Below, piece by piece: positions 1 to 59,852 of a stretch of 59,852 bases of DNA (positions within the stretch are counted from its first letter, which is position 1; every line of letters starts with the position of its first letter). Origin of the DNA: Candidatus Nomurabacteria bacterium. Lineage in GTDB: Bacteria > Patescibacteriota > Minisyncoccia > Phycocordibacterales > UBA918. Location of the stretch: NCBI GenBank assembly GCA_020632015.1, contig JACKGI010000004.1, positions 1 through 59,852 on the forward strand. Reading direction: 5' to 3'. The position numbers were made by a program, and so were the translations under genes. Below the pieces are notes generated by a model, which was not told the origin of the DNA, did not search any database, and saw nothing but the letters and a program-made list of their open reading frames with translations.

Positions 1-808
1 ACCAGTCAGTTCTATACTGGCAAGGTTATTGGTCCAGACGGAGAATACATAGAGAGTAGTAGTCACGAAGCTTTGGTTGACGATGATACGTTCAATCAAG
101 TTCAAGCCCTGCTCGGCAAGAAAAAAGTCAGTGTTCACTACACCGAGAAACTTGACCACCCGATGCGTGGAATGGTTCGTTGTGCTTATTGCCAACGTGT
201 ATATACTCCGTATACAAAGAAAGGCATTTTGTACTTCAATTCTCGTTGCGTAAAAGGGTGCGAAAACACAATGAAGAACTGCAACTTCGATTTCATTTCA
301 GAGAAGGTGCGAGGATTACTGACCAACCTATATTTCACTGACGATGAATTGGCTGAACTTGATGCTCGAACCAGTACGGACATCTCATTGTTGGAAGAAA
401 AGAGAAATAAAGAGTTTGAGCAGATTGAACGCAAGAAGAAACGTGTTCGTGAGCAGTTGGCATATCTACGAACCAACCGACTTTCATTGCTAACTTCTGG
501 TGCATATTCACCTGAAAGTATTGTTGCAGAACAAAATAACCTTGATGCTGAATTGGAAGCATTACAAGATGGCGAGCAAGCATCTGACGTTGCAATGAAG
601 GAATTGATGAAAGATGTAGTGACTCTTTCAGAACTCATAAAAAACACTGTACCCATTTACGATTTTGCAAATCCACACGAAAAAGAGAAAATCGTACGTG
701 TGATTTTTTCAGAACTTTTTATTTCACAAAATACGTTGGAATATAAAGTCAAAAAGGGCTTTGAGCCCTTCATTGACCGCATTTCTGCTATTTGTGATCC
801 TACGGGGA
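1..808 (+). mobile_element. right end of a second, upstream integrative element (tandem to the element at 794..5863)
   Basis: A recombinase paralog terminates at a copy of the same att core that bounds the downstream element. The remainder lies outside the window. Confidence 0.45.
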
Positions 809-831
809 GCGATTTGGAACCGTATTGTTAA
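1..831 (+). CDS. large serine recombinase, C-terminal portion (5' end outside the window)
   Basis: Frame 1 is open from base 1. The product is collinear with the C-terminal half of the complete recombinase at 4352..5887 (FYTGKVIG vs LYAGIVKK, HEALV vs HEPIV, Cys-rich zinc-ribbon CAYCQRVY...C.KGC, coiled-coil, GFEPF vs GFGTA tail). The last codons cross a 15-bp copy of the tRNA-Glu 3' end. Confidence 0.75.
   Translation, partial: TSQFYTGKVIGPDGEYIESSSHEALVDDDTFNQVQALLGKKKVSVHYTEKLDHPMRGMVRCAYCQRVYTPYTKKGILYFNSRCVKGCENTMKNCNFDFISEKVRGLLTNLYFTDDELAELDARTSTDISLLEEKRNKEFEQIERKKKRVREQLAYLRTNRLSLLTSGAYSPESIVAEQNNLDAELEALQDGEQASDVAMKELMKDVVTLSELIKNTVPIYDFANPHEKEKIVRVIFSELFISQNTLEYKVKKGFEPFIDRISAICDPTGSDLEPYC
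794..808. repeat. 15-bp direct repeat GTGATCCTACGGGGA (att core, copy 1)
   Basis: Identical to 5849..5863, which is the acceptor/T-stem 3' strand of tRNA-Glu. Flanking bases are partly similar. Confidence 0.8.
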
Positions 832-876
832 ACAAGTACACACAGTAAATTTTTAATAAGATGGTAGAATCATTAC

Positions 877-1455
877 ATGAATGGTGATGAAGATTTTTTA
901 TATGCAAAACATGATATATCTACTTCAAACGGAGAGTTTGTAGGGGTTCATGACGTCGGATTATTAAAGAGTTCAGATGGCGATAGCTGTACAGTCTTTT
1001 TTATTACTGCCTGGAAGGATATTGTTGTCCCATGTTCATCGGTAGAGATATTTGATGAAACCAAAACAGGAGATGGGTTTTCAAAGAAGATTTGCAATGT
1101 TTGCCACAAGCTTAAAAATACAAGCGATTTTGAACCAAATCAGACTGGTGTTAATAATAGGGTCGTAAGGAGACCCTCATGTTCTTACTGTCGAAAACAT
1201 ATAGACGGAAAGAAGATGGATAAGTCTGATTGGAAAGAGTGGCAAAAAACAAAACCAAACCGAGTTCCTTTCGAATGTCCTATTTGTGGTAAAAGAACCA
1301 TTGCTGGTGTAACCAGTAAGGTCGTTTTAGAACATGATCATAAAAATGGTGAGATTAGAGGTTGGGTTTGTGATAGTTGTAATACAGGTCTGGGTAGATT
1401 TAAGGATGATGTCGGAATCCTTAACAGAGCAATTAGATTTATTAGTGGAAGCTAG
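877..1455 (+). CDS. HNH / endonuclease VII-type (beta-beta-alpha-Me) nuclease, putative type II restriction endonuclease
   Basis: C-terminal EHDHKNGEIRGWVCDSCNTGLG matches the EndoVII/HNH signature (DH..G..RG.LC..CN..LG). Two CxxC pairs (CNVCH, CSYC, CPIC) suggest zinc fingers. Convergent with and abutting a DNA methyltransferase. Confidence 0.7.
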   Translation: MNGDEDFLYAKHDISTSNGEFVGVHDVGLLKSSDGDSCTVFFITAWKDIVVPCSSVEIFDETKTGDGFSKKICNVCHKLKNTSDFEPNQTGVNNRVVRRPSCSYCRKHIDGKKMDKSDWKEWQKTKPNRVPFECPICGKRTIAGVTSKVVLEHDHKNGEIRGWVCDSCNTGLGRFKDDVGILNRAIRFISGS

Positions 1456-2315
1456 TCTTTGTGCTCGTGTAGACGTTTTTTAGCTATTTCAACGTATTCT
1501 TCAGAAATATCACAGCCAATGTAGTTTCTATTGTTCAACATAGCCATCTTACATGTTGTTCCCGATCCACACATTGGGTCAAATACAACATCTCCTTCTT
1601 CCGACCACGAGAGTATATGGTCTTCAGCAAGTTTCTCTGGGAAGATTGCGGGGTGTTCAAAAGCAATTCTATCGCTGGTTGATCCATGTAGTCCAACCGC
1701 ATATTCCCATATATTTGTTAAAGTTTTTTCTGGCTTGAGCTCTTTCTTAATTTTTTTATTTACACCATCTGCTCCTTTGTTATGTGGAAGTGGCTCAATA
1801 CCTTGTCTTACAGTTTTTGTTTTTAATGGATTAAAGGTTTTTGGTGATGACTTTGTGAAAACAAACATGAACTCATAACAATTTGTGTATGCGTTTGATC
1901 GCATAAATGGTGTGTTCTTTTTCTTGTATATCATCACATCATGCACATTGAATCCGACCTGTTGAAAAAGCAGTGCTTGCTTAAAGCTGGTTAAGCTTTT
2001 GTTACCATTTTTAATTTTGTCTCCAACAACCCAAATAACAACCCCACCTTTTTTCATGACTGCGTAAAGGCTTTTTGCCATCCCTTCAAAATCAAAATGA
2101 TAACCCTTGTAATCTCTTAATTCATCGTACGGCGGTGATGTCACAACAAGGTCTATAGATCCTTCAGGGAAACTTTTCATTACCTCTACTGCATTACCAA
2201 CAACAAAATCATTAATTGGTAACTTTTCCTCTTGTCCTATCAATTTTTCTTGCTTTGGTTGGCTTACGACCTTGTTTTTGTTAGTTGTTTGATGCATTGC
2301 CTGTGATTTTATCAT
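1452..2315 (-). CDS. DNA methyltransferase, beta-class N4-cytosine or N6-adenine
   Basis: Motif IV TSPPY lies near the N-terminus and motif I FDPMCGSGTT near the C-terminus (beta-class order). Confidence 0.85.
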   Translation of the reverse strand: MIKSQAMHQTTNKNKVVSQPKQEKLIGQEEKLPINDFVVGNAVEVMKSFPEGSIDLVVTSPPYDELRDYKGYHFDFEGMAKSLYAVMKKGGVVIWVVGDKIKNGNKSLTSFKQALLFQQVGFNVHDVMIYKKKNTPFMRSNAYTNCYEFMFVFTKSSPKTFNPLKTKTVRQGIEPLPHNKGADGVNKKIKKELKPEKTLTNIWEYAVGLHGSTSDRIAFEHPAIFPEKLAEDHILSWSEEGDVVFDPMCGSGTTCKMAMLNNRNYIGCDISEEYVEIAKKRLHEHKD

Positions 2316-2330
2316 ATATACATTTTTTGT

Positions 2331-2436
2331 CGACGCAGCAGTTGCACTTGACTAAAGCCGCCCGCACTAGTCGCGCCCGCCTGCGGAGCTTCGCGCCGCG
2401 AGCTTGTGAGCGGTGTGAAGGGCGGGGTAAGGGCGG
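2331..2436. other. GC-rich structured intergenic segment inside the element
   Basis: A local run of GC-rich sequence in an AT-rich context. AGCCGCCC (about 2364) can pair with GGGCGGCT (about 2426), enclosing GAGCTTCGCG/CGCGAGCTT quasi-palindromes. Confidence 0.4.
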
Positions 2437-3054
2437 CTAAGAAAACCAAAGACCCAATTTGTTCCTGATTCTTGTAACCTCTATGCCAACATCAAAGTGT
2501 GCCTCTCTAGCAATCTTTGCTTGCAAGGCAATTATGTCCTTCGTCAGTTTTTGGCCATTGTCTTCTTTAATATTTTTCATGTCATCTTTGAAGTCACCAA
2601 TCATAAGTAGTTGCATACGTGTAAATGGTTTTAGTGCAACAGACTTTTCAGTTATTTCCTTTAATACTCCTTTGTGGCCCAGATATCTATACCAAGCCTC
2701 TTCACTGACCTTTTCCTTGTTTTCTTCCCATTTCTCCATAAAATTATCCATAGTTGCTTCTTTGCCAATAATTGGCATAGAGGCAATGGGGTTTGTAATT
2801 TCGTTAACACAATTTCTCATGGAAAGCAGCACGCCTAGAATTTCTTTTGCTTCCCTTGATCTAAGTTCATGACCGAACGTTTTAGATGTCCACCAAGCCG
2901 TAAAAATAGTTACTAAAGTTACTGCCATAGCTTGAAAACTACTTAATATAACTTGTGTTTTTTCAGGTGCGAAAAAAATACCTGAGATAATGGCTCCCAG
3001 AAGTAGTCCAATGACAAACATTAGAACATCTGCTTTTGTAATCAACTTTTTCAT
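2437..3054 (-). CDS. hypothetical membrane protein (two N-terminal TM helices plus soluble domain), element cargo
   Basis: 205-aa ORF with hydrophobic segments VLMFVIGLLLGAIISGIFF and AMAVTLVTIFTAWW. No motif recognised. Confidence 0.6.
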   Translation of the reverse strand: MKKLITKADVLMFVIGLLLGAIISGIFFAPEKTQVILSSFQAMAVTLVTIFTAWWTSKTFGHELRSREAKEILGVLLSMRNCVNEITNPIASMPIIGKEATMDNFMEKWEENKEKVSEEAWYRYLGHKGVLKEITEKSVALKPFTRMQLLMIGDFKDDMKNIKEDNGQKLTKDIIALQAKIAREAHFDVGIEVTRIRNKLGLWFS

Positions 3055-3297
3055 TTCCTATTTAAAATACAACATGATTTATAATTTTCTTCTTTACAAC
3101 ATACTTCTTTTCTTTTGTCCCGTAACTTTTTCAGCTAAACAAGAGTTTTAAAGCACAAGCTCTAAAGCAAGCTTAAATATAAAAAAGCTAACTGAGAGCT
3201 AAAAAGGATAAAAGAAGTCTAGAATCCTTAAGCTTTAAAATAGTTTAAGGAGTTTTTTGTGCCCGCATAACAGCGGGCTTTTCTTGTGCTTCAAAAC

Positions 3298-3365
3298 GGG
3301 GTTCCAGTCCCTGCACCAGCGGTTTCGCGGGGCAGGGATGGACCCCGGAGGGGGACTTGATTAAT
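3298..3365 (+). promoter_or_regulatory. candidate double-strand origin (GC-rich imperfect hairpin plus ACTTGATTAAT nick-like motif)
   Basis: GGGGTTCCAGTCCCTGC (3298-3314) pairs imperfectly with GCAGGGATGGACCCC (3332-3346). ACTTGATTAAT at 3355-3365 resembles the CTTGATA nick core of phiX174/pC194-type origins. It lies 33 nt upstream of the Rep start. Confidence 0.5.
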
Positions 3366-3397
3366 CCCTCACTTAACTAATTAACAACTTAAATTAA

Positions 3398-4183
3398 ATG
3401 TCATACATCAAAGTAACTACATACGGCGATTATGTCGAAATAAATGAATACGAACATGATCTTATACGAAACCATGACGGACGCGCAGGCCGGCGGTCGT
3501 CAGCTATTAGCAATGATAATTTGGGAACTAGCAGAGAGGATTCACTTCAGACCGGGGACAGTGAAGAAAAAGTGGGGCGCCGATCCGATAACGCGTGGCG
3601 CGCTAGCATGGCTTTCCGAAGGCTTGTTTCAGCTAACCTCGGGAGAGGATCTGCACCACCTCTACTGGCTACACTTACCTACGGGAGCAATTTCACCGAC
3701 CTTAGTGCGGCGTATAAACACTACTCAGCTTTTGCGCAATCTCTCAGACGCAAGTTCGGGCATGACTTTAAGTACCTATGCGTCCCAGAATTTCAAGAAC
3801 GTGGCGCCGTACATTTCCACGCTTTCCTCTGGGGGTTACCCGAAGAACTTTTTCTTCTGGAGAGGGAAAATCGTACCGTGGCACAAATCTGGAGCCATGG
3901 TTTTGTCGATCTCAAAAGAACAGATGGAGCAGGGGCGTTGGCTGGGTACCTAGCTAAATATCTAACCAAAGCCTATGAAGACCCGCGTCTCAAGAATCAA
4001 AAAGCATACACCGCTTCTCGCAATATCATTCGTCCTGAAGTGTTTACGGGGAACTTCAGTGCCGATCGCATTCTCTTTGAATTAGGGGTTGATTCTGAGC
4101 CTGAAGTCTCACGCGAATACAACACAAAGTGGTTTGGTCGTGCCACCTATCGCAAATACAAGATTAACCATGATGAGCCTTAA
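3398..4183 (+). CDS. rolling-circle replication initiator (HUH endonuclease, two-tyrosine type)
   Basis: Motif 1 LLATLTY, motif 2 VHFHAFLW (HUH), motif 3 YLAKYLTK (Y-x3-Y, compare phiX gpA YVAKYVNK). Confidence 0.8.
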   Translation: MSYIKVTTYGDYVEINEYEHDLIRNHDGRAGRRSSAISNDNLGTSREDSLQTGDSEEKVGRRSDNAWRASMAFRRLVSANLGRGSAPPLLATLTYGSNFTDLSAAYKHYSAFAQSLRRKFGHDFKYLCVPEFQERGAVHFHAFLWGLPEELFLLERENRTVAQIWSHGFVDLKRTDGAGALAGYLAKYLTKAYEDPRLKNQKAYTASRNIIRPEVFTGNFSADRILFELGVDSEPEVSREYNTKWFGRATYRKYKINHDEP

Positions 4184-4349
4184 GCATCTTAGAGAAATAG
4201 AACCTAAACTCGCTAATGCTTCTGATGAAGAAGTGGCTCTTATTCGTGAAAAAATCTATGAAGTGGCGCACCTTGCATACGATTCTTATAAAGAAGACCG
4301 TGATTCCAAATTCGCCGTGGGGTCAGCGGAAGTGGACGATGAAAAATAG
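4170..4349 (+). CDS. small hypothetical protein (59 aa) between Rep and recombinase
   Basis: ATGATG start overlaps the Rep stop, and the ORF ends 2 nt before the recombinase start. Tight operon-like packing; no motif recognised. Confidence 0.4.
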   Translation: MMSLKHLREIEPKLANASDEEVALIREKIYEVAHLAYDSYKEDRDSKFAVGSAEVDDEK

Positions 4350-4351
4350 CT

Positions 4352-5887
4352 ATGTATGATACTGATATGACAGGAAAGCGAGGGATTATCTATTGTCGCG
4401 TGTCTTCGCTCGAACAGGTGGATGGAACTAGTCTTGAATCACAGGAGCGGATTTGTCGTGAATATGCCGAACGTGAAGGTATAGAAGTTGCTGATGTGTT
4501 TGTTGATCGAGGCGAATCTGCTAAAACTGCCGATCGTCCTCAGTTTCTTAAAGCAATTTCATTTTGTGGTCAAAAGAAAAACCAGATTGATTTTTTCATA
4601 GTATATAAATTAGACCGCTTTTCTCGTAGTCAGACCGATCACTTCGCTGTTCAAAACAGTCTTAATAAATATGGTGTCACTATTCGCTCTGCTACTGAAC
4701 CGGTTGATGAATCACCAATCGGAAAATTCTTAATGGGCACATTGTCTGCTTCAGCTGAATTTGATAACAGTATCCGCTCTGAACGTAGCTCGACTGGTAT
4801 GCGAGAACGCCTTAAGCAAGGAATCTGGGTCTGGCCGGCTCCTACAGGTTATCAACGTCTAGAAAAAGGCGGCGTTATGGTGCCTGATAACGACGCTCAG
4901 TATGTCCGCCTCGCTTTCAATGAGTATGTGAAAGGGACTCATACATACAAAACTCTAGCCACTCTCTTATTTGAAAAAGGTCTACGCTCAAAATCTGGCA
5001 AAAAGATTGAGTTTCAAACTATTCAAAAAATGATCCATAACCCTCTGTATGCTGGTATCGTGAAAAAGGATGAATGGGGCATCGAAGTCAAAGGACAACA
5101 TGAACCTATTGTCACTGAGTCACTATTTTATAAATGCCAAGGTGCCGGACGGTCACATAAGGGAACAAAGAAACAAGAAAAGAATCCTAATTTTCCACTT
5201 CGCAGACTGGTTTCTTGCGAGTGGTGTGATGATCCATTAACAGGTAGCTTTTCGACTGGACGTGGTGGCAAGAAGCACGGTTATTATCATCATCACAAAC
5301 AAGGTTGTCCGCACGCTAAATCAATCAAAAAGAAAGACCTTGAAGAATCATTTGTCTCTTTTCTAGAGGAGATAAATCCTACCTTTGAATTTGCCAACGC
5401 TTTCAAAGAGGCGTGTATGGAAATTTATCGAGAAGATAACACCAATGCTGAAAAACAAAACGAGACGGTTAGACAGCAGGTCGCTAGCCTGTATGAGAAA
5501 AAGAAAGCCATCTTTAACAATTTTGAAGAGGGTATCTATACCAAGACTGACTTCTTAGAACGAAAACGAGAAGTGGAACGACAGCTATATGCCGCTCAAA
5601 GTAACTTGATTGAAGTGCGGGGTGGCGAATTAGACTTTGAAGCCGCTCTTGATTACTGCATAAGTTTCATTATTGATACTCCTGATACTTGGAAGCGATT
5701 GGTAAAACAGCCTGAAAAAAGGCTACGGTTCCAAAATTTTATTTTCGAGGGCAGTATTCCTTATACACAAAACAACGGTTTTGGAACCGCTGTTTTGTCG
5801 CCTATTTACTCACTATCTGAGGAGTATAAACGTGATAAATCTTCGTTGGTGATCCTACGGGGAATCGAACCCCGATTTCCAGGATGA
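4352..5887 (+). CDS. large serine recombinase (integrase)
   Basis: N-terminal resolvase catalytic motif IIYCRVSSLEQ, DRFSR, a recombinase domain, zinc-ribbon CEWCDDPL...C, and a coiled-coil tail. The 3' end overlaps tRNA-Glu on the opposite strand. Confidence 0.9.
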   Translation: MYDTDMTGKRGIIYCRVSSLEQVDGTSLESQERICREYAEREGIEVADVFVDRGESAKTADRPQFLKAISFCGQKKNQIDFFIVYKLDRFSRSQTDHFAVQNSLNKYGVTIRSATEPVDESPIGKFLMGTLSASAEFDNSIRSERSSTGMRERLKQGIWVWPAPTGYQRLEKGGVMVPDNDAQYVRLAFNEYVKGTHTYKTLATLLFEKGLRSKSGKKIEFQTIQKMIHNPLYAGIVKKDEWGIEVKGQHEPIVTESLFYKCQGAGRSHKGTKKQEKNPNFPLRRLVSCEWCDDPLTGSFSTGRGGKKHGYYHHHKQGCPHAKSIKKKDLEESFVSFLEEINPTFEFANAFKEACMEIYREDNTNAEKQNETVRQQVASLYEKKKAIFNNFEEGIYTKTDFLERKREVERQLYAAQSNLIEVRGGELDFEAALDYCISFIIDTPDTWKRLVKQPEKRLRFQNFIFEGSIPYTQNNGFGTAVLSPIYSLSEEYKRDKSSLVILRGIEPRFPG

Positions 5888-5921
5888 AAACCTGGCGTCC
5901 TGACCATTAGACGATAGGACC
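5847..5921 (-). tRNA. tRNA-Glu (anticodon UUC), CCA encoded
   Basis: Manual cloverleaf: GGTCCTA/TAGGATC acceptor, anticodon stem CCAGG/CCTGG with loop TTTTCAT, T-arm CGGGG-TTCGATT-CCCCG, ACCA end. Confidence 0.93.
5849..5863. repeat. 15-bp direct repeat GTGATCCTACGGGGA (att core, copy 2, inside tRNA-Glu)
   Basis: Identical to 794..808. Confidence 0.8.
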
Positions 5922-6011
5922 AATATCTGGTCTTACTAAATATGACTAGTAAGTGCGCAACATAATAACAGACTATTTAAAAAAAGCTAGTCTAGATATC
6001 TTTTAATATCT

Positions 6012-6047
6012 AAAATCCCCGTAACTTTTTAAGGTTACAGGGATTTT
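6012..6047. terminator. hairpin terminator downstream of ORF 6096..6539
   Basis: AAAATCCCCGTAAC / GTTACAGGGATTTT stem with one mismatch, flanked by A/T runs. Confidence 0.5.
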
Positions 6048-6095
6048 GGACATTCATCTTCAGTCAGCATAATTTTTGGGCACAATATTATTTTT

Positions 6096-6539
6096 TTAAT
6101 TTACCATTACTCCTGTTGGTACATTATTGTGATTTTGTTTGACATTTTGTTTTGTCGATACACGATGAATTGAATTAGCGGGTATCGAAACTAATGGTGG
6201 AGGAAGGTTGTCCATCTTGTCCTTGTGTAGTTGTGCAGATTGCGGAAAGGCTAGTCCAATTTTAATCGACCCAATCTCCCTCGGCACTAGGGTCAGAGTG
6301 ACTAAACTTTGGTGTCTGAAAGCCTTTACCTCAACGTCTAAGATGCTGACTGCGGTTGGGTCGCAGATTATATTCAATTGCTTACCTTGCTCACTTGTGA
6401 GTGGTGTTTGCAAAAGAAAATTAACTGTCTCTGTTGCTCCACGATGTAGAGTAATATCGTGGAAAAAATTTAATCTCCGTACGTATGGACTTGCTAACAA
6501 GTCATCGTCGGTGATGAATAATGAGTAGAATCTAATCAT
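6096..6539 (-). CDS. hypothetical protein
   Basis: 147-aa ORF with no recognisable motif. DnaA-box-like repeats lie upstream of its start. Confidence 0.5.
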   Translation of the reverse strand: MIRFYSLFITDDDLLASPYVRRLNFFHDITLHRGATETVNFLLQTPLTSEQGKQLNIICDPTAVSILDVEVKAFRHQSLVTLTLVPREIGSIKIGLAFPQSAQLHKDKMDNLPPPLVSIPANSIHRVSTKQNVKQNHNNVPTGVMVN

Positions 6540-6732
6540 ATGCTTTTCGCTTGCGCGTAGTTAGAGCTGATAATTTTGCTCAACGTTGGCTGCGTATGAT
6601 GAAACGTGATGGGCGGGGAGCTACTTCGTTCAGACTATTGACGGTTCGCTAAACAGCTTGTATATGCTAGGTGTATATTCAATGCGCGTCAAGTGGGTTA
6701 TGGGCAGGGTTTTACCCTGTGTTTTACACGAG

Positions 6733-6764
6733 TTATATACAGACTTATGCACAAGTTATACACA
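6733..6764 (+). promoter_or_regulatory. three phased DnaA-box-like 9-mers
   Basis: TTATATACA (6733), TTATGCACA (6745), TTATACACA (6756), compared with the consensus TTATNCACA. All are direct, spaced 12 and 11 bp, and followed by an AT-rich tract. Confidence 0.5.
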
Positions 6765-6983
6765 GAAGCCTATTGAAATAAGGTTTTCTATATTGTATTG
6801 ACATATTTTTACGGTATGTGAACATGTATACAGGTTTGCGCGGTGGTGAAGTATCTAAATACTTACGCTCGAGGCTACGAGCAAAGCGCGCAAGCCGAAG
6901 CTCTACGTTGTACAAAGCGAAAGCGCCCTGGAGGGGGCGCTTTTGCGTTTCTGGATAGATATTATTTATACTATCTAGGTTAA

Positions 6984-7018
6984 TCTAAAGACCGCCAGCT
7001 TTGCTGGCGGTCTTTAGA
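6984..7018. terminator. intrinsic terminator downstream of trxB
   Basis: TCTAAAGACCGCCAGC-TTT-GCTGGCGGTCTTTAGA, 16-bp stem. Confidence 0.7.
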
Positions 7019-7021
7019 TTT

Positions 7022-7945
7022 TTATTTTGTTTTTAGTGCGATGTAGATATCTTCTAGTGCACGCACACCGTCACCGGCTGAGATGTTGTTTTGGTGATAC
7101 TTAACATTCGTACAATCTCCAGCAGCCCAAATATTTTCAGCTGAGGTTTTTTGAGTCCAAGGATCAATTTTAATACGATTGTATTCATCCTTCTCAACTA
7201 TCCCTTCAGCAAAATCAGTGTTAGGAATCATTCCAATTTCTACAAAGATTCCGGTTACTGGAAGTATTTTTTCTTCATTAGTTTCTGTATCTAGATACTT
7301 GAGACCATTCACAAATCCGCCAGCCATCACTTCTTTTGTTTCTGAATTTAGGATTCCAGTCATGTTTTCATGAGATAAAACTTTTTCGACTGTAACTGGG
7401 TCAGCCTTAAATCTATCTCCTCTTTGGAGTAGGGTTACGCTCTTGGCGTAGGCGAGAAGCTGAGCAGCTGTTTCGAAGCCAGCGTTACCACCTCCGATTA
7501 CCGCAACGTCTTGTCCAGCAAAAATAGGTCCGTCACAGCTTGCACAGTATGTTACTCCCTTGTGTTCAAACTCTTCTGCACCAGGGATATCGAGACGACG
7601 TCGTCCAGAACCAGAAGCAATCAAGACTGCTCGTCCTTCATGCGTACTGTCATCACTCAGGGTAACTGAATATCCGCCGTCTATCTTATTTAGTTTTGAA
7701 GCAACCTGTCCTGAGATAATCTCTACATGTTCATTTGCGTAGGCTTCCAGATGACCTTTTAGATCGTCTGCCAGCTTATTACCTGCAATAGATGGGGTGC
7801 CAATCCAGTTTTGAATATCAGTAGATACCGTGCTTTGTCCGCCCCATTCCTTAGTAATAAATAAAGTTTTAAGTTGCTTTCGTGATGCATATACACCAGC
7901 TGATATTCCAGCTGGCCCGCCTCCAATGATGATTAAGTCGTACAT
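7022..7945 (-). CDS. trxB: thioredoxin-disulfide reductase
   Basis: GGGPAG FAD motif, redox-active CASC, GGGNAG NADPH motif, 307 aa. Confidence 0.93.
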   Translation of the reverse strand: MYDLIIIGGGPAGISAGVYASRKQLKTLFITKEWGGQSTVSTDIQNWIGTPSIAGNKLADDLKGHLEAYANEHVEIISGQVASKLNKIDGGYSVTLSDDSTHEGRAVLIASGSGRRRLDIPGAEEFEHKGVTYCASCDGPIFAGQDVAVIGGGNAGFETAAQLLAYAKSVTLLQRGDRFKADPVTVEKVLSHENMTGILNSETKEVMAGGFVNGLKYLDTETNEEKILPVTGIFVEIGMIPNTDFAEGIVEKDEYNRIKIDPWTQKTSAENIWAAGDCTNVKYHQNNISAGDGVRALEDIYIALKTK

Positions 7946-8021
7946 AACAATTAGTTCAATCAGAATTTAAAATTATAGTGTGACTAGAATACCATAACTC
8001 TTTAATCAATCATATTGTAAA

Positions 8022-8056
8022 AATAAAGACCGCCAGCTTCGCTGGCGGTCTTTATT
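8022..8056. terminator. intrinsic terminator downstream of ftsZ
   Basis: AATAAAGACCGCCAGC-TTC-GCTGGCGGTCTTTATT. Shares the same 12-bp stem arm AAGACCGCCAGC (24 of 27 hairpin positions identical) with the trxB terminator. Confidence 0.7.
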
Positions 8057-8067
8057 GAGAAGTTGTC

Positions 8068-9318
8068 TTATTTTAGTTTACTTCGTCTTAGAAACGCTGG
8101 AACTGCGCCCCAGTCATCATCATCGTCTGTGTCGTCGGCTGGGTCTACTGGCTTAGGGTCTCTTTTGGGTGGTTCCACATCTGTGGCTTTGGCTGTAGAG
8201 TTTGCTGTTACTTCAGGAGCTTTTGGCGCTTCGGTCTTTTTAGGTAATGAATTAAATATCTTACCTCGACTTACTACTGGTTCAGAATCAGAGTCTTCTT
8301 TGATTGATTCCTGAACAGATGGTGCTCGTCTGGCTATATTGTAGTTACCTTCATTTTCTGATTCTTCAGGGAACCCAGTAGCAATGACTGTAACCTTAAG
8401 TTCATTCTTTTTAAGCTTTTCGTCCTTGATTGCCCCAAAGATAACTCTAGCTTGAGGGTCGATTGACTCGGTAATAACTCTAGCTGCGTCTTGGATTTCT
8501 AACATTCCTAAGTCTTCTCCTCCAGCGATTGCGAACAATACACCCTTTGCTCCGGTAATAGATACTTCAAGTAGCGGGGAATTGATAGCAGCTCGAGCTG
8601 CTTCTTCTGCTCGTTTCTCTCCAGATGAAATACCGACTCCCATAAGTGCTGAACCTGCGTTTTCCATAACACTACGGATGTCAGCAAAGTCAACGTTGAT
8701 AATACCCGGCATTGTAATCAGGTCAGAGATTCCTTCGACAGCTTGCTTAAGGATGTTGTCACATTGTTCAAAAGCACTCTGAACAGTTGTTTCTTTATCA
8801 ACAATAGCTAGTAGGCGATCGTTTGGAACAATAATTAGAGCGTCAACTTCATTCTTAAGTTCTTCGATTCCAGCCAAAGCTAGTCGCATTCTTTCTTGTC
8901 CTTCGAACAGGAAGGGCTTGGTCACTACTCCAACAGTAAGCGCTCCACTTTCTCGAGCGATTTTTGCTACTACTGGTGCTGATCCTGTTCCGGTTCCTCC
9001 ACCCATACCTCCTGTGATGAAGATCATGTCAGAACCTTTGATAGAGTTTGAGATTTCTTCTCTAGTTTCTTCAGCTGCTCGTCTTCCCATGTCAGGATTT
9101 CCTCCAGCTCCTAGTCCACGTGTAAGATTCTTACCAATGTGAATTTTTTTCTTAGCTAATGAGTGGTGCAAGTCCTGCGCATCACTGTTAATAGCAATAA
9201 ACTCAACACCACGTACTTTAGATGACACCATGTGATTCACGGCGTTCTTTCCTGAACCTCCTACACCAACCACGCGGATTCGTGCGAATGATTCAACATC
9301 TGTTCTTATTTGTTCCAT
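8068..9318 (-). CDS. ftsZ: cell division protein FtsZ
   Basis: [11 protein letters not shown] and the tubulin signature GGGTGTGS, plus the C-terminal peptide VPAFLRR. The ATG at 9318 gives a canonical N-terminus; the ORF is open up to a GTG at 9393. Confidence 0.95.
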
Positions 9319-9459
9319 ACCGAATTTAATTTGTGTCTTTGTTCGCGACCCACCCCTGAGTACGAATTTCTTAATAACTTGTACATCATACACGCGTTAA
9401 AAATATCTGTCACGATATTGACAGATTTGAGAAGTGTATCATTGACAATATTCAAAAAA

Positions 9460-10629
9460 CTATGGAAGAAACTGGCTAAACCACGAAAGTATATTGCGTC
9501 GAGTGTGTTTAACAATACCTAGTGCAGATGTTTCCTCAGCATCACTCGCACCCCACATACAAAGGCCATAAGCGACAGCCCAAGAAGCGTCTCTGATTTT
9601 AATGTTCTTACCAATATCCAAAGTAGCTGTTCGAGCAGGCAGTTCGAGTGTTGATTTTGCAACCTCCACAGTTCCGTTTACGCTAGCTCCACCGCCAGTC
9701 AGAATGACTCCAGCAGGTAATAATCCATCACGCTTAATTTTTTTCAGATGCCCATCGATAAGACCAAAAATCATTTTTAGTCTATCTTGAATAATCTCGT
9801 CCAGCTTCTTCTTTGAGTAGGTGGCGCTGTTCATTGCACCTCGTTTAATCTTCTCAGCATCTTCTAAAGGTACTCGCAGTCCGAGAGCAATGTCGTTGGT
9901 TATATCATTTGAACCAACTGGGAATATTTTTAGAGAGATAGGAGTAGAGTCTTCAAAGACGACAATTGAAGTTGTTTCTGCTCCTATGTTGGTCAGAATG
10001 CAACCGGCACGTTTTTGTGCCTTGGAGAGCATGACAAAACTGGCAGCGAGAGGAGAGGCGATGACGTCTTCAACAAACACCCCAATACCTTCGATTGTTC
10101 TGATTAGGTCGTTGACGTGCTGTTCGTAGGTTGTAATGAAAAGGCTGTCCACCTCTAATTTGGTACCTTTCAGTCCTTGTGGACGCCCTAGAACCTCCGT
10201 ACCGTCAATCAGGTGACGTAGCGGTATGCTGTGCAAAATGCGCCGATTTGGAATATGGTCCATTATTCGCTCTTCGCTATCCGACATGACTTTCTCTAAG
10301 TCTGAGCTGATTATCTCAGAATCAGCTCGTGAAGGTATTATTTCACCATGTGAGTAAACTTCCTCCAAACCGATACTTCCGATGGCGACATGGGCTTTTT
10401 TGATAGAAATTTTAGCGCTTTTTTCTGCTTGGGTAATAGCACTCTTAATGCTTCTGGCTACTTCTGTCTCGTTCATTATGTAGCCACTTTTAAGACCGCG
10501 ACTTTCAGCTAGTCCAGTACCGATTATCTCTGGCTTGGCATTTGTACCAGCATTTTTTGGGATACGAGCAACAGCCACTTTTACGTGGTAAGTTCCTACA
10601 TCGATTCCGGTAATAATATGCACAGACAT
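9460..10629 (-). CDS. ftsA: cell division protein FtsA
   Basis: Actin-like ATPase motifs IITGIDVGT and ILTGGGA. Immediately upstream of ftsZ. Confidence 0.9.
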   Translation of the reverse strand: MSVHIITGIDVGTYHVKVAVARIPKNAGTNAKPEIIGTGLAESRGLKSGYIMNETEVARSIKSAITQAEKSAKISIKKAHVAIGSIGLEEVYSHGEIIPSRADSEIISSDLEKVMSDSEERIMDHIPNRRILHSIPLRHLIDGTEVLGRPQGLKGTKLEVDSLFITTYEQHVNDLIRTIEGIGVFVEDVIASPLAASFVMLSKAQKRAGCILTNIGAETTSIVVFEDSTPISLKIFPVGSNDITNDIALGLRVPLEDAEKIKRGAMNSATYSKKKLDEIIQDRLKMIFGLIDGHLKKIKRDGLLPAGVILTGGGASVNGTVEVAKSTLELPARTATLDIGKNIKIRDASWAVAYGLCMWGASDAEETSALGIVKHTRRNILSWFSQFLP

Positions 10630-10631
10630 GA

Positions 10632-11015
10632 CTATTTAATATTGAAAGCATTAAGATATTTACGTTCCAACTTATCCATTGTATCGCCATGATCATGTCC
10701 TTTCAAATGAAGTAATCCATGAATAAACAAAAAAGCTATGTAGCCATTGTGGGTGAGGTTAAACTTTTTTGCTTCAGCTACAGCTGTATCAGGGCAAATG
10801 ATTATTTCACCCTCTGTATCAGTAAGAGGAAAAGAAAGGACATTGGGGGAGTAGGTCTTGTTTCGTGATTGTTTGTTGATTGTAGCGGCTCTTTTCTTAC
10901 CAACAAATACTAAAGATAGGTTGTAGTTTTTACCAAGCACCTTTTCCTTAATCACCTCATAAGGAAGGCGTTTCGGGTATTTCTTGATTGTGCTGGTTAT
11001 AGTAAAAGTACTCAT
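10632..11015 (-). CDS. ybeY: rRNA maturation endoribonuclease YbeY
   Basis: Zinc motif HGLLHLKGHDH. The longer ORF start (11048) would run into the rpsU terminator hairpin. Confidence 0.85.
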   Translation of the reverse strand: MSTFTITSTIKKYPKRLPYEVIKEKVLGKNYNLSLVFVGKKRAATINKQSRNKTYSPNVLSFPLTDTEGEIIICPDTAVAEAKKFNLTHNGYIAFLFIHGLLHLKGHDHGDTMDKLERKYLNAFNIK

Positions 11016-11047
11016 TAGTAGGTGCATTATACATTGCTTGTAAAGCA

Positions 11048-11077
11048 AAAACAGCCGGTACTGTGTACCGGCTGTTT
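11048..11077 (-). terminator. intrinsic terminator after rpsU
   Basis: AAACAGCCGGTAC-TGT-GTACCGGCTGTTT, followed by a T-run on the minus strand. Confidence 0.6.
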
Positions 11078-11088
11078 AAATTTGTGGA

Positions 11089-11334
11089 TTAACGACGACG
11101 TCCGCGGAATTCTTGAATTTTACCAAGCTTTACTTGCTTTTCGTACACTTCTCGCTTCATAAGCTTTTTGAGCTTTGCTGTGCGTTGTACGTTGTTGCTT
11201 TTAGTGCGTGTGAAATATCTTCCACCTCGTACTTTTGGTACGATTCCAGCACCCTGCATACGCTTAGTAAAACGACGAATTACGTTCGCGCTACTTTCGT
11301 TGTTATTCTTTTCAACTTGAACATTAATTGCCAT
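11089..11334 (-). CDS. rpsU: 30S ribosomal protein S21
   Basis: Small basic protein MAINVQVEKNN...IRRFTKR...RGRRR with S21-like length and composition. Confidence 0.75.
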   Translation of the reverse strand: MAINVQVEKNNNESSANVIRRFTKRMQGAGIVPKVRGGRYFTRTKSNNVQRTAKLKKLMKREVYEKQVKLGKIQEFRGRRR

Positions 11335-11377
11335 ATGTCGGGAGAGCATACCACCTTAGGGCATATGGCGCAAGCGT

Positions 11378-12547
11378 TTAGGCGACTAGTGATGACTTAC
11401 GCTTCAGTCTTCTAATAAGGGTTTCGTGGTCAATGTATTCTTGGTTTCTAACACCCATATCACGAAAGATAACGGTATTCTCGACAAATTCCTTTTGACC
11501 AATGATTAAAGTGTATTTTACACCCTTTGATTCTGCTTCTCTGAGTTGAGTAGAAAGTGAGTCGCTGGCTAGGTTGTGATGTACCGGAATCCCAGCTTGA
11601 CGCAAAGTATCAATAAGCATAAGACTTTTGATTTTTGGACCAAAACCAAGCTGTACCACATAAACTGATGGTTTCTTAATCTTTGACTTAGGTGATCTTG
11701 CAGGAGCTTTACTGTTTTTTAAGACAACCACCGCACCAACAGCTGGAGTACGTGTACGGGTGGTTCGGTAGACAAATTCATCAAAGCGTCCACCTCGTGC
11801 TGATATAGGTGCTGGTTCTTCTCCTTCTTCTTGATTTATATCTAATGAAAAGATAGCGTCTGAGTAGCATTCATGGTGACCGAGCATTTTAGGGTCGATT
11901 TCGTAAGGAGTTTCGCTCATGTCGAGGAATTCAATGATTTCACGGAAATGCTTTCGACTCGGGTCGCTCAGGTATTCTAGTGGGTTAGGGCTACGAAAAG
12001 CCAATTCATGATTTATGTCCACCAAGTGAGTCAAAGCGCTAAGAGAATGCTCTTTCATCAGCTCACGAGCTGCTGGAGGCATTGTATCTAGTCTTTTCTT
12101 AAGGAAATTATTTAGCTCACGACTGTATCGAGTCAATGAGTCTGAGTCGCCCAAGGAGTTGATTCTGACAGTATGATTACTAAAGCCTAGGTCGTTAGCC
12201 AGAGCACGAGTAGCGTGAATAAGTATAGCTTCAGCAATACTTCGTTCAACATTAAAAATATGGAAAGTAACAGCGCTTTCACCAGTGCGCGGTACTTGGT
12301 CCGCTGAATAGAGAAGAACAGGTCGTTCCAAAGCATGAAGCTTCTCGTCACAATAGGTGGCAATGGCAGAGCTTAAAAGGCCAGCGTGATTGTCCAACTT
12401 TTTGTTTGTGCCTGTCACAGTGTGAGGCATTGCTACTTCACACTTTTTACACTCAGGATTTTTCCGTAGCTGGTCGACAGTCTGAAAGCCGAAGTGTTCA
12501 GCTGTGTTGTTTGCGACCTTTAGAAATTCCGTTGGTGAAAGTGACAT
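11378..12547 (-). CDS. hisS: histidyl-tRNA synthetase-like class II aaRS (divergent)
   Basis: Motif-3-like ARGGRFDEF...PAVGAVV, motif-2-like TFHIFNVE, and a C-terminal HGTP-type anticodon-binding domain (VYVVQLG...KYTLIIGQKE). The motif 2 arginines are not obvious. Confidence 0.6.
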   Translation of the reverse strand: MSLSPTEFLKVANNTAEHFGFQTVDQLRKNPECKKCEVAMPHTVTGTNKKLDNHAGLLSSAIATYCDEKLHALERPVLLYSADQVPRTGESAVTFHIFNVERSIAEAILIHATRALANDLGFSNHTVRINSLGDSDSLTRYSRELNNFLKKRLDTMPPAARELMKEHSLSALTHLVDINHELAFRSPNPLEYLSDPSRKHFREIIEFLDMSETPYEIDPKMLGHHECYSDAIFSLDINQEEGEEPAPISARGGRFDEFVYRTTRTRTPAVGAVVVLKNSKAPARSPKSKIKKPSVYVVQLGFGPKIKSLMLIDTLRQAGIPVHHNLASDSLSTQLREAESKGVKYTLIIGQKEFVENTVIFRDMGVRNQEYIDHETLIRRLKRKSSLVA

Positions 12548-12563
12548 AAATATTTTTTAATGA

Positions 12564-13205
12564 CTAATTTGTAACGGTGCTTAGATTTGTTCCATTCGTA
12601 ATATCGATTGCTCCGGGTAAATATGAAATCTCGTCTGGTGGAAATAATCTAATTAATGCTCGCCCGATAATTCTTTCTTCTTGGAGGACCCCCCAACTTC
12701 TTGAGTCAGAGCTTTGATCGCGATTGTCTCCCATGACGAAGTATTCTCGTTCCCCGAGAATTTCACTGAAAGGTGCTGCCGGTTGCATGGACTTGATATA
12801 TGGTTCGTCTAATGCAAAACCGTCTGGATTTTCGGCATTTGTAATGGTCACAGTGCTGTTTTCTATAGTGATGGTGTCTCCCGGTAGGCCAATGACCCTT
12901 TTAATGAAGAATTTAGAAGGGTCTTTAGGGTAACGAAACACAATAACATCACCACGGCTAGGATTCTCAAAGTGGTAGGTTACTTGGTCTACAATTAAGT
13001 ATTCGCCACTATGAAAAGTATCATCCATCGATGCTCCAGATACAATAAATGGCTGAGCGATGAACATTCTAATCGGAATAACGATAAGAATTGCAATGAT
13101 AGAGAAGCGAACTATTTCCGTTAATGGATGTTCAACTTTTTGGTCCTCAAAATTCTCTGTGGATGACGATTCTTTAAGAACTTTATTGTTTGAGAATAGT
13201 GACAT
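12564..13205 (-). CDS. lepB: signal peptidase I
   Basis: SGASM (Ser box), KRVIGLPGD (Lys box), GDNRDQSSDSR, N-terminal TM anchor. Confidence 0.9.
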   Translation of the reverse strand: MSLFSNNKVLKESSSTENFEDQKVEHPLTEIVRFSIIAILIVIPIRMFIAQPFIVSGASMDDTFHSGEYLIVDQVTYHFENPSRGDVIVFRYPKDPSKFFIKRVIGLPGDTITIENSTVTITNAENPDGFALDEPYIKSMQPAAPFSEILGEREYFVMGDNRDQSSDSRSWGVLQEERIIGRALIRLFPPDEISYLPGAIDITNGTNLSTVTN

Positions 13206-13373
13206 AGGACTAATTAATCACTAGTATACGAAATTTTTAAACTAAAAACAAATTTCCCAAAATACGTGTAGGTTTGTGTTTAGTAACTGCAGTTTAGGGT
13301 TTCTTGAAAGAATATGAGTGTTATCAAGTGGTTAGGAGAAGAGCGGTTTCTGTGTAATAAATACTAGCAATTT

Positions 13374-14585
13374 ATGGTTGCTGAACTAGAAAAAAGACTC
13401 AGGTCAAATATTTGGAAGTACACAGTGATGGGAGTCGTAAACAAACGAATCTTCGCTGCTATCATCAGTGTATATTATCTGACTATTCCTGACGTAACCG
13501 TCCAGACGGTCGGACTTATTTTGTTAGTGGGGAATGTAGTCTCTTTTTTTCTAGAAATACCGAGTGGTTATATTTCAGACAAGCTTGGTCATAAGCAGAC
13601 TCTTGTTATGTCTAGTATTCTGATGGTCTGCTCTACGATTTTGTTTTTGTTTGCAAATAGTGTCACTTTTTTAATGTTGGCTTCTACTATTATGTGTGCT
13701 AGTTGGGCATTTAAGAGTGGTACAGGAAGTGCCTTTATGCACGAAACTCTACGAGCTCTAAATATAGAACACGAATACAGCCGGATAATGGGAAAAGTGT
13801 CAGCGATCGGGTTTTCCGTACCGATTATACTCACGGTGTTGGTGCCGTTTTTGGTTAGTATTAGTTACAAAGTACCTTTTCTGATAGCTCTGATTATGGA
13901 CGTAATCGGTTTATTTGTAGTTTTTAGTCTAGTCGTACCACCTGTCACTCCAGAGCACGTTAAAGAAGTTGGGATTACCAATTTTAAGCAAGTTATGAAA
14001 GAAGCTTACCGTCTCAATTTTTTCAGTGTCGTTTTGTTGTCGGCCTTTATTGGGGCTACCGCTACAAGTTTTTCTATGTTTAGGGCTCCGTATCAAGAAT
14101 TTGTTGGAATATCAGTTATTTGGTTCGGGGTACTGTTTGGTTTAGGTCGAGGGCTAGCCTCTCTGATGCTGGCTTATAGTGGAAGAATTAAAAATGTTCT
14201 AACTTTACCTTCTTTTTATCTTTGGCAGATATTCTTGTTTGGGGTTTTGTATTTGATTGCGTGGTCAATAGATAGTTGGTTAGTGGTGGCAGTAGTGTTT
14301 GTTTTGGCAAATGCCATTCAGTGGGGATTTTCTAAAATAGATGAAGGATACCAACTACAGATTATTAGTGGTAGCAAGTTCAAAGCAACTTTATTATCAG
14401 TCTATTCTCAACTTAAGTCTCTTATTTCTGGTGCTATCAGTTTTGTCTTAGGTACTTTGATTTTACATTTTTCATATCAAAAAAGCTTCTTAATTCTGGG
14501 CATATTTTTTATTATAGTTTCATTTTCAATGTACTGGTACATAATAAAGAAACACGAGGCAGGAGACTACGGTAGAGATGTTTAA
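13374..14585 (+). CDS. MFS-type transporter
   Basis: 403 aa with about 12 hydrophobic segments and a GYISDKLGHK loop after TM2. Confidence 0.75.
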   Translation: MVAELEKRLRSNIWKYTVMGVVNKRIFAAIISVYYLTIPDVTVQTVGLILLVGNVVSFFLEIPSGYISDKLGHKQTLVMSSILMVCSTILFLFANSVTFLMLASTIMCASWAFKSGTGSAFMHETLRALNIEHEYSRIMGKVSAIGFSVPIILTVLVPFLVSISYKVPFLIALIMDVIGLFVVFSLVVPPVTPEHVKEVGITNFKQVMKEAYRLNFFSVVLLSAFIGATATSFSMFRAPYQEFVGISVIWFGVLFGLGRGLASLMLAYSGRIKNVLTLPSFYLWQIFLFGVLYLIAWSIDSWLVVAVVFVLANAIQWGFSKIDEGYQLQIISGSKFKATLLSVYSQLKSLISGAISFVLGTLILHFSYQKSFLILGIFFIIVSFSMYWYIIKKHEAGDYGRDV

Positions 14586-14606
14586 CGTGTATTATGGTTT
14601 AATTAG

Positions 14607-15200
14607 TTGAATATGTATTACATCGTAGGCCTTGGAAACCCTGGAGAAAAGTATAGCAACACTAGACATAATGTCGGCTGGCTGGCACTTGACTATTTCC
14701 TAGTGGAAAACCAATTACCAGCTTTTGTAAGCTCAAAGCAATTTTCCGGAAAGGTTACGGAAGGGGTTGTTGCGGAGAGTGAGGTAAAGGTTCTTTATCC
14801 AGATACATATATGAATAACTCAGGGAGTGCAGTGGTAAAGTTTGTCCCAAAGGATGACATCTCAAAACTTATTGTAGTCCATGATGATATTGATCTACCG
14901 TTTGGTGAAGTAAAGATTGGTAAAGGTAGGGGAGCAGGAGGCAATAATGGCGTGCAATCAATTATCGAAAAGCTCGATTCTCGAGATTTTGTGCGGGTAA
15001 GGATAGGTATTGCTCCGAAGAGTTTGTGGAGTGGAGAGATTAAACGGCCCGCCGGAGGCGGGCCGTTAGAGCGATTTGTTCTGAAACCGTTTGGTTTGCT
15101 GGAGAAAAAAGATTTGCCTGAGCTCTATAAAAAGGTTCAGTTAGCCATTGAGCTAATTATTTCCGAAGGGGTGGAGAAGGCCATGAATAAGGTTAATTAA
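14607..15200 (+). CDS. pth: peptidyl-tRNA hydrolase
   Basis: GLGNPGEKYSNTRHNVGW signature. Starts at TTG 14607 or ATG 14613. Confidence 0.92.
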   Translation: MNMYYIVGLGNPGEKYSNTRHNVGWLALDYFLVENQLPAFVSSKQFSGKVTEGVVAESEVKVLYPDTYMNNSGSAVVKFVPKDDISKLIVVHDDIDLPFGEVKIGKGRGAGGNNGVQSIIEKLDSRDFVRVRIGIAPKSLWSGEIKRPAGGGPLERFVLKPFGLLEKKDLPELYKKVQLAIELIISEGVEKAMNKVN

Positions 15201-15224
15201 ATAGCTTTATATATTAAAAATATA

Positions 15225-15251
15225 AGCTCCGTAGCATTGCGCCACGGAGCT
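15225..15251 (+). terminator. intrinsic terminator after pth
   Basis: AGCTCCGT-loop-ACGGAGCT followed by TAGTTTT. Confidence 0.6.
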
Positions 15252-15282
15252 AGTTTTCTATACGTCCCAAGGTGAACCCCTC

Positions 15283-15465
15283 TTAGTTTTTTGAAAGGCG
15301 TTCTTGCCTGCCTTTGAGGGCGGCCAAGAACATCGGTGACAATAAGAGCAGCACTCCGGCCAGAAACAAGAATGATCCCCAAAGTGGCACTGCGTCTATT
15401 ATCAGGCCTGCGTAGAAGCCGATAATCAATGCTACCGAAAGTCTCCAAAACTTATTGTAGTCCAT
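15283..15465 (-). CDS. small membrane protein (60 aa)
   Basis: The ATG at 15465 is preceded by a GGAGGA RBS at 8 nt. Two hydrophobic helices. The longer 100-aa ORF version lacks an RBS. Confidence 0.5.
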   Translation of the reverse strand: MDYNKFWRLSVALIIGFYAGLIIDAVPLWGSFLFLAGVLLLLSPMFLAALKGRQERLSKN

Positions 15466-15550
15466 GACAAATCCTCCAATTTGGTTTTTGTCACTTAATA
15501 TAATAGCACAAAAAAGGTGTTTTGGCAAGTAAGTTGGGGATAATACAAGA

Positions 15551-15578
15551 AAAGAGTCGGCCTTCTGGCCGACTCTTT
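15551..15578 (-). terminator. intrinsic terminator after rpsA
   Basis: AAAGAGTCGGCC-TTCT-GGCCGACTCTTT with a T-run on the minus strand. Confidence 0.6.
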
Positions 15579-15600
15579 CTTTCACTTATTAGTGTCTTAT

Positions 15601-16713
15601 TTAGGCTACGTCTTTAATAGACAAAGTCATCTTTTGTTCATTTGGTTCAAAAAGAGTGATTTTGAACTTGTAAACATTTCCAAGAGACAAAGCAGCTTTT
15701 AGTTTTTCTTCAGTTTCAAATTCTGAAACGTGAACTAGACCAGCTACACCTTCTTCGATAGAAGCTAGAGCTCCGTGCTTGTTGTACTTGATAACAACAC
15801 CGTCAACGATTTGGTCTTTCTTGTACTTCTTTGAAGCAGAAACCCATGGGTTTTCTTTAAGTTGCTTGATAGAAAGTGAAATCTTGTCATCCTTAACTTC
15901 AATCACCTTAACATCAACTGGGTCACCTACTTTGTAAAGTGCCTTTGTGTCTTCAACTAGACCCCAATCTAGTTCAGAGATATGAACAAGACCTTCAAGT
16001 CCTGGTTCAAGTTTTACGAATACACCGAAGTCTACGGCGCCAGTAACCTCACCCTTGATGACGTTACCAACTTCATACTTGTTAACCTTTTCTTCTTTCT
16101 CTTCCTTTTCTTGTAGTCCCTTTTCAGAGAAGATTAGCTTGTGTTCCTTAGGATCAGCTGTAATCATTACTACTGATAGATGTTTACCAACTAGTTCGTT
16201 TAGAGCAGTAAGGATTTTGTCCTTATCTCCATCTGATACTCGTGGGTAGTTCTCAGATGAAAGTTGAGAAGCTGGAAGGAATCCCTGAACTCCTTGCCAG
16301 TCGATGATAAGTCCACCCTTGTTGGCTTCCTTAACTTCAAGGCTAAGAATTGTTCCTTTCTTAACTGCTTCTTCGGCATCAGCCCAAATAAGAGCCTGAC
16401 GAGCTTCCTTAAGAGAAAGTTCGATGTAACCATCTTCGTTTTCTGACATTACTACCTTTGAGGCAATAGTGTCTCCAACGTGAACTTTTCGTAGAATGTC
16501 TCGAGCATTCATGTATTCACGTCCGTAGATAAGACCTGTACCAAATGGTGCGATATCGATATAAACTCGAGCTCGTCCAATAGCTGATACGATTCCTTCT
16601 ACAATATCTCCTTCTTGGGGAGCGGCTGGTGTTTCGGCCAAATACTTGTCCATCACGCCAGTTGCAACAGCGGTGTTTGACTCGCTGTCGTTAGATTTTC
16701 CAAATCCAAACAT
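15601..16713 (-). CDS. rpsA: 30S ribosomal protein S1
   Basis: Four S1 OB-fold repeats, e.g. GEVTGAVDFGVFVKLEPGLEGLVHISE. Confidence 0.9.
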   Translation of the reverse strand: MFGFGKSNDSESNTAVATGVMDKYLAETPAAPQEGDIVEGIVSAIGRARVYIDIAPFGTGLIYGREYMNARDILRKVHVGDTIASKVVMSENEDGYIELSLKEARQALIWADAEEAVKKGTILSLEVKEANKGGLIIDWQGVQGFLPASQLSSENYPRVSDGDKDKILTALNELVGKHLSVVMITADPKEHKLIFSEKGLQEKEEKEEKVNKYEVGNVIKGEVTGAVDFGVFVKLEPGLEGLVHISELDWGLVEDTKALYKVGDPVDVKVIEVKDDKISLSIKQLKENPWVSASKKYKKDQIVDGVVIKYNKHGALASIEEGVAGLVHVSEFETEEKLKAALSLGNVYKFKITLFEPNEQKMTLSIKDVA

Positions 16714-16763
16714 TTTATTATTTTATTATTCCGACGACACGCGTCTCTGTAACCATTTCTCGA

Positions 16764-16795
16764 GGTGGAAAATTTTCTTAAGAAAATTTTCCACC
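16764..16795. repeat. perfect 32-bp palindrome GGTGGAAAATTTTCTTAAGAAAATTTTCCACC
   Basis: Self-complementary over all 32 bp. Lies 51 nt upstream of the rpsA start codon. Confidence 0.7.
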
Positions 16796-16900
16796 GGCCA
16801 TACCCATATACAGAGGGTTAAACGTGTGTCGCTAGAAACTATTAATTACCTTTTAGGTGGCGACAATATAATATATATGTGTACTTTTGTCTATGTAAAA

Positions 16901-17199
16901 TAAAAAGCCCTCGACGACAATGTCGTGAGGGCCGCAACCTAATGTGTTGGATGTCTTAACTTAGGGCCAAGTCATTGGGCGATTCTCCTTATTGTTGAGT
17001 CGCGGTTAGCGTAACACCCCGATGGTGTCAGCCTGGCCGGCGCCGATTCAGTCCAGGTTCGCGAAATAAAAATCTATGGGTGCGAGTTGCACAGGCGGAT
17101 CTTTCATTGGCGGTCTCCTTAGGAGTCACAAGGCAGGTTGATTAAGGTACTTGAACACGCTCGGCGGTGTCGCGAATATTCGTCCGGCGACACGAGCGT
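16901..17199 (-). ncRNA. candidate ~300-nt structured RNA or leader, class unknown
   Basis: GC-rich ORF-free block. Minus-strand promoter TTGACA-16-TAGTAT with TGC upstream, a 5' hairpin (17157-17199), and a 3' intrinsic terminator (hairpin 16907-16932 plus T-run). Contains a 19-codon ORF (17107..17048) with an AAGGAG RBS. Confidence 0.4.
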
Positions 17200-17205
17200 T
17201 TTTGT

Positions 17206-17233
17206 ATACTAGCACAGTTAAAATATTTGTCAA
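17206..17233 (-). promoter_or_regulatory. near-consensus sigma70 promoter (minus strand)
   Basis: -35 TTGACA (17233..17228), 16-nt spacer, TGC-TAGTAT extended -10 (17211..17206). Confidence 0.5.
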
Positions 17234-17380
17234 CCCCTGAAACGTATGGTGAAATTGTAGGCGTGAAGGCCGGAAGCTTTGCCCTAATTTTTAATGAGTG
17301 TAATAAAATGAAGCGACTATAAAAATGGAAATACTCTGGGGGGTGCGCTTCCGGCCTTCATGCCGTATACTATCCTCACT

Positions 17381-18001
17381 ATGGTTATTTCATATCACGG
17401 CGGTCAGTGTTTTAAAGTTTCGTTTGGTGACACTACAATTGCTTTCAATCCAATTTCTAAAAAATCCAAACTAGATTCACCTAAATTTGGTGCCGATGCA
17501 GCTTTTGTTACCTTATGGCATCCAGATTTCAATGGAGTTGAACAAGTCACTCATGGAGCAAAACAACCTTTTGTGGTTGATGGTCCAGGCGAATACGAAA
17601 TTGGGCAAGTGGTTGCTCATGGTTTTGGAGTAAAGACAACTTACGACAAACTTGAAACATATAACACTATTTACCAAGTAAAGCTTGAGGATATTAATAT
17701 GGTTTTCTTGGGTTCTTTAAGTAATCCAGAAATTGATCCGAAAATTTTAGGAGAATTTGGAGATATCGATATTCTTTTTGTACCAATTGGTGGGGGTGAT
17801 GTTTTGGAGGTACCTCAAGCTTCAAAATTAGCGGTTAAGTTAGAAGCTCGTTTGATTATCCCAATGCAGTACGACGCAACCGCACTGAAAGTATTCTTAA
17901 AAGAAGAGGGCGCAGAAGATGTTAAACCAGTTGATAAGCTAACTCTAAAAAAGAAGGATGTTCGAGAGATGTCTGGAGAGGTCGCCGTTCTTAAAGTGTA
18001 A
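17381..18001 (+). CDS. metallo-beta-lactamase-fold hydrolase (UPF0173-like)
   Basis: MVISYHGGQCFKV... N-terminus and length are typical of UPF0173/UlaG-like MBL-fold proteins. The ORF is open from 17360. Confidence 0.75.
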   Translation: MVISYHGGQCFKVSFGDTTIAFNPISKKSKLDSPKFGADAAFVTLWHPDFNGVEQVTHGAKQPFVVDGPGEYEIGQVVAHGFGVKTTYDKLETYNTIYQVKLEDINMVFLGSLSNPEIDPKILGEFGDIDILFVPIGGGDVLEVPQASKLAVKLEARLIIPMQYDATALKVFLKEEGAEDVKPVDKLTLKKKDVREMSGEVAVLKV

Positions 18002-18006
18002 TAGAT

Positions 18007-18513
18007 ATGATTAAACGCTTCCTCAAAAGTGTTCGTCAAAAACCCAAGTCCTATCGAGATAATATTGCCTTTGTCGCTTCTGGTGTAATCACAGCAGTTA
18101 TTTTTGCAGGCTGGCTGTACAATACGCCAACACGATTAGCTGCTATTGAAGAGAGGCATAAGCAACCGGAAGAAAGAGATACGTCTCCCGGTTTCTCAAG
18201 ATTATTTAGCGGAATCAGTAATCAGGTTGCTAACATAAAAGAATCTATCGTCACTAAAGAAGAGGATGAGACGGTTGTAAGTGAGCTAGACGCTATTGAT
18301 TTTGAGGTTGTTGTACCAGACACCAACAGTACAACTAGTGGTTCATTTGCTTCATCTAGTAAGTATTCGTGGAGTACTCCTGATAATGCTGGGGTGACGA
18401 AAGAGTCTGAGGGGGAAACCGAAAGTAATACAACTACAGGTAGAGAAGTTTTGATAACAACTACCGAATCCTCAAGTTCAACAGCCAGCGAACCATCTGC
18501 AACTAGTCAGTAA
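18007..18513 (+). CDS. hypothetical membrane-anchored Ser/Thr-rich protein
   Basis: One TM helix (IAFVASGVITAVIFAGWLY) and a low-complexity S/T/E tail. Confidence 0.55.
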   Translation: MIKRFLKSVRQKPKSYRDNIAFVASGVITAVIFAGWLYNTPTRLAAIEERHKQPEERDTSPGFSRLFSGISNQVANIKESIVTKEEDETVVSELDAIDFEVVVPDTNSTTSGSFASSSKYSWSTPDNAGVTKESEGETESNTTTGREVLITTTESSSSTASEPSATSQ

Positions 18514-18557
18514 TATGCTATACTGCAGTCTAAATTATTGATTTCTGAAACGTTTGT

Positions 18558-21029
18558 ATGCCGAAAAAAACACCAGCTGAAGAGCCAATCATTCCACAAC
18601 ACAACAAAATCATCACTCAGAGTATTACTGGTGAGATGGAAACTGCGTATCTCGACTATGCAATGTCGGTTATTACACAGCGTGCTCTACCAGATGTACG
18701 AGATGGTCTAAAGCCGGTGCACCGCAGAATTCTGTATTCGATGCGTCTAAACGGACTTACTTCTACTGCTAAGTTCCGCAAGTCAGCGACAGTAGTTGGA
18801 GATGTACTTGGTAGCTTCCATCCCCATGGCGATGCTTCTGTGTACGAGGCTATGGTTAAGCTTGCGCAGGACTTTTCCACACGATATCCACTGGTTATTG
18901 GACAAGGTAACTTTGGATCAATCGACGGTGATTCGGCCGCTGCTTATCGATACACTGAAGCAAAAATGTCTAAAGTCGCCGAAGAACTTCTTAGGGATTT
19001 AGAGAAAGACACGGTTGATTGGCGTCCAAACTTCGACGGAACTAAGAAAGAACCTATCGTTCTTCCGGCTGCCGCCCCAAACCTTCTATTGCTTGGTTCT
19101 CTCGGTATTGCAGTTGGAATGGCGACAAATATTCCTCCGCACAATCTACGTGAGGTAGCCGATGCGGTTTCTCACTTGATTGATAATCCAGACGCTTCTA
19201 CGGATGACCTTTTGAAGTTTGTTCAGGGTCCAGACTTCCCAATGGGCGCAATTGCTTTTGATAAGAAAGCGATTGCCCAAGCTTACGCGACTGGTCGCGG
19301 TGGAGTAGTTGTGCGTGGAGAAGCTGAAATTATAGAAGATAAGCGCGGAGCTTTTTCAATTATCATCACTTCAATTCCGTTTAGGGTTAACAAGGCTGAC
19401 TTACAAGAAAAAATTGCCAACCTTGTAAGAGAGAAGAAGATTGAAGGTATTCGAGAAATGCGTGATGAGTCTACTAGTGATATTCGAGTAGTGATTGAAC
19501 TGAAGACCGGAGCTCAACCTCAGACTGTTCTAAACAAGCTCTACAAACACACTCAGCTTGAGGATACTTTCCATTACAATATGGTGGCTTTGGTGGACGG
19601 AGTGCCACAAACACTTTCCTTAAAGGTAATTCTTCAGGAATACATCAAGCACCGAGTGGAAGTGGTTCGTCGTCGAACAGAGTATGATTTAAATAAAGCA
19701 AAAGACCGAGAACATATATTACTTGGTCTTAAAAAGGCGCTCGACCATATAGATAAAATCATAAAGCTTATTCGAGCTTCTAAGGATGTGCCAACAGCCC
19801 ACGCCGCCTTGATGAAAGAGTTTAAGTTTTCACCTATTCAAGCGCAGGCGATTCTTGACATGCGACTCCAGAAACTAGCTGGACTTGAACGAAAGAAGAT
19901 AGAAGATGAACTAGCAGCGGTTCAAAAGCTAATCAAGGAGCTAGAAGCTATTTTGAAGAGTAAAGCTAAGATGCTTAAGATTATCAAAGATGATCTTCTT
20001 GAAGTAGCAGAAAAATTTGGTGATGATCGTCGAACCAAGATCGTGAAAGGGGGAGTAAAACAACTCAATCCTGAGGACTTGGTGCCAGACGATGAAAGTG
20101 TTTTGGTACTTACTAAAGGTGGTTATGTTAAGCGTACAAATCCAGCTGAATACAAAGTCCAAAGAAGAGGTGGGGTTGGAGTTGTTGATTTAAATACCAA
20201 AGAAGAAGATGTGGTAACAAATCTAATTACAACTTCTGCTCACAGTGACTTGTTGTTCTTCACGGATGCTGGAAAAGTGTATCAGTGCAAGATGTACGAA
20301 ATTCCTGAAGGAAGAAGAGCAACTAAAGGAAAGTCGATTATGAACTTCTTGTCTATGAACGCGGAAGAGAGAGTCACTTCTGTACTAGCTGTCAGAAAAG
20401 AAGATTGGGATGGTGACTGGTCGCTAATGATGGTTACCAAGAATGGTATTGCCAAGAAGAGTGATGCGGCTGCCTTTAAAGATGTTAGACGCAGTGGCTT
20501 GATTGCTATCACTCTGAAAGATGATGATTCGCTGATAGACGCATTGTTTGTAGGTAAGAAAGATGAAGTTTCTCTTATTACTGAAAAGGGGCAAGCAATC
20601 CGTTTCAAAGAAAGCGATGTTAGACAAATGGGAAGAACTGCAGCAGGGGTGACGGCTATGAAACTTGGAAAGGGGGATAAGGTTATGTCTGCAGATGTAT
20701 TGAGTGAGAAAGATAAAGACAGAGAGATACTGATTGTGACAGAGCATGGTTACGGAAAGACAACTCCAGCCAAAGAATATAAGGTGCAAAAGCGAGGAGG
20801 TTCAGGTATCAAGACAGCAAAGGTAACTGACAAGACTGGCTCTATCGTAAGAGGAATAGTGTTAACAGGAGAAGAGCGAGAAGATGGAGAGTTAGTGATT
20901 ATGAGTAAGAAGGGGCAGGTGATTAAACTCCCTCTCAAACAAGTGCCAACTCTAGGCAGACAAACTCAAGGTGTCCGAGTAATGAAGATGCGAGCCGGAG
21001 ATTCAATTGCCAGTGTGGTGTTTGTTTAG
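18558..21029 (+). CDS. gyrA: DNA gyrase subunit A
   Basis: [19 protein letters not shown], active-site [11 protein letters not shown]-terminal beta-pinwheel repeats, 823 aa. Confidence 0.97.
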
Positions 21030-21034
21030 AAAAG

Positions 21035-21065
21035 AAAAGGCCGGCCCCGAAGGGGCCGGCCTTTT
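21035..21065. terminator. bidirectional intrinsic terminator after gyrA
   Basis: AAAAGGCCGGCCCC-GAA-GGGGCCGGCCTTTT. Confidence 0.7.
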
Positions 21066-21117
21066 CTTTTCACACCAATGTACGAATCATACTTACTTCA
21101 CGTGTATAATATAAATA

Positions 21118-21666
21118 ATGAATACACCAATTGGCGGGCAGTTTGTTATGCCCGATATAGTAGTTTCACACTTCCATCTACGTGAAGGAGATTTGGTTGC
21201 AGATTTTGGAGCGGGTAGTGGTTTCTTTTTAAAACCTCTGTCGCAAGCTGTCGGTGAGACCGGCAGGGTCTTTGCGTGTGAAATCCAAAAAGTCTTGGTT
21301 GAAAAACTAGGTGACCAAGCAAGGTTACAAGGTTTATCTAACGTACATCCATTATGGTGTGATCTTGAAGAGTCTAACGGCATAAAGATTGGAACAAATG
21401 AACTTGATGTCGCCATTATGGTAAACACTCTTTTCATGATTGAGGACAAAGATACCGCAGTCGCAGAGATGGGACGAACTGTTCGCACAGGTGGAAAGTT
21501 TTTTGTGATTGACTGGACCGAGTCATTCGCAGGTATGGGACCTGCTCCAGATCATGTGGTTAGTGCAGAAGAAGCTACGATACTCTTCGAAAAGAATGGT
21601 TTTGTGTTCGAGCGAGAGTATCCAGCAGGTGGACATCATTATGGTTTAGCATTTCGTAAAGTATGA
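21118..21666 (+). CDS. class I SAM-dependent methyltransferase
   Basis: Motif I VADFGAGSGFF, 182 aa. Confidence 0.8.
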   Translation: MNTPIGGQFVMPDIVVSHFHLREGDLVADFGAGSGFFLKPLSQAVGETGRVFACEIQKVLVEKLGDQARLQGLSNVHPLWCDLEESNGIKIGTNELDVAIMVNTLFMIEDKDTAVAEMGRTVRTGGKFFVIDWTESFAGMGPAPDHVVSAEEATILFEKNGFVFEREYPAGGHHYGLAFRKV

Positions 21667-22973
21667 AACTCCGACCCTTTGAATTAGCCTTAGTTATAGT
21701 TTTTATCGGTCTAGCTCTTTTGGCATTAGTGATGCTGGCAACCGCTGATCCAAAAAAATCCAAATCTGATGACGGACAGACAGTTGTCGGCTATGTAACT
21801 ATCTGGGGTACGTTACCAGCTGAATCTATAAACAGCATTCTGTCTGAAATATCTAAGGAAAACGAAGCCTACAAAGATGTCATCTACAAATACTACAATC
21901 CAGACGACTTCGACAACGTACTAGTTAATGCGCTAGCAGACGGAACTGGTCCCGATTTGGTGCTGATTTCCCATGAGAAATTAGTAGAAACCCGTAAACG
22001 AATACAACCCGTTTCTTATGAATCTTTCCCGATTAGAAATATCCGAGATTCATATTTAGACGGAGCACAAATCTTTGCTCTTGATGACGGCCTGTATGGT
22101 TATCCTATCGCTGTGGATCCAATAATGATGTACTGGAACAGAGATATCTTTGCGAACAAGGATTTGTTGTCTGCTCCTGCTACTTGGGAAGATTTAGTAA
22201 ACTCAGTATTTCCAAAGTTAATTGAGCGGGATTCTGACAGAACGATTAGACAAAGTGTGGTGGCGATGGGTGAGTATGACAACGTCCGTAATGCTTTTGG
22301 AATACTATCGACTCTTTTAATTCAGGGGGGTTCAGAGAGGGTGACGATCGATAAGGTCGGGCGATACCAAGTAAAGCTACAGATGTCAGAAACAGGAAAG
22401 GGTGACCCCTTGCGTGCCGCAGCAGATTTCTACACTCGCTTCAGTAAACCTAGCAACGCCCTATATTCATGGAATCGTTCATTTAAGGACGACAGACTAG
22501 AATTCGTATCAGAGAATTTGGCTATTTACTTTGGTTACGGAAGTGAAGGTAGACAGTTAGAAAAAATAAATCCAAACTTCAATTTCGATATAGCAGAAGT
22601 TCCGCAGGGGGCAGAAGCAACAGTGAGAAGAACCTACGGTAAGTTCTACGCCCTGTCGCTCCTTAAGACATCAGATAACAAGGTCGGCGCCAGCGCAGCT
22701 ATGACCAAGTTGGCTGGCGCCACAGTGGCTACCGAAATCGCCATACGAAATAACCTAGTTCCAGCTTATCGTAACGCTGTTTTACAAGGTAGTAACGATA
22801 CTTTTGGTCGACTAAATTATAAATCAGCGGCAGTGGCGCTAGGGTGGCTTAATCCTGATTTGTCCGCTTCTAACCAAATATTCTCAACAATGACACAAGA
22901 CATTAATGAAAACAGACGAGACTTAGACAGCGCTGTCTTAGATGCTTCAAAGAGATTGGGTAATGAATATTAA
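21663..22973 (+). CDS. extracellular solute-binding protein (ABC family 1-like), membrane anchored
   Basis: N-terminal TM anchor and SBP-like blocks GTGPDLVLISHEKL and YGYPIAVDPIMMYWNRDIF. Confidence 0.7.
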   Translation: MKLRPFELALVIVFIGLALLALVMLATADPKKSKSDDGQTVVGYVTIWGTLPAESINSILSEISKENEAYKDVIYKYYNPDDFDNVLVNALADGTGPDLVLISHEKLVETRKRIQPVSYESFPIRNIRDSYLDGAQIFALDDGLYGYPIAVDPIMMYWNRDIFANKDLLSAPATWEDLVNSVFPKLIERDSDRTIRQSVVAMGEYDNVRNAFGILSTLLIQGGSERVTIDKVGRYQVKLQMSETGKGDPLRAAADFYTRFSKPSNALYSWNRSFKDDRLEFVSENLAIYFGYGSEGRQLEKINPNFNFDIAEVPQGAEATVRRTYGKFYALSLLKTSDNKVGASAAMTKLAGATVATEIAIRNNLVPAYRNAVLQGSNDTFGRLNYKSAAVALGWLNPDLSASNQIFSTMTQDINENRRDLDSAVLDASKRLGNEY

Positions 22974-22977
22974 TGTT

Positions 22978-23610
22978 ATGAAAAAAATACTACTTTATAC
23001 TTTTGGTTTCCTAACTATCGCTCTGGCACAAGCATATCCATCGACGGCGCTAGCTGAACCATGTGGTACTGGTTCAACTGATCCCCAGTGTGAGTGCACT
23101 TCTCCAAGGGTACCCATGCAATCCACTGTGACAGGGATTTATACTTGCCAACTTCCTGGTATAGCAGAGACTAATAATTGTACAGGATCACAATCAATAA
23201 ATAGTTGTTCGTGTGGTGCAGGGTACACTAAAGCGTGTGACGCTTTAGGTAACAACTGCACTTGTAATGGTAATCCTTCTAACTCCCAAAGTCCATTTGA
23301 GGCTGGAGAAGGAGCGGGACTAAAGGAAAATCCGGGGATAACTTTTAAGCTTACTAGTCCGATTAACGTCACTACTTTCGAAGGCTTACTGTCATCTCTC
23401 CTAAACATTTTCTTGGTTATTGCGACACCAATAATTGTGTTGTTTATAATCTACGCTGGTTTCCTATATGTAACAGCTCGAGGCAATGCAGAACAAACCA
23501 AGCAGGCTACAAAAGCCCTGACTTACGCTATCATCGGCGGAGTCATTTTGCTTGGTTCAGTGGCGATTGCCGAAATTGTTAAAAACGTAGTTGAGGCTTT
23601 TAGAGCCTAA
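22978..23610 (+). CDS. VirB2/TrbC-like pilin-family membrane protein, paralog 1 (Cys-rich N-terminal extension)
   Basis: Signal peptide MKKILLYTFGFLTIALAQA, a Cys-rich region, then the family core IATPIIVLFIIYAGFLYVTARGNAEQTKQATKALTYAIIGGVILLGSVAI. Confidence 0.7.
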   Translation: MKKILLYTFGFLTIALAQAYPSTALAEPCGTGSTDPQCECTSPRVPMQSTVTGIYTCQLPGIAETNNCTGSQSINSCSCGAGYTKACDALGNNCTCNGNPSNSQSPFEAGEGAGLKENPGITFKLTSPINVTTFEGLLSSLLNIFLVIATPIIVLFIIYAGFLYVTARGNAEQTKQATKALTYAIIGGVILLGSVAIAEIVKNVVEAFRA

Positions 23611-23616
23611 ATCTCT

Positions 23617-23880
23617 ATGGAAAATTTTGATAACCCACTAACTTTTCCAAGCATTTCGGACCTCTTAGTTGCGGTCCTAAATGTAATGATTGTCATTGCT
23701 ACACCGATTGTGGTTTTCTTCATTATTTATGCTGGGTTTATGTATGTCACAGCCAAAGGTAAGGCAGAGCAGATTCAACAAGCTTCACGCGCTCTTACAT
23801 ATGGAGTTATCGGTGGAGTTATCATTATTGGTTCAATCGCGATTACTCAGATTGTTCAGAACGTAGTAAATTCCTTTTAA
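23617..23880 (+). CDS. VirB2/TrbC-like pilin-family membrane protein, paralog 2
   Basis: Core IATPIVVFFIIYAGFMYVTAKGKAEQIQQASRALTYGVIGGVIIIGSIAI, near-identical in pattern to paralog 1. Confidence 0.7.
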   Translation: MENFDNPLTFPSISDLLVAVLNVMIVIATPIVVFFIIYAGFMYVTAKGKAEQIQQASRALTYGVIGGVIIIGSIAITQIVQNVVNSF

Positions 23881-23890
23881 GTTTTAAATT

Positions 23891-24148
23891 ATGCCATCAA
23901 CACCAACCACCTACGAAGAACTAGTTCTCTTCTTTGTTGATTTAATAAATGTAATCATCCCGACTATTTTTGGTTGTTTGTTTGTTTATTTTGTTTGGAA
24001 GATGATTGACGCATGGGTCCTTCATGCAGGAGACGAGAAGAGTCGAGAAGAAGGGAAGAGGTACGCCGTGACAGCAGTGATTGTGTTTGTGGTTATGGTA
24101 AGCGCATGGGGAATTGTGGCCATGATTAAGCAGTCAATCTTTGGCTAA
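23891..24148 (+). CDS. VirB2/TrbC-like pilin-family membrane protein, paralog 3 (divergent)
   Basis: Same helix - polar loop (AGDEKSREEGKR) - helix architecture, 85 aa. Confidence 0.55.
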   Translation: MPSTPTTYEELVLFFVDLINVIIPTIFGCLFVYFVWKMIDAWVLHAGDEKSREEGKRYAVTAVIVFVVMVSAWGIVAMIKQSIFG

Positions 24149-24223
24149 TTATAAGCTCGCACCCTTTACATTTAGAATTATTTAGGTACAGTTTATATCA
24201 ACAACGTAATATATATTAATAAT

Positions 24224-24601
24224 ATGAAAAAGATTTTATCATCTCTACTTCTGATTCCAGCAGTATTTCTACCACTTGTCTCATCAGCCCAAATTGCAAA
24301 TTCTTCTGATGCTGGCCCGTTTCAAGCATTGCTAGTCAATATCGTTACTTTTATTAATGATATTTTAATTCCGTTTATTATCGCAATCGGATTCCTATTC
24401 TTTGTTTGGGGGATGTTCCTTTACTTTATTTTAGGTGGAGCGGATGATGAAAAGAAGCTAAAAGGAAGGAGTTTAATGATTCACGCTACAATTGGTTTTG
24501 TAGTAATCATCATTTTCTTCGGAGTTGTAAACTTACTTACTTCTAGTACAGGGCTAGAAGGAGAGGCGCTCAGGAATATTCCGGCAGTAGAGATTCCGTA
24601 G
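24224..24601 (+). CDS. VirB2/TrbC-like pilin-family membrane protein, paralog 4
   Basis: Signal peptide, then LIPFIIAIGFLFFVWGMFLYFILGGADDEKKLKGRSLMIHATIGFVVIIIFFGVVN. Confidence 0.65.
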   Translation: MKKILSSLLLIPAVFLPLVSSAQIANSSDAGPFQALLVNIVTFINDILIPFIIAIGFLFFVWGMFLYFILGGADDEKKLKGRSLMIHATIGFVVIIIFFGVVNLLTSSTGLEGEALRNIPAVEIP

Positions 24602-24693
24602 TAAACAGTGAATAACTAATTTGTCTACAGTAATCTATGGCCTATAATTATAGGTAAACGTTATAACGTTATAAATTTAAATAGAAAATACGT

Positions 24694-25089
24694 ATGAAAA
24701 GAATTGGGTACATGATTGGAGGCTCAAGTTCAATCGCTCTTGCAGCACCATTGTTGGCTTTTGCACAGATTGCAGATCAAGCAAACGCAGGTGGTTTTGA
24801 GCAACTTTTGAGAAACATCCTTGAGTTTACAAATGGAGTTTTGATTCCATTTATTATCGGTATCGGTTTCCTTGTTTTTGTATGGGGAATGTTCCGATAC
24901 TTCATCGCTGGTGGAGCAAATGACGAAGCAAAGGCAAGCGGAAAGAGTTTAATGATCTACGCAACTCTAGGGTTCGTATTGATTATTGTGTTCTGGGGAA
25001 TCATCAACCTTATCAGCGGCAGTCTATTTTCAGACAGCGACACTCTAGATCAAAACCTAGTACCAAAGGTAGACAACCTGCTCCCATAG
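24694..25089 (+). CDS. VirB2/TrbC-like pilin-family membrane protein, paralog 5
   Basis: LIPFIIGIGFLVFVWGMFRYFIAGGANDEAKASGKSLMIYATLGFVLIIVFWGIIN, close to paralog 4. Confidence 0.65.
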   Translation: MKRIGYMIGGSSSIALAAPLLAFAQIADQANAGGFEQLLRNILEFTNGVLIPFIIGIGFLVFVWGMFRYFIAGGANDEAKASGKSLMIYATLGFVLIIVFWGIINLISGSLFSDSDTLDQNLVPKVDNLLP

Positions 25090-25113
25090 TATTTTCAGAT
25101 ACTCATTGAAACA

Positions 25114-25136
25114 AAAACCACCTTCGGGTGGTTTTT
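25114..25136 (+). terminator. intrinsic terminator after paralog 5
   Basis: AAAAACCACC-TTCG-GGTGGTTTTT. Confidence 0.6.
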
Positions 25137-25184
25137 GTTTGGATAAATAATTAAGTGAAGTTTTATTTGTGATAAGATTTCAGT

Positions 25185-25610
25185 ATGGATCCACAACAGC
25201 AAGCAGCTAAAGAAGCAGCAGATTTCGTCACCAAGTTTAATGACATAATTCTTTTTCCCACCATCACACTACTTAGTGCAGTAGCTTTTTTAGTTTTTGT
25301 TTGGGGTTGTGTTGAGTACTTTATTGGTGCTGCTAATGAATCTAAGAGACAAGAGGGTGTTAAGCATATCACCTATGGGATTATCGGCTTGGTGGTAATG
25401 GTTTCAGCCTACGCTATTCTCGCCATCGCTACAGCAACCTTTGCGCTAGATGACGAACTAGAATGCGCCAACAACCCAACTGCTGCTCAGTGTACAAATG
25501 TGTTTAAGATACCTGATGGCGGAGGTGGCCCAGTTGTTCCAAATAGCGGCGGCGGAGGAGGCCCTGTTGTGCCAGGCGGAGGCGGCGGAGGTGGCCCAGT
25601 TGTTCCGTAA
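25185..25610 (+). CDS. VirB2/TrbC-like pilin-family membrane protein, paralog 6, with Gly/Pro repeat tail
   Basis: Core LLSAVAFLVFVWGCVEYFIGAANESKRQEGVKHITYGIIGLVVMVSAYAI. C-terminus carries three GGGGPVVP repeats. Confidence 0.65.
   Translation: MDPQQQAAKEAADFVTKFNDIILFPTITLLSAVAFLVFVWGCVEYFIGAANESKRQEGVKHITYGIIGLVVMVSAYAILAIATATFALDDELECANNPTAAQCTNVFKIPDGGGGPVVPNSGGGGGPVVPGGGGGGGPVVP
25518..25607 (+). repeat. three imperfect tandem repeats encoding (G)nPVVP
   Basis: GGCGGAGGTGGCCCAGTTGTTCC recurs three times with variable Gly-codon runs. Confidence 0.7.
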
Positions 25611-25624
25611 TATCTATTTATAAA

Positions 25625-25650
25625 AAAGCCCTTGCGAACGCAAGGGCTTT
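25625..25650. terminator. bidirectional terminator between convergent genes
   Basis: AAAGCCCTTGCG-AA-CGCAAGGGCTTT. Confidence 0.6.
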
Positions 25651-25679
25651 GAGTTAAAGAGCGAAGGAGATAACACCTG

Positions 25680-26600
25680 TTAAGAACCGCAGGTGTACCC
25701 AAGCATAGTTTGTCCTCTGCTTAGGCTGTAAAAATGAACCACAGTATCTCTCCCAGGATACTTACTGCTGTAGCGATGCGTAAACCCGTCCTCAATGGGT
25801 TTTATGTTTAATGCACCCTTACGATCGTAGCCCGGACAGTGCCCACTAAGTGCACGGTAATCATAGGTGCCTCCGTTGCGGAAAGTCACCTTCACACAGT
25901 TATTGACTGATGCGAATGCAGGTCCGCACGCTGATTCAATTGCTTCCGGCTTCGAGATCTCGGCGGTCCGACTTTTTTGAGGCGGGCTGGATACTTCCTC
26001 GACGACAACTTTGTCATCGTCTAGGTAGTCTGCATTGAGATACATAAGGATTGTGTCCCAAGTAATCAGTACTGCAACCAGACCAGCGATTAGGATTACT
26101 GGGTAGGCAACAATCTTCCAGGTTTTGGTCTTCATGCTCTTGTCGAAATGATATGCAATCACTCCGATAAGCGCTGCAAAGGGGAGCCACCAAAACAATT
26201 CGGGGTGGTTTTCGAAGGTGAAGGTCGTCAGTAGAAAGGCTGTGAATCCATACACCATCAAGACAGTTATTAGTAGCCTGAAAAGCAACTTCACACCATC
26301 TTTAATCCCCTCAAAGGCCTTTTGGTCTCCGAAGAAACTAAACACTAGTCCCAGAACAGAGAACCCAGCCAAGAGCTTGGTCTTTGTCCCAATCATTGCG
26401 ATAAGGACGATTCCGACGAGTGCCGGAAGGAGGTTTAAGTTACGGTGTCCTGTGATGTTGAGCCACCACATAACACCAGCGGAGGCCAGGTACACTGTGG
26501 AAGACCACAGTAATACTGACCATAATTGGATGCGAAGATTTTCGTAGTCTGAGCTAACAATAGCCCAGACATCCTTCGCTGTGCGTGTTGGTATCGACAT
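25680..26600 (-). CDS. hypothetical multi-pass membrane protein with Cys-containing C-terminal domain
   Basis: 306 aa with about 6 hydrophobic segments. GC looks higher than its neighbours. Confidence 0.6.
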   Translation of the reverse strand: MSIPTRTAKDVWAIVSSDYENLRIQLWSVLLWSSTVYLASAGVMWWLNITGHRNLNLLPALVGIVLIAMIGTKTKLLAGFSVLGLVFSFFGDQKAFEGIKDGVKLLFRLLITVLMVYGFTAFLLTTFTFENHPELFWWLPFAALIGVIAYHFDKSMKTKTWKIVAYPVILIAGLVAVLITWDTILMYLNADYLDDDKVVVEEVSSPPQKSRTAEISKPEAIESACGPAFASVNNCVKVTFRNGGTYDYRALSGHCPGYDRKGALNIKPIEDGFTHRYSSKYPGRDTVVHFYSLSRGQTMLGYTCGS

Positions 26601-26618
26601 TCTTACTCTCCTTTTGTT

Positions 26619-27449
26619 CTAGACGGCAAGCCAATGAAAGAAGCGAACAAAAATATTTTTCCTCTTCCTCTCAGCTTTTTCCTTGCGTTTCTGTATGGCT
26701 ACTGCACGTATACGTGCCCTAACCGGTCGGGTTTTGGTCGTAGTCCAATCAGCTGTAGCTTCAAGGTCTATATTATTAATCCATCCTTGAACCTTTTCGG
26801 GGCTCAGATTAGCATCAATCCAATCTAAAGTCTCCCTTTTTGGCATCATCGGAATGTTGAGTGAACGTAAGTAGTCGACGGCTTTTTTGTAGCCATCTTC
26901 TCTCTCTTGTTCAGACTCAATGATTTCGACCAACTGATTGATCAGCTTTTTGGTGTTTTTTACACCTCCAGCATAGATCTCTTTTTTTTCAGTTACAGTT
27001 TTAGTATTCTGATTCGGAACTTTTGTTTCATTTCCTCCTTTATCCGAACCAGTTTTGTTTGGAGTGGCTTTAACGGTAACAATATCCCGAGTCCCAACCT
27101 TACGGCTAGGGGTATCGAGTTCTGTGACCATTGTGCGCCACTTGTTGTACTGGACGAATGAGATTGCTGCCACCAGAAAATTTTTGGGATTATTTAAATC
27201 GCCAAAATGATACTCCAGCAGACCGTACAAAATTTCCCTTTTTTCTTTGGGTAAATCTATAGTCGCATTAATCCAGTTGATCTCATCACCACTTCTGAAG
27301 ATTCCACCTTTCGGCTTTTCTTCAGGGGGTAAATCCTCATCTGGGTTTTTCTTTGAAACTACACCTTTGACGTTTTTTGCTACGTCAAGGAAGGTGTAGA
27401 TTTCTCCCCAGTGTTTACTGAGGAATCTCATGAATGATTCGAGGTTCAT
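26619..27449 (-). CDS. hypothetical protein
   Basis: The ATG at 27449 has a GGAGA RBS at 7 nt; the ORF is open to 27551. Lys-rich C-terminus; no motif recognised. Confidence 0.55.
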   Translation of the reverse strand: MNLESFMRFLSKHWGEIYTFLDVAKNVKGVVSKKNPDEDLPPEEKPKGGIFRSGDEINWINATIDLPKEKREILYGLLEYHFGDLNNPKNFLVAAISFVQYNKWRTMVTELDTPSRKVGTRDIVTVKATPNKTGSDKGGNETKVPNQNTKTVTEKKEIYAGGVKNTKKLINQLVEIIESEQEREDGYKKAVDYLRSLNIPMMPKRETLDWIDANLSPEKVQGWINNIDLEATADWTTTKTRPVRARIRAVAIQKRKEKAERKRKNIFVRFFHWLAV

Positions 27450-27649
27450 TTTATGTCTCCAATTGTCAAAGCGACTAAATGTCGCGAAACTTATAGAGGG
27501 GAATCCCTCATACCTATCTTTAATAATAGCATGGATTCTACTAAAAGTCAAGCTAAACTTATTAAAATAAGCCTTATTTAATAGTCTTATTAAGCAATTA
27601 AGAGTTTAAAGGTTGCTTGTAAACCATCTCTTGTGTATGATTTTGACCT

Positions 27650-28687
27650 ATGACTCTAGCTGAGAGAACAGACCCGACTAGTCGCGCGGAAAGACGCCGG
27701 CAAGTAGCAATGGATAAAAGGCCTCGTACGACTGTGTCTTTTTATCGATATGTGCAGATTGCAGACCCAGAAGCCTTTCGGCGCAGGCTACTAGACAAAT
27801 GGTCTGAGTTGGACTGTTTAGGTAGGATTTACGTGGCTCATGAGGGTATTAATGCACAAATGAATGTACCTGACATGTACTGGGATCAGTTTGATGCTTG
27901 GGTACAAAACCAGCCAGAACTAGCTGGTGTGCCATACAAAAAGGCAGTAGAGGAAGCTGATTTTTCCTCTTTCTACAAATTAACGATTAAGATTCGTCCA
28001 AAGATAGTTGCGGATGGTCTAGACGATAAGTCTTTTGATGTAACCAACACAGGAGCTTATTTGACAGCAGAGGAGATGAATCAGTACGTAGAAGACCCTG
28101 ATGCGGTTATTGTCGATATGAGAAATAACTACGAATCTGAAGTCGGTCACTTTGAAAAGGCCATTACTCCAAACGTAGTAACATTTCGAGATGAGCTCAA
28201 GAAAACTCCAGAAATGCTCGGAGAGTACAAAGATAAGAAAGTTGCTCTGTATTGTACTGGCGGGATTCGTTGCGAGAAAGCAAGTGCGTGGCTAAAACAT
28301 AATGGGTTTAAGGACGTTAGACATCTTAAGGGCGGAATCATTGATTACGCTCATCAGGTACAACAAAAAGGCTTGGAGAATAAATTCAAAGGCAAGAACT
28401 TTGTTTTTGATGAAAGATTGGGCGAAAGGATTGGCGATGAGATTATTTCTAATTGCCATCTTTGTAAGAAAGTAAAATGTGATACTCATCACCATTGTAA
28501 AAATCAGATTTGTCACACATTGTTTATTGGCTGTGACGATTGTATAAAGAAAAAGCAGGGTTATTGTTCATTGGTGTGTAGGCAAGTAGACAAGCTTCCG
28601 ACTCACACAAAGAAGACTCTAGCTAAGTACTATAATTTATATATTAGGAAGAGAAAGCCGTTTGAGAAGACGAGATTAGTTGCATAA
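27650..28687 (+). CDS. trhO: rhodanese-domain tRNA uridine(34) hydroxylase (UPF0176/YceA family)
   Basis: TTVSFYRYV N-terminus, rhodanese active-site loop CTGGIRCEKA, Cys-rich C-terminus. Confidence 0.85.
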   Translation: MTLAERTDPTSRAERRRQVAMDKRPRTTVSFYRYVQIADPEAFRRRLLDKWSELDCLGRIYVAHEGINAQMNVPDMYWDQFDAWVQNQPELAGVPYKKAVEEADFSSFYKLTIKIRPKIVADGLDDKSFDVTNTGAYLTAEEMNQYVEDPDAVIVDMRNNYESEVGHFEKAITPNVVTFRDELKKTPEMLGEYKDKKVALYCTGGIRCEKASAWLKHNGFKDVRHLKGGIIDYAHQVQQKGLENKFKGKNFVFDERLGERIGDEIISNCHLCKKVKCDTHHHCKNQICHTLFIGCDDCIKKKQGYCSLVCRQVDKLPTHTKKTLAKYYNLYIRKRKPFEKTRLVA

Positions 28688-28688
28688 C

Positions 28689-28712
28689 AAAAACCGGCTA
28701 TGCCGGTTTTTT
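28689..28712. terminator. bidirectional terminator after trhO
   Basis: AAAAACCGGC-TAT-GCCGGTTTTTT. Confidence 0.7.
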
Positions 28713-28719
28713 GTTATTT

Positions 28720-28850
28720 GTGCGCAGGAGAGGACTTGAACTCTACGAGTTCAGTACAGGTTGTCGTTATTTTGTTCACAAGCTCCAAAATAACTGGCAA
28801 CCTTTTCAAACCCTCACACAAAGTCTTCCAGACTTTGCTTCCTGAGCACA
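28720..28850 (-). repeat. tRNA-3'-end-linked hairpin module, copy 1 (downstream of tRNA-Leu-UAG)
   Basis: 28720..28741 is a perfect 22-nt copy of the tRNA 3' end (28879..28900). 28805..28815 is an inverted T-loop/T-stem copy. Long hairpin at 28759..28802. The interior is homologous to the module at 38595..38706. Confidence 0.6.
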
Positions 28851-28879
28851 CAAAAACCCACCAAAGTGGGTTTTCTTAG

Positions 28880-28961
28880 TGCGCAGGAGAGGACTTGAAC
28901 CTCCACGGATTGCTCCACTAGTGCCTAAAACTAGCGCGTATACCAATTTCGCCACCTGCGC
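28880..28961 (-). tRNA. tRNA-Leu (anticodon UAG)
   Basis: GCGCAGG acceptor, anticodon stem CTAGT/ACTAG with loop TTTAGGC, long variable arm, T-arm GGAGG-TTCAAGT-CCTCT. No CCA encoded. Confidence 0.93.
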
Positions 28962-29052
28962 ATATTTAATTGTGACCGTGAGTATAGCAGGAACTATTAC
29001 TCAAGGCTAGGAATCATACTAAGAGACGTAGTATTTCAGTATGATTCCATTG

Positions 29053-29125
29053 TGCGCCTTCTAGGGCTCGAACCTAGGACCGTCTGCTTAAGAGGCAGCT
29101 GCTCTACCGACTGAGCTAAAGGCGC
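29053..29125 (-). tRNA. tRNA-Lys (anticodon CUU)
   Basis: GCGCCTT acceptor, D-arm GCTC-AGTCGGTA-GAGC, anticodon loop CTCTTAA, T-arm CTAGG-TTCGAGC-CCTAG. Confidence 0.93.
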
Positions 29126-29322
29126 ATGTTTTGTGGGATGAGTTTACAATAATTTGTTACATAATACAAGGTTAATCTTGAGTCAAGTGGTTATATAAAA
29201 AAACCTGACAAACCTCTTGATTCAGTTAATGAACTCTTGAATATAAAATATAAATACATCTGTGGTGCAGTTCTATCGATCAAAAGTAAAAGCCGGAATT
29301 TATTTCCGGCTTTTACTTTTTG

Positions 29323-29408
29323 TGCCCGGGGCGGGAATTGAACCCGCACGCCGTTTAAAAGGCAAGGGATTTTAAGTCCCTCGTGTCTACCGATTCCACC
29401 ACCCGGGC
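29323..29408 (-). tRNA. tRNA-Leu (anticodon UAA)
   Basis: GCCCGGG acceptor, anticodon stem AGGGA/TCCCT with loop CTTAAAA, long variable arm, T-arm GCGGG-TTCAATT-CCCGC. Confidence 0.93.
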
Positions 29409-29482
29409 GGAAGTGTAAATACTAAAATAGTATTTGGTAGCACTCACGAATTAAAAGCTACGGATGTAGTTTTTAATTCGTG

Positions 29483-29555
29483 AGTCCTGGGTGGGAGTCG
29501 AACCCACGTATGGCGGTTTTGCAAACCGCAGCGTTAACCACTTCGCCACCAGGAC
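29483..29555 (-). tRNA. tRNA-Cys (anticodon GCA)
   Basis: GTCCTGG acceptor, anticodon stem GCGGT/ACCGC with loop TTGCAAA, T-arm GTGGG-TTCGACT-CCCAC, U73 discriminator. Confidence 0.93.
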
Positions 29556-29649
29556 ATTTCATTTGTACGCAGTACTGTAGCATTATTCTAGGCTCTGTTC
29601 AAAGGTTTTTACAGGATACCTTCATAAATAAAGGTGGGCATTTTGCCCA

Positions 29650-29991
29650 CTATTTACTTCCTTCAATCTCTCTCACCAGCTCATCCATGTGTTGTCTATG
29701 TCGTTCGCCTGCATCAACCATGAATTCTAAATGAGGAATATTTTTTATCCGAGCATTTTTCTTTAGGTAATTTCGTAAGTTTGTAGCATTACGCTTCAGG
29801 AAGATGAGAGCATCTTGTTCTCTGCCGTCCGGAATAGTCGTAACAAAAAGTAAAGCGCGTTTGCCGTCCGGAGAAAGGTCAATGTTGGTCAGAGTAATCA
29901 TTGGATTACTATTTGCTTCATGTCGAATAAAGGTAGCAATTAGCTCCTTTAGGATTCCGGATAGACGAATGTTTCTGTCTGGGTTGGCCAT
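29650..29991 (-). CDS. rbfA: ribosome-binding factor A
   Basis: 113 aa with RLSGILKELIATFIR...LTNIDLSPDGKRALLFV, directly downstream of infB. Confidence 0.85.
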   Translation of the reverse strand: MANPDRNIRLSGILKELIATFIRHEANSNPMITLTNIDLSPDGKRALLFVTTIPDGREQDALIFLKRNATNLRNYLKKNARIKNIPHLEFMVDAGERHRQHMDELVREIEGSK

Positions 29992-29997
29992 AAAATT

Positions 29998-31524
29998 CTA
30001 TGATACGACTGTATCAAAAGGCTTCAAGTAGTCTCCCGGAGCGATTTCGGCCCTTGTTTCAAGTTGCATTCCGAATTCTCCTTCGTCTACTTGCTGAACA
30101 TCTGATTTCATTTGTTGCAGGTTCTTGATTACGCCTTTACCAATTTCAATATCCCTTCGAAGGATTTTTACCTTTTGGTTCATCTTCATTACTCCCTCAT
30201 CTACACGACCTCCGAGTACGTGAATGTTCTTCTGGGCACTGAAGTGCTTAAGGATTTTTACAGTACCAGTGACAACTTCTTCTTCTAGTTTAGGAGTACG
30301 ATTCTTTAGAGCAGTGTTTAGCCACTCAGATAGTTCGTAGATGATGCTGAAAGTATCAATCTCAACATCTAGTCTGTCGGCCAAGTCTTGAGCCGGTCTC
30401 TCAACCTTTACATTAAAACCAACAATGATCGCTTCCTTTGTGGCGCTAACGTTTTGTACATCGCTAACCGAAATATCTCCTACGCCAGTATCTATTACAC
30501 GCACAGTAATTCTGTCTGATTCAAATTTATCTAATTCATGCTGAATAGCATCGATAGTACCAAGCACGTCAGCCTTAATAAGAATTGGAATAACCGGCAA
30601 ACTCGTATTTTGTTTTTTGGTTACTACTGGAGTCTCATCTGATTTAGCTTTTAGTATTTCTGCCTCGGCTTCTTTTTTGTTGGCTACCGTCGTGAACTCA
30701 ATTCCTACTTCAGGAATGTCTGTGAAGCCGACGATTCTAACCGGAGTCGATAGCCCAGCTTCCTTGACTGGCTTACCTTGAAAATCCTCCATGATTCTAA
30801 CTGGAGAGTAGGTGTGTCCTGCAATAACACATTGTCCACTCTTGAGTGTTCCGTTTGTTATAAGCAGGGTGGCAGTGTTTCCACGCTTTGGATCCATTTT
30901 ACCCTCAATTACTTTTCCTGTAGCCATGGCGTTTGCGTCTCCGGTTAACTCTGCAAGGTCTGCGGCAAGGATTACTAAGTCTAGGAGGTCATCGATACCT
31001 TCACCGCTCTTAGCTGAGATTGGTGCAAAAGGAATATCTCCACCCATTCCTTCGATATAGATTTCATTTTCAATAAGCGAATTTTTTGTTCGTTGTATGT
31101 CAGCTCCGGGCTTGTCGATTTTGTTGATGGCAACAACATAGGGGATATTTGCTGTTTTGATAGACTCTAGTGCTTCCAGAGTTTGTGGCTTTACACCATC
31201 TTCAGCTGAGACCATAAGAATGGCAACGTCAGCAACGTCGGCTCCTCGTAGACGCATCTTTTGGAAAGCGGCATGGCCGGGAGTGTCTAGGAAAGTGATT
31301 TTCTCTTCGGCACCATCTTTTGTTTTGTGGGGCACTACATAAGCAGATAGGTGTTGAGTGATTCCGCCCGCTTCACCATCAACAATATTGCTCTTTCGAA
31401 TAGTGTCTAGGAGAGTAGATTTTCCGTGGTCAATATGACCCATAACCACCACGACTGGTGGTCTTTTGATTACATTTGGAGTTGTTGTTTTTTGTTTCTT
31501 TGCCATATATTTTTGCCAAGCCAT
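29998..31524 (-). CDS. infB: translation initiation factor IF-2 (short N-terminus)
   Basis: G-domain [25 protein letters not shown], followed by the IF-2 C-terminal domains. Confidence 0.93.
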
Positions 31525-31693
31525 AAAACGCCTAAATAGGCGTACTGATAATATAGATGACTGCGAGTATAGCAGAGTTCGGCCATTTTATCCAGAAAAA
31601 TCAACCCCGAAAATCGTTTATTAATTGACAAGAATCGAATTAAGAAGTAGAAATTATATTGGTTAAGTACATAAGCTAAAAGGGGGAAATCTT

Positions 31694-32086
31694 ATGGAGA
31701 TTAAGGAAGACTCGCGCTTATTAGGAGATACTCTAAGTGATTTTGAAATTAGCTTAATTTTATCGGACGACTTACCCAGAGGTTTCTCTTTGGGGAAATG
31801 GGATAGTAAATTTCAAAAGTACGGTTTTTTGGTAGCAACAAGGGAAATCGTTGTTGACTGTGAGGATAGTATCTTTCAAGTTGGGCTTATTCATGAAGTG
31901 TGTGGTGAGAAGACATATAATGCATTATTTACAACAGACTTGATAGGTGGTTTAAGATACAAGGACTATATAGTTGAGTGTAATGACGCGTTAGTATTTA
32001 GGTCTCGTCAATTATTTGAGGTGACAGTCATTAACCCTGATCCTGAAGTAAGAAGAAATATTTTTTTGTTTAGATATAATAGGTAA
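31694..32086 (+). CDS. hypothetical protein
   Basis: 130-aa ORF with a GGGGGA RBS upstream. No motif recognised. Confidence 0.5.
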   Translation: MEIKEDSRLLGDTLSDFEISLILSDDLPRGFSLGKWDSKFQKYGFLVATREIVVDCEDSIFQVGLIHEVCGEKTYNALFTTDLIGGLRYKDYIVECNDALVFRSRQLFEVTVINPDPEVRRNIFLFRYNR

Positions 32087-32181
32087 AACTACTCTAAACT
32101 AGTCCAAAGTACTTGACCGCTCTACTCTAATAGGGCGGTTTTTTTGTTGCACTTTTGCATCCTTGTGTCATTATTTGATGA

Positions 32182-33390
32182 ATGAAATTTTGGGATAGGG
32201 AAAATAAGAGAGTGTACTTGGATTGGGCAGCCGCGACGCCACTTTTGCCAGAGGCAAAAGTGGCAATGTTGCCATTTTTGGAAAATGATTTTGGTAATCC
32301 GGGGGCTATTCATCAAGAGGGTGTGATTGCGAAGCGGGCGGTTGAGGGAGCGCGCGACGAAGTCGCGCGCTCCCTTCAGGTACGTCCTGAATTCGTCACG
32401 TTCACTAGTGGTGGTACAGAAGCAAATAATCTTGCGATTATAGGTACGGTTATGAATTTACGGGCAAAAAAGCACGAGTTTCATGATATGGAGGTAATTA
32501 CGACTCATATAGAGCACCCGTCTGTACTAAGAACTATGGATGAATTAGTGAGACGAGGCGTCACTGTTAAGTATGTGCCAGTAGATGAAAAAGGAAGAAT
32601 AATCATCTCAGACCTTAGAGAATTAGTTTCGTCAAAGACCATTCTCGTGACTTGTTCTTATGCTAACAGTGAAATTGGAATAATACAGCCACTCCACGCT
32701 ATTAGAAAAGTATTAAAGCAAGCAGAGGAAAAATTTTCGACAAAAATTTATTTTCATGTTGATGCAGCTCAAGCACCGCTGTGGCTTAACTGTCAGTTTT
32801 CATCAATCGGAGCCGATTATGTTTCACTAGATTCTGCCAAGTGCTGTGGTCCAAAGGGGGTCGGGCTTTTGGTGCGAAGTAATCGTGCAGAGTTAAAATC
32901 AGTTGAATTTGGAGGTGGTCAAGAAAGTGGGTTAAGACCCGGAACAGAAAATGTCTCAGGGATTGTCGGTGCGGGTAAAGCTATTTTGTGGGCCCAAGAA
33001 GATTGGAAAGATCGGTCAGAAAATGTCTCAAAAATACGAGATGAAGGAATTGAGTATATTTTAAAAACCATTCCCACCGCTGTTTTAAATGGAGAAGAAG
33101 GTGACGATAGGATTGCAAACAATATAAATATTTCAATAGCAGGTATTGATACAGAGTTTGCTACTGTAGTACTCGATAAAAATGGATTTGCGGTTAGTAC
33201 CAAGTCAGCGTGTGCGGGCGCGGGCGGGGGAGAGAGTACGGTAGTGAAAGCGATTTCTGGTGATCCCGCCCGCGCCCTATCCACCCTCCGCTTTACTCTA
33301 GGTCCCGACACGACTTTTGAACAAATCAAAAAGATGACAGATGTTCTTAAAGAGCATTGCGACAAAATACAAAAATACCCAGTTAAGTAG
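32182..33390 (+). CDS. cysteine desulfurase (class V aminotransferase, NifS/IscS-like)
   Basis: FTSGGTEANN, HVDAAQA, PLP-lysine region LDSAKCCGPKGVG, catalytic-Cys loop STKSACAG. Confidence 0.88.
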   Translation: MKFWDRENKRVYLDWAAATPLLPEAKVAMLPFLENDFGNPGAIHQEGVIAKRAVEGARDEVARSLQVRPEFVTFTSGGTEANNLAIIGTVMNLRAKKHEFHDMEVITTHIEHPSVLRTMDELVRRGVTVKYVPVDEKGRIIISDLRELVSSKTILVTCSYANSEIGIIQPLHAIRKVLKQAEEKFSTKIYFHVDAAQAPLWLNCQFSSIGADYVSLDSAKCCGPKGVGLLVRSNRAELKSVEFGGGQESGLRPGTENVSGIVGAGKAILWAQEDWKDRSENVSKIRDEGIEYILKTIPTAVLNGEEGDDRIANNINISIAGIDTEFATVVLDKNGFAVSTKSACAGAGGGESTVVKAISGDPARALSTLRFTLGPDTTFEQIKKMTDVLKEHCDKIQKYPVK

Positions 33391-33472
33391 TTTACAAATT
33401 TTTAATTAGTGGTATAGTCTTCCTCGGTTCATGCAAGGGCATGAAAAACAAGGAAAAAACAAGGAGTACTTG

Positions 33473-33901
33473 ATGAGTAATAAAAGTGTTGTTTTAGCAC
33501 TGGGGACAGCTTGTTCAAGCTGTGAAGGAAACGGAAACACCTGCAAGGACTGTTACGGGGTCGGTATCGAGGGTGTTAAGACGCTTGGTATCTTTCACTA
33601 TCTAAACAGAGAGTCGGGTTCTGAGCACTGGTCAGTCTTTGCGTCCTTTCTGTCTGAGGGTCAACCTCAAACAGTCCATCTGGACCCTGTTGCAGAAGAG
33701 TGGGTTCTCGGAACGGGAAGTGAAGTGCCGGAGCGGTGCAGAATCTATTTCCCGCAAGAAGCCAGAATGGCCAAAACAGACCTTTTGGTCAGGCTGGGGC
33801 TGAGGGAAAGAGTGAAGAACTCCGGTACCAGTACCGAAGACCTCTCGTTGCCACATCTTTACGACAACGTCTCTCCCGCGTTCAAACCCGCCTATACCTA
33901 A
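33473..33901 (+). CDS. small protein with two DnaJ-type CxxCxGxG zinc-finger motifs
   Basis: The ATG at 33473 follows an AAGGAG RBS. CSSCEGNG and CKDCYGVG are adjacent. GC is higher than the flanks. Confidence 0.5.
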   Translation: MSNKSVVLALGTACSSCEGNGNTCKDCYGVGIEGVKTLGIFHYLNRESGSEHWSVFASFLSEGQPQTVHLDPVAEEWVLGTGSEVPERCRIYFPQEARMAKTDLLVRLGLRERVKNSGTSTEDLSLPHLYDNVSPAFKPAYT

Positions 33902-34083
33902 TCACTGGTAGGCGTTACCAAGCCGCCGTTGCGCAAGCAACGAGCGGCTTTTTATTGACTCGATAGTAATTTCATTGCAATATATCAAGTAAGGGTACGT
34001 AATACTCTATATCGGGACGACTGCATATCTGACCTGACCGAATTCTGCCGATAACGTATAATGGATATTGAATACTTTGAACT

Positions 34084-36798
34084 ATGCCTAATTTTCACAA
34101 CTTTACGACCAAAGCAAAAGAAGCAATCAGAAAGGCACATGAACTAGCAATAGAAAGGGGACAAAACCACGTTAGTCCGGTTCATCTTTTGACGGCTCTT
34201 TCAATGCAAGATGAAAGTGCTGTAATTGCGATTTTAGACAGACTAGATATCGACATCATCGCTTTTACGGACTTACTTTTAGAAGCTCTTGAGATGCCTG
34301 AGGTGCAAAATACTATCTCACAATCTTATCAGCTATACCTTACACCTGAGCTAGCTAAGGCTCTTGAGTTTTCTGGTACTTACGCCGAACAGCTAGGTGA
34401 TTCTTATGTTGGTGTTGAGCATCTTTTTGTAGCAGCTCTTGAAAATCCAGGTCCAGCTATCGAAATCATGCAACGGACAAGTGTCGACAAGACAAGAGTT
34501 ATGGAAGCAATTAAGGAGATGAGAGAAAGCAATGTCTCTGATGCTCAAGCTCCAAAGAAATTTAGAACTCTGGCCAAGTACACTCGAAACTTAACCAAGC
34601 TGGCACAAGAAAACAAAGTCGACCCAGTGATTGGTCGTGATGTCGAGATTCAACGAGTAATCCAGATTCTCTCGCGTAGAACAAAAAATAATCCAGTATT
34701 GATTGGTGAAGCTGGAGTAGGAAAGACCGCTATTGCAGAAGGTCTAGCTCAACAGATTGTTTTGGGTCAAGTGCCAGAGTCAGTCAAGGAAAAAGAAATT
34801 CTCTCACTAGACCTAGGTCTTTTGGTGGCAGGAACAAAATTCCGTGGGGAGTTTGAGGAAAGACTAAAGGCTGTGATGAAGGAGGTTGAGCAGGCAGCTG
34901 GTAGAGTGATTCTTTTTATTGATGAGCTTCACACTATTGTTGGTGCTGGTCAGGCTGATGGTTCTATGGATGCTTCAAACATGCTTAAGCCGGCGTTGGC
35001 TAGGGGAGAAATAAGAGTGATTGGCGCAACGACTCTTAAGGAATACCAAAAGCATATCGAGCGTGACCCTGCTCTGACTCGACGCTTCCAGCCAGTGTAT
35101 GTAAACGAACCAAATCAAGAAGATGCGGTCGCTATTCTCCGTGGATTGGCTGAGAAATATGAATTATTCCATGGTGTAAGAATTACAGATGATGCGATTT
35201 TGGCAGCCGTTAATCTTTCTTCCCGATACATTACTGATAGGTTTTTGCCAGACAAGGCAGTTGATTTGGTTGATGAAGCCGCATCTGCACTAAAGATTTC
35301 ACTAGAAAATAAACCTGATGAACTAGTGGCAACGGACCGAAAAATCCGCCGTCTAGAAATCGAGCGAGAAGCCTTGCGTAAGGAAGTAGAGATTTCTGAG
35401 AATAAGAAAAAGGTGAAAGCAAGAATTAAAGAAATTGAAAAAGAGATTGGTGAGTATAAAGAAACTACTTCAAATCTTGAAACTAAATGGAGTAATGAGA
35501 AAGAAGCACTTGGAGAAATCAGTAAGCTTAAGAAAGAGTTAGAGGAGGTGAGAGTTGAGGCTGATAACTCAGAAGCAATGGCAGATCTTACACGAGCGGC
35601 TGAGATTCGTTATGACATAATTCCTTCAATTCAAAAAGACTTAGATGTGAAGCTGAAGAGATTAAAGAAACTGCAAAGAAGTCGCAGGTTACTCAAGGAA
35701 GAAGTGACTGAAGAAGATATTGCTATGGTGGTTTCTCGCTGGACAGGTATTCCGGTGTCACGAATGCTTGAAGCAGAAGTGGCCAAATTGGCTCGTATGG
35801 AAGAAGTTCTTCACGAGAAGGTGGTTGGTCAAGATCATGCTGTTAAATTGGTCTCAGACGCTATTAAGCGCGCGAGAGCAGGTATCGCAGATCCTAACAG
35901 ACCGATTGGTTCATTCTTATTCCTTGGTCCTACAGGAGTCGGTAAGACTGAGCTCTCGCGCGCGCTTTCCGAATTCATGTTCAGCGACCCAGACGCACTA
36001 CTTCGAATCGACATGTCAGAATTCATGGAGAAGCATTCAGTTTCAAAAATCATCGGTTCTCCTCCAGGGTATGTTGGTCACGATGAGGGTGGCTCAGTAA
36101 CAGAAAAAATTCGACATCGACCATATTCAGTTATCCTGCTCGATGAGGTTGAAAAAGCTCATCCAGAAGTATTCAATATACTTCTTCAAGTTCTTGATTC
36201 TGGACACCTCACTGATGCTAAGGGTCGAAAGGTAAATTTCAAAAATACCGTCATAATCATGACTTCAAACATTGGTGCTGAACACATCAGTCAAATGTCT
36301 AACTTTGGCTTTGCTTTAGACCACGGAGAAGAAGCTCAGTTTGTACAAGCTAAAGATAAAGTAATCGACACGCTGAAGAATTACTTCCGACCGGAATTCC
36401 TAAACCGACTAGATGAAATAATTGTCTTTGACCTGCTTTCACCAGAAGCAATTGCTGAGATAGTCGACATTCAAGTTGAGGATGTTATTAAGCGTTTGGC
36501 AAAGAAGGAAATAACCCTAAAACTAAGCAAGGAGGTGCGCGCTTATTTGGCCAAAGAAGGATACGATCCTAAGTTTGGTGCTCGACCGCTCAAGAGACTA
36601 ATTCAAAGTAAAATCCTTACACCGGTAGCAAATATGATGGTTGGCGAAGGAATGCTACAAGGGGGAACAGTCAATGTGACTATGAAGAAAGGAGAGTTAG
36701 ACTTCGAAGCGAAAAAAGTTGCAAGACGAAAAACCTCAATGAAGAAAACAACAGCAGAGTCACCAAAGAAGAAAAAAAGAGAAGCGGTAACTGCTTAA
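34084..36798 (+). CDS. clpB: ATP-dependent chaperone ClpB
   Basis: Clp_N repeats, two AAA+ modules ([18 protein letters not shown]), a long coiled-coil middle domain, 904 aa. Confidence 0.96.
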
Positions 36799-36814
36799 AG
36801 TGTAATTAAGATTT

Positions 36815-36843
36815 AAAAGTCGCGCCCTTCGGGCGCGACTTTT
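36815..36843 (+). terminator. intrinsic terminator after clpB
   Basis: AAAAGTCGCGCCC-TTCG-GGCGCGACTTTT. Confidence 0.7.
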
Positions 36844-36895
36844 ATAAATAAAAAGGCCACGAAAGTATCGTTGGCCTAAGTTGGGGTACAGAGAA

Positions 36896-37255
36896 CTAAA
36901 TTCCATGAGCGGGTTCTTCGAGGACAACTGGATAAACCAGATGATCGTCATCACCGATTAGGTTGTTAAGAAATGTTAACAAATCTTTTTGAAACTGTGA
37001 TTTCAAACCATAGTCCCACTTATTAACTCGGTGTGAAAATATTTTCATGCAGACTCGTTTATCTTCGACATCGCCATATACAATTTTAAATTCTAACCAG
37101 GGTGGTTTGGTATTTACGGCGTTGAGACCTGCGGTGGAGTAACGATTGTTGGCTACGCTTTGTTGCGTTGTTTCTACCAACTCATGTATACGCTTGCGTA
37201 TTTTTTCTTTGTTTGTGTCTGAAAGAACTTGAGTCGTTAGAACTACAACTAACAT
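36896..37255 (-). CDS. hypothetical protein
   Basis: 119-aa ORF, no motif recognised. Confidence 0.5.
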   Translation of the reverse strand: MLVVVLTTQVLSDTNKEKIRKRIHELVETTQQSVANNRYSTAGLNAVNTKPPWLEFKIVYGDVEDKRVCMKIFSHRVNKWDYGLKSQFQKDLLTFLNNLIGDDDHLVYPVVLEEPAHGI

Positions 37256-37386
37256 TGCAATCTCCTTAAAGTGAAATTTTGGTTAACCTAAAATAGAATG
37301 CAATAATTAACTTTGGTTTGCAAGTGTTTTTCATTAATGATTAGGGCTACGATGTTTTTTGGTGTTTGTTCTATGAGGATGAAGTG

Positions 37387-38061
37387 ATGAGCGACAAAAT
37401 CCAAACATATTCAACTATTATTCCAGAAAATATTTTTTCAGAAGTAAACGAGGATAATAAGTTTCCAGTACTCGATGAAACAGGCTTCATTGTTACCCAG
37501 AAGGAATCCGAAGACATTGATGTGCCGCAAGGACCCTGGCTTCTGCTGGTGGATGATGCTTGGCGCCGCACAAAATGGCCGATGAATGAAATGATCAGGA
37601 ACTACATTTCATTCATTTTAAGTCGTTACTCATTGCAGGTCGACTTATATGAAAAATTAGTGGCCTTCAATTACATTCAATATTTTGTACTTGGCAAAAA
37701 AATTGGCTATGACATGATGCAGGAAATTGCTGATATTTGTTTCCAGTATGTTTCCTTTGTGCCTAGGCGTAGCCTGAGTCGTAGAGAGTTTCGTTCTTTG
37801 AAATACAGTACAGAACTGGGGCAGTCTTTATATGACCAGTTAGTGGAAAACCACGAAGGAGAAAATAATTTTTTCAGCAGTGCCCATAGGGAAATGTCAG
37901 AAAACTATGACATGGCCGTCTCGATTATGCGTAAATTGGACTTACCCATGCAGGATATACAAATAAAAGTTGGTCCATTAAATATTCCTGATGATTTAGA
38001 CGGCGATAATCTAGAGCAGTTGTTTAAAATTTACACTGAGCCTTGTTCTGGAAGTTCTTAA
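37387..38061 (+). CDS. hypothetical protein
   Basis: The ATG at 37387 follows a GAGGA RBS; the ORF is open from TTG 37366. No motif recognised. Confidence 0.5.
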   Translation: MSDKIQTYSTIIPENIFSEVNEDNKFPVLDETGFIVTQKESEDIDVPQGPWLLLVDDAWRRTKWPMNEMIRNYISFILSRYSLQVDLYEKLVAFNYIQYFVLGKKIGYDMMQEIADICFQYVSFVPRRSLSRREFRSLKYSTELGQSLYDQLVENHEGENNFFSSAHREMSENYDMAVSIMRKLDLPMQDIQIKVGPLNIPDDLDGDNLEQLFKIYTEPCSGSS

Positions 38062-38249
38062 CCAAAACAATACCCGCATTCTGCGGGTATTTTTTAGTGC
38101 GCTGGAATGACTGAGTTTAGAACCAGTATCATAGTGTCAGAATACTGTTTCTTGCCAAGTTTTATAAAGATGGAGGAAGTTTTTGCACAAAAAGAAAACA
38201 GCCCCAGCATGGAAACTAGAGCGTTTCCTTTACTAGGACTGATTAGGTA

Positions 38250-38510
38250 TTACTGCTTTACAAAAACATGGAAGATCAGAGTCCCGCCATGCATTTGGTA
38301 TGTATTTAGATAGACACCGGCTTCTCTGATAGGGTGTCCTGTGCCGTATGTTTGTATGACACACGGCTTCGTCTCGGCACTTGGGTCAACGAGTGCCCAT
38401 AGATACGGTGTTTCCCCTTGTGCCTGAACCGACAGCAGTTGAGCACCATCAGGTATTTGCACGGTCTGCTCGTTAGTTACTTCAAGTGGGAACTTCCAAA
38501 TGGTTTTCAT
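38250..38510 (-). CDS. hypothetical small protein (86 aa), GC-richer than the flanks
   Basis: MKTIWKFPLEVTNEQTVQIPDGAQLL...GTGHP...HVF pattern. I recall similar small proteins in phage or mobile contexts, but this is unverified. Confidence 0.55.
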   Translation of the reverse strand: MKTIWKFPLEVTNEQTVQIPDGAQLLSVQAQGETPYLWALVDPSAETKPCVIQTYGTGHPIREAGVYLNTYQMHGGTLIFHVFVKQ

Positions 38511-38594
38511 GTGTACCTCCTCAGGTAACGTAAGTGAAAGGGCGAAAATAAACTGAGTACAACTATACTCTATAAATGAATGTTGTCAAGGTTT

Positions 38595-38706
38595 GTGCGC
38601 CGGGCAGGAATTTTGGTCATTACATGACCGGTACAGGTTGTCAGTATTTTTGTTCCTCTGTCACAAAATACTAGGCAACCTCTTCAAATCCAGTGACCAC
38701 TGTCAA
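38595..38706 (-). repeat. tRNA-3'-end-linked hairpin module, copy 2 (downstream of tRNA-Tyr)
   Basis: 38595..38609 is a 15-nt copy of the tRNA-Tyr 3' end (38746..38760). 38683..38691 is an inverted T-loop copy (TTCAAATCC). Long hairpin at 38636..38680, homologous to copy 1. Confidence 0.6.
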
Positions 38707-38746
38707 AACAAAAAACCAGACACAAGGTCTGGAATTTGTTTCGAAG

Positions 38747-38829
38747 TGCGCCGGGCAGGATTTGAACCTGCGTAGGATAAATCCGTCAGATTTACAGTCT
38801 GATGCAATTGACCACTCTGCCACCGACGC
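38747..38829 (-). tRNA. tRNA-Tyr (anticodon GUA)
   Basis: GCGTCGG acceptor, anticodon stem TCAGA/TCTGA with loop CTGTAAA, long variable arm, T-arm GCAGG-TTCAAAT-CCTGC. Confidence 0.92.
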
Positions 38830-38999
38830 GTGTATATTTAATTGTATTTTGGAGTGTTGTAATATTTACCTCGTAGGGAATATACGTGGTCAATTACATT
38901 GTCCTCCTATCGCCTCGTAAACAAAGGCGATTCTGTCGCAAGCGACAGACCAGAGAAAATATAAAGCAGTTTATATTTTCTCCACTCTGCCACCGACGC
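38830..38999 (-). repeat. tRNA-5'-end-linked module upstream of tRNA-Tyr
   Basis: 38982..38999 is an 18-nt copy of tRNA-Tyr positions 1-18 (38812..38829). 38886..38899 is an inverted D-loop copy. Three hairpins at 38909-38931, 38933-38948 and 38953-38982. Confidence 0.5.
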
Positions 39000-39167
39000 A
39001 TATGTTCTTGTGTCTACTCAAAGAGATTCAATGAGTGGGAACAAAATAACACATTCGTATCATTTTTCAAAGCTCCATTGAGCATAAGTATCCAGAATTA
39101 CGCAAAAATAGTGTTTTTATTCTAAATACTTCTGCTAAAATTAGACTATTATAAAAACTATTACTTT

Positions 39168-40217
39168 ATGAAATATCTCCATCTTTTTGTTTTTTTATTT
39201 TTAGGCCTTTTAGTTTACATTTCTCCGGTAGAGGTTTTTGCTCAAGACCCAACAGGCTTGGTGCCTTGTGACGGCACAACAGAAAATCCATGTAATTCAT
39301 GCCAGTTAGTGGTGTTGGGAGAAAATATTTTGCAGTGGCTTATTGGTGTCATGCTGGTTATTTTTGCAATAATGGTTGCAATCTCTGGCTTTAACTTAGT
39401 TACTTCTGGAGGTAATCCACAAGCAAAAACAGAAGCAAAGAAGAAGCTAACCAATTCATTCGTTGCGATTGTTATTGTCTTGGCTGCTTGGTTGATTGTG
39501 GATACTCTGATGCGTTCGCTTCTGCTTGGCGGAGAAGGGCAGATTAATGGTCGTCCTTGGTCTACTTTAGAGTGTATTAATGCTACTGAGACAACTATGC
39601 CAAACAAAAATGAATTAAGTCCCACACTACAACAAGTTGAGGATCTGAAAGCGATGGGATGTCAGTTTAAGAATGGCAGAGAGGGGTGGTATTGTCCAAA
39701 TACTTCTTGCCGATATAGGGAGACTGAGGGTTGGTACAATTGTGCAGAAGGAGAAGTTCCTCCAGCTCCTCCTGAGCCAATAGCGGCTGCTGGTTTAGAA
39801 AATGCTTGTGGCGGTGGACCGTGTGTTCCTTTGGCTACAGTAGGCGTGCCATGTAAAGATCCAAACAGTTGTGCATTGGCACCTTCAACTCAGGAGAAGG
39901 TCGCCGCTTTCCATGCAGCTGCTGGTGTATCTGGAGCCAGAGTGACCGAAGCTATGCCTCCAACTCGAACACACAGTAACCCTTGTCATACAAATGGAAC
40001 TTGTATCGATTATGGTAAGGCTGGTGGTATGACTAATCAGGAGATAAAAGATGTTATTCAAGCTGCCGTAAACGCTGGTCTGTCTCCTAAGTACGAAGTC
40101 GGTACACAAGCTGAAGTTGATGTTTTGTTAGAAGCTGGTATTCCAGCTCAATATATCGAAAAGCCTTTAGGTAGCCATATAACGGCTCCACATTTTTCTA
40201 TTTATGATAATGGTTAA
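39168..40217 (+). CDS. VirB2/TrbC-like pilin-family N-terminal domain fused to a Cys-rich C-terminal domain (possible LAS/M15-like metallopeptidase)
   Basis: Signal peptide, then PCDGTTENPCNSCQLVVL...VMLVIFAIMVAISGFNLVTSGGNPQAKTEAKKKLTNSFVAIVIVLAAWLIV. The C-terminal HTNGTCID fits H-x2-G-x3-D (H-x6-D) of VanX/M15-type zinc sites, a weak match. Confidence 0.65.
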   Translation: MKYLHLFVFLFLGLLVYISPVEVFAQDPTGLVPCDGTTENPCNSCQLVVLGENILQWLIGVMLVIFAIMVAISGFNLVTSGGNPQAKTEAKKKLTNSFVAIVIVLAAWLIVDTLMRSLLLGGEGQINGRPWSTLECINATETTMPNKNELSPTLQQVEDLKAMGCQFKNGREGWYCPNTSCRYRETEGWYNCAEGEVPPAPPEPIAAAGLENACGGGPCVPLATVGVPCKDPNSCALAPSTQEKVAAFHAAAGVSGARVTEAMPPTRTHSNPCHTNGTCIDYGKAGGMTNQEIKDVIQAAVNAGLSPKYEVGTQAEVDVLLEAGIPAQYIEKPLGSHITAPHFSIYDNG

Positions 40218-40259
40218 ATAAACAAAGACTGGCGGTATGCCAGTCTTTGTTTATTTATG

Positions 40260-40330
40260 CGGGTCCACGAGGACTCGAACCTCGGCCGACGGTTTTGGAG
40301 ACCGTTGTTCTACCACTAAACTATAGACCC
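40260..40330 (-). tRNA. tRNA-Trp (anticodon CCA)
   Basis: GGGTCTA acceptor, anticodon stem ACGGT/ACCGT with loop CTCCAAA, T-arm CGAGG-TTCGAGT-CCTCG. Confidence 0.92.
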
Positions 40331-40375
40331 GTATGTTTGCTGTGGCAGTTATAGTATGGGAAAGACCGAGCTAGG

Positions 40376-41281
40376 TCAACTGTTTTCATTGTGTAGAAAT
40401 TCTTCAATTCTTTTGAAGATAGCTTCGGTGTTTGTGGGTTCAAACCATTCTATCTCCTCGTCTCTTTTTAGCCATGTCATCTGACGCTTTGCATACTGAC
40501 GGATTTTAATCTCAAGTTTCTTCAGCATCTCATCGTAAGTGAGTTCTTGTTGAAGATACATCGCTATATATCGGTACTCAAGTCCGAGATCATGCATGCG
40601 TTCATAGCTTAGGCCATTTTTGTGTAGTTCGCATACCTCATCTACCATGCCGGCTTTAAATCTCTCCAGTAGTCGCTTGTGGATGTTTTGATGAAGTCTT
40701 AGTTTGGTTATGTTTACTCCGATTATCAACCAGTCATATGCAGATTCGCGACTGGTAAGTAAAGGTACATGACCTAGTGAGTCGATTATTTCTAGGGCTC
40801 TTACTAAGCGTGGACGATTATTAGGGTCAATTGTTTCTGCTCTCTTAGGGTCGGCTTCCTTAAGTTTTTCAAATAGTTCAGGAGTAGAAAATCCCATTAG
40901 ACTTAATCGAAAGTCTTGATCTGGCGGAACAGAAGCGACCTGTTGCCTACCTCTTAGCATGTCCAAGTAGAAAAAGGTTCCGCCAGCAATGATTGGTAGT
41001 CTTCCACGACACTGAATATCAAGTAAGGCTGCTGATGCGTCTAGTTCGAATTCAGCAGCATTGTAACTTGTGGTCGGATCGGCAATGTCTAGTAAGTGGT
41101 GTGGAACTCCATCCATTTCATCGCTGGTTACTTTTCCTGTCCCTAAGTCCAAACCCTTGTAGACTTGTCTAGAGTCAGCAGAAATAACTTCACCATCAAA
41201 TTTTTTGGCGATTTCTATGGACAGGGAGGTCTTGCCTGACGAGGTGGGACCAACCACTGCTATTGCCTTTGGTTTGGTCAT
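40376..41281 (-). CDS. miaA: tRNA dimethylallyltransferase
   Basis: P-loop VVGPTSSGKTS, ISADSRQVYKGLDLGT, 301 aa. Confidence 0.92.
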   Translation of the reverse strand: MTKPKAIAVVGPTSSGKTSLSIEIAKKFDGEVISADSRQVYKGLDLGTGKVTSDEMDGVPHHLLDIADPTTSYNAAEFELDASAALLDIQCRGRLPIIAGGTFFYLDMLRGRQQVASVPPDQDFRLSLMGFSTPELFEKLKEADPKRAETIDPNNRPRLVRALEIIDSLGHVPLLTSRESAYDWLIIGVNITKLRLHQNIHKRLLERFKAGMVDEVCELHKNGLSYERMHDLGLEYRYIAMYLQQELTYDEMLKKLEIKIRQYAKRQMTWLKRDEEIEWFEPTNTEAIFKRIEEFLHNENS

Positions 41282-41351
41282 TGTTTTAAGTCTACCAGAA
41301 GTCAGAAGAGTCTGCAGTAAAATTCTAATATGTTACTATGTCGCCAAAATT

Positions 41352-41978
41352 ATGAGTATAAATATAAAAGCAGATATGGGGCACGAATGTTGTGAAGGAG
41401 CTATATTAGCACCGCTAACAATTGGGGATACGGTACCGGAAGAAGTTAGTTTCCCAATTTATCAAGAGGGTGAATTTTCAGAGTTAGATTTTAAAACACT
41501 AAGAGGTAAATGGGTGGTACTACTTTTCTATCCCAAGGATTTCACATTTGTTTGCCCGACTGAATTGGGTGAAATGGCTACTTTGTATGAGCAGTTCACA
41601 AATGAAGGGGCTGAAGTAATATCGGTTTCGACTGACACAGTCGAGGTGCACAAAGCTTGGCACGACACTTCTCCGACTATCAAAACGATTAAGTACCCAA
41701 TGGCCGCAGACCCGACTCATTATTTATCTGAACTCTTCGGGGTATTGGTTGAAGATGAAGGGGTTGCTAATAGAGGTACGTTTATTATTTCTCCAGAAGG
41801 GGTCATCAAGACACTGGAGATAAGTTGTGATGCTGTTGGACGAAGCGGAAAAGAAACTCTGCGAAAGTTTAAAGCAGCAAAATTTGTTGGAGAAAATCCA
41901 GCAAACGTTTGTCCTGCGAGTTGGGATGAGGGTGGAGATGTGCTTACTCCGGGTGCTGATTTGGTTGGGAAGATATAG
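41352..41978 (+). CDS. ahpC: typical 2-Cys peroxiredoxin (AhpC/Tsa family)
   Basis: FYPKDFTFVCPTEL peroxidatic Cys and a resolving Cys in NVCPASW. The ATG at 41352 avoids overlap with miaA. Confidence 0.9.
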   Translation: MSINIKADMGHECCEGAILAPLTIGDTVPEEVSFPIYQEGEFSELDFKTLRGKWVVLLFYPKDFTFVCPTELGEMATLYEQFTNEGAEVISVSTDTVEVHKAWHDTSPTIKTIKYPMAADPTHYLSELFGVLVEDEGVANRGTFIISPEGVIKTLEISCDAVGRSGKETLRKFKAAKFVGENPANVCPASWDEGGDVLTPGADLVGKI

Positions 41979-42016
41979 GTGATGTAAGAAGCCGGCCCTG
42001 AAGGGGCCGGCTTTTT

Positions 42017-42120
42017 GGTGCCTCGAGAGGGAGTCGAAACTTACAGTTTCAGTACCCGTTTTGGATGGATTACTTCGTTCCTTATAATCCATCTCAAAAC
42101 AGCTTCGACTCCCTCAACCA
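42017..42120 (-). repeat. tRNA-3'-end-linked hairpin module, copy 3 (downstream of tRNA-Leu-CAA)
   Basis: 42017..42038 is a perfect 22-nt copy of the tRNA 3' end (42158..42179). 42104..42115 is a perfect 12-nt inverted copy of the T-loop/T-stem. Long hairpin at 42058..42100. Confidence 0.6.
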
Positions 42121-42159
42121 AAACAAAAACCAGACGCAAGGTCTGATTTCTTATTTCGG

Positions 42160-42241
42160 TGCCTCGAGAGGGAGTCGAACCCTCAAGCCTTGCGGCATAC
42201 GATTTTGAGTCGTACGTGTATACCAATTCCACCATCGAGGC
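42160..42241 (-). tRNA. tRNA-Leu (anticodon CAA)
   Basis: GCCTCGA acceptor, anticodon stem TACGA/TCGTA with loop CTCAAAA, long variable arm, T-arm GAGGG-TTCGACT-CCCTC. Confidence 0.92.
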
Positions 42242-42389
42242 ATTTAAGTGGTGAAAAAGAGTGTATCAGAAAAAAGCGAATAAGAAAACGATAATAGTCA
42301 GGTTTGTTTATCTGTGTATAACTCTAGTGTGTTAGAATTCAGGGATAGAGCTGACGTAGAGCTCGGAGGTAATATTACGGTTTTTAACT

Positions 42390-43607
42390 ATGGCATTTCA
42401 GGGGGATTCAATATATTGGGTGGAGGTAGAGAAAGTGGTTCCAAACCCCTTTCAACCTCGACGAGAGTTTGATCAAAATAAACTGCAAGAACTAGCAGAT
42501 TCTATTCGTATGTACGGGGTGATGCAGCCTCTAACAGTTACTCGGGCAGAAGTACAACGTGAAGATGGTACTTTTTATACAGAGTATGAATTAATCGCTG
42601 GAGAGAGGCGTCTACGAGCTAGTAAGCTAGCTGGTATTGCTCAGGTCCCGGTGATTATTCGCGAAGGACATCAGAGTGAACAAGAAAAGTTAGAATTAGC
42701 GATTATTGAGAATCTCCAAAGAGAAGATTTGAATGCTGTAGATAGAGCAATTGCTTTCAAACAATTGGCTGAATCTTTTGGTTTGTCTCATACTCAAGTT
42801 GCTCAGAAAGTTGGACGAAGTAGAGAATATGTATCTAACTCAATTCGTTTACTTGGACTACCTGACCACATGCTCGAATCACTGAAACATAGTGACATGA
42901 TGGAAGGGCATGCCAGAACTCTTTTAATGCTTACTGATAGACCAGAAGAGCAAGAAGTGGTCTACAAAGAAATCCTCCTGAAGAAACTTTCAGTTAGAGA
43001 GGTGGAAAGGATTGTTAGGAAGATTGCGACAGATAAGGTTCGCAAAAAGAACCCAGGAGAATTTGATGCTCATTTGATTGAGTTAGAGAAGCAGTTCACA
43101 GAAAGTCTTGGAACCCGTGTGCAGATTCAAAAAACAGATTTCGGTGGCAAGCTAACAATCGACTATTTCTCAGATGATGATCTTGAGGTTATATTACGTC
43201 GCATCAAGGAAGAGGCCGAAGCACCAAATCAAGACCAACAAGAGACAGTCGAGAAGCTTTCTGAACATACTCCACTCGCAGTTAATATCGCTCCAGCTTC
43301 AGTTGCTTCAGAGGATAATATTATTCCAACTCCACCAACTCCAACACATTCGGTACCTGAAGAGGATGGGCACGAAATCAACCATGGCTTCGATGATTAT
43401 GACGAGATTTATTCTGTACTCGATAACGAATCACCAGCTAATCCTGAAACTCACTCCAACGAATATGTCGAGCCTCAAAGTAATATTCCACAAACAGAAC
43501 AGTCAAGTTACTCTCCTACTCAAGTAATAGACAAAAATAGGGAGGAGGAAAAACAAAAAGACGAAGACGACAGTAGTCTTTATTCAATCAACAGTTTTAC
43601 AGTTTAG
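42390..43607 (+). CDS. parB: chromosome partitioning protein ParB with long low-complexity C-terminal extension
   Basis: ParB box IAGERRLRA, an HTH region and a dimerisation domain, then about 120 aa of acidic/Pro-rich tail. Confidence 0.88.
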   Translation: MAFQGDSIYWVEVEKVVPNPFQPRREFDQNKLQELADSIRMYGVMQPLTVTRAEVQREDGTFYTEYELIAGERRLRASKLAGIAQVPVIIREGHQSEQEKLELAIIENLQREDLNAVDRAIAFKQLAESFGLSHTQVAQKVGRSREYVSNSIRLLGLPDHMLESLKHSDMMEGHARTLLMLTDRPEEQEVVYKEILLKKLSVREVERIVRKIATDKVRKKNPGEFDAHLIELEKQFTESLGTRVQIQKTDFGGKLTIDYFSDDDLEVILRRIKEEAEAPNQDQQETVEKLSEHTPLAVNIAPASVASEDNIIPTPPTPTHSVPEEDGHEINHGFDDYDEIYSVLDNESPANPETHSNEYVEPQSNIPQTEQSSYSPTQVIDKNREEEKQKDEDDSSLYSINSFTV

Positions 43608-45147
43608 GTTCGTTGTCGAGAGCTATCTTGATACGCTTTCTGGCAAGGGAAGTTTTAGTGAAGTGAAGCCATTTTGGGCTTGGCTTTGCTGATTTTCGAG
43701 TCTCTATTTCTACTATGTCACCATTCCTTAGCTCAGTATCTAGCTGGACAAGTTTTCGGTTTACCTTTGCTCCTGAAGTATGATCTCCGACTTCAGAGTG
43801 GATTGCGTAAGCAAAGTCTATTGGGGTGGCTCCAACCGGCAAGTCAACCACGTCACCAATTGGAGTAAAGACAAAAATTCGGTTTGAAAAGAAATCAGAC
43901 TCTGCGTCTTCCAAAAACTCGCTGGTAGGGTGTTCTGATTCAGTATTATAAGTTTGGCCAATTTGGGAAATCCAGCGGGGAATTTTTTTATAGTGAGGAG
44001 TCTTAGCTGTTTCTTCTAGGTTCTCTTCCAATTCAGTCTTCCTCCTAGAGAAAGGTTTAAAAAGACCGGGAACCAGACTAGAAAAACGAGAAGGCTCTTT
44101 TTGTTTATCGCTAACTACTGGTTGTTTATAGAAAACGTGTGAAGCTACACCAAACTCAGCTTCTCTGTGCATTTGTTGGGTACGGATTTGTATTTCAAGA
44201 ATCACTCCGTTGTGCGTGGTAACTGTGGTGTGAAGGGACTGATAACCATTGGGTTTAGGAAAAGCGATATAGTCTTTTACTCGTTTAGGTAGTGGTCTCC
44301 AGAGTTCGTGAATAATACCGAGAGTTCTATAGCAATCGTCAACACTATTGACTACGATTCGCATCGCTAGTAGGTCATAGATGACGTCGATATCCCATTC
44401 CTTGCGAGTAAGTTTGTTGTATAAACTATACATCCCTTTGACCCGATAAGAAGTTTGAAAATTAATTAACCCAACATCAGCAAGTCTTTTTTGAAGAACT
44501 TTACGTTCTCTTTCCAGCATCTCCTTGGCGTTACCAAAGCGACGAGAAAGTGATTCAGAAACGCGTAGTGCTTCTTCTGGATAGACATATGGGAAGGCTA
44601 GGTCTTCAAGTTCTTTGCGAAGCTTACCCATCCCGAGTCTGTGAGCGACCGGTACATATATCTCTAGAGTCTCACGAGCAATTCGGAGTTGTTTTTCTGC
44701 TGGTACGTGGTTTAGGGTTTCTAGGTTGTGTAGCCTGTCGACTAGCTTGATGATTAGAACCCTGATGTCTTGGCTCGTGGCAACAAAAAGCTTACGAAGA
44801 CTCTCGTTGTGTCTGTCGGTCCCGTAATAACGTACCGAACTTAGTTTGGTTACACCTTCAACTAGGAATAAGATTTCCTCACCAAATTCTCTTTTAATAT
44901 CCTCAGATGTCACGGGCGTATCTTCTATCGTGTCATGTAGGAGTCCGGCGCTAATGGTCCTTGGTCCCATACTCATGGCGGCCAGTTTGTAACCAACTGC
45001 CGCTGTGTGAATCATGTACGGGTCACCAGAATAACGCTTATGATCTTTGTGTGCTTCGGCAGCGTAATCATAAGCTTTTTTAACCAACTTCCGATCTTCA
45101 TCGGTTGGGTTATTTAGTAGAGCAATAATTTCATCAGCTGTATGCAT
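43597..45147 (-). CDS. rel: bifunctional (p)ppGpp synthetase/hydrolase (RelA/SpoT homolog)
   Basis: HD hydrolase domain (HDTIEDT), RelA_SpoT synthetase domain (YQSLHTTV), and a TGS domain at the C-terminus. Confidence 0.9.
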   Translation of the reverse strand: MHTADEIIALLNNPTDEDRKLVKKAYDYAAEAHKDHKRYSGDPYMIHTAAVGYKLAAMSMGPRTISAGLLHDTIEDTPVTSEDIKREFGEEILFLVEGVTKLSSVRYYGTDRHNESLRKLFVATSQDIRVLIIKLVDRLHNLETLNHVPAEKQLRIARETLEIYVPVAHRLGMGKLRKELEDLAFPYVYPEEALRVSESLSRRFGNAKEMLERERKVLQKRLADVGLINFQTSYRVKGMYSLYNKLTRKEWDIDVIYDLLAMRIVVNSVDDCYRTLGIIHELWRPLPKRVKDYIAFPKPNGYQSLHTTVTTHNGVILEIQIRTQQMHREAEFGVASHVFYKQPVVSDKQKEPSRFSSLVPGLFKPFSRRKTELEENLEETAKTPHYKKIPRWISQIGQTYNTESEHPTSEFLEDAESDFFSNRIFVFTPIGDVVDLPVGATPIDFAYAIHSEVGDHTSGAKVNRKLVQLDTELRNGDIVEIETRKSAKPSPKWLHFTKTSLARKRIKIALDNEPKL

Positions 45148-45203
45148 TCTTGTATTCTAGAGACAGAATTGAATATTGACAAGTAACAGCTTTAATTCTG
45201 GAT

Positions 45204-47567
45204 TTATTTTTGTTTTAAGAGATCGATAGCGTCTTCTAGGGTTAGTTTTTCTGTAGTGATGCTGTCAGGGATGCCAATCCTCTTAAAACCTTTTTTTAGA
45301 TAACGTCCTGATTTTGACTCAAATACATTAATGAGTTTTCTGGTCTTCGGGTTAACGCCTAGTTCCTTGATGAGTTTCTCACCTTTCCGCAGAGTTTTTG
45401 GTTCAGCTAGAATTTCCATTGCCCTAGCAAAAGTTATTTCGTATGGATTATCTTTTGGGTCCTTAAGGGAACGGAAGTCACCGGCATGCGCGATGTATGG
45501 ACCGAATTGTCCTGAATTAGCCATGACCGGTTCACCGGTTTTAGGGTGTGAGCCAAGTTCACGGGGAAGTAGTAGGTATTTAACTGCATCCTCTAAGGTC
45601 ACATCCTCAGGTTTAACATCAGCTGGCAGAGTGGCTCTTCTTGGTTTTTCAGCTTTCTTACCTTTAACTTTTTCCGGAGTTTCTCCGAGTTGAACATATG
45701 GTCCAAAACGACCGTTCATTACAAAAATAGGTTCGCCAGTTTCTGGATGGTTTCCAATTGGTTCGTCAGGTTTTACTTCAGCACCATCGATAAGTCGAGC
45801 TCCATCACAATCTGGGAATTTTGAGCAAGAGAGAAACGTTCCGTTTCTTCCTAGTTTTTTTACCATGCCAGCTCCGCATACAGGGCAGGGGAATTCTTTC
45901 GGACCGTCTCCCAAAGTGGTTAATTTTTCTATATCTTCTTTTGCGTCGACCGCCTTCTTGAATGGTGTGTATAGGTCAGTCAAGGTCTTCTTGTAGGTTC
46001 GCTCACCGGTTGCTATTTCGTCAAGTTCATTTTCCATCTCACTAGTGAAGTCGTCACCAATATATTCAGCGAAGTGTTTCTCAAGGAATGAAGAAACCAC
46101 ATCCCCAGTGTCAGTCGGAATTAGGGTTCTTCCTTCTTTTGCTACATAACCACGCTGAACAATAGTATTCATAATCGACGCGTAGGTAGAAGGTCGGCCG
46201 ATCCCTCTTTTTTCGAGTTCCTTGATTAGTCCCGCTTCCGTATATCGGTTTGGTGGTTGAGTTTGTTTTGCTTCTACCTCAACTTCCTTGCACTTGAGAA
46301 TGTTTCCTTCAGATAGTTTTGGTACCTCGGTATCCTCTCCACGGGCTCTGAAGTCAACCTTTAACCAGCCATCAAAAATAACTCTAGAACCATTAACACT
46401 AAAGTCGGGAATCTCTTCTTTTGCGTTTGTTACGTTGGTCAATAACTTCGTACGTTTCAAAGTCGCGTCTGCCATTTGTGAGGCGACCGCGCGCTCCCAA
46501 ATTAATTCATATAATGCTTTTTGGTCGGCTGTTGTACCAGCACTAAGTTTTGTGAATGTAGTTGGTCTAACTGCTTCGTGAGCTTCCTGAGCTGACTTAC
46601 TTTTTGATTTAAAGGTTCTTGGTGAAACGTAATTTTTTCCGTGCTCCTTTGTAATGTAGGCAAGGATTTGTTTTTGAGCTTGGGAACTTAGGGTCGGACT
46701 ATCTGTACGCATGTAGGTAATGTGTCCTGCTTCGTACAGTTTTTGCGCCGCGCCCATGGTGCGAGAGGGTGTAAAGCCTAGTCGAGTTGAAGCAGTCTGT
46801 TGGAGAGTAGAGGTTGTGAAGGGAGGGCGCGGCGCTCGCTTCGCTTCGCTTTCTTTAATTGATTTGATTTCCCAATCATGGCTTTCTCCGATTTCTTTAA
46901 TTCGATTAGCCTCTTTTTCATTGTCAGGTTCAGTCGTGCAGACAAAAGGCAAAACATCCTTACTTTCCTTGAGTTGAGCAGTTAAGACAAAATAATCATC
47001 AGGAACGAAGGCTCGAATTTCTCTTTCTCTTTCCATAACAATCCTTAATGCCGGAGACTGAACTCGACCAGCCGAAAGACCGTAGCGAACTTTTTTCCAA
47101 ATTAATCCTGAGAGTTCGTAACCAACTAAACGGTCAAGCACTCGGCGAGCCTCTTGAGCTTCCTTGAGGTTAATATCAATATCTCTTGGATGTTCAATTG
47201 CTTCAAGAATCGCATCCTTAGTAATTTCGTTGAAGGCTACTCGCTTAAGGTTTTTATTTTGCTTTTTAATCATCTCGGCGACGTGCCAAGCAATAGCTTC
47301 TCCTTCACGGTCGGGGTCAGCTGCAAGGATTACCTCGTCAGATTTTTTTGCAGCTGATTGTAATCCTTCTATGACTTTTTCTTTTCCAGGGGAGATTATG
47401 TAACGAGGAATAAAGCCACCTTCGATATCGACAGCGTCTTTGTTTGTCTTAGGTAAGTCACGAATATGTCCAATTGAAGACATAACCTTATAACCTTTAC
47501 CTAAATATTTTTCGATGGTTTTTGCCTTGGCTGGCGACTCCACGATGACGAGGGTTTGTTTTGACAT
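45204..47567 (-). CDS. topA: DNA topoisomerase I
   Basis: TOPRIM LVIVESPAKAKTI, active-site region ITYMRTDS, C-terminal zinc ribbons (CPVCGAGM...C..C). The ATG at 47567 gives a canonical N-terminus. Confidence 0.95.
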   Translation of the reverse strand: MSKQTLVIVESPAKAKTIEKYLGKGYKVMSSIGHIRDLPKTNKDAVDIEGGFIPRYIISPGKEKVIEGLQSAAKKSDEVILAADPDREGEAIAWHVAEMIKKQNKNLKRVAFNEITKDAILEAIEHPRDIDINLKEAQEARRVLDRLVGYELSGLIWKKVRYGLSAGRVQSPALRIVMEREREIRAFVPDDYFVLTAQLKESKDVLPFVCTTEPDNEKEANRIKEIGESHDWEIKSIKESEAKRAPRPPFTTSTLQQTASTRLGFTPSRTMGAAQKLYEAGHITYMRTDSPTLSSQAQKQILAYITKEHGKNYVSPRTFKSKSKSAQEAHEAVRPTTFTKLSAGTTADQKALYELIWERAVASQMADATLKRTKLLTNVTNAKEEIPDFSVNGSRVIFDGWLKVDFRARGEDTEVPKLSEGNILKCKEVEVEAKQTQPPNRYTEAGLIKELEKRGIGRPSTYASIMNTIVQRGYVAKEGRTLIPTDTGDVVSSFLEKHFAEYIGDDFTSEMENELDEIATGERTYKKTLTDLYTPFKKAVDAKEDIEKLTTLGDGPKEFPCPVCGAGMVKKLGRNGTFLSCSKFPDCDGARLIDGAEVKPDEPIGNHPETGEPIFVMNGRFGPYVQLGETPEKVKGKKAEKPRRATLPADVKPEDVTLEDAVKYLLLPRELGSHPKTGEPVMANSGQFGPYIAHAGDFRSLKDPKDNPYEITFARAMEILAEPKTLRKGEKLIKELGVNPKTRKLINVFESKSGRYLKKGFKRIGIPDSITTEKLTLEDAIDLLKQK

Positions 47568-47629
47568 AATATTATGTGAGTAACAAATACTAGGGTTCAG
47601 TAAATCTGTCAAATACTAATTTTTATAAC

Positions 47630-48493
47630 TTATAGAGAATTTCGGTATACATTTTGGTTCGATGAGATAAGTCCGTTGATTTCCATTAGCATAAGAAGTT
47701 GAGTACTTTCGTGAACAGGTAAGTCTATTTTGCGAATTAATTCATCTCGATGTGTCGGCTCATGTAACAAATTAATTACCAGTTGCTCAGCTGGGGATAA
47801 GGTTAGTTTTTGTTGAGTTGGGGCAGTGTCGTTTTCTTCAATTCCAAGTGCATCCAGAATGTCTTTACTTGAAGTAACTGGCGTTGCTCCAAGTTTTAAA
47901 AATTGATGGACTCCTTTGCTGTTTGAGGAAAAAATACTCCCTGGTACAACCAGGAGGTCTCGATTGTAGTCAGTTGCCATTCTGGCTGTGATAAGGGTTC
48001 CAGATTTCTCGGCTGCTTCTATGAGTAAGGTGGCTTGGCTAATTCCAGCAACCAGTCTGTTTCTTTGTGGAAATGACCAGTTGGTTGCTTGAAAATCTGG
48101 GTCGAATTCTGAGAGAAGTCCACCCCCAGCTTCTAGAATCCGATAAGCAAGTTTTTTGTGAGTGGCAGGGTATAATCGCTGATCGCTGAGTCCACCTCCA
48201 GGTATGGCCAACGTGTATAGATTGTTTTTTAAAGCTGATTCATGAGCTAGTGAATCTACACCAAGTGCCATACCAGATACGATTCCAATCGGGTAGTTTT
48301 TGAGCCCACCAACTAATTCTTCAATGACTTGCTTACCGTATGAAGTGTATTTTCGTGAACCAACAATAGATAAAAGTTTAAGTTCAGGAGAAGGAAGGTG
48401 CCCTCTGTAATTCAGAGATTTTGGAGACTGGGGGATTTCCCGTAAGCCTACGGGAAATCCCCCAGCCGGCAGAACTTCAATCGGAAAGTGCAT
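47630..48493 (-). CDS. dprA: DNA processing protein DprA
   Basis: SMF/DprA Rossmann core (IVSGMALGVDSLAHE, GSGTLITAR) and a C-terminal winged-helix-like tail. Confidence 0.88.
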   Translation of the reverse strand: MHFPIEVLPAGGFPVGLREIPQSPKSLNYRGHLPSPELKLLSIVGSRKYTSYGKQVIEELVGGLKNYPIGIVSGMALGVDSLAHESALKNNLYTLAIPGGGLSDQRLYPATHKKLAYRILEAGGGLLSEFDPDFQATNWSFPQRNRLVAGISQATLLIEAAEKSGTLITARMATDYNRDLLVVPGSIFSSNSKGVHQFLKLGATPVTSSKDILDALGIEENDTAPTQQKLTLSPAEQLVINLLHEPTHRDELIRKIDLPVHESTQLLMLMEINGLISSNQNVYRNSL

Positions 48494-48526
48494 ATAAGCA
48501 AAATTCTAACACGCTACGAAAATAGC

Positions 48527-48554
48527 TTGACAAAATACTTAATACATGTATAAT
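48527..48554 (+). promoter_or_regulatory. consensus sigma70 promoter
   Basis: TTGACA (48527-48532), 16-nt spacer ending in TG, TATAAT (48549-48554). Confidence 0.55.
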
Positions 48555-48560
48555 ATTAAA

Positions 48561-48959
48561 TAAACCTAGAGACTGAAGAGAAGCGCTGGGTTACTTCTTC
48601 GCTACACAATAACGTAGCGATACAGTCCTCTCCATGAGGAAATAGGCTGTGACTATTTGCCAGCCAAATGTCGAGAGATATGACTAGGAGACCGTTAACC
48701 CTAAATGACGCATCCGTGATTATCTTCGATTCCAAAACGAGCGTAGCCTTCCTGATTAAGTAAATTATTATTTAAAAAGGACTGAAGCGGAATGACTTAC
48801 AAAAGTCGCCATCCTCTGCGCACTCGGTGGCCGTTATTTCCAAGTTAGATACTTTTTATCTCCCGTTGGTTTGGCGGGTTACATCCAAACAAGACGACCC
48901 TCCCATCGAGTTGAGGGTTGCACCAAGGTCCGGTGAGAATTATTCTCCCGGCCTTTTTT
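48561..48959 (+). ncRNA. candidate ~400-nt structured RNA or 5' leader, class unknown
   Basis: ORF-poor interval between a consensus promoter and an intrinsic terminator (hairpin 48927-48953 plus T6). Several local hairpins. GACTGAAG box repeated at about 48571 and about 48780. Confidence 0.4.
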
Positions 48960-49029
48960 ATTTACATCAACAGACAGACTCCAAGTTTCCTTGTCGCGTG
49001 CTAATATTATTGAATAAAGATACTTTTCT

Positions 49030-51645
49030 ATGCAGGGAAACTTAAACTCAAATACAGAGAACTACTTAACAAAGAATTCTATTGGTGTACCAGAATACAA
49101 ACCCAAGGATGAATTTTTTAAAGAAAAGGATTTTAGTGACAAAAAGCCATCTGGCTACAAGCGAGAAAAAGTCAGTGTGAATGATGCGCTTGAGGAATTG
49201 GAAGATGAGTCACCTCTTGAATTAAATGATTTCGATGACGGTTTGACCGATGAGGAGTTTAAGTTTTCTTTGGAGCGTGAGCTTGAGAAACAATTATCGG
49301 AAAATGATTCCTCTAGCGAAATGCCAAACGGACACTTTCAAGATGCGCTTAAAAATGCTCTGGAGAAAGAAAAAGTCGAGAATGAACCAAAGGAGAAAGA
49401 AACTCCAGAAGACAATACTGACGAGAACGAGAACGAGAACGAGAACGTGAACGAAGTTCTTGGTGGGGCTACAAATGACGAGACCGAGGTTGTGCCAGTA
49501 GAGGGGACCTTGGAAGGAGAGCTTGTATCTGCTGATATTGAATCACTGTCTGAACAAAGTCCTCAAAGTCCTGAGCGAGAAGAATACTTGCGTTTGAAAC
49601 AGGAGTTTAAACAAACTCAAAAAAAATACTTGGATGCCGTCGCTGAAGATTACACTACTCGTGATCATGTGAGTAAGCTTCTTGGTATCGGTCGTCATAA
49701 TATGAGTGACTCGACAAAAGAGGCTCACGATAGGTATTTGTCTGCTAATCGTGCTTTCTATGAATATTCACGTGACAGTGAAAGTTTTAGAGTAATAGCT
49801 GAAAGGGCTGAGCGCATGAATAGAGTAAACCATCATGATGCTGAGAGCTTTTCAATTGAACCTTCTTTGGTTGGCCGACATATACTTAATACGGCAGAGA
49901 AGCGTCTTAAACTACAGACCTCAAGGCTGATGCCAGAAAGATTGTCTCAGACACTAGGTCGTGTTTCTGGACTTATAAAAAATCATCCAAGAATTGCGAT
50001 TACTGCAGGAGTCGTGGCACTGGGAGTAGGCGGTGCCGTAGCAGGAGCAGGAGCTGTTGGCCTGTATGCAGGTAAGGTCGGACTAGGTTTTGCTACTAGA
50101 TATGGTGGTAGCATGATAGCCAACAAAACTTTGTTGCAAAATAAAGAAAGTAAACTGAAAGAAATAACTGACCAAGCTATAGGTGTTTTAGGTCAGATGG
50201 ACGAAGAAACTTTAGAGAGATATGAAGAGGAAATTTTACGTGCAAGTAATACTGTTCAAAAAACTAAAACCGGTATTAAAATAGCTTCTCGAATGGCTGG
50301 TATCGGTGTTGCTGGTGCGGCATTTTCTCCAGAAATTAATGATTTCCTTACAGACGCTCCAGACAATCTACCAACAGGAGACGGTGGGGCCGGATTAGGT
50401 TTGGTCCCTCCTGAAGCGCCCGTTAATCCGACCGACGTGATTCCGGAATCACCAGTTGTCCCAGAAGGGCAAAGTACAGAGTTGCCAGTACAGGAAAAAG
50501 CTCCACTTTCAGAAGTAGCAAAAGGTTGGGTTGAAAGTGAATCAATGCAAACTCCGTCATCAGTTGAGATGGAAATACTCCATGACGTAAAAGAGGGCGA
50601 TACTTTGTCAAAAGTTGTTTTTGATGAAGTCGAAAAAAGACTTACCGCGGGTTCTGCAAGCTTGCCAGATCGGGCAATGGGAAACGGTGGGCTAATGAGT
50701 TTCATGTTGGAAAAGTTTCCCGAATTTAGTAATGGGACCGATATTTCTCCAACCTTAAGTCCAGAACAATGGCAAAGACTGGGTGTTAGTAGCGGTAATC
50801 CGCACATGATTTTTTATGACAATGATGTGGTAAATGTTGATGCAATAATAAAAATCATGGAGGGACAGCCGGTCAAAGAAGTGCTTGATAGTTTGCCTGA
50901 ATTAGAAAACGCAAGTCAGATAAGTGAGTCTACTAGTATGTTCTCTGGCAATGAAAATAATTTGACTTTAGAAGAAGCGGAAGAATTTGCTCCTAAATAT
51001 GCTTCTGATCAAATAATTGATGCTCCAAAGAGTTTTGAGGTTAGTTCGGAGCCAGAGCCTGTAATTCCTCTAGAAGCATCTCCTGAGCCAGAAGCTGTTC
51101 CTTCTGTTGAGTCTCCAGTCTCTAACGAAGTGATTCATGACTTGCCTACTTCGCAGGAATCTATTAATGAAAGCTCTGAGTATGGTCCGTACGAAACCAA
51201 TGATGTAGATAACGCATCTGTAGAATCTGCTTTTGAGGATTTTGATAATGCTGGATATTTTGTCGGAGAATACTATCAAGGCATGACTCATACCTTTGAC
51301 GGAGAGACAGGTTTACTGACTTTACTTAGTGATACGATTAAGGAGGGTCTGTATCAGAGAGGAGATCTGGCACCCCCGATGAGATTGGTTAGTGGTGACA
51401 ATGACTTCCTCGGAGATATAGATGGATATCTGTATCAAGGATTGCTCGAACTATCAGGAGGTGTAGCGAGTAGCGATTATGTGTTTTTCCCAGAAGGAAC
51501 GGTTTTGAATCCTGAAGACTGGGAGGTTTTTGGTATTACCAGCGATAACCCAATGAAGCCAAACGCTGGTGATGAGTTCGAGGTAGGAAAATTTTTAGAG
51601 TTTATGCTAGGTGGTAATAACGAAGTTTTGTTAAATAACGAGTAA
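49030..51645 (+). CDS. large acidic hypothetical protein with central Gly/Ala-rich TM segments
   Basis: 871 aa. NENENENV repeat, hydrophobic block ITAGVVALGVGGAVAGAGAVGLYAGKVGLGF, Pro/Glu-rich spacers. Confidence 0.6.
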   Translation: MQGNLNSNTENYLTKNSIGVPEYKPKDEFFKEKDFSDKKPSGYKREKVSVNDALEELEDESPLELNDFDDGLTDEEFKFSLERELEKQLSENDSSSEMPNGHFQDALKNALEKEKVENEPKEKETPEDNTDENENENENVNEVLGGATNDETEVVPVEGTLEGELVSADIESLSEQSPQSPEREEYLRLKQEFKQTQKKYLDAVAEDYTTRDHVSKLLGIGRHNMSDSTKEAHDRYLSANRAFYEYSRDSESFRVIAERAERMNRVNHHDAESFSIEPSLVGRHILNTAEKRLKLQTSRLMPERLSQTLGRVSGLIKNHPRIAITAGVVALGVGGAVAGAGAVGLYAGKVGLGFATRYGGSMIANKTLLQNKESKLKEITDQAIGVLGQMDEETLERYEEEILRASNTVQKTKTGIKIASRMAGIGVAGAAFSPEINDFLTDAPDNLPTGDGGAGLGLVPPEAPVNPTDVIPESPVVPEGQSTELPVQEKAPLSEVAKGWVESESMQTPSSVEMEILHDVKEGDTLSKVVFDEVEKRLTAGSASLPDRAMGNGGLMSFMLEKFPEFSNGTDISPTLSPEQWQRLGVSSGNPHMIFYDNDVVNVDAIIKIMEGQPVKEVLDSLPELENASQISESTSMFSGNENNLTLEEAEEFAPKYASDQIIDAPKSFEVSSEPEPVIPLEASPEPEAVPSVESPVSNEVIHDLPTSQESINESSEYGPYETNDVDNASVESAFEDFDNAGYFVGEYYQGMTHTFDGETGLLTLLSDTIKEGLYQRGDLAPPMRLVSGDNDFLGDIDGYLYQGLLELSGGVASSDYVFFPEGTVLNPEDWEVFGITSDNPMKPNAGDEFEVGKFLEFMLGGNNEVLLNNE

Positions 51646-51650
51646 GTATT

Positions 51651-51953
51651 ATGTCTGAAGATACTAGTGAAATAACTTTGGGAGATTTACTTGGTGTTGA
51701 AAAAATACCAGAAGATCAAAGAGACGCTTTTTTGGCAAGGGTCGGGAATCTTCTTATTGATTCTTCAGTTGCAAGACTACTCGTTTCACTCGATGATGGT
51801 CAGGTGAATAAGCTTGAAATGTATCTTGAGAATGTCTCTCCAGAAGATGATGTTTTTGCTTATCTTTTACGTACTTATCCAGACTTTCAACCAATTGTAG
51901 AAAAAGAAATAGCCGCCTTGCACTTTGAGGCTTCTGAAATATTTGGAAGTTAA
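51651..51953 (+). CDS. hypothetical small acidic protein
   Basis: 100-aa ORF starting 5 nt after the upstream gene. No motif recognised. Confidence 0.5.
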   Translation: MSEDTSEITLGDLLGVEKIPEDQRDAFLARVGNLLIDSSVARLLVSLDDGQVNKLEMYLENVSPEDDVFAYLLRTYPDFQPIVEKEIAALHFEASEIFGS

Positions 51954-52006
51954 TTGCCTAATTCTAACTGTAAGCTTGGGTAGTTTCGTGTATAATCAAA
52001 CCCATT

Positions 52007-53269
52007 ATGTTGGATATTAAATTCATTCGGGAAAATTTAGACGTTGTAAAAATGGCTGTCGCCAAGAAAAAGATGACAGTCGATTTGGATAAATTAATAA
52101 AAGTTGACGATTCTCGTCGAGAAGTAATGTCGCGACTGGAGACTAAAAGAGCGGAGCAAAACAAAGTCTCTGATGGTATCCCATCGGCGACAGACCAAAT
52201 GACACGAGAGAATTTGATTGCTGAAATGCAGACTTTAAAAGCTGAAATTCAGAAGGATGAAGAAGCCTTGCGTTCTATAATGGAAGAGTGGCAAGCTCTA
52301 ATGTTGCAGGTGCCAAACATCCCCGACATGTCAGTTCCGGATGGAAATAGCGATGCAGACAATGAAGAGATTAAAACTTGGGGAGAAAAAAATCATTTTA
52401 ATTTTGAACCAAAAGACCACGTTGAGTTGATGAATAAGCATGGAATGGTTGATTTTGAACGTGGTTCAAAGGTGCATGGTTTTCGAGGTTATTATCTTTT
52501 AGGTGATGGCGCCAGACTGTCTTGGGCGATTTGGAATTATGCTAATGACTTCTTCCAAGATAAAGGTTTTGTTCCGGTTCTTCCTCCTTCGATAGTTAGA
52601 AAAGCAAATCTATACGGAACAGGACACTTGCCGAATGAGGCCGATGATGTGTACAAGACTCAAGACGAAGATTATTTGATTGGAACTAGTGAAGTTTCAG
52701 TGATGGGTTATTACTCAGATGAAATTATCGACAAGAGTTTATTTCCGGTAAAGTTTTTGGGATTTTCTCCATGCTACAGACGTGAAGCTGGTAGTCACGG
52801 GAAGGATACACGTGGACTTATTAGAGTGCATGAGTTCTACAAGTTAGAGCAAGTAATGCTTTGTGAAGCTTCTCATCAGGTAAGCGTAGAGTTTCATGAA
52901 TGGCTCAATAGAAACACAGAAGAATTTATTGAATCACTCGGAATTCCATATCGAACAGTTTTGAATTGTGGCGGAGACTTAGGTCAGGGGCAAGTGAAGA
53001 AATATGATATTGAACTCTGGGTTCCAGGAGAAAAGACTTATCGAGAGATTAGCTCGGCATCGTATTTCCATGACTTTCAAACTAGGCGATTTAATATTCG
53101 CTATCGAGAAGAAGATGGAAAAATAAGGTATGCGCACTCATTAAACTGTACCGCTATTCCAACTCCGCGTATTCTCGTCTCCCTAATGGAAAACTTCCAG
53201 CAGGCAGATGGCACTATTAAGATTCCGGAAGTGCTCCAAAAGTACTTCGGCAAGGAACAAATTGGGTAG
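52007..53269 (+). CDS. serS: seryl-tRNA synthetase
   Basis: N-terminal coiled-coil MLDIKFIRENLD and class II motifs (FSPCYRREAGSHG, SLNCTAIPTPRILV). Confidence 0.95.
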   Translation: MLDIKFIRENLDVVKMAVAKKKMTVDLDKLIKVDDSRREVMSRLETKRAEQNKVSDGIPSATDQMTRENLIAEMQTLKAEIQKDEEALRSIMEEWQALMLQVPNIPDMSVPDGNSDADNEEIKTWGEKNHFNFEPKDHVELMNKHGMVDFERGSKVHGFRGYYLLGDGARLSWAIWNYANDFFQDKGFVPVLPPSIVRKANLYGTGHLPNEADDVYKTQDEDYLIGTSEVSVMGYYSDEIIDKSLFPVKFLGFSPCYRREAGSHGKDTRGLIRVHEFYKLEQVMLCEASHQVSVEFHEWLNRNTEEFIESLGIPYRTVLNCGGDLGQGQVKKYDIELWVPGEKTYREISSASYFHDFQTRRFNIRYREEDGKIRYAHSLNCTAIPTPRILVSLMENFQQADGTIKIPEVLQKYFGKEQIG

Positions 53270-53323
53270 GAGGATAATGAGCGCCGGCCGAAGGCCGGCG
53301 CTCATTTATGCTACGATACAAGC

Positions 53324-54196
53324 ATGAAAAATAGACGTAGACTGATTGATGCAGATACATTGGTTTTGCTTAAGCAAATCGGTATTGGTTTGTTAGTGAT
53401 TGGAGTTGTGGCTCTTGTTTTTAGTGCTATTTGGTATGGTACTCGTTTGTCTGTTCTTACGATTTCTTCAGTGCATATTGAAGGAGGCGAAACAGTTAGA
53501 CATGACATAGTAAGAGAAAAGGTGGAAGGAAGGTTGGAGGGTACATATTTGGGTTTAATCCCCAAACGGTTTGCTTGGTTGTATCCCAAAGAAGAAATTA
53601 CTGAGACAGTAAACAGCATAGAGAGGCTTCACAACGTAAAGGTGGTTAGGAAAAGGAGGACTGAGATATTTGTCACTTTTGATGAATATAGACCTCGGGC
53701 CCTTTGGTGTAAGAGTGTCGAAGGAGAAGAGTGCTTATTTGTTGATACGACCGGCTATGCTTTTGGAAGTGCTCCAAAACTTTCTGGCGGTAGTTTTTTG
53801 CGTTTTGTAAAAAACGGAGAAGAAGCCGAGGTAGGTAATCAGCTGGCTAGTCAGGCCGAGTTTGATTCTTTGTTGATGCTGGCAGATTTGTTGGCTGGGC
53901 ATGACTGGTACGTATCTCACATTGAACTTGATCAGGTTGGAGATGTGTTTATAAAAATAGTAGGTGGAGGAGAGTTGAAGGTGGTGGCTTCAGAATCGCC
54001 AGAGAAAATTCTAGAAAACCTACTGACTGTTTTAGCCTCTGAGGATTTTTCTCATATTAAACCCGGTAACTTTCAGTATATTGACTTACGTTTTGGAAAT
54101 AAGGTCTTTGTAAATGAAGAAATCGCCGTTCCCGAAGAGGAAACGGCGATCGAAAGCGCTAGTTCAACTATTGAAGATATCACCTCCGATAATTAA
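53324..54196 (+). CDS. ftsQ: FtsQ/DivIB-like cell division protein (TM anchor plus POTRA)
   Basis: An N-terminal TM helix followed by a POTRA-like ISSVHIEGGETVRHDIV segment. Confidence 0.6.
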   Translation: MKNRRRLIDADTLVLLKQIGIGLLVIGVVALVFSAIWYGTRLSVLTISSVHIEGGETVRHDIVREKVEGRLEGTYLGLIPKRFAWLYPKEEITETVNSIERLHNVKVVRKRRTEIFVTFDEYRPRALWCKSVEGEECLFVDTTGYAFGSAPKLSGGSFLRFVKNGEEAEVGNQLASQAEFDSLLMLADLLAGHDWYVSHIELDQVGDVFIKIVGGGELKVVASESPEKILENLLTVLASEDFSHIKPGNFQYIDLRFGNKVFVNEEIAVPEEETAIESASSTIEDITSDN

Positions 54197-54516
54197 AAGA
54201 ACCTTTCGCAGTAATGGCAGACAATATCATACAGTTTGTCAACGCTATGTCTAAGAATCGAAAATGTGTTTTTGGCAAGAAAATTCATACACGAGACAAG
54301 GAACATTAAGCCGAAAACTATTGCCAAGCTGATTCCAACAAACATAGAAATGTTTGCGAGGAAGGTTGGTATAGACTCACGGTGGAGTATAGTGGTTGAA
54401 ATAATTGCTATCGGTATAACGCTAAGAAAAAGACTGGCTCCAGCCACGGAAAGACACTTAACCAACCAATGAACTTCATCATTTTGCACGGTACTTCTCC
54501 TTGCAATTGTGAACAC
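54193..54516 (-). CDS. hypothetical membrane protein
   Basis: 107 aa with three hydrophobic segments. Confidence 0.45.
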   Translation of the reverse strand: MFTIARRSTVQNDEVHWLVKCLSVAGASLFLSVIPIAIISTTILHRESIPTFLANISMFVGISLAIVFGLMFLVSCMNFLAKNTFSILRHSVDKLYDIVCHYCERFF

Positions 54517-54537
54517 CTCTTGTAAAGTACAACGAAT

Positions 54538-55551
54538 ATGAATTTTTGGAAAGACTTACCCAAACCAATATTTACCCTTGCTCCAATGGCGGATGTTACT
54601 GACGCGCCTTTTCGTCGGATGATAGCAAAGTATAGTGCGCACGAACGCAAAGACGGCACTATCGGCGGACCAGACGTAATGTGGACTGAGTTTGTGGCAG
54701 GAGATGGGCTAGTGCGAGCTACTCCAGAAGGAAAGAAACTCCTAATGGCTGATTTGATGTATTCCGAGGAAGAGCGTCCAGTTGTGGCTCAGCTTTTTAC
54801 TAGTAATCCTGAACACATGGAAAAGGCAGCGCGTCTGTGTCTTGAACTTGGTTTTGATGGGGTGGATATAAATATGGGTTGTCCAGATCGCTCAATCGAA
54901 AAACAAGGTTGTGGTTCGGCCATGATAAAAAACCCGGAGAATGCAAGGGAAATTATACGAGCTGCCAAACGTGGAACGAAGATGAATGAAGAGGGAGGTA
55001 TTCCGGTTTCTGTTAAGACTAGAATAGGCTACAATCACGATCAATTAGATGAGTGGTTGCCGGCGATTCTTTCAGAATCGCCAGCCGTGGTCACAGTCCA
55101 CGCTCGCACCAGAAAAGAAATGAGTAAAGTTCCAGCAGATTGGAGTCGAGTAAAAAGGGCTGTCGAGATAAGAAATAAACTTGGTTCAGAAACATTAATT
55201 TTGGGTAACGGAGACGCTTTGTCACTAGATGACGCTAAGGCTAAGGTAGAAGCAACAGGAGCAGACGGGGTAATGCTTGGTCGAGCAATTTTCGGAAATC
55301 CTTGGCTCTTTCATCCGACTAAAGATATCTCAAACATTCCTTTAGAAGAAAGGCTTCGAGTGATGGTAGAACACACAAAACTTTTTGTTGAGCTTTTACC
55401 TTTTAAGAATTTTGCAGTCATGAAAAAGCACTACAAGGCTTATGTAAACTCCTTTGCTGGCGCTAGCGAATTAAGAGCTTTGTTGATGGAAAAGAATTCT
55501 CCAGAAGAAATAGAAAAGGAAGTGGAGATGTTTTTGTCTAAGCAAGGTTAG
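54538..55551 (+). CDS. dus: tRNA-dihydrouridine synthase
   Basis: LAPMADVTDAPFRRM, DINMGCP (catalytic Cys), TVHARTR. Confidence 0.9.
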   Translation: MNFWKDLPKPIFTLAPMADVTDAPFRRMIAKYSAHERKDGTIGGPDVMWTEFVAGDGLVRATPEGKKLLMADLMYSEEERPVVAQLFTSNPEHMEKAARLCLELGFDGVDINMGCPDRSIEKQGCGSAMIKNPENAREIIRAAKRGTKMNEEGGIPVSVKTRIGYNHDQLDEWLPAILSESPAVVTVHARTRKEMSKVPADWSRVKRAVEIRNKLGSETLILGNGDALSLDDAKAKVEATGADGVMLGRAIFGNPWLFHPTKDISNIPLEERLRVMVEHTKLFVELLPFKNFAVMKKHYKAYVNSFAGASELRALLMEKNSPEEIEKEVEMFLSKQG

Positions 55552-55610
55552 GGATACTACTGTGTATAGAAGCGGTACCAAATTAATCAGTCGCTGATAC
55601 ACTAGAAGTA

Positions 55611-55898
55611 ATGAGTGAGATTTTACACGCCAATATATTTTTTGTAATTGCAAGTATCGCAACAATAGTATTTTGCATTTTAACCTGCATAATCCTATTT
55701 CACGTCCTGAAGATTGTAAAAAGTCTACGGACAATAATTGAAAGAATTGAAGCTGGTAGTGAGGTTATTGCAAACGATGTGGCAAACGTAAGAGAGTTGA
55801 TAGCAAACGGTGGGATGCTTTCTAGATTTTTTCAGTTTATAATGGGAGCAACTCGCACTAAGAAACGTTCAAGCAAGCGAGCTTCTTCAAAAGTTTAA
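55611..55898 (+). CDS. hypothetical membrane-anchored protein
   Basis: 95 aa with an N-terminal TM helix and a basic tail. Confidence 0.45.
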   Translation: MSEILHANIFFVIASIATIVFCILTCIILFHVLKIVKSLRTIIERIEAGSEVIANDVANVRELIANGGMLSRFFQFIMGATRTKKRSSKRASSKV

Positions 55899-55908
55899 TT
55901 TATATTTT

Positions 55909-56358
55909 ATGGCACAAAAAAAGAAAAAGGCAGAAATGTCATCAACACAAAAGATTGGGATAGGAGTTGGTCTGACTGCAGCAGCAGTTGCCGCCGCTGG
56001 AACATATTTTTTGTATGGAAGCAAAAGCGCAGCTAAGAATCGAAAGGCGGTGAAGAGCTGGGCTCTAAAGGCAAAAGCAGAAGTACTTGAGAAGCTTGAG
56101 GATGCAAAGGAGATGACTCAAGAAGAGTATGAAGAAGTAATCAATGCTGTAGCTGGAGCATATGCAGGACTAAAAACTGCTTCAAAAGTAGACATTAAGG
56201 CTTTCAAGGATGAAATGAAGGATCATTGGAAGGCTATTGAAAAATCTGCCGCACCGATGAAAAAAACAGCTAAAAAGACAGTAAAGAAAGCAGTAAAAAA
56301 GGCAACAGTAGCAAAGAAGACAGTAAAAAAAGCTGCAAAAAAGACAACAAAGAAGTAA
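55909..56358 (+). CDS. YtxH-like protein with Lys/Ala-rich histone-H1-like tail
   Basis: Gly/Ala zipper helix GIGVGLTAAAVAAAGTYFLYGS followed by KKTAKKTVKKAVKK repeats. Confidence 0.5.
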   Translation: MAQKKKKAEMSSTQKIGIGVGLTAAAVAAAGTYFLYGSKSAAKNRKAVKSWALKAKAEVLEKLEDAKEMTQEEYEEVINAVAGAYAGLKTASKVDIKAFKDEMKDHWKAIEKSAAPMKKTAKKTVKKAVKKATVAKKTVKKAAKKTTKK

Positions 56359-56424
56359 TTTCGTTATACACGGAAATCAATAAAGCGCGCCAATGAGGCG
56401 CGCTTTATTCTGTATCATATAAGT

Positions 56425-57228
56425 ATGAAGACTCTTTTTCTGTCTGCTTTTATATTAGTGTCAATTTTTTCGTTAGTGAATTTTTCTAATTCAACTGTGT
56501 CTGCAGAGTCTGAGACTAATAGTTTGGAACTTAGAGTTTTGACTCAACCATCAATTCAAATCGATGTTGATTCTTACGTGGTGTTTGATATTGAAACTGG
56601 AGAAATTATTTTAAGTCAGAATCCTGATAAAGAATTACCAATCGCTTCCATAACCAAACTCTTTACAGCCAAAAAACTTCTTGAGACAGATTTTAACCAA
56701 AAGATAACCATCACCAGAGAAGATGTGGAGACAGAGGGTCGAGCAGGAAAGTTGTCTGCTGGAGAGGAGTACGAAGCTAAAGAGTTAATATTCCCTCTAC
56801 TTTTAGAATCATCGAATGACGCAGCGACAGCAATAGAAAGAAATATCGGGAAAATTACTCTAGCGGATAAGACTTTATTTGATGGATCTGGATTATCATC
56901 AAGAAATAAATCTACCGCCAAAGAACTTTCTAGTGAGGTTAGAGATATTTATAAAAATCTCCCATATATTTTCGATGTTACTACACTTAAGCAATATGTT
57001 TCAGACAAAAATGGTTGGGTCAATAATTCTCCAGTCCGAGACTTGGAAGGTTACAAGGGTGGTAAACATGGCTTTACCTATGAAGCTAATCGAACTCTAG
57101 TAGCGGTCTTTTCAGAGAAAAAGCTGGATAATAGAGAGTTGGGATACGTACTTCTTGGAAGCGACGACTTACGTTCTGATGTTATAAAATTACGCTCTTT
57201 GGTGGAAGATTCGGTCCGCTTAGAATAA
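56425..57228 (+). CDS. D-alanyl-D-alanine carboxypeptidase (serine peptidase S11-like)
   Basis: Signal peptide, SITK (SxxK), SSN (SxN), KGG (KTG-like). Confidence 0.8.
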   Translation: MKTLFLSAFILVSIFSLVNFSNSTVSAESETNSLELRVLTQPSIQIDVDSYVVFDIETGEIILSQNPDKELPIASITKLFTAKKLLETDFNQKITITREDVETEGRAGKLSAGEEYEAKELIFPLLLESSNDAATAIERNIGKITLADKTLFDGSGLSSRNKSTAKELSSEVRDIYKNLPYIFDVTTLKQYVSDKNGWVNNSPVRDLEGYKGGKHGFTYEANRTLVAVFSEKKLDNRELGYVLLGSDDLRSDVIKLRSLVEDSVRLE

Positions 57229-57246
57229 TTTGCTATACTACTGACC

Positions 57247-58278
57247 ATGTCTATTACTGGAGCTCTGTATCGCAAATATCGACCAAAAGATTTTTCTGAT
57301 GTTAAAGACCAAGCACATATTGTTACTGTTCTAGAGGGTGCTATTAAAAAAGGAGAGATTCCTCACGCATTGCTTTTTTCAGGAACGAGAGGAACAGGTA
57401 AGACTACTTTGGCTCGGATTTTCGCCAAAGCAATTGGTACATCTGATTTAGATATGTATGAAATCGATGCTGCGTCTAATCGTGGTATTGATGATGTGCG
57501 CGAGCTCAAGGAAGCTGTTCATACGCTTCCGTATGAATCAAAACAAAAGGTTTATATTATTGATGAGGTTCACATGCTCACTAAGGAAGCATTCAACGCG
57601 CTTTTAAAGACCTTAGAAGAACCGCCAGAGCACGTAGTTTTTATTCTTGCTACAACTGAAGAAGAAAAGCTTTTAGATACAATTTTATCTCGTTGTCAGG
57701 TATTCAGAATGCATTCTCCGTCACGAGCTGTTTTGGCTGAAACTGTAACTGAAGTAGCAAAGAAAGAAGGTTTCAAGTTGAGTCCAGACGCAGCAGATTT
57801 GATTGCGATTGCTGCTGACGGTTCGTTTCGTGATGCTCTTGGCGTAACTCAAAAGGTCATAATGGCCTCTGGCGATAAGATAGGCGATGCCGATGAGGTT
57901 GCTGCAATTATCGGTGCTCCTAAGGTGGCAATTATCCATAAGCTACTTGAAGGTCTCCATACAAAGAACCGCGAGAAGGCGCTCGAAGCTGTAGCTGAAG
58001 CCGTAGAAGCTGGAGTAAATATGAAGTTGTTTGCGAGGGTTCTTCTTGAACATGTTCGTGCTGTCATGTTGTTGCGTAATCTGCCATCTAAAAAAGAAGT
58101 TATCTTAGGAGCCTTTGGTACTGAGACGCAAGCCAAAATTGAATCTTACGCTGGAGAGGTTTCACCCTTGAATTCGCATCTCTTACTCAACTTGATAAAA
58201 GCAACTGAGTTAGTGTCACGTTCTCCTATACCACAGGCACCGTTAGAAATTGCCATTATTGAAATAACTGAAGAATAG
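57247..58278 (+). CDS. dnaX: DNA polymerase III subunit gamma/tau (short form)
   Basis: LFSGTRGTGKTT P-loop, IIDEVHML, SRC motif LSRCQ. Confidence 0.9.
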   Translation: MSITGALYRKYRPKDFSDVKDQAHIVTVLEGAIKKGEIPHALLFSGTRGTGKTTLARIFAKAIGTSDLDMYEIDAASNRGIDDVRELKEAVHTLPYESKQKVYIIDEVHMLTKEAFNALLKTLEEPPEHVVFILATTEEEKLLDTILSRCQVFRMHSPSRAVLAETVTEVAKKEGFKLSPDAADLIAIAADGSFRDALGVTQKVIMASGDKIGDADEVAAIIGAPKVAIIHKLLEGLHTKNREKALEAVAEAVEAGVNMKLFARVLLEHVRAVMLLRNLPSKKEVILGAFGTETQAKIESYAGEVSPLNSHLLLNLIKATELVSRSPIPQAPLEIAIIEITEE

Positions 58279-58281
58279 TCC

Positions 58282-58896
58282 ATGGAAATTTATTTGGTCA
58301 GACATGGTGAAACTGGTGGTAATGTTGCGAAAAGGCATCAGGCTGAACATACTTCTATTACCAAACTTGGAAGAGAGCAGGCTAAACAGGCAGCGCTGAA
58401 GATTAAAGAAATCAACCCGACTCACTTATTAACCAGCAATCTTGTTAGGGCGGTAGAGACAGCGGGTATTATTGGTGAGGTTTGCGGTATGGTGCCGGAA
58501 ACAACTGGAAACTTCATCGAGCTAGCAAGACCTAATCACATCTATGGACGACATCATCACAGTATTCAATCCCTTTGGTACTACGCCTTGTGGTACTTCG
58601 GGAGAGATACTGGAGAAAGTGACGGGGGAGAGTCGTATCTTTCCTTGAGACGAAGAATCCGGTTGGCCCAGAAAGAGATAGAGTCTTATCCATCTGATGC
58701 TAGGTTGGTTATAGTTTCACACTCAGTCTTCATAAATATGTTTGTTGCCCATCTTTGTAGCGGTAGACACCTGACACCTTGGCGAGCCATGAAGATATTT
58801 TCTGGAATGCTCAAAATGCCAAATGGTCACATAACAAAAATTTCTTTTAATCCAGAGGCTAGTAAAAAAACATGTGCTTGGGAGAAAGCTGAATAG
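58282..58896 (+). CDS. histidine phosphatase family protein
   Basis: LVRHGETGGN (RHG motif) and IVSHSVF (second catalytic His). Confidence 0.85.
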   Translation: MEIYLVRHGETGGNVAKRHQAEHTSITKLGREQAKQAALKIKEINPTHLLTSNLVRAVETAGIIGEVCGMVPETTGNFIELARPNHIYGRHHHSIQSLWYYALWYFGRDTGESDGGESYLSLRRRIRLAQKEIESYPSDARLVIVSHSVFINMFVAHLCSGRHLTPWRAMKIFSGMLKMPNGHITKISFNPEASKKTCAWEKAE

Positions 58897-58991
58897 GGAG
58901 CTTGAATCTTTGCTAGATTCTGGCAGTATAGTGCGACCAGGGAAGTGACGATTGGGGCGGAAGCAAAGCTTCCGCCCCAAAAAAGATTCTT

Positions 58992-59062
58992 TGCCGGATC
59001 GTCTAATGGTAGGACTGCGGTTTCTGGTACCGTCTATCGGGGTTCGAGTCCCTGTCCGGCAG
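58992..59062 (+). tRNA. tRNA-Gln (anticodon CUG)
   Basis: U1:A72 acceptor TGCCGGA/TCCGGCA, anticodon stem GCGGT/ACCGT with loop TTCTGGT, T-arm CGGGG-TTCGAGT-CCCTG. Confidence 0.9.
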
Positions 59063-59117
59063 CATAATTTAGTTTGACCCCAATGCGCATGCATTGGGGT
59101 CTTACTAAATTACCTGA

Positions 59118-59265
59118 CTACAGGGACTCGAACCGAGACGGCGCGAAGCCCGACGAAATGAAATGGAGTCGGAGCCGTCGAGTGGGGGTCGAGGGAGTGA
59201 GATATTTTGAGTTCAAAGAACGAAAAAAATATCCACGAGAGTGACCGATTCCCTGTCCGGCAGCA
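59118..59265 (+). repeat. tRNA-3'-end-linked hairpin module, copy 4 (downstream of tRNA-Gln)
   Basis: 59120..59134 is a perfect 15-nt inverted copy of the tRNA T-arm (59041..59055). Hairpin at 59137..59179. 59250..59265 is a 16-nt direct copy of the tRNA 3' end (59049..59064). Confidence 0.55.
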
Positions 59266-59451
59266 AGCATGTGAGACAGACCGAGGTCTCCAAAATAGCA
59301 TTATATAGCAACGTACATTTAGAACCCTTCATGAGCACGAACATTCGTGATTTTCAGTGAAAATAGGATAAGTTTATTTCAAGCCATATTATCGGTTCGT
59401 GTTCTTGTTCGGTCAAATTACATGATTCAATAATTTGTTATACTTACACAT

Positions 59452-59852
59452 ATGAAATTACTAGCAGAAATTAGTGAAGGTTCTCTTGGGTTAACTCAAG
59501 AATATGAACAGTTGGGGTCTCAGTACCAACTTCGTAAGAGTGCACGAGTTGTTTTGTTGAACAAAGAAGGTAACATGGCAACACAGTATTTGAATACATA
59601 TACATATCACAAATTACCGGGAGGTGGAGTTGATGCTGGAGAATCAATAGAGGAAGCACTAAAGCGTGAAGTGCGAGAAGAAGTCGGATGCGATTGTGAG
59701 ATTGTCCGACCGGTTGGTATAACTATCGAGTACCGAAACAAATACCAACTACTTCATATCTCATACTGCTATGTTGCAAATGTGGTTGGTGAAATCGGAC
59801 AGTCAGCTCTAGAAGAAGCAGAGATAGAGGAGGGGCAAGAGACATTATGGCT
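59452..59852 (+). CDS. NUDIX hydrolase (3' end outside the window)
   Basis: Nudix box GGGVDAGESIEEALKREVREEVG. The ORF is open to the window end. Confidence 0.8.
   Translation, partial: MKLLAEISEGSLGLTQEYEQLGSQYQLRKSARVVLLNKEGNMATQYLNTYTYHKLPGGGVDAGESIEEALKREVREEVGCDCEIVRPVGITIEYRNKYQLLHISYCYVANVVGEIGQSALEEAEIEEGQETLW

What the first reader, a model, noticed from the sequence alone, without database searches (positions are those of the whole stretch)
794..5863. Integrated ~5 kb element at tRNA-Glu pairing a phiX/pC194-type rolling-circle Rep with a large serine recombinase
A perfect 15-bp direct repeat (GTGATCCTACGGGGA at 794-808 and 5849-5863, the latter inside tRNA-Glu) brackets six genes. 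These are an HNH/EndoVII-type nuclease, a beta-class DNA methyltransferase, an unknown two-TM protein, an HUH Rep with all three superfamily-I motifs (LTLTY, HFHAFLW, YLAKYLTK), a 59-aa ORF and a 511-aa serine recombinase. There is no capsid or conjugation gene. The element therefore looks like a rolling-circle plasmid or ssDNA replicon that can integrate site-specifically into a tRNA gene and carries its own R-M system. I believe few, if any, mobile elements of this kind have been characterised in CPR-type genomes. The unknown membrane protein (2437-3054) is a candidate for an additional defence or exclusion function.
Basis: partly seen in the sequence, partly recalled or inferred. Interest (0 to 1): 0.75.

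Follow-up and report, generated by a model that had tools for sequence, protein, structure and literature searches.

The report
Integrative rolling-circle element at tRNA-Glu
A 5-kb mobile DNA element sits at the end of a tRNA gene in a CPR (Patescibacteria) bacterium. It carries its own replication protein, a serine integrase and a restriction-modification system, and it belongs to a large family, apparently undescribed, that shares its replication machinery with small filamentous-phage-like circles.

Summary
A 15-bp repeat, present only twice in the window, brackets 5,055 bp next to tRNA-Glu(UUC).

The six genes are:
- an R.Hpy99I-like type II restriction enzyme
- a beta-class N4/N6 methyltransferase
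- an unknown membrane protein
- an HUH Rep (Pfam REP_ORF2-G2P)
- a conserved 58/59-aa protein
- a large serine integrase

- **Tandem array:** the left flank is the 3' end of a second, unrelated serine integrase gene.
- **Second context:** an identical copy of the element lies in other samples, with a different left flank and a different tRNA variant. This shows recent mobility and confines strand exchange to GTGA.
- **Origin:** an invariant phiX174/pC194-like nick motif, GACTTG(A/C)T, lies about 40 nt upstream of Rep. It is found in 115 of 135 related loci.
- **Family:** the order Rep, then serine integrase, then the 3' end of a tRNA recurs in about 80 Patescibacteria loci, at 13 tRNA types.

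All 19 circular contigs with this Rep type carry filamentous-phage-type genes where tested, and none carries an integrase. The integrated elements lack morphogenesis genes and often carry restriction or nuclease cargo.

Best reading: an integrative rolling-circle replicon. How it moves between cells is unknown.

The parts
1..831 (+). C-terminal 276 codons of a second, unrelated large serine recombinase. It is the end of a neighbouring element integrated in tandem, and its last codons cross the left repeat.
   Evidence: phrog_95 integrase, 3.6e-20. Only 26% identity over 43 aa to the element's own recombinase. A 51%-identical relative in L051 abuts tRNA-Glu(UUC), with a Rep gene behind it.
794..808 (.). 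attL core, the left copy of the 15-bp repeat. Bases 798-808 (TCCTACGGGGA) belong to the element.
   Evidence: In L001/L005 the left junction keeps TCCTACGGGGA although the tRNA there reads CCCCACGGAGA.
877..1455 (+). Type II restriction endonuclease, R.Hpy99I-like (beta-beta-alpha-Me / His-Me finger).
   Evidence: PDB 3fc3 R.Hpy99I, E 8.8e-46 over residues 5-189. PADLOC REase_II, 3.1e-47. Pfam PF18275 + PF02945.
1452..2315 (-). Beta-class N4/N6 DNA methyltransferase. It converges on the nuclease gene and overlaps it by 4 bp.
   Evidence: PF01555, 2.7e-45. PADLOC MTase_II, 5.6e-68. SPPY lies near the N-terminus and FDPMCGSGTT near the C-terminus (sequence).
2357..2441 (.). Conserved G+C-rich long hairpin. 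Candidate single-strand origin or packaging signal (inferred).
   Evidence: 84-88% identical in L096, L126, L134 and L141/L142, next to unrelated genes. The consensus hairpin has 4 pairs kept through changes on both sides.
2437..3054 (-). 205-aa membrane protein with two N-terminal hydrophobic helices. Function unknown.
   Evidence: No Pfam, PHROG or PADLOC hit. Only 4 homologues among 5.8 billion proteins; one (P0122) lies on a 4,430-bp JGI contig, the same length and source listed for Rep homologue P0017. AlphaFold pLDDT 78, all-helical, no fold match.
3261..3278 (+). Terminator-like G+C hairpin followed by a T run, in the Rep leader.
   Evidence: A hairpin plus T run is visible at the same place in most of the 11 aligned relatives, with different sequences (read by eye; not tested).
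3297..3347 (+). G+C-rich imperfect hairpin directly upstream of the nick hairpin. It is part of the origin region.
   Evidence: DNA fold of 3230-3400: -35.7 kcal/mol, z = -4.85, 0 of 200 shuffles as stable. G+C-rich inverted repeats of unrelated sequence are visible at the same place in several aligned relatives (read by eye; not tested).
3348..3370 (+). Predicted double-strand origin. The stem is GAGGG/CCCTC and the loop holds GACTTGATTAAT (3354-3365). The nick is predicted between G3359 and A3360.
   Evidence: GACTTG.T...TC.CTCACTTAA is invariant in 11 relatives. CTTGnT lies a median 39 nt upstream of the Rep start in 115 of 135 loci, against about 0.13 expected per locus. The match to the phiX174/pC194 nick site CTTG^ATA rests on my own knowledge.
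3398..4183 (+). HUH rolling-circle replication initiator with motifs LATLTY, HFHAFLW and YLAKYLTK.
   Evidence: PF23343, 1.9e-20. phrog_3419, 2.3e-29. T94, Y95, H139, H141, Y184, K187, Y188 and K191 are invariant in 31 sequences. AlphaFold pLDDT 81, with weak but recurrent matches to HUH nuclease domains.
4170..4349 (+). Conserved 58/59-aa protein. Its start overlaps the Rep stop and it ends 2 nt before the integrase ATG. Function unknown; a recombination directionality factor is one guess.
   Evidence: 24 distinct homologues at the same position. No family hit.
4352..5887 (+). Large serine integrase, 511 aa, with predicted catalytic Ser18 in YCRVSS. The last 13 codons are read from the att core and the tRNA gene.
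   Evidence: PF00239 (1.8e-31), PF07508 (1.2e-15), PF13408. Homology to the SPbeta integrase 9dxh, TP901-1 and A118 integrases.
5849..5863 (.). attR core, the right copy of the repeat. Strand exchange is confined to GTGA (5849-5852), and probably to GTG.
5847..5921 (-). tRNA-Glu(UUC), the target gene. It is intact after integration, and its 3' CCA is supplied by the element.
   Evidence: ARAGORN. Rfam, 66.3 bits. Junction sequences.

Best explanation
**What it is.** Window ~796-5850 is a 5,055-bp integrative rolling-circle replicon inserted at the very 3' end of tRNA-Glu(UUC) of a Patescibacteria (CPR) genome. It sits in tandem with a second integrase-bearing element on its left.

**Shown:**
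- the boundaries and the gene identities
- an identical copy in a second genomic context
- a conserved origin motif
- membership of a large family with the fixed order [variable cargo]-[accessory gene]-origin-Rep-(small ORF)-serine integrase-tRNA

**Inferred mechanism:**
- **Integration.** The large serine integrase recombines attP of the circular form (...TCTTCGTTG GTGA TCCTACGGGGAGCGATTTGG...) with the last bases of the tRNA gene. It exchanges strands at a 2-bp overlap inside GTG (tRNA positions ~72-74). The element carries a copy of the tRNA's 3' segment, so the tRNA stays intact. Because the integrase gene runs across attP, integration swaps the protein's last residues.
- **Replication.** After excision, Rep nicks the plus strand at GACTTG^ATTAAT, in the loop of a small hairpin 40 nt upstream of its own start codon, and copies the circle by rolling-circle replication. 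The conserved G+C-rich hairpins (2357-2441, 3297-3347) probably serve lagging-strand initiation.
- **Cargo.** The Hpy99I-like restriction-modification pair stabilises the element and gives the host a defence function.
- **Transfer.** The route between cells is not determined.
For: **Boundaries and mobility.**
- The repeat occurs only twice in the window, against a chance expectation of 0.04.
- Logan contigs from SRR14234111-15 and SRR12358676 carry the element 100% identical over window 793-5852. Their left flank is different (...AGCAAGTAGT|GTGA) and their tRNA side is different (GTGA|CCCCACGGAGAATCGAACTCC).
- The left junction there keeps the element's TCCTACGGGGA, so the crossover lies within GTGA.
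- In 11 close relatives at tRNA-Glu, -Lys and -Arg, the only bases shared at the junction are TGGTG.
- Near-identical strains (99.5-99.9%) have other DNA after the same tRNA base.

**Genes.**

**Rep and origin.**
- The catalytic motifs are invariant.
- The nick-type motif is invariant in alignment A2.
- It is present a median 39 nt upstream of Rep in 115 of 135 loci.
- The origin region folds with z = -4.85.

**Family.**
- Among loci whose Rep is at least 36% identical, 83 have a serine recombinase directly downstream. Of the 68 where the far side can be seen, 66 abut a minus-strand tRNA, covering 13 tRNA types.
- Bounded relatives are 4.6-7.5 kb. They have no morphogenesis ATPase, and several carry R-M or nuclease cargo.

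**Host.** FtsZ is 85-92% identical to Ca. Nomurabacteria, Kaiserbacteria and Paceibacteria proteins.
Against: - No excised form was seen. None of the 19 circular contigs carrying this Rep type has a serine recombinase, and I could not look at raw reads for a 5848|809 junction.
- No proven empty site. The DNA after the tRNA in L007 matches nothing else on hand.
- attP shows no clear dyad symmetry around the proposed crossover: at most 10 of 24 positions.
- The Rep model matches HUH nuclease structures only weakly (E >= 0.02, TM 0.25-0.33), and Rep has no solved relative by sequence.
- The nick position, the role of the hairpins and the role of the 59-aa protein are analogies, not tests.
Confidence: 0.8

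Rival explanations
1. It is a satellite of a filamentous (inovirus-like) phage of Patescibacteria. The element keeps only replication, integration and cargo genes. It spreads when a helper phage with the same type of Rep and origin supplies coat and assembly proteins, as RS1 does with CTXphi in Vibrio (own knowledge).
For: - Circular contigs of 4.8-7.3 kb (L052, L064, L101-L103, L158, L171, L175/176, L195) carry a Rep 39-47% identical to this one. The two read in full (L052, L064) also encode a Walker-A (Zot/pI-like) ATPase, coat-like membrane proteins and a small protein after Rep. The others match one or more of those proteins by tblastn.
- L052 and L064 have the same nick motif, GACTTGATA.
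- The integrated elements lack all morphogenesis genes.
- The conserved G+C-rich hairpins could be packaging signals.
Against: - There is no evidence of packaging.
- The IMG/VR scan found no close Rep+integrase element among viral contigs. That collection is biased to hallmark genes, so this is weak evidence.
- The host of the circles rests on binning only.
- A shared Rep type is also found in plain small plasmids.
Confidence: 0.2
2. It is an integrative mobilizable element. Rep acts mainly as a relaxase at an oriT, and the element is moved by a type IV secretion or pilus system encoded elsewhere.
For: - In Firmicutes, most IMEs of streptococci encode relaxases related to rolling-circle initiators, some have serine integrases, and some carry type II R-M (PMC5704250).
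- A conjugation-like T4SS has been reported in Patescibacteria (title seen; not read).
Against: - There is no coupling protein or other transfer gene in the element.
- Known serine-integrase IMEs insert into protein-coding genes, not tRNA genes.
- The Rep and origin are of the type used by free, replicating phage-like circles and by 1.5-kb plasmids.
Confidence: 0.1
3. It is an inert remnant of a filamentous prophage that has lost its structural genes and no longer moves.
For: The Rep type is shared with Zot-bearing circles, and no circular form of the element was found.
Against: - All six ORFs are intact.
- An identical copy exists in a second context.
- More than 80 loci share the same compact architecture without morphogenesis genes. 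That is a stable lineage, not random decay.
Confidence: 0.05

Closest known systems
[quoted passage not shown]
   Same: They are small elements kept integrated at the 3' end of a tRNA gene. They replicate by the rolling-circle mode after excision using a phage-like Rep (RepSA), and tandem integration at one tRNA is known (PMC2440964). The window's Rep also touches Pfam RepSA (3.1e-10).
   Different: AICEs use a tyrosine integrase with an identity segment and carry an FtsK-like transfer gene. They are 9-24 kb and live in Actinobacteria. This element uses a large serine integrase, has no transfer gene, and is 5 kb in a CPR host.
Dehalococcoides ssrA genomic islands (DsiB serine integrase)
   Same: A large serine recombinase gene lies next to the att site, the islands integrate at the 3' end of a tRNA-like gene (tmRNA) leaving a ~20-bp direct repeat, and several islands sit in tandem (PMC3146451).
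   Different: They have no HUH Rep or origin and need a second small recombinase. The islands are larger, with metabolic cargo. The insertion point is in the T-loop rather than at the 3' terminus.
Integrative mobilizable elements of Firmicutes with rolling-circle-type relaxases
   Same: They are compact elements that pair an integrase (sometimes a serine integrase with a 2-bp crossover) with an HUH initiator-like protein. Some carry type II R-M (PMC5704250).
   Different: Serine-integrase IMEs target protein-coding genes. Many carry a TcpA coupling protein. The Rep families differ (Rep_trans, Rep_2, PHA00330).
Integrated inoviruses and the RS1 satellite of CTXphi
   Same: The Rep family (PF23343, ORF2/G2P) is shared. 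Inoviruses have been reported in CPR, and some carry serine recombinases (PMC6813254). RS1 keeps only replication, integration and regulation genes (own knowledge).
   Different: This element has no pI/Zot ATPase and no coat genes. CTXphi and RS1 integrate through host XerCD at dif (own knowledge), not through their own serine integrase at a tRNA.
Small rolling-circle plasmids of Firmicutes (pC194-like; 1.5-1.8-kb Geobacillus and Brevibacillus plasmids)
   Same: The Rep is 29-30% identical over its full length, and the nick motif is of the CTTGAT type (own knowledge for pC194).
   Different: Those plasmids have no integrase and no chromosomal state.

Membership tests
HUH rolling-circle initiators, two-tyrosine (phiX174 gpA / pC194 Rep type) | Motif II HUH (His-hydrophobic-His) | tested here: met
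   HFH at residues 139-141; H139, F140 and H141 are invariant in 31 homologues.
HUH rolling-circle initiators, two-tyrosine (phiX174 gpA / pC194 Rep type) | Motif III with two tyrosines three residues apart (YxxKY) and motif I (uuTuT) | tested here: met
   Y184-L-A-K-Y188 and LATLTY (90-95). Y184, K187, Y188, T94 and Y95 are invariant.
HUH rolling-circle initiators, two-tyrosine (phiX174 gpA / pC194 Rep type) | Profile-level family membership | tested here: met
   PF23343: 73.4 bits against a cut-off of 27.8. phrog_3419: 2.3e-29.
HUH rolling-circle initiators, two-tyrosine (phiX174 gpA / pC194 Rep type) | HUH nuclease fold | tested here: inconclusive
   The model has pLDDT 81. Matches to AAV Rep, parvovirus NS1, circovirus Rep and Helitron domains recur but are weak (E 0.02-0.1, TM 0.25-0.33).
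HUH rolling-circle initiators, two-tyrosine (phiX174 gpA / pC194 Rep type) | Cognate origin with a conserved nick sequence | tested here: met
   The GACTTG(A/C)T motif is found in 115 of 135 loci, a median 39 nt upstream of Rep. Cleavage itself was not tested.
Large serine recombinases (phage-type serine integrases) | N-terminal resolvase catalytic domain with the R-V-S serine | tested here: met
   PF00239, 1.8e-31, residues 12-158. YCRVSS at residues 14-19.
Large serine recombinases (phage-type serine integrases) | Recombinase domain, zinc ribbon and C-terminal coiled-coil region | tested here: met
   PF07508 (1.2e-15) and PF13408 (0.0011, below its cut-off). Residues 59-424 align to the SPbeta integrase and 207-413 to the A118 integrase C-terminal domain.
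Large serine recombinases (phage-type serine integrases) | Strand exchange at a 2-bp overlap, with no long identity needed between attP and attB | tested here: inconclusive
   Comparing the two contexts confines the crossover to 4 bp, GTGA, and to GTG across tRNA types. This is compatible with a 2-bp overlap, but the dinucleotide was not mapped.
Inovirus-like (Tubulavirales) prophage | Morphogenesis ATPase (pI/Zot) and coat proteins | tested here: not met
   No Pfam or PHROG hit to such proteins. tblastn with Zot, coat and SSB proteins of related circles finds nothing in the window. No ORF in the element has a Walker A motif.
AICE (pSAM2-like) | Tyrosine integrase and an FtsK/Tra-type transfer protein | tested here: not met
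   The integrase is of the serine type, and there is no FtsK-like gene.
AICE (pSAM2-like) | Integration at the 3' end of a tRNA gene plus a rolling-circle Rep | tested here: met
Type II restriction-modification system (Hpy99I-like) | Restriction enzyme homologue next to a DNA methyltransferase | tested here: met
   R.Hpy99I, E 8.8e-46. Convergent N6_N4 methylase overlapping by 4 bp.
Type II restriction-modification system (Hpy99I-like) | Matching recognition sequence of nuclease and methylase | not testable with these tools
   This needs methylome data or enzyme assays. CGWCG occurs 3 times in the element.
Phage satellite (RS1-like) | Packaged by a helper phage's virion proteins | not testable with these tools
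   Only circumstantial: the Rep and origin type is shared with Zot-bearing circles.
Integrative mobilizable element | Relaxase/oriT used by a conjugation system encoded elsewhere | not testable with these tools
   Rep could act as a relaxase, but there is no coupling protein gene.

The most novel reading that the evidence does not exclude
The Rep + serine-integrase elements are satellites of the small Zot-encoding filamentous-phage-like circles that share their Rep and nick site. They reside at tRNA genes of CPR bacteria, carry defence genes such as restriction systems, and are packaged as single-stranded DNA by the helper. That would be a phage-satellite system for filamentous phages in CPR, built on a serine integrase.
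Probability: 0.2. Interest if true: 0.8.

Novelty: new variant of a known kind. Interest (0 to 1): 0.6.

Why it matters
CPR/Patescibacteria make up a large share of bacterial diversity, yet their mobile elements are barely described and genetic tools are scarce.

- **Simplicity and abundance.** This family is simple: about 5 kb, with one integrase, one Rep and one origin. It is also abundant. The Rep profile finds 544 clusters (50% identity) at E <= 1e-30, and the synteny recurs in roughly 80 loci at 13 tRNA types.
- **Testable hypothesis.** It offers a direct test of how restriction systems and other defence genes move between these small genomes.
- **Tool parts.** It provides candidate parts for site-specific integration vectors: a serine integrase with a defined attP, and tRNA attB sites.
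- **Evolutionary link.** It ties integrative elements to filamentous-phage-like replicons in the same hosts.
- **Unusual target.** A large serine integrase that targets the extreme 3' end of tRNA genes, with its own stop codon lying beyond the crossover, is unusual for this enzyme class.

Tried and rejected
- **Dyad symmetry of attP.** The best score around candidate central dinucleotides was 10 of 24 positions, which is uninformative.
- **Left neighbour.** An exact look-up of the partial left recombinase found nothing. Look-ups through the element's own genes returned only short Logan contigs, not the source contig.
- **Empty site.** The DNA after the tRNA in L007 matches neither L006 nor the window, so I cannot call it the native flank.
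- **Rfam.** A scan of 1-7000 found only the tRNA.
- **59-aa protein versus the small upstream protein (C0) of other clades.** hhalign probability was 1.4%, so there is no evidence of homology.
- **Membrane protein.** No family hit. Only 4 homologues. The AlphaFold model is a helical bundle with no significant match in PDB or BFVD.
- **Rep against the PDB by sequence profile.** Nothing found.
- **Morphogenesis proteins of related circles against the window and the integrated loci.** Only L061 matched.
- **Promoter scan.** No more hits than in shuffles.
- **Chance repeat.** Rejected.
- **Decayed prophage.** Rejected as the main reading because of the identical second copy and the uniform compact architecture.

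Full report
**Observation.** The 15-mer GTGATCCTACGGGGA occurs exactly twice in the window, at 794-808 and 5849-5863, even with two mismatches allowed. Chance expectation is 0.04. The repeat extends to 18 nt with one mismatch. The right copy is the 3' end of tRNA-Glu(UUC), which lies on the minus strand at 5847-5921 (Rfam 66.3 bits).

Profile searches confirm each assignment:
- **877-1455:** His_Me_b4a2 + Endonuclease_7. It is a full-length homologue of the restriction enzyme R.Hpy99I (E 8.8e-46; PADLOC REase_II 3.1e-47).
- **1452-2315 (-):** an N6_N4 methyltransferase (2.7e-45). SPPY precedes the FxGxG motif, which is the beta-class order.
- **3398-4183:** REP_ORF2-G2P (1.9e-20) and phrog_3419, 'rolling circle DNA replication initiation' (2.3e-29).
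- **4352-5887:** Resolvase + Recombinase + zinc ribbon. It is homologous to the SPbeta, TP901-1 and A118 integrases.
- **The 205-aa membrane protein and the 59-aa ORF:** no family hit.

One small correction: motif I of Rep reads LATLTY.

Window 1-831 is not host DNA. It encodes the C-terminal 276 residues of another large serine recombinase (phrog_95 3.6e-20), unrelated in sequence to the element's own, and its last codons cross the left repeat. A 51%-identical relative of this protein in locus L051 also abuts a tRNA-Glu(UUC), with a Rep gene behind it. The window therefore most likely shows two elements integrated in tandem at one tRNA gene. That arrangement is known for AICEs (PMC2440964) and for Dehalococcoides ssrA islands (PMC3146451).

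**Evidence of mobility and position of the crossover.**
- Exact look-ups of the element's proteins found Logan contigs from SRR14234111-15 and SRR12358676 that are 100% identical to window 793-5852 but differ outside it.
- There the left flank is ...AAAAGCAAGTAGT|GTGATCCTACGGGGAGCG..., and the right end reads ...TCTTCGTTG|GTGA|CCCCACGGAGAATCGAACTCCGATTT. That is a different tRNA variant, one mismatch from the tRNA-Glu(CUC) of L015.
- The left junction keeps the element's TCCTACGGGGA while the tRNA side has CCCCACGGAGA. Strand exchange must therefore lie within GTGA.
- In the close clade the element-tRNA junction is always ...TCTTC(T/G)T|TGGTG(A/C)..., whether the target is tRNA-Glu, -Lys or -Arg. 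That narrows the shared core to GTG, at tRNA positions ~72-74.
- This fits the 2-bp overlap of serine integrases. It also explains why many relatives show no repeat of 10 bp or more.
- The 15-bp repeat in the window exists because attP mimics this host's tRNA 3' segment.
- The element also supplies the encoded CCA (TGG at 5846-5848). The strain in L007 has CAC|ACG after the same base.
- The integrase ORF runs 39 nt beyond the start of the core into the tRNA gene. In the circular form it would instead end ...SLVILRGAIWNRIVKQVHTVNF (read). Its last residues therefore depend on context.

**The site is a hot spot.** Two assemblies 99.5-99.9% identical to the window's right flank diverge exactly at the tRNA's end. 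L006 has a different island, with a helicase and a 403-aa serine recombinase. L007 has unrelated DNA that I could not show to be the native flank. L095, an element whose Rep is 90% identical, sits between the end of the L006-type island and a tRNA-Glu-like 3' end.

**Origin of replication.**
- An alignment of the 270 nt upstream of Rep from 11 relatives shows one invariant block, GACTTG.T...TC.CTCACTTAA, just before the start codon. It is preceded by G+C-rich inverted repeats of unrelated sequence.
- In the window the motif GACTTGATTAAT (3354-3365) lies in the loop of the hairpin GAGGG/CCCTC (3348-3370).
- The region 3230-3400 folds with z = -4.85.
- Across all fetched loci, CTTGnT lies a median 39 nt upstream of the Rep start in 115 of 135 cases, against 0.13 expected per locus. 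A is almost invariant at -1, and G dominates at -2.
- From my own knowledge, this is the nick sequence type of phiX174 (CAACTTG^ATATTAATAAC) and of pC194-family plasmids (CTTG^ATA). I therefore predict nicking between G3359 and A3360.
- A second conserved non-coding element, a long G+C-rich hairpin at ~2357-2441, is 84-88% identical in four to five relatives where the adjacent genes differ. It shows four compensatory pairs. I read it as a candidate single-strand origin or packaging signal.

**The family.**
- The Rep has 180 word-indexed homologues. A profile search finds 544 clusters (50% identity) at E <= 1e-30 and 3,309 at E <= 1e-10.
- Scans of GTDB species genomes, IMG/VR and JGI metagenomes gave 186 loci.
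- Among loci with a Rep at least 36% identical:
  - 83 have a serine recombinase directly downstream
  - in 66 of the 68 cases where the far side is visible, it abuts a minus-strand tRNA
- Over all fetched loci the tRNA targets are Gln 35, Glu 13, Leu 5, Lys 4, Ile 4, Ser 4, Tyr 3, Asn 3, and Arg, Trp, Asp, Val and Pro once each. These counts are not de-duplicated between collections.
- Named hosts are almost all Patescibacteria. The window's own FtsZ is 85-92% identical to proteins of Ca. Nomurabacteria, Kaiserbacteria and Paceibacteria.
- Bounded relatives measure 4.6-7.5 kb.
- Their left halves vary. Recurrent unknown proteins (C0, C1, C2) lie next to Rep. Cargo includes an MvaI/BcnI-type restriction enzyme with a methylase, PD-(D/E)XK nucleases with methylases, DUF2726, DUF559 and a Walker-A protein of 488 aa.
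- The 59-aa ORF is conserved in 24 distinct sequences of the close clade.

**Relation to filamentous phages.**
- All 19 contigs with a terminal overlap (circular assemblies) that carry this Rep type lack a serine recombinase.
- L052 and L064, read in full, encode a Walker-A (Zot/pI-like) ATPase, coat-like membrane proteins and a small protein after Rep.
- L101-L103, L158, L171, L175/176 and L195 match one or more of those proteins by tblastn.
- Their Reps are 39-47% identical to the window's. L052 and L064 have the same nick motif.
- Conversely, no integrated Rep + integrase element has a morphogenesis ATPase.
- The Rep is also about 30% identical to Reps of 1.5-1.8-kb plasmids of Geobacillus and Brevibacillus, and to an inovirus-like virus from rodent faeces.
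- One replication module therefore serves three lifestyles. The window's element is the integrative one.

**Mechanism and its status.**
- **Shown:** boundaries, gene identities, recent mobility, origin motif, family synteny.
- **Inferred:** excision to a 5,055-bp circle; Rep nicking at the origin and rolling-circle copying; re-integration at GTG of a tRNA 3' end; stabilisation and host defence by the Hpy99I-like R-M pair.
- **Unknown:** the route between cells. A helper filamentous phage (satellite reading, about 0.2) and mobilisation by a secretion system (about 0.1) are the named alternatives. Uptake of free DNA is also possible. I found no circular Rep + integrase contig and could not inspect reads, which is the main gap.

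**Comparison with known systems.** The element works like a pSAM2-type AICE without transfer genes and with a serine instead of a tyrosine integrase. Its integration resembles the Dehalococcoides ssrA islands. Its gene pairing resembles Firmicutes IMEs, which however target protein-coding genes. Roux et al. reported inoviruses in CPR and serine recombinases in some inoviruses, but the present elements fail the defining pI test. Five literature searches found no description of Rep + serine-integrase elements at tRNA genes in CPR.

**Verdict.** This is a new variant of a known kind. It is real and well delimited, and it is a member of a large, apparently undescribed family. Interest 0.6.

Noticed in passing
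window 59049-59064 and 59250-59265: A perfect 16-bp direct repeat of the 3' end of tRNA-Gln(CUG) (TCCCTGTCCGGCAGCA; only 2 copies, chance 0.00) brackets 185 bp of G+C-rich, hairpin-rich DNA with no gene. tRNA-Gln is the commonest target of the Rep + integrase family, so this may be the scar or a miniature remnant of such an element. It matches none of the fetched loci.
   Followed up: partly
window 1-831: The 3' end of a second large serine recombinase gene, whose stop lies just past the left repeat. It implies a tandem array of two elements at tRNA-Glu. The rest of that element lies outside the window.
   Followed up: partly
window 2346-2356 and 5604-5613: Two further nick-like sequences on the plus strand: CACTTGACTAA in the G+C-rich region, and AACTTGATTG inside the integrase gene. 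Whether Rep could use them, for example as termination sites, is unknown.
   Followed up: no
L006 7768-16592 (GCA_020428855.1): A near-identical strain carries a different island at the same tRNA-Glu base. It encodes a PIF1/AAA_30-type helicase, a 403-aa serine recombinase, a 419-aa N6_N4 methylase and hydrolases. Its end (CTCTCTAA) is also the left flank of element L095.
   Followed up: partly
L051 3728-8668: Two Rep + serine-integrase elements face each other across two adjacent, divergent tRNA genes, tRNA-Ser(CGA) and tRNA-Glu(UUC).
   Followed up: no
L065, L066, L074, L076, L077 (Clostridia MAGs): Very small elements of 2.6-3.1 kb with a distant Rep (29-33% identity) are flanked by 18-46-bp repeats of the 3' end of tRNA-Ser. 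They have the nick motif TTAACTTGATTA and no detectable serine recombinase.
   Followed up: no
L191, L193, L197: Contigs of 2.3-2.7 kb carry the same distant Rep twice at a spacing of about 1.4 kb. They may be concatemer assemblies of a 1.4-kb Rep-only plasmid.
   Followed up: no
L085 8603-9981: A distant member of the Rep family is paired with an excisionase-like ORF and what looks by eye like a tyrosine integrase next to tRNA-Gly, flanked by a 21-bp repeat 7.1 kb apart. I did not run these ORFs against any family library. If right, the Rep module has combined with both integrase classes.
   Followed up: no

Follow-up and report, generated by a model that had tools for sequence, protein, structure and literature searches.

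An apparently undescribed and very abundant family of small, probably mobile inserts behind tRNA genes in Patescibacteria

In the window, by which we mean the whole 59.8-kb stretch of DNA that was analysed, four of the nine tRNA genes are followed by a structured module with an interior of 120–160 nt that holds no ORF (Table 1). The tRNA genes for Glu, Lys, Leu(UAA), Cys and Trp have no module; at locus L010 the share of occupied tRNA genes reaches three of three. For the first module, behind tRNA-Leu(UAG) (copy 1), an earlier sequence-only reading had described the tRNA, a terminator, an inverted copy of the T-arm (invT), a hairpin, a linker and a 22-nt repeat of the tRNA 3' end, and our analysis confirmed each of these features; the pattern goes far beyond chance. 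Three elements had been missed, namely a second arm, invAcc, which pairs with the acceptor 3' strand of the repeat, and the hairpins hp0 and hp2. InvT is the complement of the T-loop and the 3' T-stem, two G-U pairs included. In the core hairpin hp1, GGTTG pairs with CAACC in the outer stem, the internal loop CCAG/CGA is conserved, the inner stem covaries and the loop has the form GA...GAA. The loop of hp0 reads GGA in copy 1 and GGG in the family consensus, and the 3' strand of hp2 in copy 1 ends in T54-T55-C56 of the repeat.

Table 1. Positions in the window of the four modules and of neighbouring features.
Feature	Position	Strand	Basis or remark
tRNA-Leu(UAG)	28879..28961	-	ARAGORN; Rfam tRNA 56 bits
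Copy 1 terminator hairpin, AAAACCCAC TTTG GTGGGTTTTT	28852..28874	-	sequence; same in L001
Copy 1 arm invAcc, GTGCTCAGGA	28840..28849	-	MFE fold; helix 1 of model R1
Copy 1 hairpin hp0, between the two arms	28818..28838	-	MFE fold; helix 2
Copy 1 arm invT, GAGGGTTTGAA	28805..28815	-	sequence; helix 3
Copy 1 interrupted core hairpin hp1	28759..28802	-	helices 4 and 5
Copy 1 conserved junction/linker, TGTACTGAA	28750..28758	-	sequence
Copy 1 small hairpin hp2, GTA loop	28738..28752	-	helix 6
Copy 1 direct repeat, exact 22-nt copy of tRNA-Leu 3' end	28720..28741	-	
Chromosomal terminator after copy 1 distal repeat	28689-28711		
Copy 2, behind tRNA-Tyr	38593..38745	-	covariance model E 5e-16
Copy 2 terminator	38710-38732	-	
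Copy 2 invT (inverted copy)	38683-38691	-	
Copy 2 hp1	38636-38680	-	
Copy 2 hp2	38616-38628	-	
Copy 2 direct repeat	38595-38609	-	
Copy 3, behind tRNA-Leu(CAA)	42016..42157	-	covariance model E 2e-15; fold z -7.1
Copy 3 terminator	42125-42146	-	
Copy 3 invT (inverted copy)	42104-42115	-	
Copy 3 hp1	42056-42102	-	
Copy 3 junction and hp2	42036-42055	-	
Copy 3 direct repeat	42017-42038	-	
Copy 4, behind tRNA-Gln	59064..59264	+	sequence; no model R1 match
Copy 4 hairpin	59076-59101	+	
Copy 4 inverted T-arm copy	59120-59134	+	
Copy 4 type-2 core	59135-59248	+	
Copy 4 direct repeat	59250-59264	+	
Separate 5'-side module upstream of tRNA-Tyr	38830..38999	-	kept in L002, L004, L082, L099
18-nt copy of tRNA-Tyr 5' end in 5'-side module	38982-38999		
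Inverted D-loop copy in 5'-side module	38886-38895		
Large-serine-recombinase island, tRNA-Glu	794-5921		

The layout recurs behind tRNA-Tyr, tRNA-Leu(CAA) and tRNA-Gln (copies 2, 3 and 4), as had been claimed, with direct repeats of 15, 22 and 15 nt and inverted copies of 9, 12 and 15 nt, respectively. Direct repeats are 15–22 nt long, and they begin at T54 or T60. The claim of a conserved interior at all four tRNA targets held for copies 1–3 but not for copy 4, which has arms like those of the other three and a second type of core; this second core is itself recurrent, with the motifs GAG(C/T)(C/G)GGGGTCG ... GTGACC|GA. The hp1 stem of copy 3 has a wholly different sequence from that of copy 1 and keeps the pairing. 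Copies 2 and 3 have homologous terminators (CAGACCTTG(T/C)GTCTGGTTTTT), and the terminator is therefore part of the inserted unit. The separate module on the 5' side of tRNA-Tyr also contains hairpins and the tRNA promoter region.

A covariance model, R1, was seeded with nine unrelated metagenome copies and copy 1, with copies 2 and 3 left outside the seed. In the window, the model recovered copy 1 at E 1e-34 (a seed member) and the non-seed copies 2 and 3 at E 5e-16 and 2e-15, which bears out the proposed homology of the three interiors; nothing else in the 59.8 kb scored below E 0.009. The sequence-only reading had suggested such a model as a means of finding further copies, and these proved abundant in related CPR DNA, with 158 matches in 751 kb and 53 in another 358 kb (~1.1 Mb). 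A pattern scan of metagenomes returned at least 120 loci. Matches to R1 lie 3' of tRNA genes in the same orientation and involve more than 20 tRNA species, among them those for Trp, Leu (five anticodons), Cys, His, Arg, Ser, Val, Glu, Asn and Met, and also Gln, Ala, Gly, Asp, Ile, Lys and Tyr. At least two targets are not tRNA genes (L132 and L087). In L132 the module lies at the 3' end of a protein gene and is flanked by a diverged duplicate of the end of the ORF that is similar at the amino-acid level. The core stays constant over these targets while the arm sequence varies with the target, in keeping with the earlier observation that the end segments of each module match its own tRNA.

At the gathering threshold, only tRNAs passed in an Rfam search of the whole window, and the E-value mode gave only weak terminator-like noise for copies 1 and 4. 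In 13 loci with a module but no tRNA close by, Rfam picked up a group I intron (L119), one tRNA and nothing else. Sensitive blastn searches with the module had no match among annotated phages and plasmids. An 18-nt core pattern did match viral contigs four times, and we rejected these as chance matches in coding sequence that had neither tRNA nor module. Full-text literature searches did not find the modules described. The earlier statement that the module could not be placed in a described class therefore stands as regards Rfam, phages and plasmids, and the modules apparently constitute a very abundant, undescribed family of tiny mobile inserts in CPR/Patescibacteria.

All six helices of model R1 covary strongly. 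Helix 1 (invAcc) is 74% paired over 134 distinct sequences, helix 2 (hp0) 93%, helix 3 (invT) 91%, helices 4 and 5 (hp1) 98% and 92% with double-sided changes at every pair, and helix 6 (hp2) 98%. Paired cells make up 89.9% of the model alignment, compared with 62% in shuffles and 38–48% when partners were slid, and 1487 double-sided changes were counted; these counts lean towards the model structure because the alignment was fitted to it, and target identity is by itself enough to produce covariation in both arm helices. The conserved unpaired motifs are the GGG and GUA loops, UGUACUGAA and the GA..GAA of the hp1 loop. On the tRNA-sense strand G-U pairs outnumber A-C mismatches by 293:107 (58:8 in hp0) in the full model alignment, which may itself favour G-U, and a simple count in invT alone gave 30:18, which is not significant. 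A sense-strand bias of this kind is equally compatible with an RNA and with a DNA strand. With more than 200 model matches, arms that match so many different targets and strong covariation, the modules are more than plain att-site duplications, as the sequence-only reading had argued.

The point of insertion could be read from the repeats. Identity between the tRNA and its repeat begins at T54, with mismatches in 26 of 58 cases at position -1 and in at most 9 of 58 from position 0 onward, so the boundary of the repeat is G53|T54. Within the resident tRNA gene, the unit occupies this boundary. The gene is therefore left intact and its old 3' end is moved downstream, and this displaced old end is what had been read as the 22-nt copy. 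At copy 1, the distal 22-nt repeat would be the original, displaced 3' end of tRNA-Leu, and the 3' 22 nt of the present tRNA-Leu(UAG), from G53/T54 on, would have been supplied by the insert. In L001 the proximal and distal T-loops at tRNA-Leu(UAG) differ. Wherever the two repeats were unequal, the arm matched the proximal, insert-borne one 12 times and the distal, resident one 14 times.

Several observations point to mobility. A comparison of occupied and empty sites at orthologous tRNA genes, which the sequence-only reading had recommended, found tRNAs Trp and Leu(UAA) occupied in L001 and empty in the window, and the Leu(UAA) flank of the window aligns with the L001 flank past the last repeat. 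Copy 1 and its terminator are identical at 158 of 159 positions in L001, whereas the neighbouring genes are 70–84% identical. Tandem arrays with 100% identity are present in L001 (period 142, 3.2 copies; period 155, 2.1 copies) and in L007 (four copies, period 182), and in the Leu(UAA) array of L001 the terminator that comes after the last repeat is a different, chromosomal one. Each later insertion goes in at the intact tRNA and displaces the older units outward, and in this way tandem arrays arise, as do mixed arrays with larger islands. In some units, cargo of one gene or a few lies between the terminator and the arm: a single ORF in L035, L061, L130 and L134, about 4.5 kb in L125 and a XamI restriction-modification system in L115. 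In L016 four successive cassettes each end in the 3' end of tRNA-Tyr. No excised form of the module was observed.

Searches for an enzyme that might move the modules gave largely negative results. Among the ORFs scanned in the window there was no tyrosine recombinase, no recombinase near the modules and no Cas1, and in the loci examined no TnpA, TnpB, IS110 or IS91 gene lay next to any module. Sixty ORFs surveyed upstream of modules were mostly ordinary chromosomal genes and, save for one IS30-like gene, included no recurrent recombinase or transposase. An integrase occurs within 2 kb of a module only in L135/L136. The L135 tyrosine integrase (2 kb from the module) is missing from all other module loci; its family has 1596 CPR members, always paired with DUF488, and this pair lies inside large-serine-recombinase defence islands that have their own, different attR. 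It was therefore rejected as the module enzyme. The serine recombinase of the window was likewise set aside, as it is part of a distinct 5-kb island, located at tRNA-Glu, whose distal end has no module; the Rep gene of the window is also in a separate serine-recombinase island. Such islands (in the window and in L139-L141) share hotspots with the modules, and like them they have a 15-nt repeat, here beginning at T60, and replace the tRNA 3' end. They differ in having their own recombinase overlapping the tRNA end and a distinct attR motif (..GGTTCCAA.., proximal to the module), and in lacking the hp0, hp1 and hp2 structure.

Taken together, we consider it probable that the module is a miniature non-autonomous integrative "cassette" element that targets tRNA genes in Patescibacteria. 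Three options had been offered by the sequence-only reading, and miniature non-autonomous integrative elements are favoured because of the presence/absence differences, the perfect tandem arrays, the near-identity across diverged genomes and the versions with cargo; the other two, a structured RNA and insertion guided by the T-arm, are both kept alive by the sense-strand G-U bias. In the unit order that we propose, a replacement tRNA 3' end from T54 would come first, usually with its own terminator, followed by an arm complementary to the carried 3' end, often split by hp0 into invAcc and invT, and by the conserved core of AA, hp1, UGUACUGAA and hp2. Insertion would occur by site-specific recombination in the T-loop, with a putative recombinase acting in trans on the folded tRNA-sense strand. 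In the predicted fold, the arms and the tRNA 3' segment would rebuild a duplex copy of the target beside a three-hairpin scaffold, and such a site would act like integron attC sites or the folded attP of CTX phage. For spread between lineages at the same tRNA, the conserved tRNA itself could also be the homology arm after DNA uptake; the window contains a DprA gene. Against this cassette model, a circle of 142–182 bp is very small for double-strand site-specific recombination and no recombinase is linked to the modules. In addition, the 12 versus 14 arm matches do not clearly tie the arm to the insert's own 3' end, and a switch of tRNA species would need both arms and the carried 3' end to change together.

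A more far-reaching form of the cassette model, which we put forward only tentatively, is a "tRNA integron" of CPR. Here a folded single strand of ~110 nt, whether DNA or RNA, would use arms of 11–22 nt that complement the 3' segment of the target to direct recombination into the T-loop of nearly any tRNA gene, with other gene ends as occasional targets. Its cassettes would bring a replacement gene end, a terminator and optional cargo (e.g., defence or transport genes), and base-pairing rather than protein-DNA recognition would set the target. The modules resemble integron attC sites and the CTX-phage attP in having a short imperfect inverted repeat with structure conserved rather than sequence, and they resemble integron cassettes in favouring one strand, in stacking as units of zero to few genes at one entry point and in existing without cargo. 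A strand-specific folded site combined with arrays of such units, as expected of attC, is what we observed. The differences are also substantial. The arms match the module's own tRNA and are not a common R/L box consensus, and the attC boxes R''/L''...L'/R' (RYYYAAC ... GTTRRRY) are missing from the family consensus; the module junction G|TTCRA is only loosely like the attC G|TTRRRY. The inner part is a conserved three-hairpin core, not a variable loop, and cargo genes can have their own promoter (L035). Entry is at the T-loop of any tRNA, not at an attI beside intI; an adjacent intI and attI are absent, with no IntI-like gene among the window ORFs scanned.

An alternative that we regard as unlikely is that invAcc and invT, lying just 5' of the foot of the hairpin, would be a ssDNA or RNA guide that selects the target by pairing with the tRNA 3' segment, with an HUH enzyme or another recombinase supplying the chemistry. 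Such a guide would extend the principle of guide/cleavage-site pairing at IS200/IS605 ends, or that of the bridge (seek) RNAs of IS110/IS1111. The change of the arm with the target over a constant core, at more than 20 tRNA species and the non-tRNA targets alike, is consistent with a guide. So is the composition of the arm, which complements the 3' strand perfectly by Watson-Crick pairing and is no copy of the tRNA 5' strand: the acceptor stem of tRNA-Tyr has a G-U pair, but the arm has C at that place. In the sub-lineage with an altered distal T-loop (e.g., tRNA-Tyr of the window, L096) invT still matches the T-loop of the real tRNA. Structure is selected on one strand, and hp1 followed by the conserved single-stranded TGTACTGAA has the layout of a hairpin plus nearby site that we take to be that of HUH origins; G53-T54-T55-C56, that is GTTC, is presumably also the IS91 target tetranucleotide. 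The ends of IS200/IS605, PATEs and the IS110/IS1111 RNAs share with the modules a hairpin-adjoining segment complementary to the insertion-junction sequence, a target choice that is programmable in principle and a strand-specific structure. However, the complementarity of the modules is 11–22 nt, compared with 4 nt in IS608, and it is paired in cis with the flank, whereas bridge RNA guides are in open loops. The modules carry a replacement gene end and a terminator, which IS200/IS605 elements do not, and in the loci examined none of the corresponding TnpA, TnpB, IS110 or IS91 genes lies alongside, the Rep gene of the window being in its separate island. The PATE organization of subterminal hairpins at both ends, a 4–5 nt site, no repeats and TnpA/TnpB was not found, nor was the two-loop architecture of a bridge RNA with its target and donor guides; in the consensus structure the arms pair in cis, and the conserved internal loop is small and the only one.

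We think it still less probable that the modules are decay products, i.e., attP-arm remnants (attL/attR stubs) of larger integrase islands that have lost their interiors and have no mobility of their own, much like CIMEs. In these genomes tRNA genes are indeed hotspots for larger islands, such as the serine-recombinase islands at tRNA-Glu and tRNA-Ala, mixed arrays occur in L035, L139 and L141, and units whose cargo reaches several kb terminate in the same module. Tycheposon islands show a similar accretion with partial tRNAs (bioRxiv 10.1101/2020.12.28.424599). The likeness of the modules to CIMEs and tycheposons extends to the flanks of full tRNA and partial tRNA copy, which are target-derived attL/attR repeats, to the lack of a recombinase inside, to variable cargo and to older elements being pushed outward by successive integrations. 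In contrast, the modules are far smaller units (142–182 bp), with the same structured core at more than 20 tRNA species and with target-complementary arms. Deletions that arose independently would not have ended in one and the same ~110-nt structured unit at so many different tRNAs. Cargo-free units were moreover amplified as perfect tandem copies, one such unit is near-identical between diverged genomes, no island was found that had a resident integrase and the module as its own end, and the attR of the serine-recombinase islands is different. To our knowledge, there is no parent element with a matching integrase for the modules.

A host RNA gene is, in our judgement, slightly more improbable again. 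The module would then be a tRNA 3' trailer or a small RNA of its own with a tRNA-like or antisense fold; it would influence how tRNAs mature, how stable they are or how they are charged, or would decoy the enzymes that target them, and its distribution would stem from duplication and selection, not from mobility. Six covarying helices with conserved unpaired motifs, the preference for G-U over A-C on the tRNA-sense strand and the acceptor/T-stem-like helix formed by the arm and the 3' segment would all suit such a role, and some copies have no terminator before the module (e.g., L010 tRNA-Trp, with a 19-nt gap) and so would be co-transcribed. Most copies, however, lie between two terminators with no promoter-like site, and there was no Rfam match. 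Presence/absence, perfect tandem arrays, cargo, insertion at the end of a protein gene and replacement of the tRNA 3' end together with a terminator are traits of mobile DNA. An RNA role and mobility are compatible and not mutually exclusive.

Transposition with a long target-site duplication, in which a transposase or Cas1-like casposase would cut in a staggered way, at G53|T54 and immediately beyond the end of the tRNA, insert the terminator, arms and core, and double 15–22 nt by gap repair, much as casposons do at the 3' ends of tRNAs, appears highly improbable. Repeats with a fixed left boundary and a fixed tRNA segment, and repeat-separated arrays that resemble casposon/CRISPR arrays with new units beside the tRNA, would agree with it. 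Casposons also target the T-psi-C region and the 3' end of a tRNA gene, with a 15-bp duplication adjoining the T-psi-C region of tRNA-Pro, and form tandem arrays with the newest unit beside the tRNA, but they are bounded by terminal inverted repeats, they code for Cas1 and a polymerase, and their repeat overlaps the tRNA by only 5 bp (PMC5137440). In the modules no Cas1 (ORFs scanned) or transposase was seen, a 15-nt repeat is found in some copies only, and the inserted piece has no terminal inverted repeats or conserved left end, with terminators that differ between units. The unlike proximal and distal T-loops at tRNA-Leu(UAG) of L001 also argue against duplication, and the gene-end duplicate of L132 is diverged at synonymous-type positions, which fits an imported replacement end better than a copy produced on insertion. 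Nor do the modules have the terminal inverted repeats and short fixed-length duplication of MITEs: on its left side, the inverted pair formed by the arm and the 3' segment is internal, being preceded by a terminator and a tRNA 3' end, and no short duplication flanks the unit. A hammerhead-like ribozyme, a retron ncRNA, an omega-RNA/CAST homing guide and a primer-binding-site-like element were dropped for lack of support, as was a tRNA pseudogene, since the arm complements the T-loop and does not copy the 5' half.

Patescibacteria have tiny genomes with few recognised mobile elements. The modules are behind a large share of tRNA genes and mark the entry sites of cargo, which includes restriction-modification systems, transporters and small unknown ORFs, and therefore they are probably a main route of genome change in this very large group of bacteria. 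The family also illustrates how an insert can enter an essential, single-copy tRNA gene and leave it undamaged. Even if the arms have no role in target choice, the covariance model and the G53|T54 junction provide a precise marker for integration hotspots and partial tRNA copies. If the arms do have that role, the module would be a compact and naturally retargetable site for DNA insertion.

Each part of the tRNA-Leu(UAG) module listed by the sequence-only reading was present at its position, and folding of the region (-50.3 kcal/mol, z = -4.6) added a second arm and the hairpins hp0 and hp2. When all nine tRNA genes of the window were scanned, direct repeats of the 3' end were found 119-186 nt downstream of Leu(UAG), Tyr, Leu(CAA) and Gln (22, 15, 22 and 15 nt, respectively), together with exact inverted T-arm copies at Tyr (9 nt), Leu(CAA) (12 nt) and Gln (15 nt), which bore out the earlier claim that the layout recurs at these tRNAs. 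The Leu(UAG) arm gave no exact inverted match because of its two G-U pairs. In the same scan, Glu, Lys, Leu(UAA), Cys and Trp had neither repeat nor inverted copy.

Coordinates of module and island features in the window (copy 1 is the module behind tRNA-Leu(UAG))
Feature	Position	Strand	Remark
tRNA-Leu(UAG)	28879-28961	minus	
Copy 1 terminator hairpin	28852-28874	minus	
Copy 1 second arm GTGCTCAGGA	28840-28849	minus	on folding, pairs with acceptor 3' strand of 22-nt copy
Copy 1 hp0	28818-28838	minus	on folding, between both arms
Copy 1 invT arm GAGGGTTTGAA	28805-28815	minus	complements T-loop and 3' T-stem, two G-U pairs
Copy 1 interrupted hairpin	28759-28802	minus	
Copy 1 TGTACTGAA	28750-28758	minus	
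Copy 1 hp2, small	28738-28752	minus	on folding, 3' strand ends in T54-C56 of 22-nt copy
Copy 1 exact 22-nt repeat of tRNA 3' end	28720-28741	minus	
tRNA-Tyr 5'-side module	38830-38999	minus	18-nt 5' copy 38982-38999; inverted D-loop copy 38886-38895
Large serine recombinase	4352-5887		3' end overlaps tRNA on other strand
Rep protein (REP_ORF2-G2P/RepSA)	3398-4183		
N6/N4 DNA methyltransferase	1452-2315		
Endonuclease VII-like gene	877-1455		
15-nt repeat TCCCCGTAGGATCAC bounding tRNA-Glu island	794-808 and 5849-5863		

The covariance model R1 for the type-1 core, seeded with nine metagenome copies and copy 1 and given a hand-set structure, matched copy 1 (a seed member) at E 1e-34 and the non-seed copies 2 (Tyr) and 3 (Leu(CAA)) at 5e-16 and 2e-15; the next-best match in the window was a terminator (E 0.009). 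The hp1 stem of copy 3 is completely different in sequence and keeps its pairing. Copy 4 (Gln) had no R1 match, and its interior (59120-59264) has a core of a second type, marked by the motifs GAG(C/T)(C/G)GGGGTCG ... GTGACC|GA and a hairpin between them. The homology of copies 1-3 read from the sequence alone was borne out by R1; the wider statement of a conserved interior at four tRNA targets did not hold for copy 4. Among loci of relatives and metagenomes, the type-2 core was also seen in L034, L038, L055, L101, L110, L112 and L141, and in L035 type-2 and type-1 modules follow one tRNA with a common terminator, arms and hp0.

The terminators of tRNA-Tyr (38710-38732) and tRNA-Leu(CAA) (42125-42146) are near-identical (CAGACCTTG(T/C)GTCTGGTTTTT), and the homology of these two terminators indicates that the terminator is part of the inserted unit. 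Copies 2 and 3 differ in hp1, and copies 1 and 2 have a common hp1 and different terminators; based on this shuffled sharing, the units are mosaic.

The window is bacterial chromosome, with housekeeping genes for IF-2, ClpB, topoisomerase I, GyrA, FtsZ/FtsA, SerRS, RelA/SpoT, DnaX and DprA. Relatives retrieved through a SufS-like protein (58-79% amino-acid identity) were all Patescibacteria MAGs labelled Nomurabacteria, Kaiserbacteria, Saccharibacteria or Parcubacteria. Across the 11 relatives the module layout was found at the tRNAs Leu(UAG), Leu(UAA), Leu(CAA), Trp, Tyr and Lys, the combinations being unlike those of the window. A metagenome pattern scan for one sub-family returned at least 120 loci, and among the matches listed all but two were genuine modules. 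In related CPR DNA, R1 gave 158 matches in 751 kb plus 53 in 358 kb. These matches lie downstream of tRNAs on the same strand, at more than 20 amino-acid/anticodon types and often two to five per locus.

In the R1 alignment of 134 distinct sequences, which was itself fitted to the model structure, standard pairs filled 89.9% of pair cells compared with 62% in column shuffles and 38-48% with slid partners, and double-sided changes occurred at 46 of 47 pairs (1487 cells in total). Pairing was 74% in the acceptor arm, 93% in hp0, 91% in the T arm, 98% and 92% in outer and inner hp1, and 98% in hp2; covariation in the two arm helices is automatic because the arms track the target. The unpaired parts that are conserved comprise a GGG loop in hp0, an internal loop CCAG/CGA and a GA..GAA loop in hp1, and a GUA loop in hp2, together with AA and UGUACUGAA. 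Core and arms jointly adopt a conserved sense-strand fold. Non-Watson-Crick cells on the tRNA-sense strand were G-U in 293 cases and A-C in 107 (58:8 in hp0, 14:1 in outer hp1, 15:4 in hp2), an excess which argues that the fold is selected on this strand, be it as RNA or as single-stranded DNA.

Comparison of orthologous tRNAs showed occupied and empty sites, as Trp and Leu(UAA) bear modules in the relative's locus L001 and are empty in the window, where the 3' flank of Leu(UAA) can be aligned with what lies beyond the last repeat in L001. Perfectly identical (100%) tandem arrays were present at Leu(UAA) and Trp of L001 (142-bp unit x3.2 and 155-bp unit x2.1) and at Leu(UAG) of L007 (period 182, four copies). 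The L001 Leu(UAA) unit runs from 21 nt of tRNA 3' end through terminator and arm to core, and a different, chromosomal terminator stands after the last repeat only, so that both 3' end and terminator move as part of the unit. Copy 1, terminator included, is identical to L001 at 158 of 159 positions, compared with 70-84% at the DNA level for neighbouring genes. Identity between tRNA and downstream copy starts at T54 (mismatches in 26 of 58 at G53 and in at most 9 of 58 from T54 on), with a later start, at about positions 56 to 61, in a sub-lineage to which copies 2 and 4 of the window belong. The unit is positioned between G53 and T54, and it gives the tRNA a new 3' end, usually with a terminator, the old 3' end being displaced.

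The units stack in arrays and can carry cargo, which lies between the tRNA-type repeat and the module. This cargo consisted of single ORFs of 134-179 aa in L035, L061, L130 and L134 (with no Pfam match), a 4.5-kb segment with five ORFs of 171-331 aa in L125, a XamI restriction-modification system in L115, and four successive cassettes in L016, each ending in a tRNA-Tyr 3' end.

The family also has targets other than tRNA genes, since in L132 (4851-5060) a type-1 module stands directly after a protein gene's stop codon. Beyond it, the final ~45 nt of the ORF are repeated in diverged form, with similar amino acids and different codons, which argues that the unit imported a replacement end and that the target was not copied on insertion. 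In L087, the arms and repeats of several modules match a 20-nt non-tRNA sequence, GTGCCTGCCTTCCTAAGACG, in a region where Rfam identified no known RNA. R1 copies of a 5' type were seen at Arg, Gln and Ile, in which a 5' portion of the tRNA (extending to nt 53 at Arg) is followed by hp0, hp1 and hp2, a degenerate T-loop-to-3'-end segment, a promoter and the intact tRNA. Modules on the 5' side also form a separate, mirror-image class, with examples at Tyr, Asn, Leu, Glu, Ser, Lys, Val, Gln, Arg and Met, and with members in L002, L004, L082 and L099 as well as in the window. Here a copy of tRNA nt 1-14..24 comes first, followed in several cases by an hp0-like GGG-loop hairpin and sometimes by a terminator, ahead of the stretch that runs into the intact tRNA. 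Separately, L119 has a group I intron (206-443; Rfam, 74.7 bits) about 240 nt upstream of its module, probably within a tRNA gene missed by ARAGORN.

Scanning of ORFs near the four window modules identified no recombinase or transposase. The tyrosine integrase of L135 was the only recombinase less than 2 kb from any module, and it was absent from the other module loci. Its family has 1596 CPR homologues (the best 120 of the 1596 at 58-82% identity) and is always paired with DUF488. In each of L136-L142, at about 9600-10900, a DUF488 gene overlaps a ~300-aa tyrosine recombinase, and this highly conserved pair sits near the distal end of 10-13 kb islands rich in defence genes, restriction-modification systems among them; its role may lie in phase variation of restriction-modification or in mobility of the island. 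In three of four further loci (L139-L141) a large ORF is the gene nearest the tRNA and overlaps its 3' end, and for L139 and L141 this ORF was identified as a large serine recombinase. The serine-recombinase islands terminate in an attR of their own, with the motif ..GGTTCCAA.. and a degenerate tRNA end, proximal to an older module. We rejected the L135-type integrase as the module enzyme because its host islands have their own attR in this position, which points to accretion at a hotspot common to both and not to parentage. An integrated island of ~5 kb (794-5921) is also present in the window, at the 3' end of tRNA-Glu(UUC), with no module at its distal end. It comprises the serine recombinase, Rep, methyltransferase and endonuclease VII-like genes of the table, and its layout, with a large ORF reaching over the end of the tRNA, is that of L139-L141.

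Insertion probably occurs by Campbell-type site-specific recombination in the T-loop, with a recombinase acting in trans. Being near-universal and close to palindromic, the T-arm sequence GGTTCRANYCC could act as the shared core site, in which case only survival of the tRNA after insertion would call for a matching 3' end. Where repeats differ, the arm matches the insert's own 3' end in 12 cases and the resident 3' end in 14, and colonisation of another tRNA species would call for a joint change of arms and carried 3' end. On folding, the strand would re-form tRNA positions 54-73 as a duplex beside the scaffold, and would itself be the recombination substrate, as in integron attC sites and CTX-phage attP. 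The window encodes DprA (47630-48493), a DNA-uptake recombination mediator, and two type IV secretion pilin-domain proteins (22942-23610 and 39168-40217), which are possible routes for entry of single-stranded DNA.

Rfam searches yielded no family for the modules, annotated phages and plasmids no match, and full-text literature searches no description, in agreement with the initial failure to place the module in a described class. The closest systems are integron cassettes and attC sites, CIME-type non-autonomous elements, IS200/IS605 guide pairing, IS110 bridge RNAs, tycheposon-style accretion (bioRxiv 10.1101/2020.12.28.424599) and casposons at tRNA 3' ends (PMC5137440), but the module family fully fits none of them. 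The family is real, abundant, structured and mobile, and we class it among tRNA-targeting integrative elements, as a new form. The chance that target choice or substrate is based on nucleic-acid structure is substantial, though below even; if so, these modules would represent a new kind of system.

Follow-up and report, generated by a model that had tools for sequence, protein, structure and literature searches.

Downstream of tRNA-Tyr in a 59,852-nucleotide stretch of the genome of a Candidatus Nomurabacteria bacterium (the window), we analysed a short non-coding module that belongs to a large family found in Patescibacteria. We interpret its members as miniature, protein-less integrative cassettes that lodge in the 3′ parts of tRNA genes and whose hairpins act single-stranded, a reading to which we give a probability of roughly 0.55. 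The presence of the module at tRNA-Tyr, first reported in a preliminary description made from the sequence, is confirmed.

Architecture of the tRNA-Tyr locus

The features of the locus, with the basis of each assignment in brackets, are:

38747–38829, minus strand: tRNA-Tyr(GTA), one edge also called at 38746 (ARAGORN; Rfam RF00005, 62.4 bits)
38704–38746, minus strand: trailer and intrinsic-terminator-like hairpin (sequence)
38683–38703, minus strand: small hairpin H1, then arm GGATTTGAA (9-nt inverted match)
38636–38680, minus strand: P2, a long hairpin (covariance model; covariation)
38630–38635, minus strand: conserved single-stranded joint (invariant columns in alignment A1)
38615–38629, minus strand: P3, a 6-bp hairpin with a GTA triloop (covariation)
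38595–38614, minus strand: X′, distal copy of the tRNA-Tyr 3′ end (repeat search against shuffles)
38830–39000, minus strand: mirror-image module upstream of tRNA-Tyr (inverted and direct match search)
38097–38594, minus strand: next cassette in the array (sequence; relatives L223 and L254)

The part of tRNA-Tyr from the T-loop to the 3′ end, denoted X, is both duplicated and complemented downstream. ARAGORN and Rfam placed the tRNA on the minus strand, as proposed, and the CCAGAC/GTCTGG terminator claimed behind it was found as CCAGAC-CTTGT-GTCTGG at 38716–38732, followed by a T run. Trailer and terminator belong to the swapped cassette, unrelated ones being present at the orthologous locus L258. 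H1 (CAGTG-GT-CACTG, 38691–38702) has covarying stems in other copies, where its loop reads YGGGR. The arm next to it complements positions 54–62 of tRNA-Tyr, in the T-loop and T-stem, and pairs with the tRNA at 10 of 12 positions, against 5 of 12 for X′. An inverted T-loop copy had been noted here at 38683–38691; the inversion stands, but the strand labels given to it were wrong, TTCAAATCC being the plus-strand reading and GGATTTGAA that in tRNA orientation. ARAGORN called no tRNA at the module arm.

The long hairpin described at 38636–38680 was recovered as P2, with an outer stem GGTTG/CAACC, an internal loop CC/GA and an inner stem TAGTATTTTG/CAAAAATACT, and P3 (GGTCAT-GTA-ATGACC) was found in addition, directly abutting the distal tRNA-end copy. 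The joint between them is TGTAC plus one base; across the wider family it is NNTAC, with GGTAC, TCTAC and TATAC found in copies that have other P2 stems. X′ consists of 15 exact nucleotides (38595–38609, tRNA positions 60–74), as originally claimed, preceded by AAAAT (38610–38614), and this 15-nt repeat gave 2 matches in the window against 0 expected from 100 shuffles. Extension of the copy by a 1-nt indel did not hold up, since it needs a 2-nt ‘AT’ insertion (CAAA[AT]TCC); this AT, carried in the AAAAT, is a junction scar that recurs throughout a subfamily. Between the window and L252, from the same species, the 657-nt spacer differs by 4 SNPs, 2 of the 4 lying within the 15 nt of X′.

Upstream of tRNA-Tyr, the mirror-image module contains an 18-nt copy of the tRNA 5′ end (38983–39000), three hairpins and a spacer or promoter region. 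Its segment AATTGACCAC (38886–38895) is complementary to the D-loop, covering positions 15–24 as against positions 1–18 in the copy, and thus spans the junction. The mirror module is 87% identical to three tandem copies ahead of tRNA-Tyr in L221 and is missing at the orthologous locus L258. On the other side of X′, the next cassette carries a sigma-70-like promoter, a DUF7352 gene (38250–38510) and another remnant of the tRNA-Tyr end, now decayed (ATTCCAGCGCAC, 38097–38108); the end of this cassette, ..GTTCTAA..C|ATTCC..GCGCAC, recurs in L223 and L254.

The core family, its base pairing and its arms

Whether other tRNA genes carry the module had been left as a question, and they do: both tRNA-Leu copies, a tRNA-Gln module with a different core and more than 160 copies beyond the window were found. 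A covariance model built from relatives identified three core-family copies in the window, behind tRNA-Leu(TAG) (28714–28816, 99.5 bits), tRNA-Tyr (38589–38694, 84.6 bits) and tRNA-Leu(CAA) (42012–42115), with E-values of 1e-20 to 1e-27. The last of these had been left out of the training set, yet scored 74.1 bits. On the sense strand the window copies scored 74–99 bits, compared with at most 15 on the antisense strand. The additional modules in the window are:

28714–28878, minus strand: copy behind tRNA-Leu(TAG) (covariance-model match 28714–28816)
42012–42157, minus strand: copy behind tRNA-Leu(CAA) (covariance-model match 42012–42115)
59064–59264, plus strand: type B module, with a different core, behind tRNA-Gln (match search)

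The tRNA-Leu(TAG) copy comprises a terminator, an anti-acceptor arm, H1 (CAAAGTCT-GGA-AGACTTTG), an anti-T arm (GAGGGTTTGAA), the core and a 22-nt tRNA-end duplicate at 28720–28741. Its tRNA-Leu(CAA) counterpart has the same architecture, with a 12-nt anti-T arm, a 22-nt duplicate and different P2 stems (GTTTTG/CAAAAC and ATGGATTA/TAATCCAT). The tRNA-Gln module combines a terminator, a 15-nt anti-T arm (59120–59134), two or three hairpins and a 15-nt tRNA-end duplicate (59250–59264); its type B core was also seen in L105, L159, L162, L221, L223 and L258.

A first pattern used on a genome collection, with 17 fixed bases, proved too loose, about 105 of its 119 matches being chance coding matches and about 14 true modules. 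The covariance model gave 162 matches in 577 kb of contigs (metagenome and Patescibacteria), up to 5–6 per 9 kb, positioned 57–96 nt behind tRNAs of 18 isotypes and occurring in several Patescibacteria classes. The general order is tRNA, trailer (usually with a terminator), tRNA-complementary arm, core and a 13–24-nt copy of the tRNA 3′ end. At most of the approximately 60 loci beyond the window this distal copy is exact over 19–24 nt. The arm reaches over the T-loop, the T-stem and often the acceptor 3′ strand, the anti-acceptor part being missing in many copies. The core (P2 hairpin, NNTAC, P3 hairpin with GTA triloop) is about 110 nt long and alignable end to end, and whole cassettes measure 110–190 bp and contain no ORF. 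Around one-third of tRNA genes carry at least one cassette, on contigs that were sampled because they bear modules. Several unrelated cores follow an identical arm logic, and in a tRNA-Trp family tRNA and module stand without an intervening terminator. Some core copies stand in tandem away from tRNAs.

Base pairing in the core is maintained through sequence change. Across 71 sequences, 92% of cells were paired compared with 78% after shuffling, and cells with double changes numbered 292 versus 92; with 132 distinct sequences, the values were 92% versus 69.5% and 722 versus 192, and structures slid by 1–3 columns fell to 37–49% paired. Compensatory changes were found at 27 of 28 pairs, among them 5/5 in outer P2, 8/8 in inner P2 and 5/6 in P3 (132 distinct copies), with 95–99% of P3 cells paired. 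Double changes in every core helix, far above the shuffled and slid controls, bear out the proposal that the hairpin is a selected secondary structure whose pairing is kept while its sequence shifts. A dimeric protein binding the palindromes as duplex DNA was rejected, because their bases covary rather than stay constant. The stems are about 97% Watson–Crick with few wobbles, and G.U-type pairs outnumber A.C pairs on the tRNA-sense strand by about 2 to 1 (59 versus 30, and 40 versus 21), a mild asymmetry that would suit RNA made from the tRNA strand too.

The end segments had been said to switch to the local tRNA, and this proved general: at 18 isotypes the distal copy matches its neighbouring tRNA over 19–24 nt, and the arm follows too. 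Where tRNA and distal copy differ, the arm follows the functional tRNA by 16 to 3, which weakens our initial assumption that it pairs mainly with the distal copy; distal copies are often decayed while the arm keeps its complementarity to the real tRNA. At tRNA-Ala (L105, L192) the arm has A opposite U70, where the tRNA itself has G3, and in L159 it reads GACCCTA versus GGCCCTA in the tRNA. Pairing continues past the discriminator into position 74 and the trailer. These arms perfectly complement the 3′ strand and so rule out an internally deleted copy of the neighbouring tRNA, which would have kept the 5′ acceptor strand of that tRNA with its G.U pairs. In these genomes, ‘CAA’ after the discriminator is usual for tRNA genes. 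Acquiring an 11-nt perfect complement to the acceptor strand of a new tRNA is a difficulty for the cassette reading, since point mutation would seem too slow for it and copying from a template (palindrome extension or template switching) is no more than a conjecture.

Turnover at the tRNA-end site

Comparison of related loci shows that, after insertion, an intact tRNA is followed by the cassette and then by the displaced or duplicated tRNA end, which decays. In the window, att-type direct repeats flank the inserts (15 nt at Tyr, 22 nt at both Leu, 15 nt at Gln), each of which adjoins an intact tRNA on one side; a perfect repeat makes the point of insertion ambiguous by its nature, and with it the choice of element-borne copy. 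Orthologous sites are polymorphic for presence and absence. No cassette follows tRNA-Trp in the window, but L133, L172 and L250 have one or two there. At tRNA-Tyr, L258/L259, from a sister lineage, share with the window an identical tRNA and an identical right flank from the distal copy on, but have a type B cassette and another terminator. L254, a strain of the same species whose contig begins before any tRNA, shows one more cassette end directly upstream of the cassette described here, at the place taken by tRNA-Tyr in the window. The cassette sets at the tRNA-Leu(CAA)/ParB locus differ among the window, L049, L162 and L224.

The tRNA end serves as a reusable attachment site, subject to tandem piling and to swaps between lineages, and shared with gene cassettes and large serine-recombinase elements. 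Tandem arrays, some with identical units, were found in L072, L162, L215 and L187, chimeric arms in L049, and identical cores with different arms 0.8 kb apart in L153. Gene cassettes bounded by matching tRNA-end remnants occur at 38097–38594 in the window and in L159 and L223; since such gene-bearing cassettes have no core, integration at the site does not strictly depend on one. Large serine-recombinase elements also sit at tRNA genes in these genomes, beside tRNA-Glu in the window (4352–5887) and in L231, where the modules lie outside the recombinase element and are older than it.

Proposed nature of the cassettes and rival readings

We infer an identity block that starts in the T-loop (after C56 or at position 60) and ends at the discriminator, which would point to insertion by recombination inside this block, through an enzyme whose gene lies outside the cassette. 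Core hairpins and tRNA-pairing arm may be cis-acting signals read single-stranded, folded single-stranded DNA being likelier than RNA; this would account for the conservation of pairing over sequence and for an arm matched to one particular tRNA. A DNA-level role fits better than an RNA gene, because inspection by eye showed no promoter in front of the window copies and a terminator usually stands between tRNA and module. By analogy with integron attC sites or the CTX-phage attachment hairpin, the strand might fold to imitate its duplex target. Work on attC and on the folded single-stranded attP of CTX-phi and other Xer-exploiting elements describes recombination sites that act as folded single strands (PMC4792948, PMC3442271). 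The modules resemble these sites in conserving structure over sequence, in forming arrays of short cassettes at one site and in the proposed external enzyme. Palindromic arms, conserved structure and arrays are all seen in the modules, and a hairpin of this kind would explain the tRNA-complementary arm. The modules differ from them in having a tRNA gene rather than attI or dif as target and in a core sequence that is itself strongly conserved (GGTTGCC..GACAACCTGTAC..GTA).

ORF clustering within 5 kb of 131 modules revealed no enriched recombinase, transposase or reverse transcriptase and no integron integrase; the ORFs there were housekeeping only (ParB, MiaA, IF-2, ClpB, RbfA) plus a single family of HTH-only proteins. 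Neither excised nor circular cassettes were seen. Both results weigh against the cassette reading, as do the absence of the module from viral contigs, the gene cassettes that have no core and the core copies away from tRNAs. With Rfam 15, only tRNAs passed the gathering thresholds on either strand of the whole window, permissive scans of three module regions gave unrelated microRNA or sRNA models at best (E ~0.1), and neither inspection by eye nor Rfam found hammerhead or other small ribozyme cores. Our literature search returned no description of a tRNA-linked module. A T-box or other tRNA-sensing leader was rejected, there being no Rfam T-box match and the complementarity involving T-arm and acceptor strand instead of the anticodon or CCA.

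Integrative elements of tRNA genes (prophages, ICEs and genomic islands) duplicate the tRNA 3′ part as their att core, and the tycheposons of Prochlorococcus form tandem arrays with integrase-less satellites. Like such elements, the modules have a direct repeat from T-loop to discriminator and would restore the tRNA with element-borne sequence, new insertions enter at the tRNA-proximal copy while older remnants lie outward and decay, and the site is shared with recombinase-bearing elements. Unlike them, the modules are only 110–190 bp long, hold no genes and no integrase, and possess a covarying hairpin core and a target-complementary arm; moreover, a single core family is found at 18 or more tRNA isotypes, a breadth beyond the one or few targets that are normal for a family of integrases. 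REP/REPIN sequences are mobilised by RAYT transposases, and MITEs or PATEs are IS200/IS605 derivatives. The modules share with these a length of about 100 nt, a non-coding, hairpin-forming nature great abundance in intergenic DNA, often near terminators, non-autonomy, short invariant motifs (here TAC and GTA) beside covarying stems, and the occurrence of some tandem copies away from tRNAs. REPINs and MITEs, in contrast, have neither target-matched arms nor 15–24-nt target duplications, and the modules lack transposon-type terminal inverted repeats, with no TnpA or RAYT seen, the scan for RAYT covering the large ORFs of the window. A MITE was rejected on the grounds that the inverted segments are tRNA-derived arms that differ per locus and that the duplication is 13–24 nt (longer if the terminator is included) and target-defined.

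Several other readings account for part of these observations. A host-serving non-coding RNA for each tRNA, read through from the tRNA promoter and with an arm that switches between the tRNA 3′ half and the distal copy, is a real if doubtful possibility; it could act in 3′ processing through a tRNA-like minihelix (RNase P/RNase Z), in read-through disposal or in tRNA sensing or titration. The conserved, covarying structure, the mild G.U excess on the tRNA-sense strand, the sense-strand bias of the model scores and the arm's lasting complementarity to the functional tRNA all suit it, and anti-acceptor arm, H1, anti-T arm and distal copy can be drawn as an acceptor/T-stem minihelix. In the tRNA-Trp family, moreover, the missing terminator means that tRNA and module must be co-transcribed. 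Yet most copies lie behind a strong terminator with no promoter visible by eye, the stems hold very few wobbles for a functional RNA, and the distal copy that a tRNA-like fold needs is often decayed. Patchiness even among close relatives, with about one-third of tRNAs affected, frequent tandem and decayed copies and unrelated cores sharing one arm logic also speak against it. Integration into tRNA genes classically leaves direct repeats of the part between T-loop and 3′ end, and the modules might be ordinary scars, functionless attR ends left by prophages or integrative elements (with a tyrosine or serine integrase) that have since been deleted. The repeats themselves, the serine-recombinase elements sitting at tRNA genes here and the decay of distal copies agree with this, but independent deletions would not leave one ~110-nt core at 18 tRNA kinds in several classes, and neutral remnants would neither covary in every helix nor hold an arm complementary to the tRNA. 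Given also that the L231 modules are outside and older than the recombinase element, and that the module was absent from viral contigs (12 pattern matches, all coding-sequence coincidences, and so no evidence for the core as a phage attP arm), we consider scars improbable.

An RNA of retro-element type, using a tRNA-like 3′ tag or the arm as primer-binding site, with a reverse transcriptase elsewhere and re-entry by tRNA-gene homology, is likewise improbable. In the manner of a retroviral primer-binding site, the arm does complement the last 20–24 nt at the tRNA 3′ end, and in the tRNA-Trp family the proximal copy encodes CCA while the distal copy and the empty site do not. This retro-origin signature, an encoded CCA on the element-borne copy, fails in general, since encoded CCA is not enriched at module-bearing tRNAs (7/66 versus 14/110). 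Many copies lack the anti-acceptor part, which would leave the tRNA 3′ OH unpaired, H1 interrupts the arm, and the 5 kb around the 131 loci held no reverse transcriptase. Chance or low-complexity resemblance in A/T-rich intergenic DNA, named at the outset as what might undo the observation, has only the A/T-rich inner P2 stem in its favour; it is refuted by the shuffles of the 15-nt repeat (0 expected), the E-values, the more than 160 further copies and covariation far above controls, and its probability is negligible.

Returning to integrative cassettes, the arm might be a nucleic-acid guide that chooses the target tRNA gene, folded on the tRNA-end copy or paired with the gene directly. With one conserved hairpin scaffold and an exchangeable match of 12–24 nt, that would make integration naturally retargetable with a helper or host enzyme, the mirror 5′ module being a second independent example; we put this forward very tentatively. 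Guides are known from mobile elements such as group II introns (EBS/IBS), IS110 (bridge RNA) and TnpB/IscB (omega-RNA with a flank-derived guide), with which the modules share a structured scaffold adjoining a target-matching segment that is complementary and, in the 5′ module, junction-spanning. They differ from these in the lack of a protein gene, in longer matched segments (12–24 nt) and in duplication of the target, and Rfam gave no match of the module to group II intron, bridge or omega RNAs.

The module appears to represent a type of miniature mobile cassette, not described before, in the ultra-small bacteria of the Patescibacteria (CPR). As about one-third of tRNA genes on module-bearing contigs are occupied, the cassettes matter for genome organisation in these tiny, streamlined genomes. 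They likely contribute to assembly breaks, since several contigs of the window's species end inside the tRNA-Tyr spacer. Chimeric arms account for some rearrangements, and the arrays take up new genes, such as the DUF7352 cassette. The family, at present unannotated, merits a covariance model, as prophage borders can be wrongly read into its copies of tRNA ends. If the arm is a guide or a folded attachment site, these cassettes would represent a compact, naturally retargetable integration system.

Anatomy of the module behind tRNA-Tyr

Inspection of the non-coding module behind tRNA-Tyr (38595-38829, minus strand) bore out the elements of the preliminary description: tRNA-Tyr, a terminator hairpin, an inverted T-loop copy, a long hairpin and a 15-nt copy of the tRNA end are all present in the sequence. 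The inverted T-loop match is real, but its strand labels had been exchanged, and the end copy can be extended, although this requires a 2-nt AT insertion rather than the 1-nt indel proposed. A full module comprises ten parts.

Parts of a full module, in the direction of the tRNA
Part 1, tRNA
Part 2, trailer, usually a hairpin-plus-T-run terminator
Part 3, first arm, reverse-complementary to the 3' strand of the acceptor stem, the discriminator and the next base
Part 4, hairpin H1, with a covarying stem and GGG-like loop
Part 5, second arm, complementary to the 3' strand of the T-stem and to the T-loop
Part 6, AA or GA
Part 7, hairpin P2; in the commonest type, outer stem GGTTG/CAACC, internal loop CC/GA and A/T-rich inner stem
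Part 8, joint of TGTAC plus one base
Part 9, hairpin P3, a 6 bp stem with GTA triloop
Part 10, tRNA copy from the T-loop to position 74

The resulting cassette spans ~110-190 bp between two copies of the tRNA 3' segment. The acceptor-strand arm can be a perfect 11-nt complement of its tRNA, and the left arm often extends the terminator stem, with tRNA end, terminator and arm forming a single long interrupted palindrome (contigs L192 and L159). In most copies, core and end copy join after C56 (..GCTTC/GAATCC); in one subfamily, which includes the tRNA-Tyr copy, the junction is at position 60 and an AT is added. The tRNA-Tyr copy is a reduced form, with a short H1 and without the anti-acceptor arm.

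Covariation and the pairing kept by the arm

Covariation, the check named in the preliminary description, gave compensatory changes far above shuffled controls. In a hand-defined structure, 92% of cells were paired, compared with 78% after shuffling, and double changes were found in 292 cells (92 when shuffled); sliding one strand by 1-3 columns reduced pairing to 33-49%. In a wider model-aligned set, which leans towards the model by construction, 27 of 28 pairs showed compensatory changes. The outer P2 stem, held fixed by the search pattern in the first set, showed them in 5 of 5 pairs of the wider set. The module structure is thus under selection. Covariation also rules out duplex protein-binding sites as the cause of the palindromes. 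The stems are ~97% Watson-Crick, and G.U-type pairs outnumber A.C pairs ~2:1 on the tRNA-sense strand, an excess that weakly favours this strand and is compatible with both RNA and single-stranded DNA.

The case for a closing helix, originally drawn to join the arm to the distal copy (the downstream duplicate of the tRNA 3' end), was weakened. At loci with a diverged distal copy, pairing of the arm favoured the real tRNA in 16 cases and the copy in 3, of which two are register artefacts. For tRNA-Tyr, the arm pairs at 10 of 12 positions with the tRNA and at 5 of 12 with the distal copy. The tRNA-Tyr locus in another sample of the window's species (L252) is identical save for 4 differences in 657 nt: 2 in the 15-nt distal copy, 1 in the H1 loop and none in the core or T-loop-complementary arm. 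The distal copy thus behaves as a remnant in decay, and it is to the functional tRNA that the arm is kept complementary. We ruled out the arm as a copy of the tRNA 5' strand, as it carries A opposite U70 at tRNA-Ala; it is genuinely complementary to the 3' strand.

Distribution across tRNA genes and hosts

All nine window tRNAs were searched for copies of their own ends. The Leu and Tyr modules of the preliminary description were recovered, together with a tRNA-Gln module missing from its list; nothing comparable lies behind tRNA-Glu, Lys, Leu(TAA), Cys or Trp of the window.

Further modules in the window
Behind tRNA-Leu(TAG), module with 22-nt end copy (own-end scan)
Behind tRNA-Leu(CAA), module with 22-nt end copy (own-end scan)
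59064-59264, plus strand, tRNA-Gln module with type B core, 15-nt anti-T arm (inverted T-arm copy) and 15-nt end copy
38830-39000, minus strand, mirror-image 5' module upstream of tRNA-Tyr, with 18-nt tRNA 5'-end copy, three hairpins and 10-nt D-loop complement

The tRNA-Gln core is unrelated to type A, with the same arm logic. Other contigs carry type B cores behind tRNA-Ala, Glu, Leu and Tyr, at times in tandem with type A. The D-loop complement of the 5' module extends across the point where the duplicated segment ends; this module occurs three times in tandem before tRNA-Tyr in L221 (9640-10170) and is absent before tRNA-Tyr in L258.

Scanning species-representative genomes with a loose pattern yielded mostly chance matches alongside ~14 true modules, and a stricter scan of metagenomes found at least 120 contigs with the module. 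Sixty non-redundant modules each begin 57-96 nt downstream of a tRNA in the same orientation and include an exact 19-24-nt copy of its end. Modules accompany 18 tRNA isotypes, and 66 of 176 distinct tRNAs have an own-end copy downstream in the sampled contigs, a sample biased to module loci. A covariance model built on 71 copies found exactly three copies in the window, among them the one behind tRNA-Leu(CAA), whose stems differ and which lay outside the training set; across 577 kb of contigs it found 162. In the minority of copies away from tRNAs, a constant hairpin of their own replaces the tRNA-derived arms.

Among named genomes, the module was verified in Saccharibacteria, Kaiserbacteria, Parcubacteria, Vogelbacteria and Paceibacteria, all Patescibacteria; the one exception, a 'Patiriisocius' MAG contig, is syntenic with the window and was probably mis-binned. 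Candidatus Saccharibacteria are the window's nearest relatives among named genomes, and gene content and synteny suggest that the window itself comes from a Saccharibacterium. The window is cellular DNA (~41% G+C) with genes for GyrA, ClpB, TopA, RelA/SpoT, a short IF-2, ParB, MiaA and a type IV secretion pilin. Its plus-strand GC skew is positive almost throughout, while the minus strand encodes 8 of the 9 tRNA genes; these would run against replication, provided the skew marks the leading strand.

Several other features were observed. Three small paralogous ORFs (24224-24601, 24694-25089 and 25185-25610) share a conserved hydrophobic segment, and at the end of the last, three 33-nt repeats (25518-25616) code for Gly/Pro-rich units. 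ORF 55909-56358 contains degenerate ~40-nt, lysine/alanine-rich repeats at 56256-56349 (AAAAAGACAGTAAAGAAAGCAGTA..), which suggests the tail of a histone-like or nucleoid protein. In tRNA genes of the sampled genomes, with or without a module, the discriminator is mostly followed by CAA (or CAG/CAC), not an encoded CCA. ARAGORN missed one tRNA gene of L072 (2670-2960, minus strand) that is split in the anticodon-loop region by a ~230-nt insertion, possibly a group I intron; at least three modules stand in tandem behind it.

Cassette turnover and candidate mechanism

Orthologous tRNA-Tyr loci were located via the neighbouring DUF7352 gene. The sister lineage L258/L259, at 80% protein identity, shares tRNA-Tyr with 100% identity and keeps the right flank from the distal copy onward; all that lies between is another cassette, formed by a different terminator, a type B core and a tRNA-Tyr arm. 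At the tRNA-Leu(CAA)/ParB locus, four contigs carry four different cassette sets. The window's tRNA-Trp (40217-40330) has only a 20-bp-stem terminator and no module; relatives with an identical tRNA-Trp 3' end have one or two cassettes, the tRNA-proximal copy encoding CCA, and the window locus is a useful empty-site reference. Arrays hold two to five units, with neighbours sometimes identical. L153 carries two copies 0.8 kb apart with identical cores and arms for tRNA-Lys and tRNA-Leu, and chimaeras in L049, with the arm from one tRNA and the end copy from another, fit recombination between dispersed cores.

Window features at the tRNA-Tyr and tRNA-Glu sites
38097-38594, minus strand, DUF7352 gene with its own TTGACA/TATAGT promoter, between two tRNA-Tyr 3'-end remnants
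1452-2315, N6/N4 DNA methylase, part of a putative element at tRNA-Glu (1452-5921)
3398-4183, RepSA/G2P-type rolling-circle replication protein, same putative element
4352-5887, large serine recombinase, 3' end overlapping the 3'-terminal 40 nt of tRNA-Glu, which is on the opposite strand

After the tRNA-Tyr end, the array runs from the module through a first end copy to the DUF7352 cassette and closes with a second, decayed copy and a terminator; the DUF7352 gene appears to be a gene cassette of this array. Gene cassettes at this site have no core. In a further strain (L254), the tRNA-Tyr module cassette is identical, and the end of a different cassette lies directly upstream of the trailer, at the position that tRNA-Tyr occupies in the window. 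That end is homologous to a gene-cassette end in L223 and to the right end of the DUF7352 cassette (..GGTTCTAAACTCAGTC/ATTCCAGCGCAC), which is conserved in both contigs. The tRNA-Tyr end thus serves as an attachment site. Together, differences between close relatives and stacking in arrays are evidence that the cassettes are mobile. At tRNA-Glu, 1452-5921 is a probable integrated element, with no distal border found in the window. A similar recombinase overlaps tRNA-His in L231, where an 8.4-kb serine-recombinase element separates this tRNA from two older modules. Large elements of this kind thus also use tRNA genes in the genomes that carry modules.

We propose that insertion would occur by recombination within the shared tRNA segment, with an enzyme acting in trans; no recombination enzyme genes were enriched near modules. 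Where the tRNA-end repeat is perfect, either end copy could be the cassette-borne one. Hairpins and arm may serve as cis signals read single-stranded, the folded strand imitating a duplex target as do integron attC sites and the CTX-phi attachment hairpin. The main rival, an RNA serving the host as a processing aid or as a switch between arm:tRNA and arm:copy pairings, is most plausible for the tRNA-Trp family, which has no terminator before its modules. We nevertheless consider it rather unlikely and favour folded DNA as the acting form, because wobble pairs are rare, terminators usually separate the module from the tRNA promoter, and reading the window copies by eye showed no promoter in front of them. 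The 15-mer of the tRNA-Tyr end occurs twice in the window and in none of 100 shuffles, and chance similarity is improbable; plain integration scars, set beside a structure under selection, are likewise unlikely, as is a retro-element.

No Rfam family matches the module, and no description was found in the literature searched. Att-type duplication and array behaviour are shared with tRNA-targeting integrative elements, but the module has no integrase. It resembles REPIN/MITE-type repeats in size, abundance and hairpins, without their transposon-type terminal repeats and fixed short duplication, and follows the structure-over-sequence logic of attC sites outside an integron context. On these grounds we treat the module as akin to the tRNA-integrative, REPIN/MITE and attC-like kinds but as belonging to none.

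Follow-up and report, generated by a model that had tools for sequence, protein, structure and literature searches.

Our analysis shows that positions 38830-38999 of the window (the whole stretch of 59,852 nucleotides analysed here) represent a single copy of a non-coding repeat unit of ~170 bp that is conserved and lies between the probable tRNA-Tyr promoter and the tRNA-Tyr gene. Partial tRNA copies beside tRNA genes are normally read as the 3'-end scars of integrases, but here it is the 5' end of the tRNA that is duplicated, at a fixed junction in the D-loop, with a conserved and covarying core and no linked enzyme gene. We are confident of the anatomy of the unit, of the family to which it belongs and of its placement. 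A structured repeat unit that sits on the 5' side of the gene, is joined at the D-loop and, as far as screened, is specific to tRNA-Tyr is real, and no description of such units was found in the literature searched.

Anatomy of the unit at the tRNA-Tyr gene

The tRNA-Tyr(GTA) gene is called by ARAGORN and by the Rfam tRNA model (62.4 bits) at 38746-38829 on the minus strand, and the genes around it are those for ClpB, three small unknowns (one of them DUF7352), a T4SS-pilin-like protein, tRNA-Trp, MiaA and AhpC. The pilin family and the related loci assign the genome to Patescibacteria (Paceibacteria), and the organism was found in activated-sludge and wastewater metagenomes. The features of the locus are as follows, with the evidence for each in brackets.

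38595-38745, minus strand: 3' module behind tRNA-Tyr (terminator at 38716-38732, inverted T-loop copy, P1-P2-GTAC-P3 core, end copy)
38746-38829, minus strand: intact tRNA-Tyr(GTA), with the second repeat copy in its nt 1-18 (38812-38829) (ARAGORN and Rfam)
38830-38871, minus strand: AT-rich tail with CTCC..AAAATACAAT (compared with leaders of relatives)
38872-38886, minus strand: short hairpin hp4, CGTA-tattccc-TACG (folds)
38886-38899, minus strand: inverted D-arm copy, read in the tRNA sense as ATGTAATTGACCAC (1 mismatch in its complementarity to nt 15-28)
38902-38908, minus strand: AGGAGGA, a conserved unpaired purine motif (found in 15/15 units, as AAGAGGA in one)
38909-38931, minus strand: hairpin hp3, ATCGCCT-ttgtttacg-AGGCGAT (folds; outer-stem pair variation)
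38932-38949, minus strand: hairpin hp2, TCTGTCG-cttg-CGACAGA (folds; outer-stem covariation)
38947-38953, minus strand: conserved CTGGTCT (pairs with displaced tRNA nt 12-18, AGAGTGG, lengthening hp1)
38954-38981, minus strand: 12-bp hairpin hp1, AGAAAATATAAA-ctgc-TTTATATTTTCT (99.6% of cells paired; covariation)
38982-38999, minus strand: displaced direct copy of tRNA-Tyr nt 1-18, GCGTCGGTGGCAGAGTGG, the start of the unit (exact 18-nt repeat)
39000-39042, minus strand: native leader, from the promoter to the displaced 5' copy, with a hairpin ACTCA..TGAGT at 39016-39036 (sequence)
39043-39070, minus strand: promoter-like site TTGAAA-16-TATTTT with TG ahead of the -10 (consensus scan)

An earlier note on this DNA had described a displaced copy of the tRNA 5' end, an inverted copy of the D-loop region and three hairpins between the two repeat copies, and all of these were borne out. 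The plus-strand 18-mer CCACTCTGCCACCGACGC at 38812-38829 occurs again, exactly, at 38982-38999, which places the displaced copy of tRNA-Tyr nt 1-18 at 170 bp upstream of the gene in the tRNA sense; GTGGTCAATTACAT (38886-38899) is an inverted copy of 38802-38815 (D-arm/D-loop) at 13/14 bases; and the hairpins at 38909-38931, 38932-38949 and 38953-38982, the last a 13-bp stem reaching into the repeat, are present both in the sequence and in the folds. The interior between the two 18-nt copies is 152 bp long and non-coding, no conserved ORF follows AGGAGGA, and no frame is open across the members of the family, the lengths of which are 158-188 nt. CTGGTCT has its final three bases in common with hp2, and the 5' arm of hp2 has an alternative predicted pairing with displaced tRNA nt 2-11. 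Pairing is predicted between the inverted D-arm copy and the D-arm of the tRNA that follows, and the AT-rich tail is similar to the leader that precedes the tRNA in relatives free of the unit. The short hairpin hp4 could derive by decay from an inverted copy of the 5' strand of the acceptor; at the equivalent position of L107, L121, L145 and L219 (the L numbers designate the loci compared) the leader plus nt 1-11 are more clearly recognizable as an inverted copy. Two further candidate features were discarded: a hairpin GGACAAT-gta-ATTGACC, taken as a counterpart of the P3 hairpin of the 3' modules, has an unconserved loop and zero compensatory changes, and an internal promoter built on the TTGACC of the inverted D-arm motif has no acceptable -10 by consensus scan and inspection.

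The promoter-like site sits in a conserved block, CTTTGAAAAA..TGTGTTATTTTGTTCCCACTC, found in the window, L150, L184, L139 and L121, which probably represents the native promoter of tRNA-Tyr. L150 and L184 have no unit: only a short leader separates the block from the tRNA, an arrangement that we refer to as the empty site; L150 is syntenic with the window from tRNA-Leu through ClpB. In the window, L139 and L121 one or more units stand between the block with its leader hairpin and the tRNA, and a hairpin equivalent to that of the window leader is found in L150, L139 and L121. Because the promoter-like block lies upstream and a scan of the window unit found no terminator-like site inside it, the unit is probably transcribed in the leader of pre-tRNA-Tyr. 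The RNA runs gave conserved tRNA pieces of other organisms and one contig of depth 2 from a relative; this contig spans the displaced copy and hp1 and may stem from DNA carried over into the RNA library.

An assembly artefact is excluded, since the structure is covered in full, at 99.7-100% identity, by independent Logan contigs of other sequencing runs. Units of this kind produce false or fragmentary tRNA calls and contig breaks in metagenome assemblies of CPR bacteria. Within the 60-kb window there is only one copy of the unit, and, set against a MITE with its terminal inverted repeats and many dispersed copies, its direct and inverted tRNA-end copies may act like inverted ends. A cmscan of 37500-40500 with E values up to 1 found no known Rfam family in the unit, and an intron in the tRNA (group I or other) was dismissed, as an intact tRNA follows the unit and a match to an Rfam intron is absent.

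A family of folded units in related genomes

The earlier note had proposed a comparison with the tRNA-Tyr locus of related genomes, and this comparison brought to light units in relatives as well as the empty site of L150 and L184. A genome-collection scan with a tRNA-Tyr D-arm-to-anticodon pattern gave 120 loci, mostly from CPR bacteria, among which L107, L111, L127 (two), L129, L139 (two) and L145 have copies of nt 1-18, exact over 15-18 nt, at a distance of 170-195 bp upstream of tRNA-Tyr, and a diverged upstream copy of the tRNA 5' end is present in L121/L149. A metagenome scan added 9 true matches, all adjoining tRNA-Tyr, with a unit-specific pattern that is biased towards tRNA-Tyr. Removal of duplicates left 15 distinct units with the same order of parts, which in the tRNA sense is the copy of nt 1-18, hp1, CTGGTCT, hp2, hp3, AGGAGGA, the inverted D-arm copy, a short hairpin and the AT-rich tail, followed by the next unit or by the tRNA. 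Relatives carry 0, 1, 2 or 3 units per locus, in tandem and with an array period of ~170-188 bp; there are two units in L215 and L220 and three in L218.

The upstream copy is mostly 18 nt long and has diverged by 1-4 bases in L111, L121, L219 and L221. It tracks the D-stem variants of the host tRNA in L216, L219 and L221, whereas the inverted D-arm motif, kept as CAATnnAATTGACCAC in 13/15 units, does not. In four loci (L107, L121, L145 and L219) the inverted copy after AGGAGGA is more extended, spanning the leader and most of nt 1-28 with the D-stem stretch replaced, and a long helix is predicted between this copy and the 5' end of the actual tRNA; in the window the D-arm part alone is clear. 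The units fall into two subtypes, distinguished by hp2 and hp3. Subtype A comprises the window unit, L121, the distal units of L139 and L215, and L225, while the hairpins of subtype B have conserved GA/GA internal loops. Arrays of mixed subtype occur in L139, L215 and L218, and the two units of L215 have identical hp1 and tail sequences and differ in hp2 and hp3.

When the 170-nt unit was folded and compared with shuffled sequences, the z-score was -6.96 for the sense RNA and -4.86 for plus-strand DNA, and 0/200 shuffles folded as well. These z-scores, together with the same build in 15 distinct units, place the unit beyond chance. The helix formed by hp1 and by the pairing of CTGGTCT with displaced nt 12-18 was tested on 13 distinct sequences: 99.6% of cells are paired (40-52% in slid controls), compensatory changes are found at 7 pairs, and the covariation score of 0.375, against 0.178 in shuffles, was reached by 0/500 shuffles. 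Mutations in the displaced copy of L111 and L121 have brought it closer to Watson-Crick complementarity with CTGGTCT. The outer stem of hp2 is Watson-Crick in 74/75 pairs with covariation at 2 positions, and that of hp3 in 88/90 pairs with more than one pair type at 4/6 positions. The unit structure is kept across genomes of ~80-86% ClpB identity, and the folded shape is under selection.

Overall, 340/345 pairs of hp1-hp3 are Watson-Crick and 2 are G.T. Stems of such near-pure Watson-Crick pairing are unusual for RNA and look more like DNA palindromes, and on this pattern of covariation it may be mistaken to picture the unit as a passive leader RNA. Behind hp1 lies a stretch (CTGGTCTGTCGCTTGCG in the window) that repeats the entire 18-nt segment in inverted and degenerate form; its pairing with the displaced segment contains 6 G.U and 0 A.C pairs, is specific to the sense strand and is predicted to compete with hp2. 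We do not take the excess of G.U over A.C as proof of an RNA function, for it is largely explained by the G-rich tRNA strand (our estimate is P ~0.12).

ClpB is a conserved neighbour of tRNA-Tyr and could be used to place the loci on a tree, in which the window, L150, L145, L121, L218 and L107 form one clade with 100/100 support. Units are present in all members of this clade but L150, which is sister to the window locus (99/96), and the nine loci outside the clade are all without units, including L141, whose tRNA-Tyr is identical to that of the window. The unit-bearing loci L111, L127, L216, L219 and L221 are without ClpB and hence not on the tree, and through such loci the unit may have spread horizontally beyond the clade. 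Every unit-bearing locus that can be placed by ClpB is thus in one clade, a distribution that fits one old gain with later loss or duplication through the 18-nt repeats and that does not call for repeated fresh insertions. The empty site of L150 would most simply be a loss, and recombination between the 18-nt repeats is the simplest history for the duplications in L139, L215 and L218. The sister loci L145 and L121 carry different subtypes; this split, the mixed arrays, the hp1 and tail shared by the units of L215 and an upstream copy that follows the host tRNA fit an ancestral mixed array with differential loss and concerted evolution. Vertical inheritance with copy number driven by recombination is the best-supported history of the unit.

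Relation to the 3' modules and to known systems

The tRNA-Tyr gene is also flanked on its 3' side, as the earlier note had recognized in describing it as bracketed by units made of a direct end copy, an inverted loop copy and hairpins. The tRNA 3' end recurs there over 15 nt without a mismatch (38595-38609, 151 bp downstream), along with an inverted T-loop copy, and the bracketing on both sides is correct. Modules of this 3' type are found at 4/9 tRNA genes of the window (Leu-TAG, Tyr, Leu-CAA and Gln), each with a terminator, an inverted T-arm copy, a P1-P2-GTAC-P3 core and a direct copy that runs from the T-loop to the 3' end; the 5' module is found in the window at tRNA-Tyr only. The 3' modules and the 5' unit are alike in that two copies of the host tRNA end, one direct and one inverted, surround a folded non-coding core (100-200 nt in the 3' modules) that adjoins an intact tRNA, and the 3' modules are likewise arrayed and occur in the same genomes as the 5' unit. 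However, the 5' unit is joined in the D-loop after GG on the 5' side, and the 3' modules on the 3' side, where the T-loop begins; the core of the former is made of hp1, CTGGTCT, hp2, hp3 and AGGAGGA, and that of the latter is P1-P2-GTAC-P3 with a GTA loop; the 5' unit has a leader-like tail where the 3' modules have a terminator; and the 5' unit was seen at tRNA-Tyr only and, where placeable, in one clade, whereas the 3' modules are found at several tRNA species.

The name of mirror-image module that had been given to the 5' side therefore holds for its topology, which does mirror that of the 3' module, but not for its identity, since the 5' unit is a different element with its own core, a join in the D-loop instead of the T-loop and an occurrence seen only at tRNA-Tyr. 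With core and junction both different, we rejected the 5' unit as a member of the 3'-module family. Neither the window unit nor any of the 15 units of the family has the P1-P2-GTAC-P3 core, which on the 5' side was seen only in the distal unit of L127, where it stands behind a 17-nt 5' copy. That unit nevertheless links the two kinds of module and hints at independent insertions at the same D-loop junction.

The closest likeness in a model organism is the tyrT-tyrV locus of E. coli K-12, which contains 3.1 repeats of 178 bp, each beginning with the last 19 nt of tRNA-Tyr and holding an inverted T-stem/acceptor copy (GGGGAAGGAT), a partial direct T-loop copy and hairpins. The tyrT repeats are co-transcribed with the tRNA and yield the rtT (RttR) RNA (10.1101/2024.07.17.603846). 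Both systems involve tRNA-Tyr, units of ~170-178 bp in arrays of up to ~3, a terminal tRNA segment of 18-19 nt and a build of direct plus inverted copies. In E. coli, though, the repeats lie on the 3' side, copy the 3' end including CCA and hold a small ORF (tpr), whereas the 5' unit lies on the 5' side, copies nt 1-18 with a join in the D-loop and is without an ORF; homology to rtT in sequence or structure gave no match (Rfam cmscan, E up to 1, 37500-40500). The build held in common with the tyrT repeats offers a testable link to an unexplained feature of a model organism.

Another set of systems worth comparing are integron attC sites, the attP site of the CTX phage and the ends of IS200/IS605 elements, which are short imperfect palindromes that can stack next to a fixed site without an enzyme of their own. 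Folded sites of the attC type resemble the unit in their Watson-Crick-covarying palindromes, a likeness that serves as a lead only. We know of no 18-nt target duplication in attC-type systems, and no integron integrase, Xer-type site or TnpA was identified with the unit.

It is possible, as a tentative idea about which we have more doubt than conviction, that the 5' unit and the 3' modules are two faces of one undescribed system acting on the interacting loops of the tRNA, after G18G19 in the D-loop and before T54 in the T-loop. In such a system small, enzyme-less, folded cassettes would base-pair with the loop and copy the tRNA end in direct and inverted orientation while leaving the tRNA intact, and the 178-bp tyrT repeats of E. 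coli would be an old and overlooked relative.

Origin and possible function of the unit

On a modest balance of probability, we regard the unit as a vertically inherited non-coding element that a single clade of Paceibacteria (Patescibacteria/CPR) carries between its tRNA-Tyr promoter and gene. The founding event would have taken place once, in the ancestor of the clade, when the tRNA 5' end was copied at the D-loop in direct and inverted orientation, in a mirror of the process that makes the T-loop/3' modules, and inheritance would have been mainly vertical thereafter. Recombination between the 18-nt repeats would alter the number of units and, at the same time, keep the upstream copy identical to the host tRNA. 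The unit would probably be transcribed within a pre-tRNA-Tyr leader of ~200 nt and be removed by the RNase P cut at the tRNA 5' end, and its folded shape could act at the RNA level, in a leader element or a small RNA released by processing, or else as a recombination site in single-stranded DNA.

Two other readings draw on much of the same evidence and in our judgement each of them is unlikely. The unit could be an active insertion cassette without an enzyme of its own, which moves as folded single-stranded DNA or as RNA and finds the D-loop of tRNA-Tyr by pairing its CTGGTCT to nt 12-18 and its ATTGACCAC to nt 15-23, to be inserted after GG by a host or trans-acting recombinase or nuclease; the cassette would supply a replacement leader and 5' end, leaving the tRNA intact, as the 5' counterpart of the T-loop modules. 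Both complementary segments do span the junction, the covariation of the stems is nearly all Watson-Crick as in DNA hairpin sites, and arrays of mixed subtype, the unit with a 3'-family core at the same junction (the distal unit of L127), the analogous 3' modules at 4/9 tRNA genes of the window and the empty site in the sister genome (L150) are all in keeping with mobility. However, all carriers that can be placed belong to one clade, where the empty site is most simply a loss, and the unit was found at tRNA-Tyr alone among the 304 tRNAs of the examined loci and the 9 metagenome matches. No copy with cargo or an enzyme gene was seen, no distant 5' copies bracket a large element within the loci, and viral contigs held no unit: the 18-mer scan gave complete phage tRNA genes only, the guide-agnostic unit pattern gave only look-alikes made of a terminator plus an RBS, and the 74 matches to a 15-mer of the tRNA 3' end are regarded as unspecific for such a short word. 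The failure of the inverted D-arm motif to track the D-loop variants of the host and the absence of the empty-site joint from contigs of four metagenome DNA runs also speak against the cassette. If the unit were a DNA cassette after all, it would point, with the 3' modules, to an unknown route of DNA insertion at tRNA genes. Alternatively, the unit could be a host-functional RNA of the tRNA-Tyr operon, either a cis-acting leader in which a decoy 5' end and two anti-5' segments steer, through alternative helices, how pre-tRNA-Tyr folds or is processed, or a stable small RNA released from the precursor, comparable to rtT. Its position downstream of the conserved promoter-like block with no internal terminator-like site, the retention of its structure across ~80-86% ClpB identity, the conserved and unpaired AGGAGGA, the GA/GA internal loops of the subtype B hairpins and the precedent of the E. 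coli tyrT repeats all agree with an RNA role. So do two predicted pairings that are mutually exclusive with others, that of displaced nt 2-18 with the post-hp1 stretch (6 G.U, 0 A.C) against hp2, and that of the inverted D-arm copy with the real tRNA. But the sister genome L150 does without the unit, there are nearly no G.U pairs in the hairpin stems and the G.U excess is in part what a G-rich tRNA strand would give (P ~0.12, as estimated above). To our knowledge almost no regulatory RNA is known from CPR bacteria, and a leader RNA of this type would be a new kind of structured element in their tRNA operons.

Two more conventional origins have far less in their favour than the vertically inherited unit. 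The known elements that duplicate part of a tRNA reportedly (Williams 2002) duplicate its 3' part. Genes for tRNAs are common integration sites, and integrase-mediated integration leaves a duplicated tRNA end around non-tRNA DNA with one intact tRNA kept (PMC9897764). A direct repeat of a tRNA end that flanks foreign DNA, with an empty site in a relative, is what scars of the attL/attR type from a decayed tyrosine-integrase element at tRNA-Tyr would look like. However, the partial tRNAs of integrase attR sites hold the 3' part and come with kilobases of DNA and an integrase, while the repeat here is the tRNA 5' end (nt 1-18), the unit is 170 bp long, its 152-bp interior is conserved and structured, with covarying hairpins, and no enzyme gene is linked to it, an integrase or its remnant being found in 0/15 units; the regular array period of ~170-188 bp is equally foreign to such a scar, and we consider this origin very improbable. 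The earlier note had already found a single 3'-end integration hard to reconcile with the locus, and indeed such an event cannot account for the 5' unit. That the unit is a decayed tandem duplicate of tRNA-Tyr is scarcely credible. Partial tandem copies of tRNA-Tyr do exist in other genomes (L133, L140 and L183), but these true partial copies look different, and in the window and the other units with an intact upstream copy the direct similarity to the tRNA stops at nt 17-18, just after the conserved GG of the D-loop, with no gradient across the whole tRNA of the kind the earlier note had set against its own reading. The next element is a conserved hairpin core unrelated to the tRNA body.

Apart from the unit, the screen of 304 tRNAs brought up other copies of tRNA 5' ends. 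Pseudo-tRNAs split in the D-loop by different inserts were found for tRNA-Trp in L111 and tRNA-Cys in L197, and 5' copies of 13-14 nt followed by GC-rich double hairpins occur in L103 and L112, and also in L124.

3' modules of the window and the tyrT repeats of E. coli

The 3' modules, a family of elements separate from the 5' unit and joined to tRNAs at the T-loop, are represented in the window by four copies.

28720-28878, 3' module behind tRNA-Leu(TAG)
38595-38745, 3' module behind tRNA-Tyr
42017-42157, 3' module behind tRNA-Leu(CAA)
59064-59265, 3' module behind tRNA-Gln

All four combine a terminator and an inverted copy of the T-arm with a directly repeated tRNA 3' end. The modules behind tRNA-Leu(TAG), tRNA-Tyr and tRNA-Leu(CAA) clearly show GTAC and, after it, a hairpin of 6-7 bp whose loop is GTA; the interior of the tRNA-Gln module is different. 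The 178-bp repeat units of tyrT in E. coli K-12 (NC_000913.3, 1285500-1288500) are built in the same way as the CPR 3' modules. Besides the known 19-nt tRNA 3' end, each of these units contains the T-stem/acceptor in inverted orientation, GGGGAAGGAT, and part of the T-loop in direct orientation, AAGGTTCGACT.

Partial tRNA copies upstream of tRNAs

A core of the 3'-family type, CCTTG..CAAGG-t-GTAC-ag-CGTCTgtaAGACG, was also observed on the 5' side of a tRNA-Tyr, in the distal unit of comparison locus L127, which lies from ~346 to 177 nt upstream of the tRNA (start at 3444) and has a 17-nt tRNA 5'-end copy as its boundary. A pseudo-tRNA-Trp (6071-6219) is located 149 nt upstream of an intact tRNA-Trp in locus L111. 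Its nt 1-18 are separated, after the GG of the D-loop, by a hairpin insert of 80 nt from the tRNA body, which resumes on the 3' side of the D-arm, continues to the T-stem and is truncated at the T-loop. Copies of the tRNA 5' end of 13-14 nt, followed by hairpins, were found upstream of tRNAs in L103 (Tyr), L112 (Thr) and L124 (Ala); L103 and L112 have GC-rich double hairpins, CCACCGC..GCGGGG and CCCCGC..GCGGGG, and the GC-rich hairpins of L124 differ from these. The hairpin inserts of these three loci appear to form another family, one by which tRNA copies are split in the D-loop. In L129, a 37-nt copy of tRNA-Tyr with 1 mismatch, 195 nt upstream of the tRNA, reaches the anticodon (GACTGTA) and is followed by an unrelated structured insert of ~150 nt, with the junction in the anticodon loop.

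Leader hairpin and the ATG after AGGAGGA

The conserved promoter block (..GTTCCCACTC) upstream of tRNA-Tyr is immediately followed by a leader hairpin in the window (39000-39042) and in the matching stretches of its unit-free sister genome (L150), L139 and L121; the position of the hairpin is constant, and its sequence differs in each of the four. Within the 5' unit of the window, AGGAGGA is followed on the minus strand (38902-38896) by ACA-ATG-TAA, in which the start codon abuts a stop. The matching ATG begins frames of 31 codons in L121 and 22 codons in L139, and other units lack an ATG. This ATG probably does not mark a gene.
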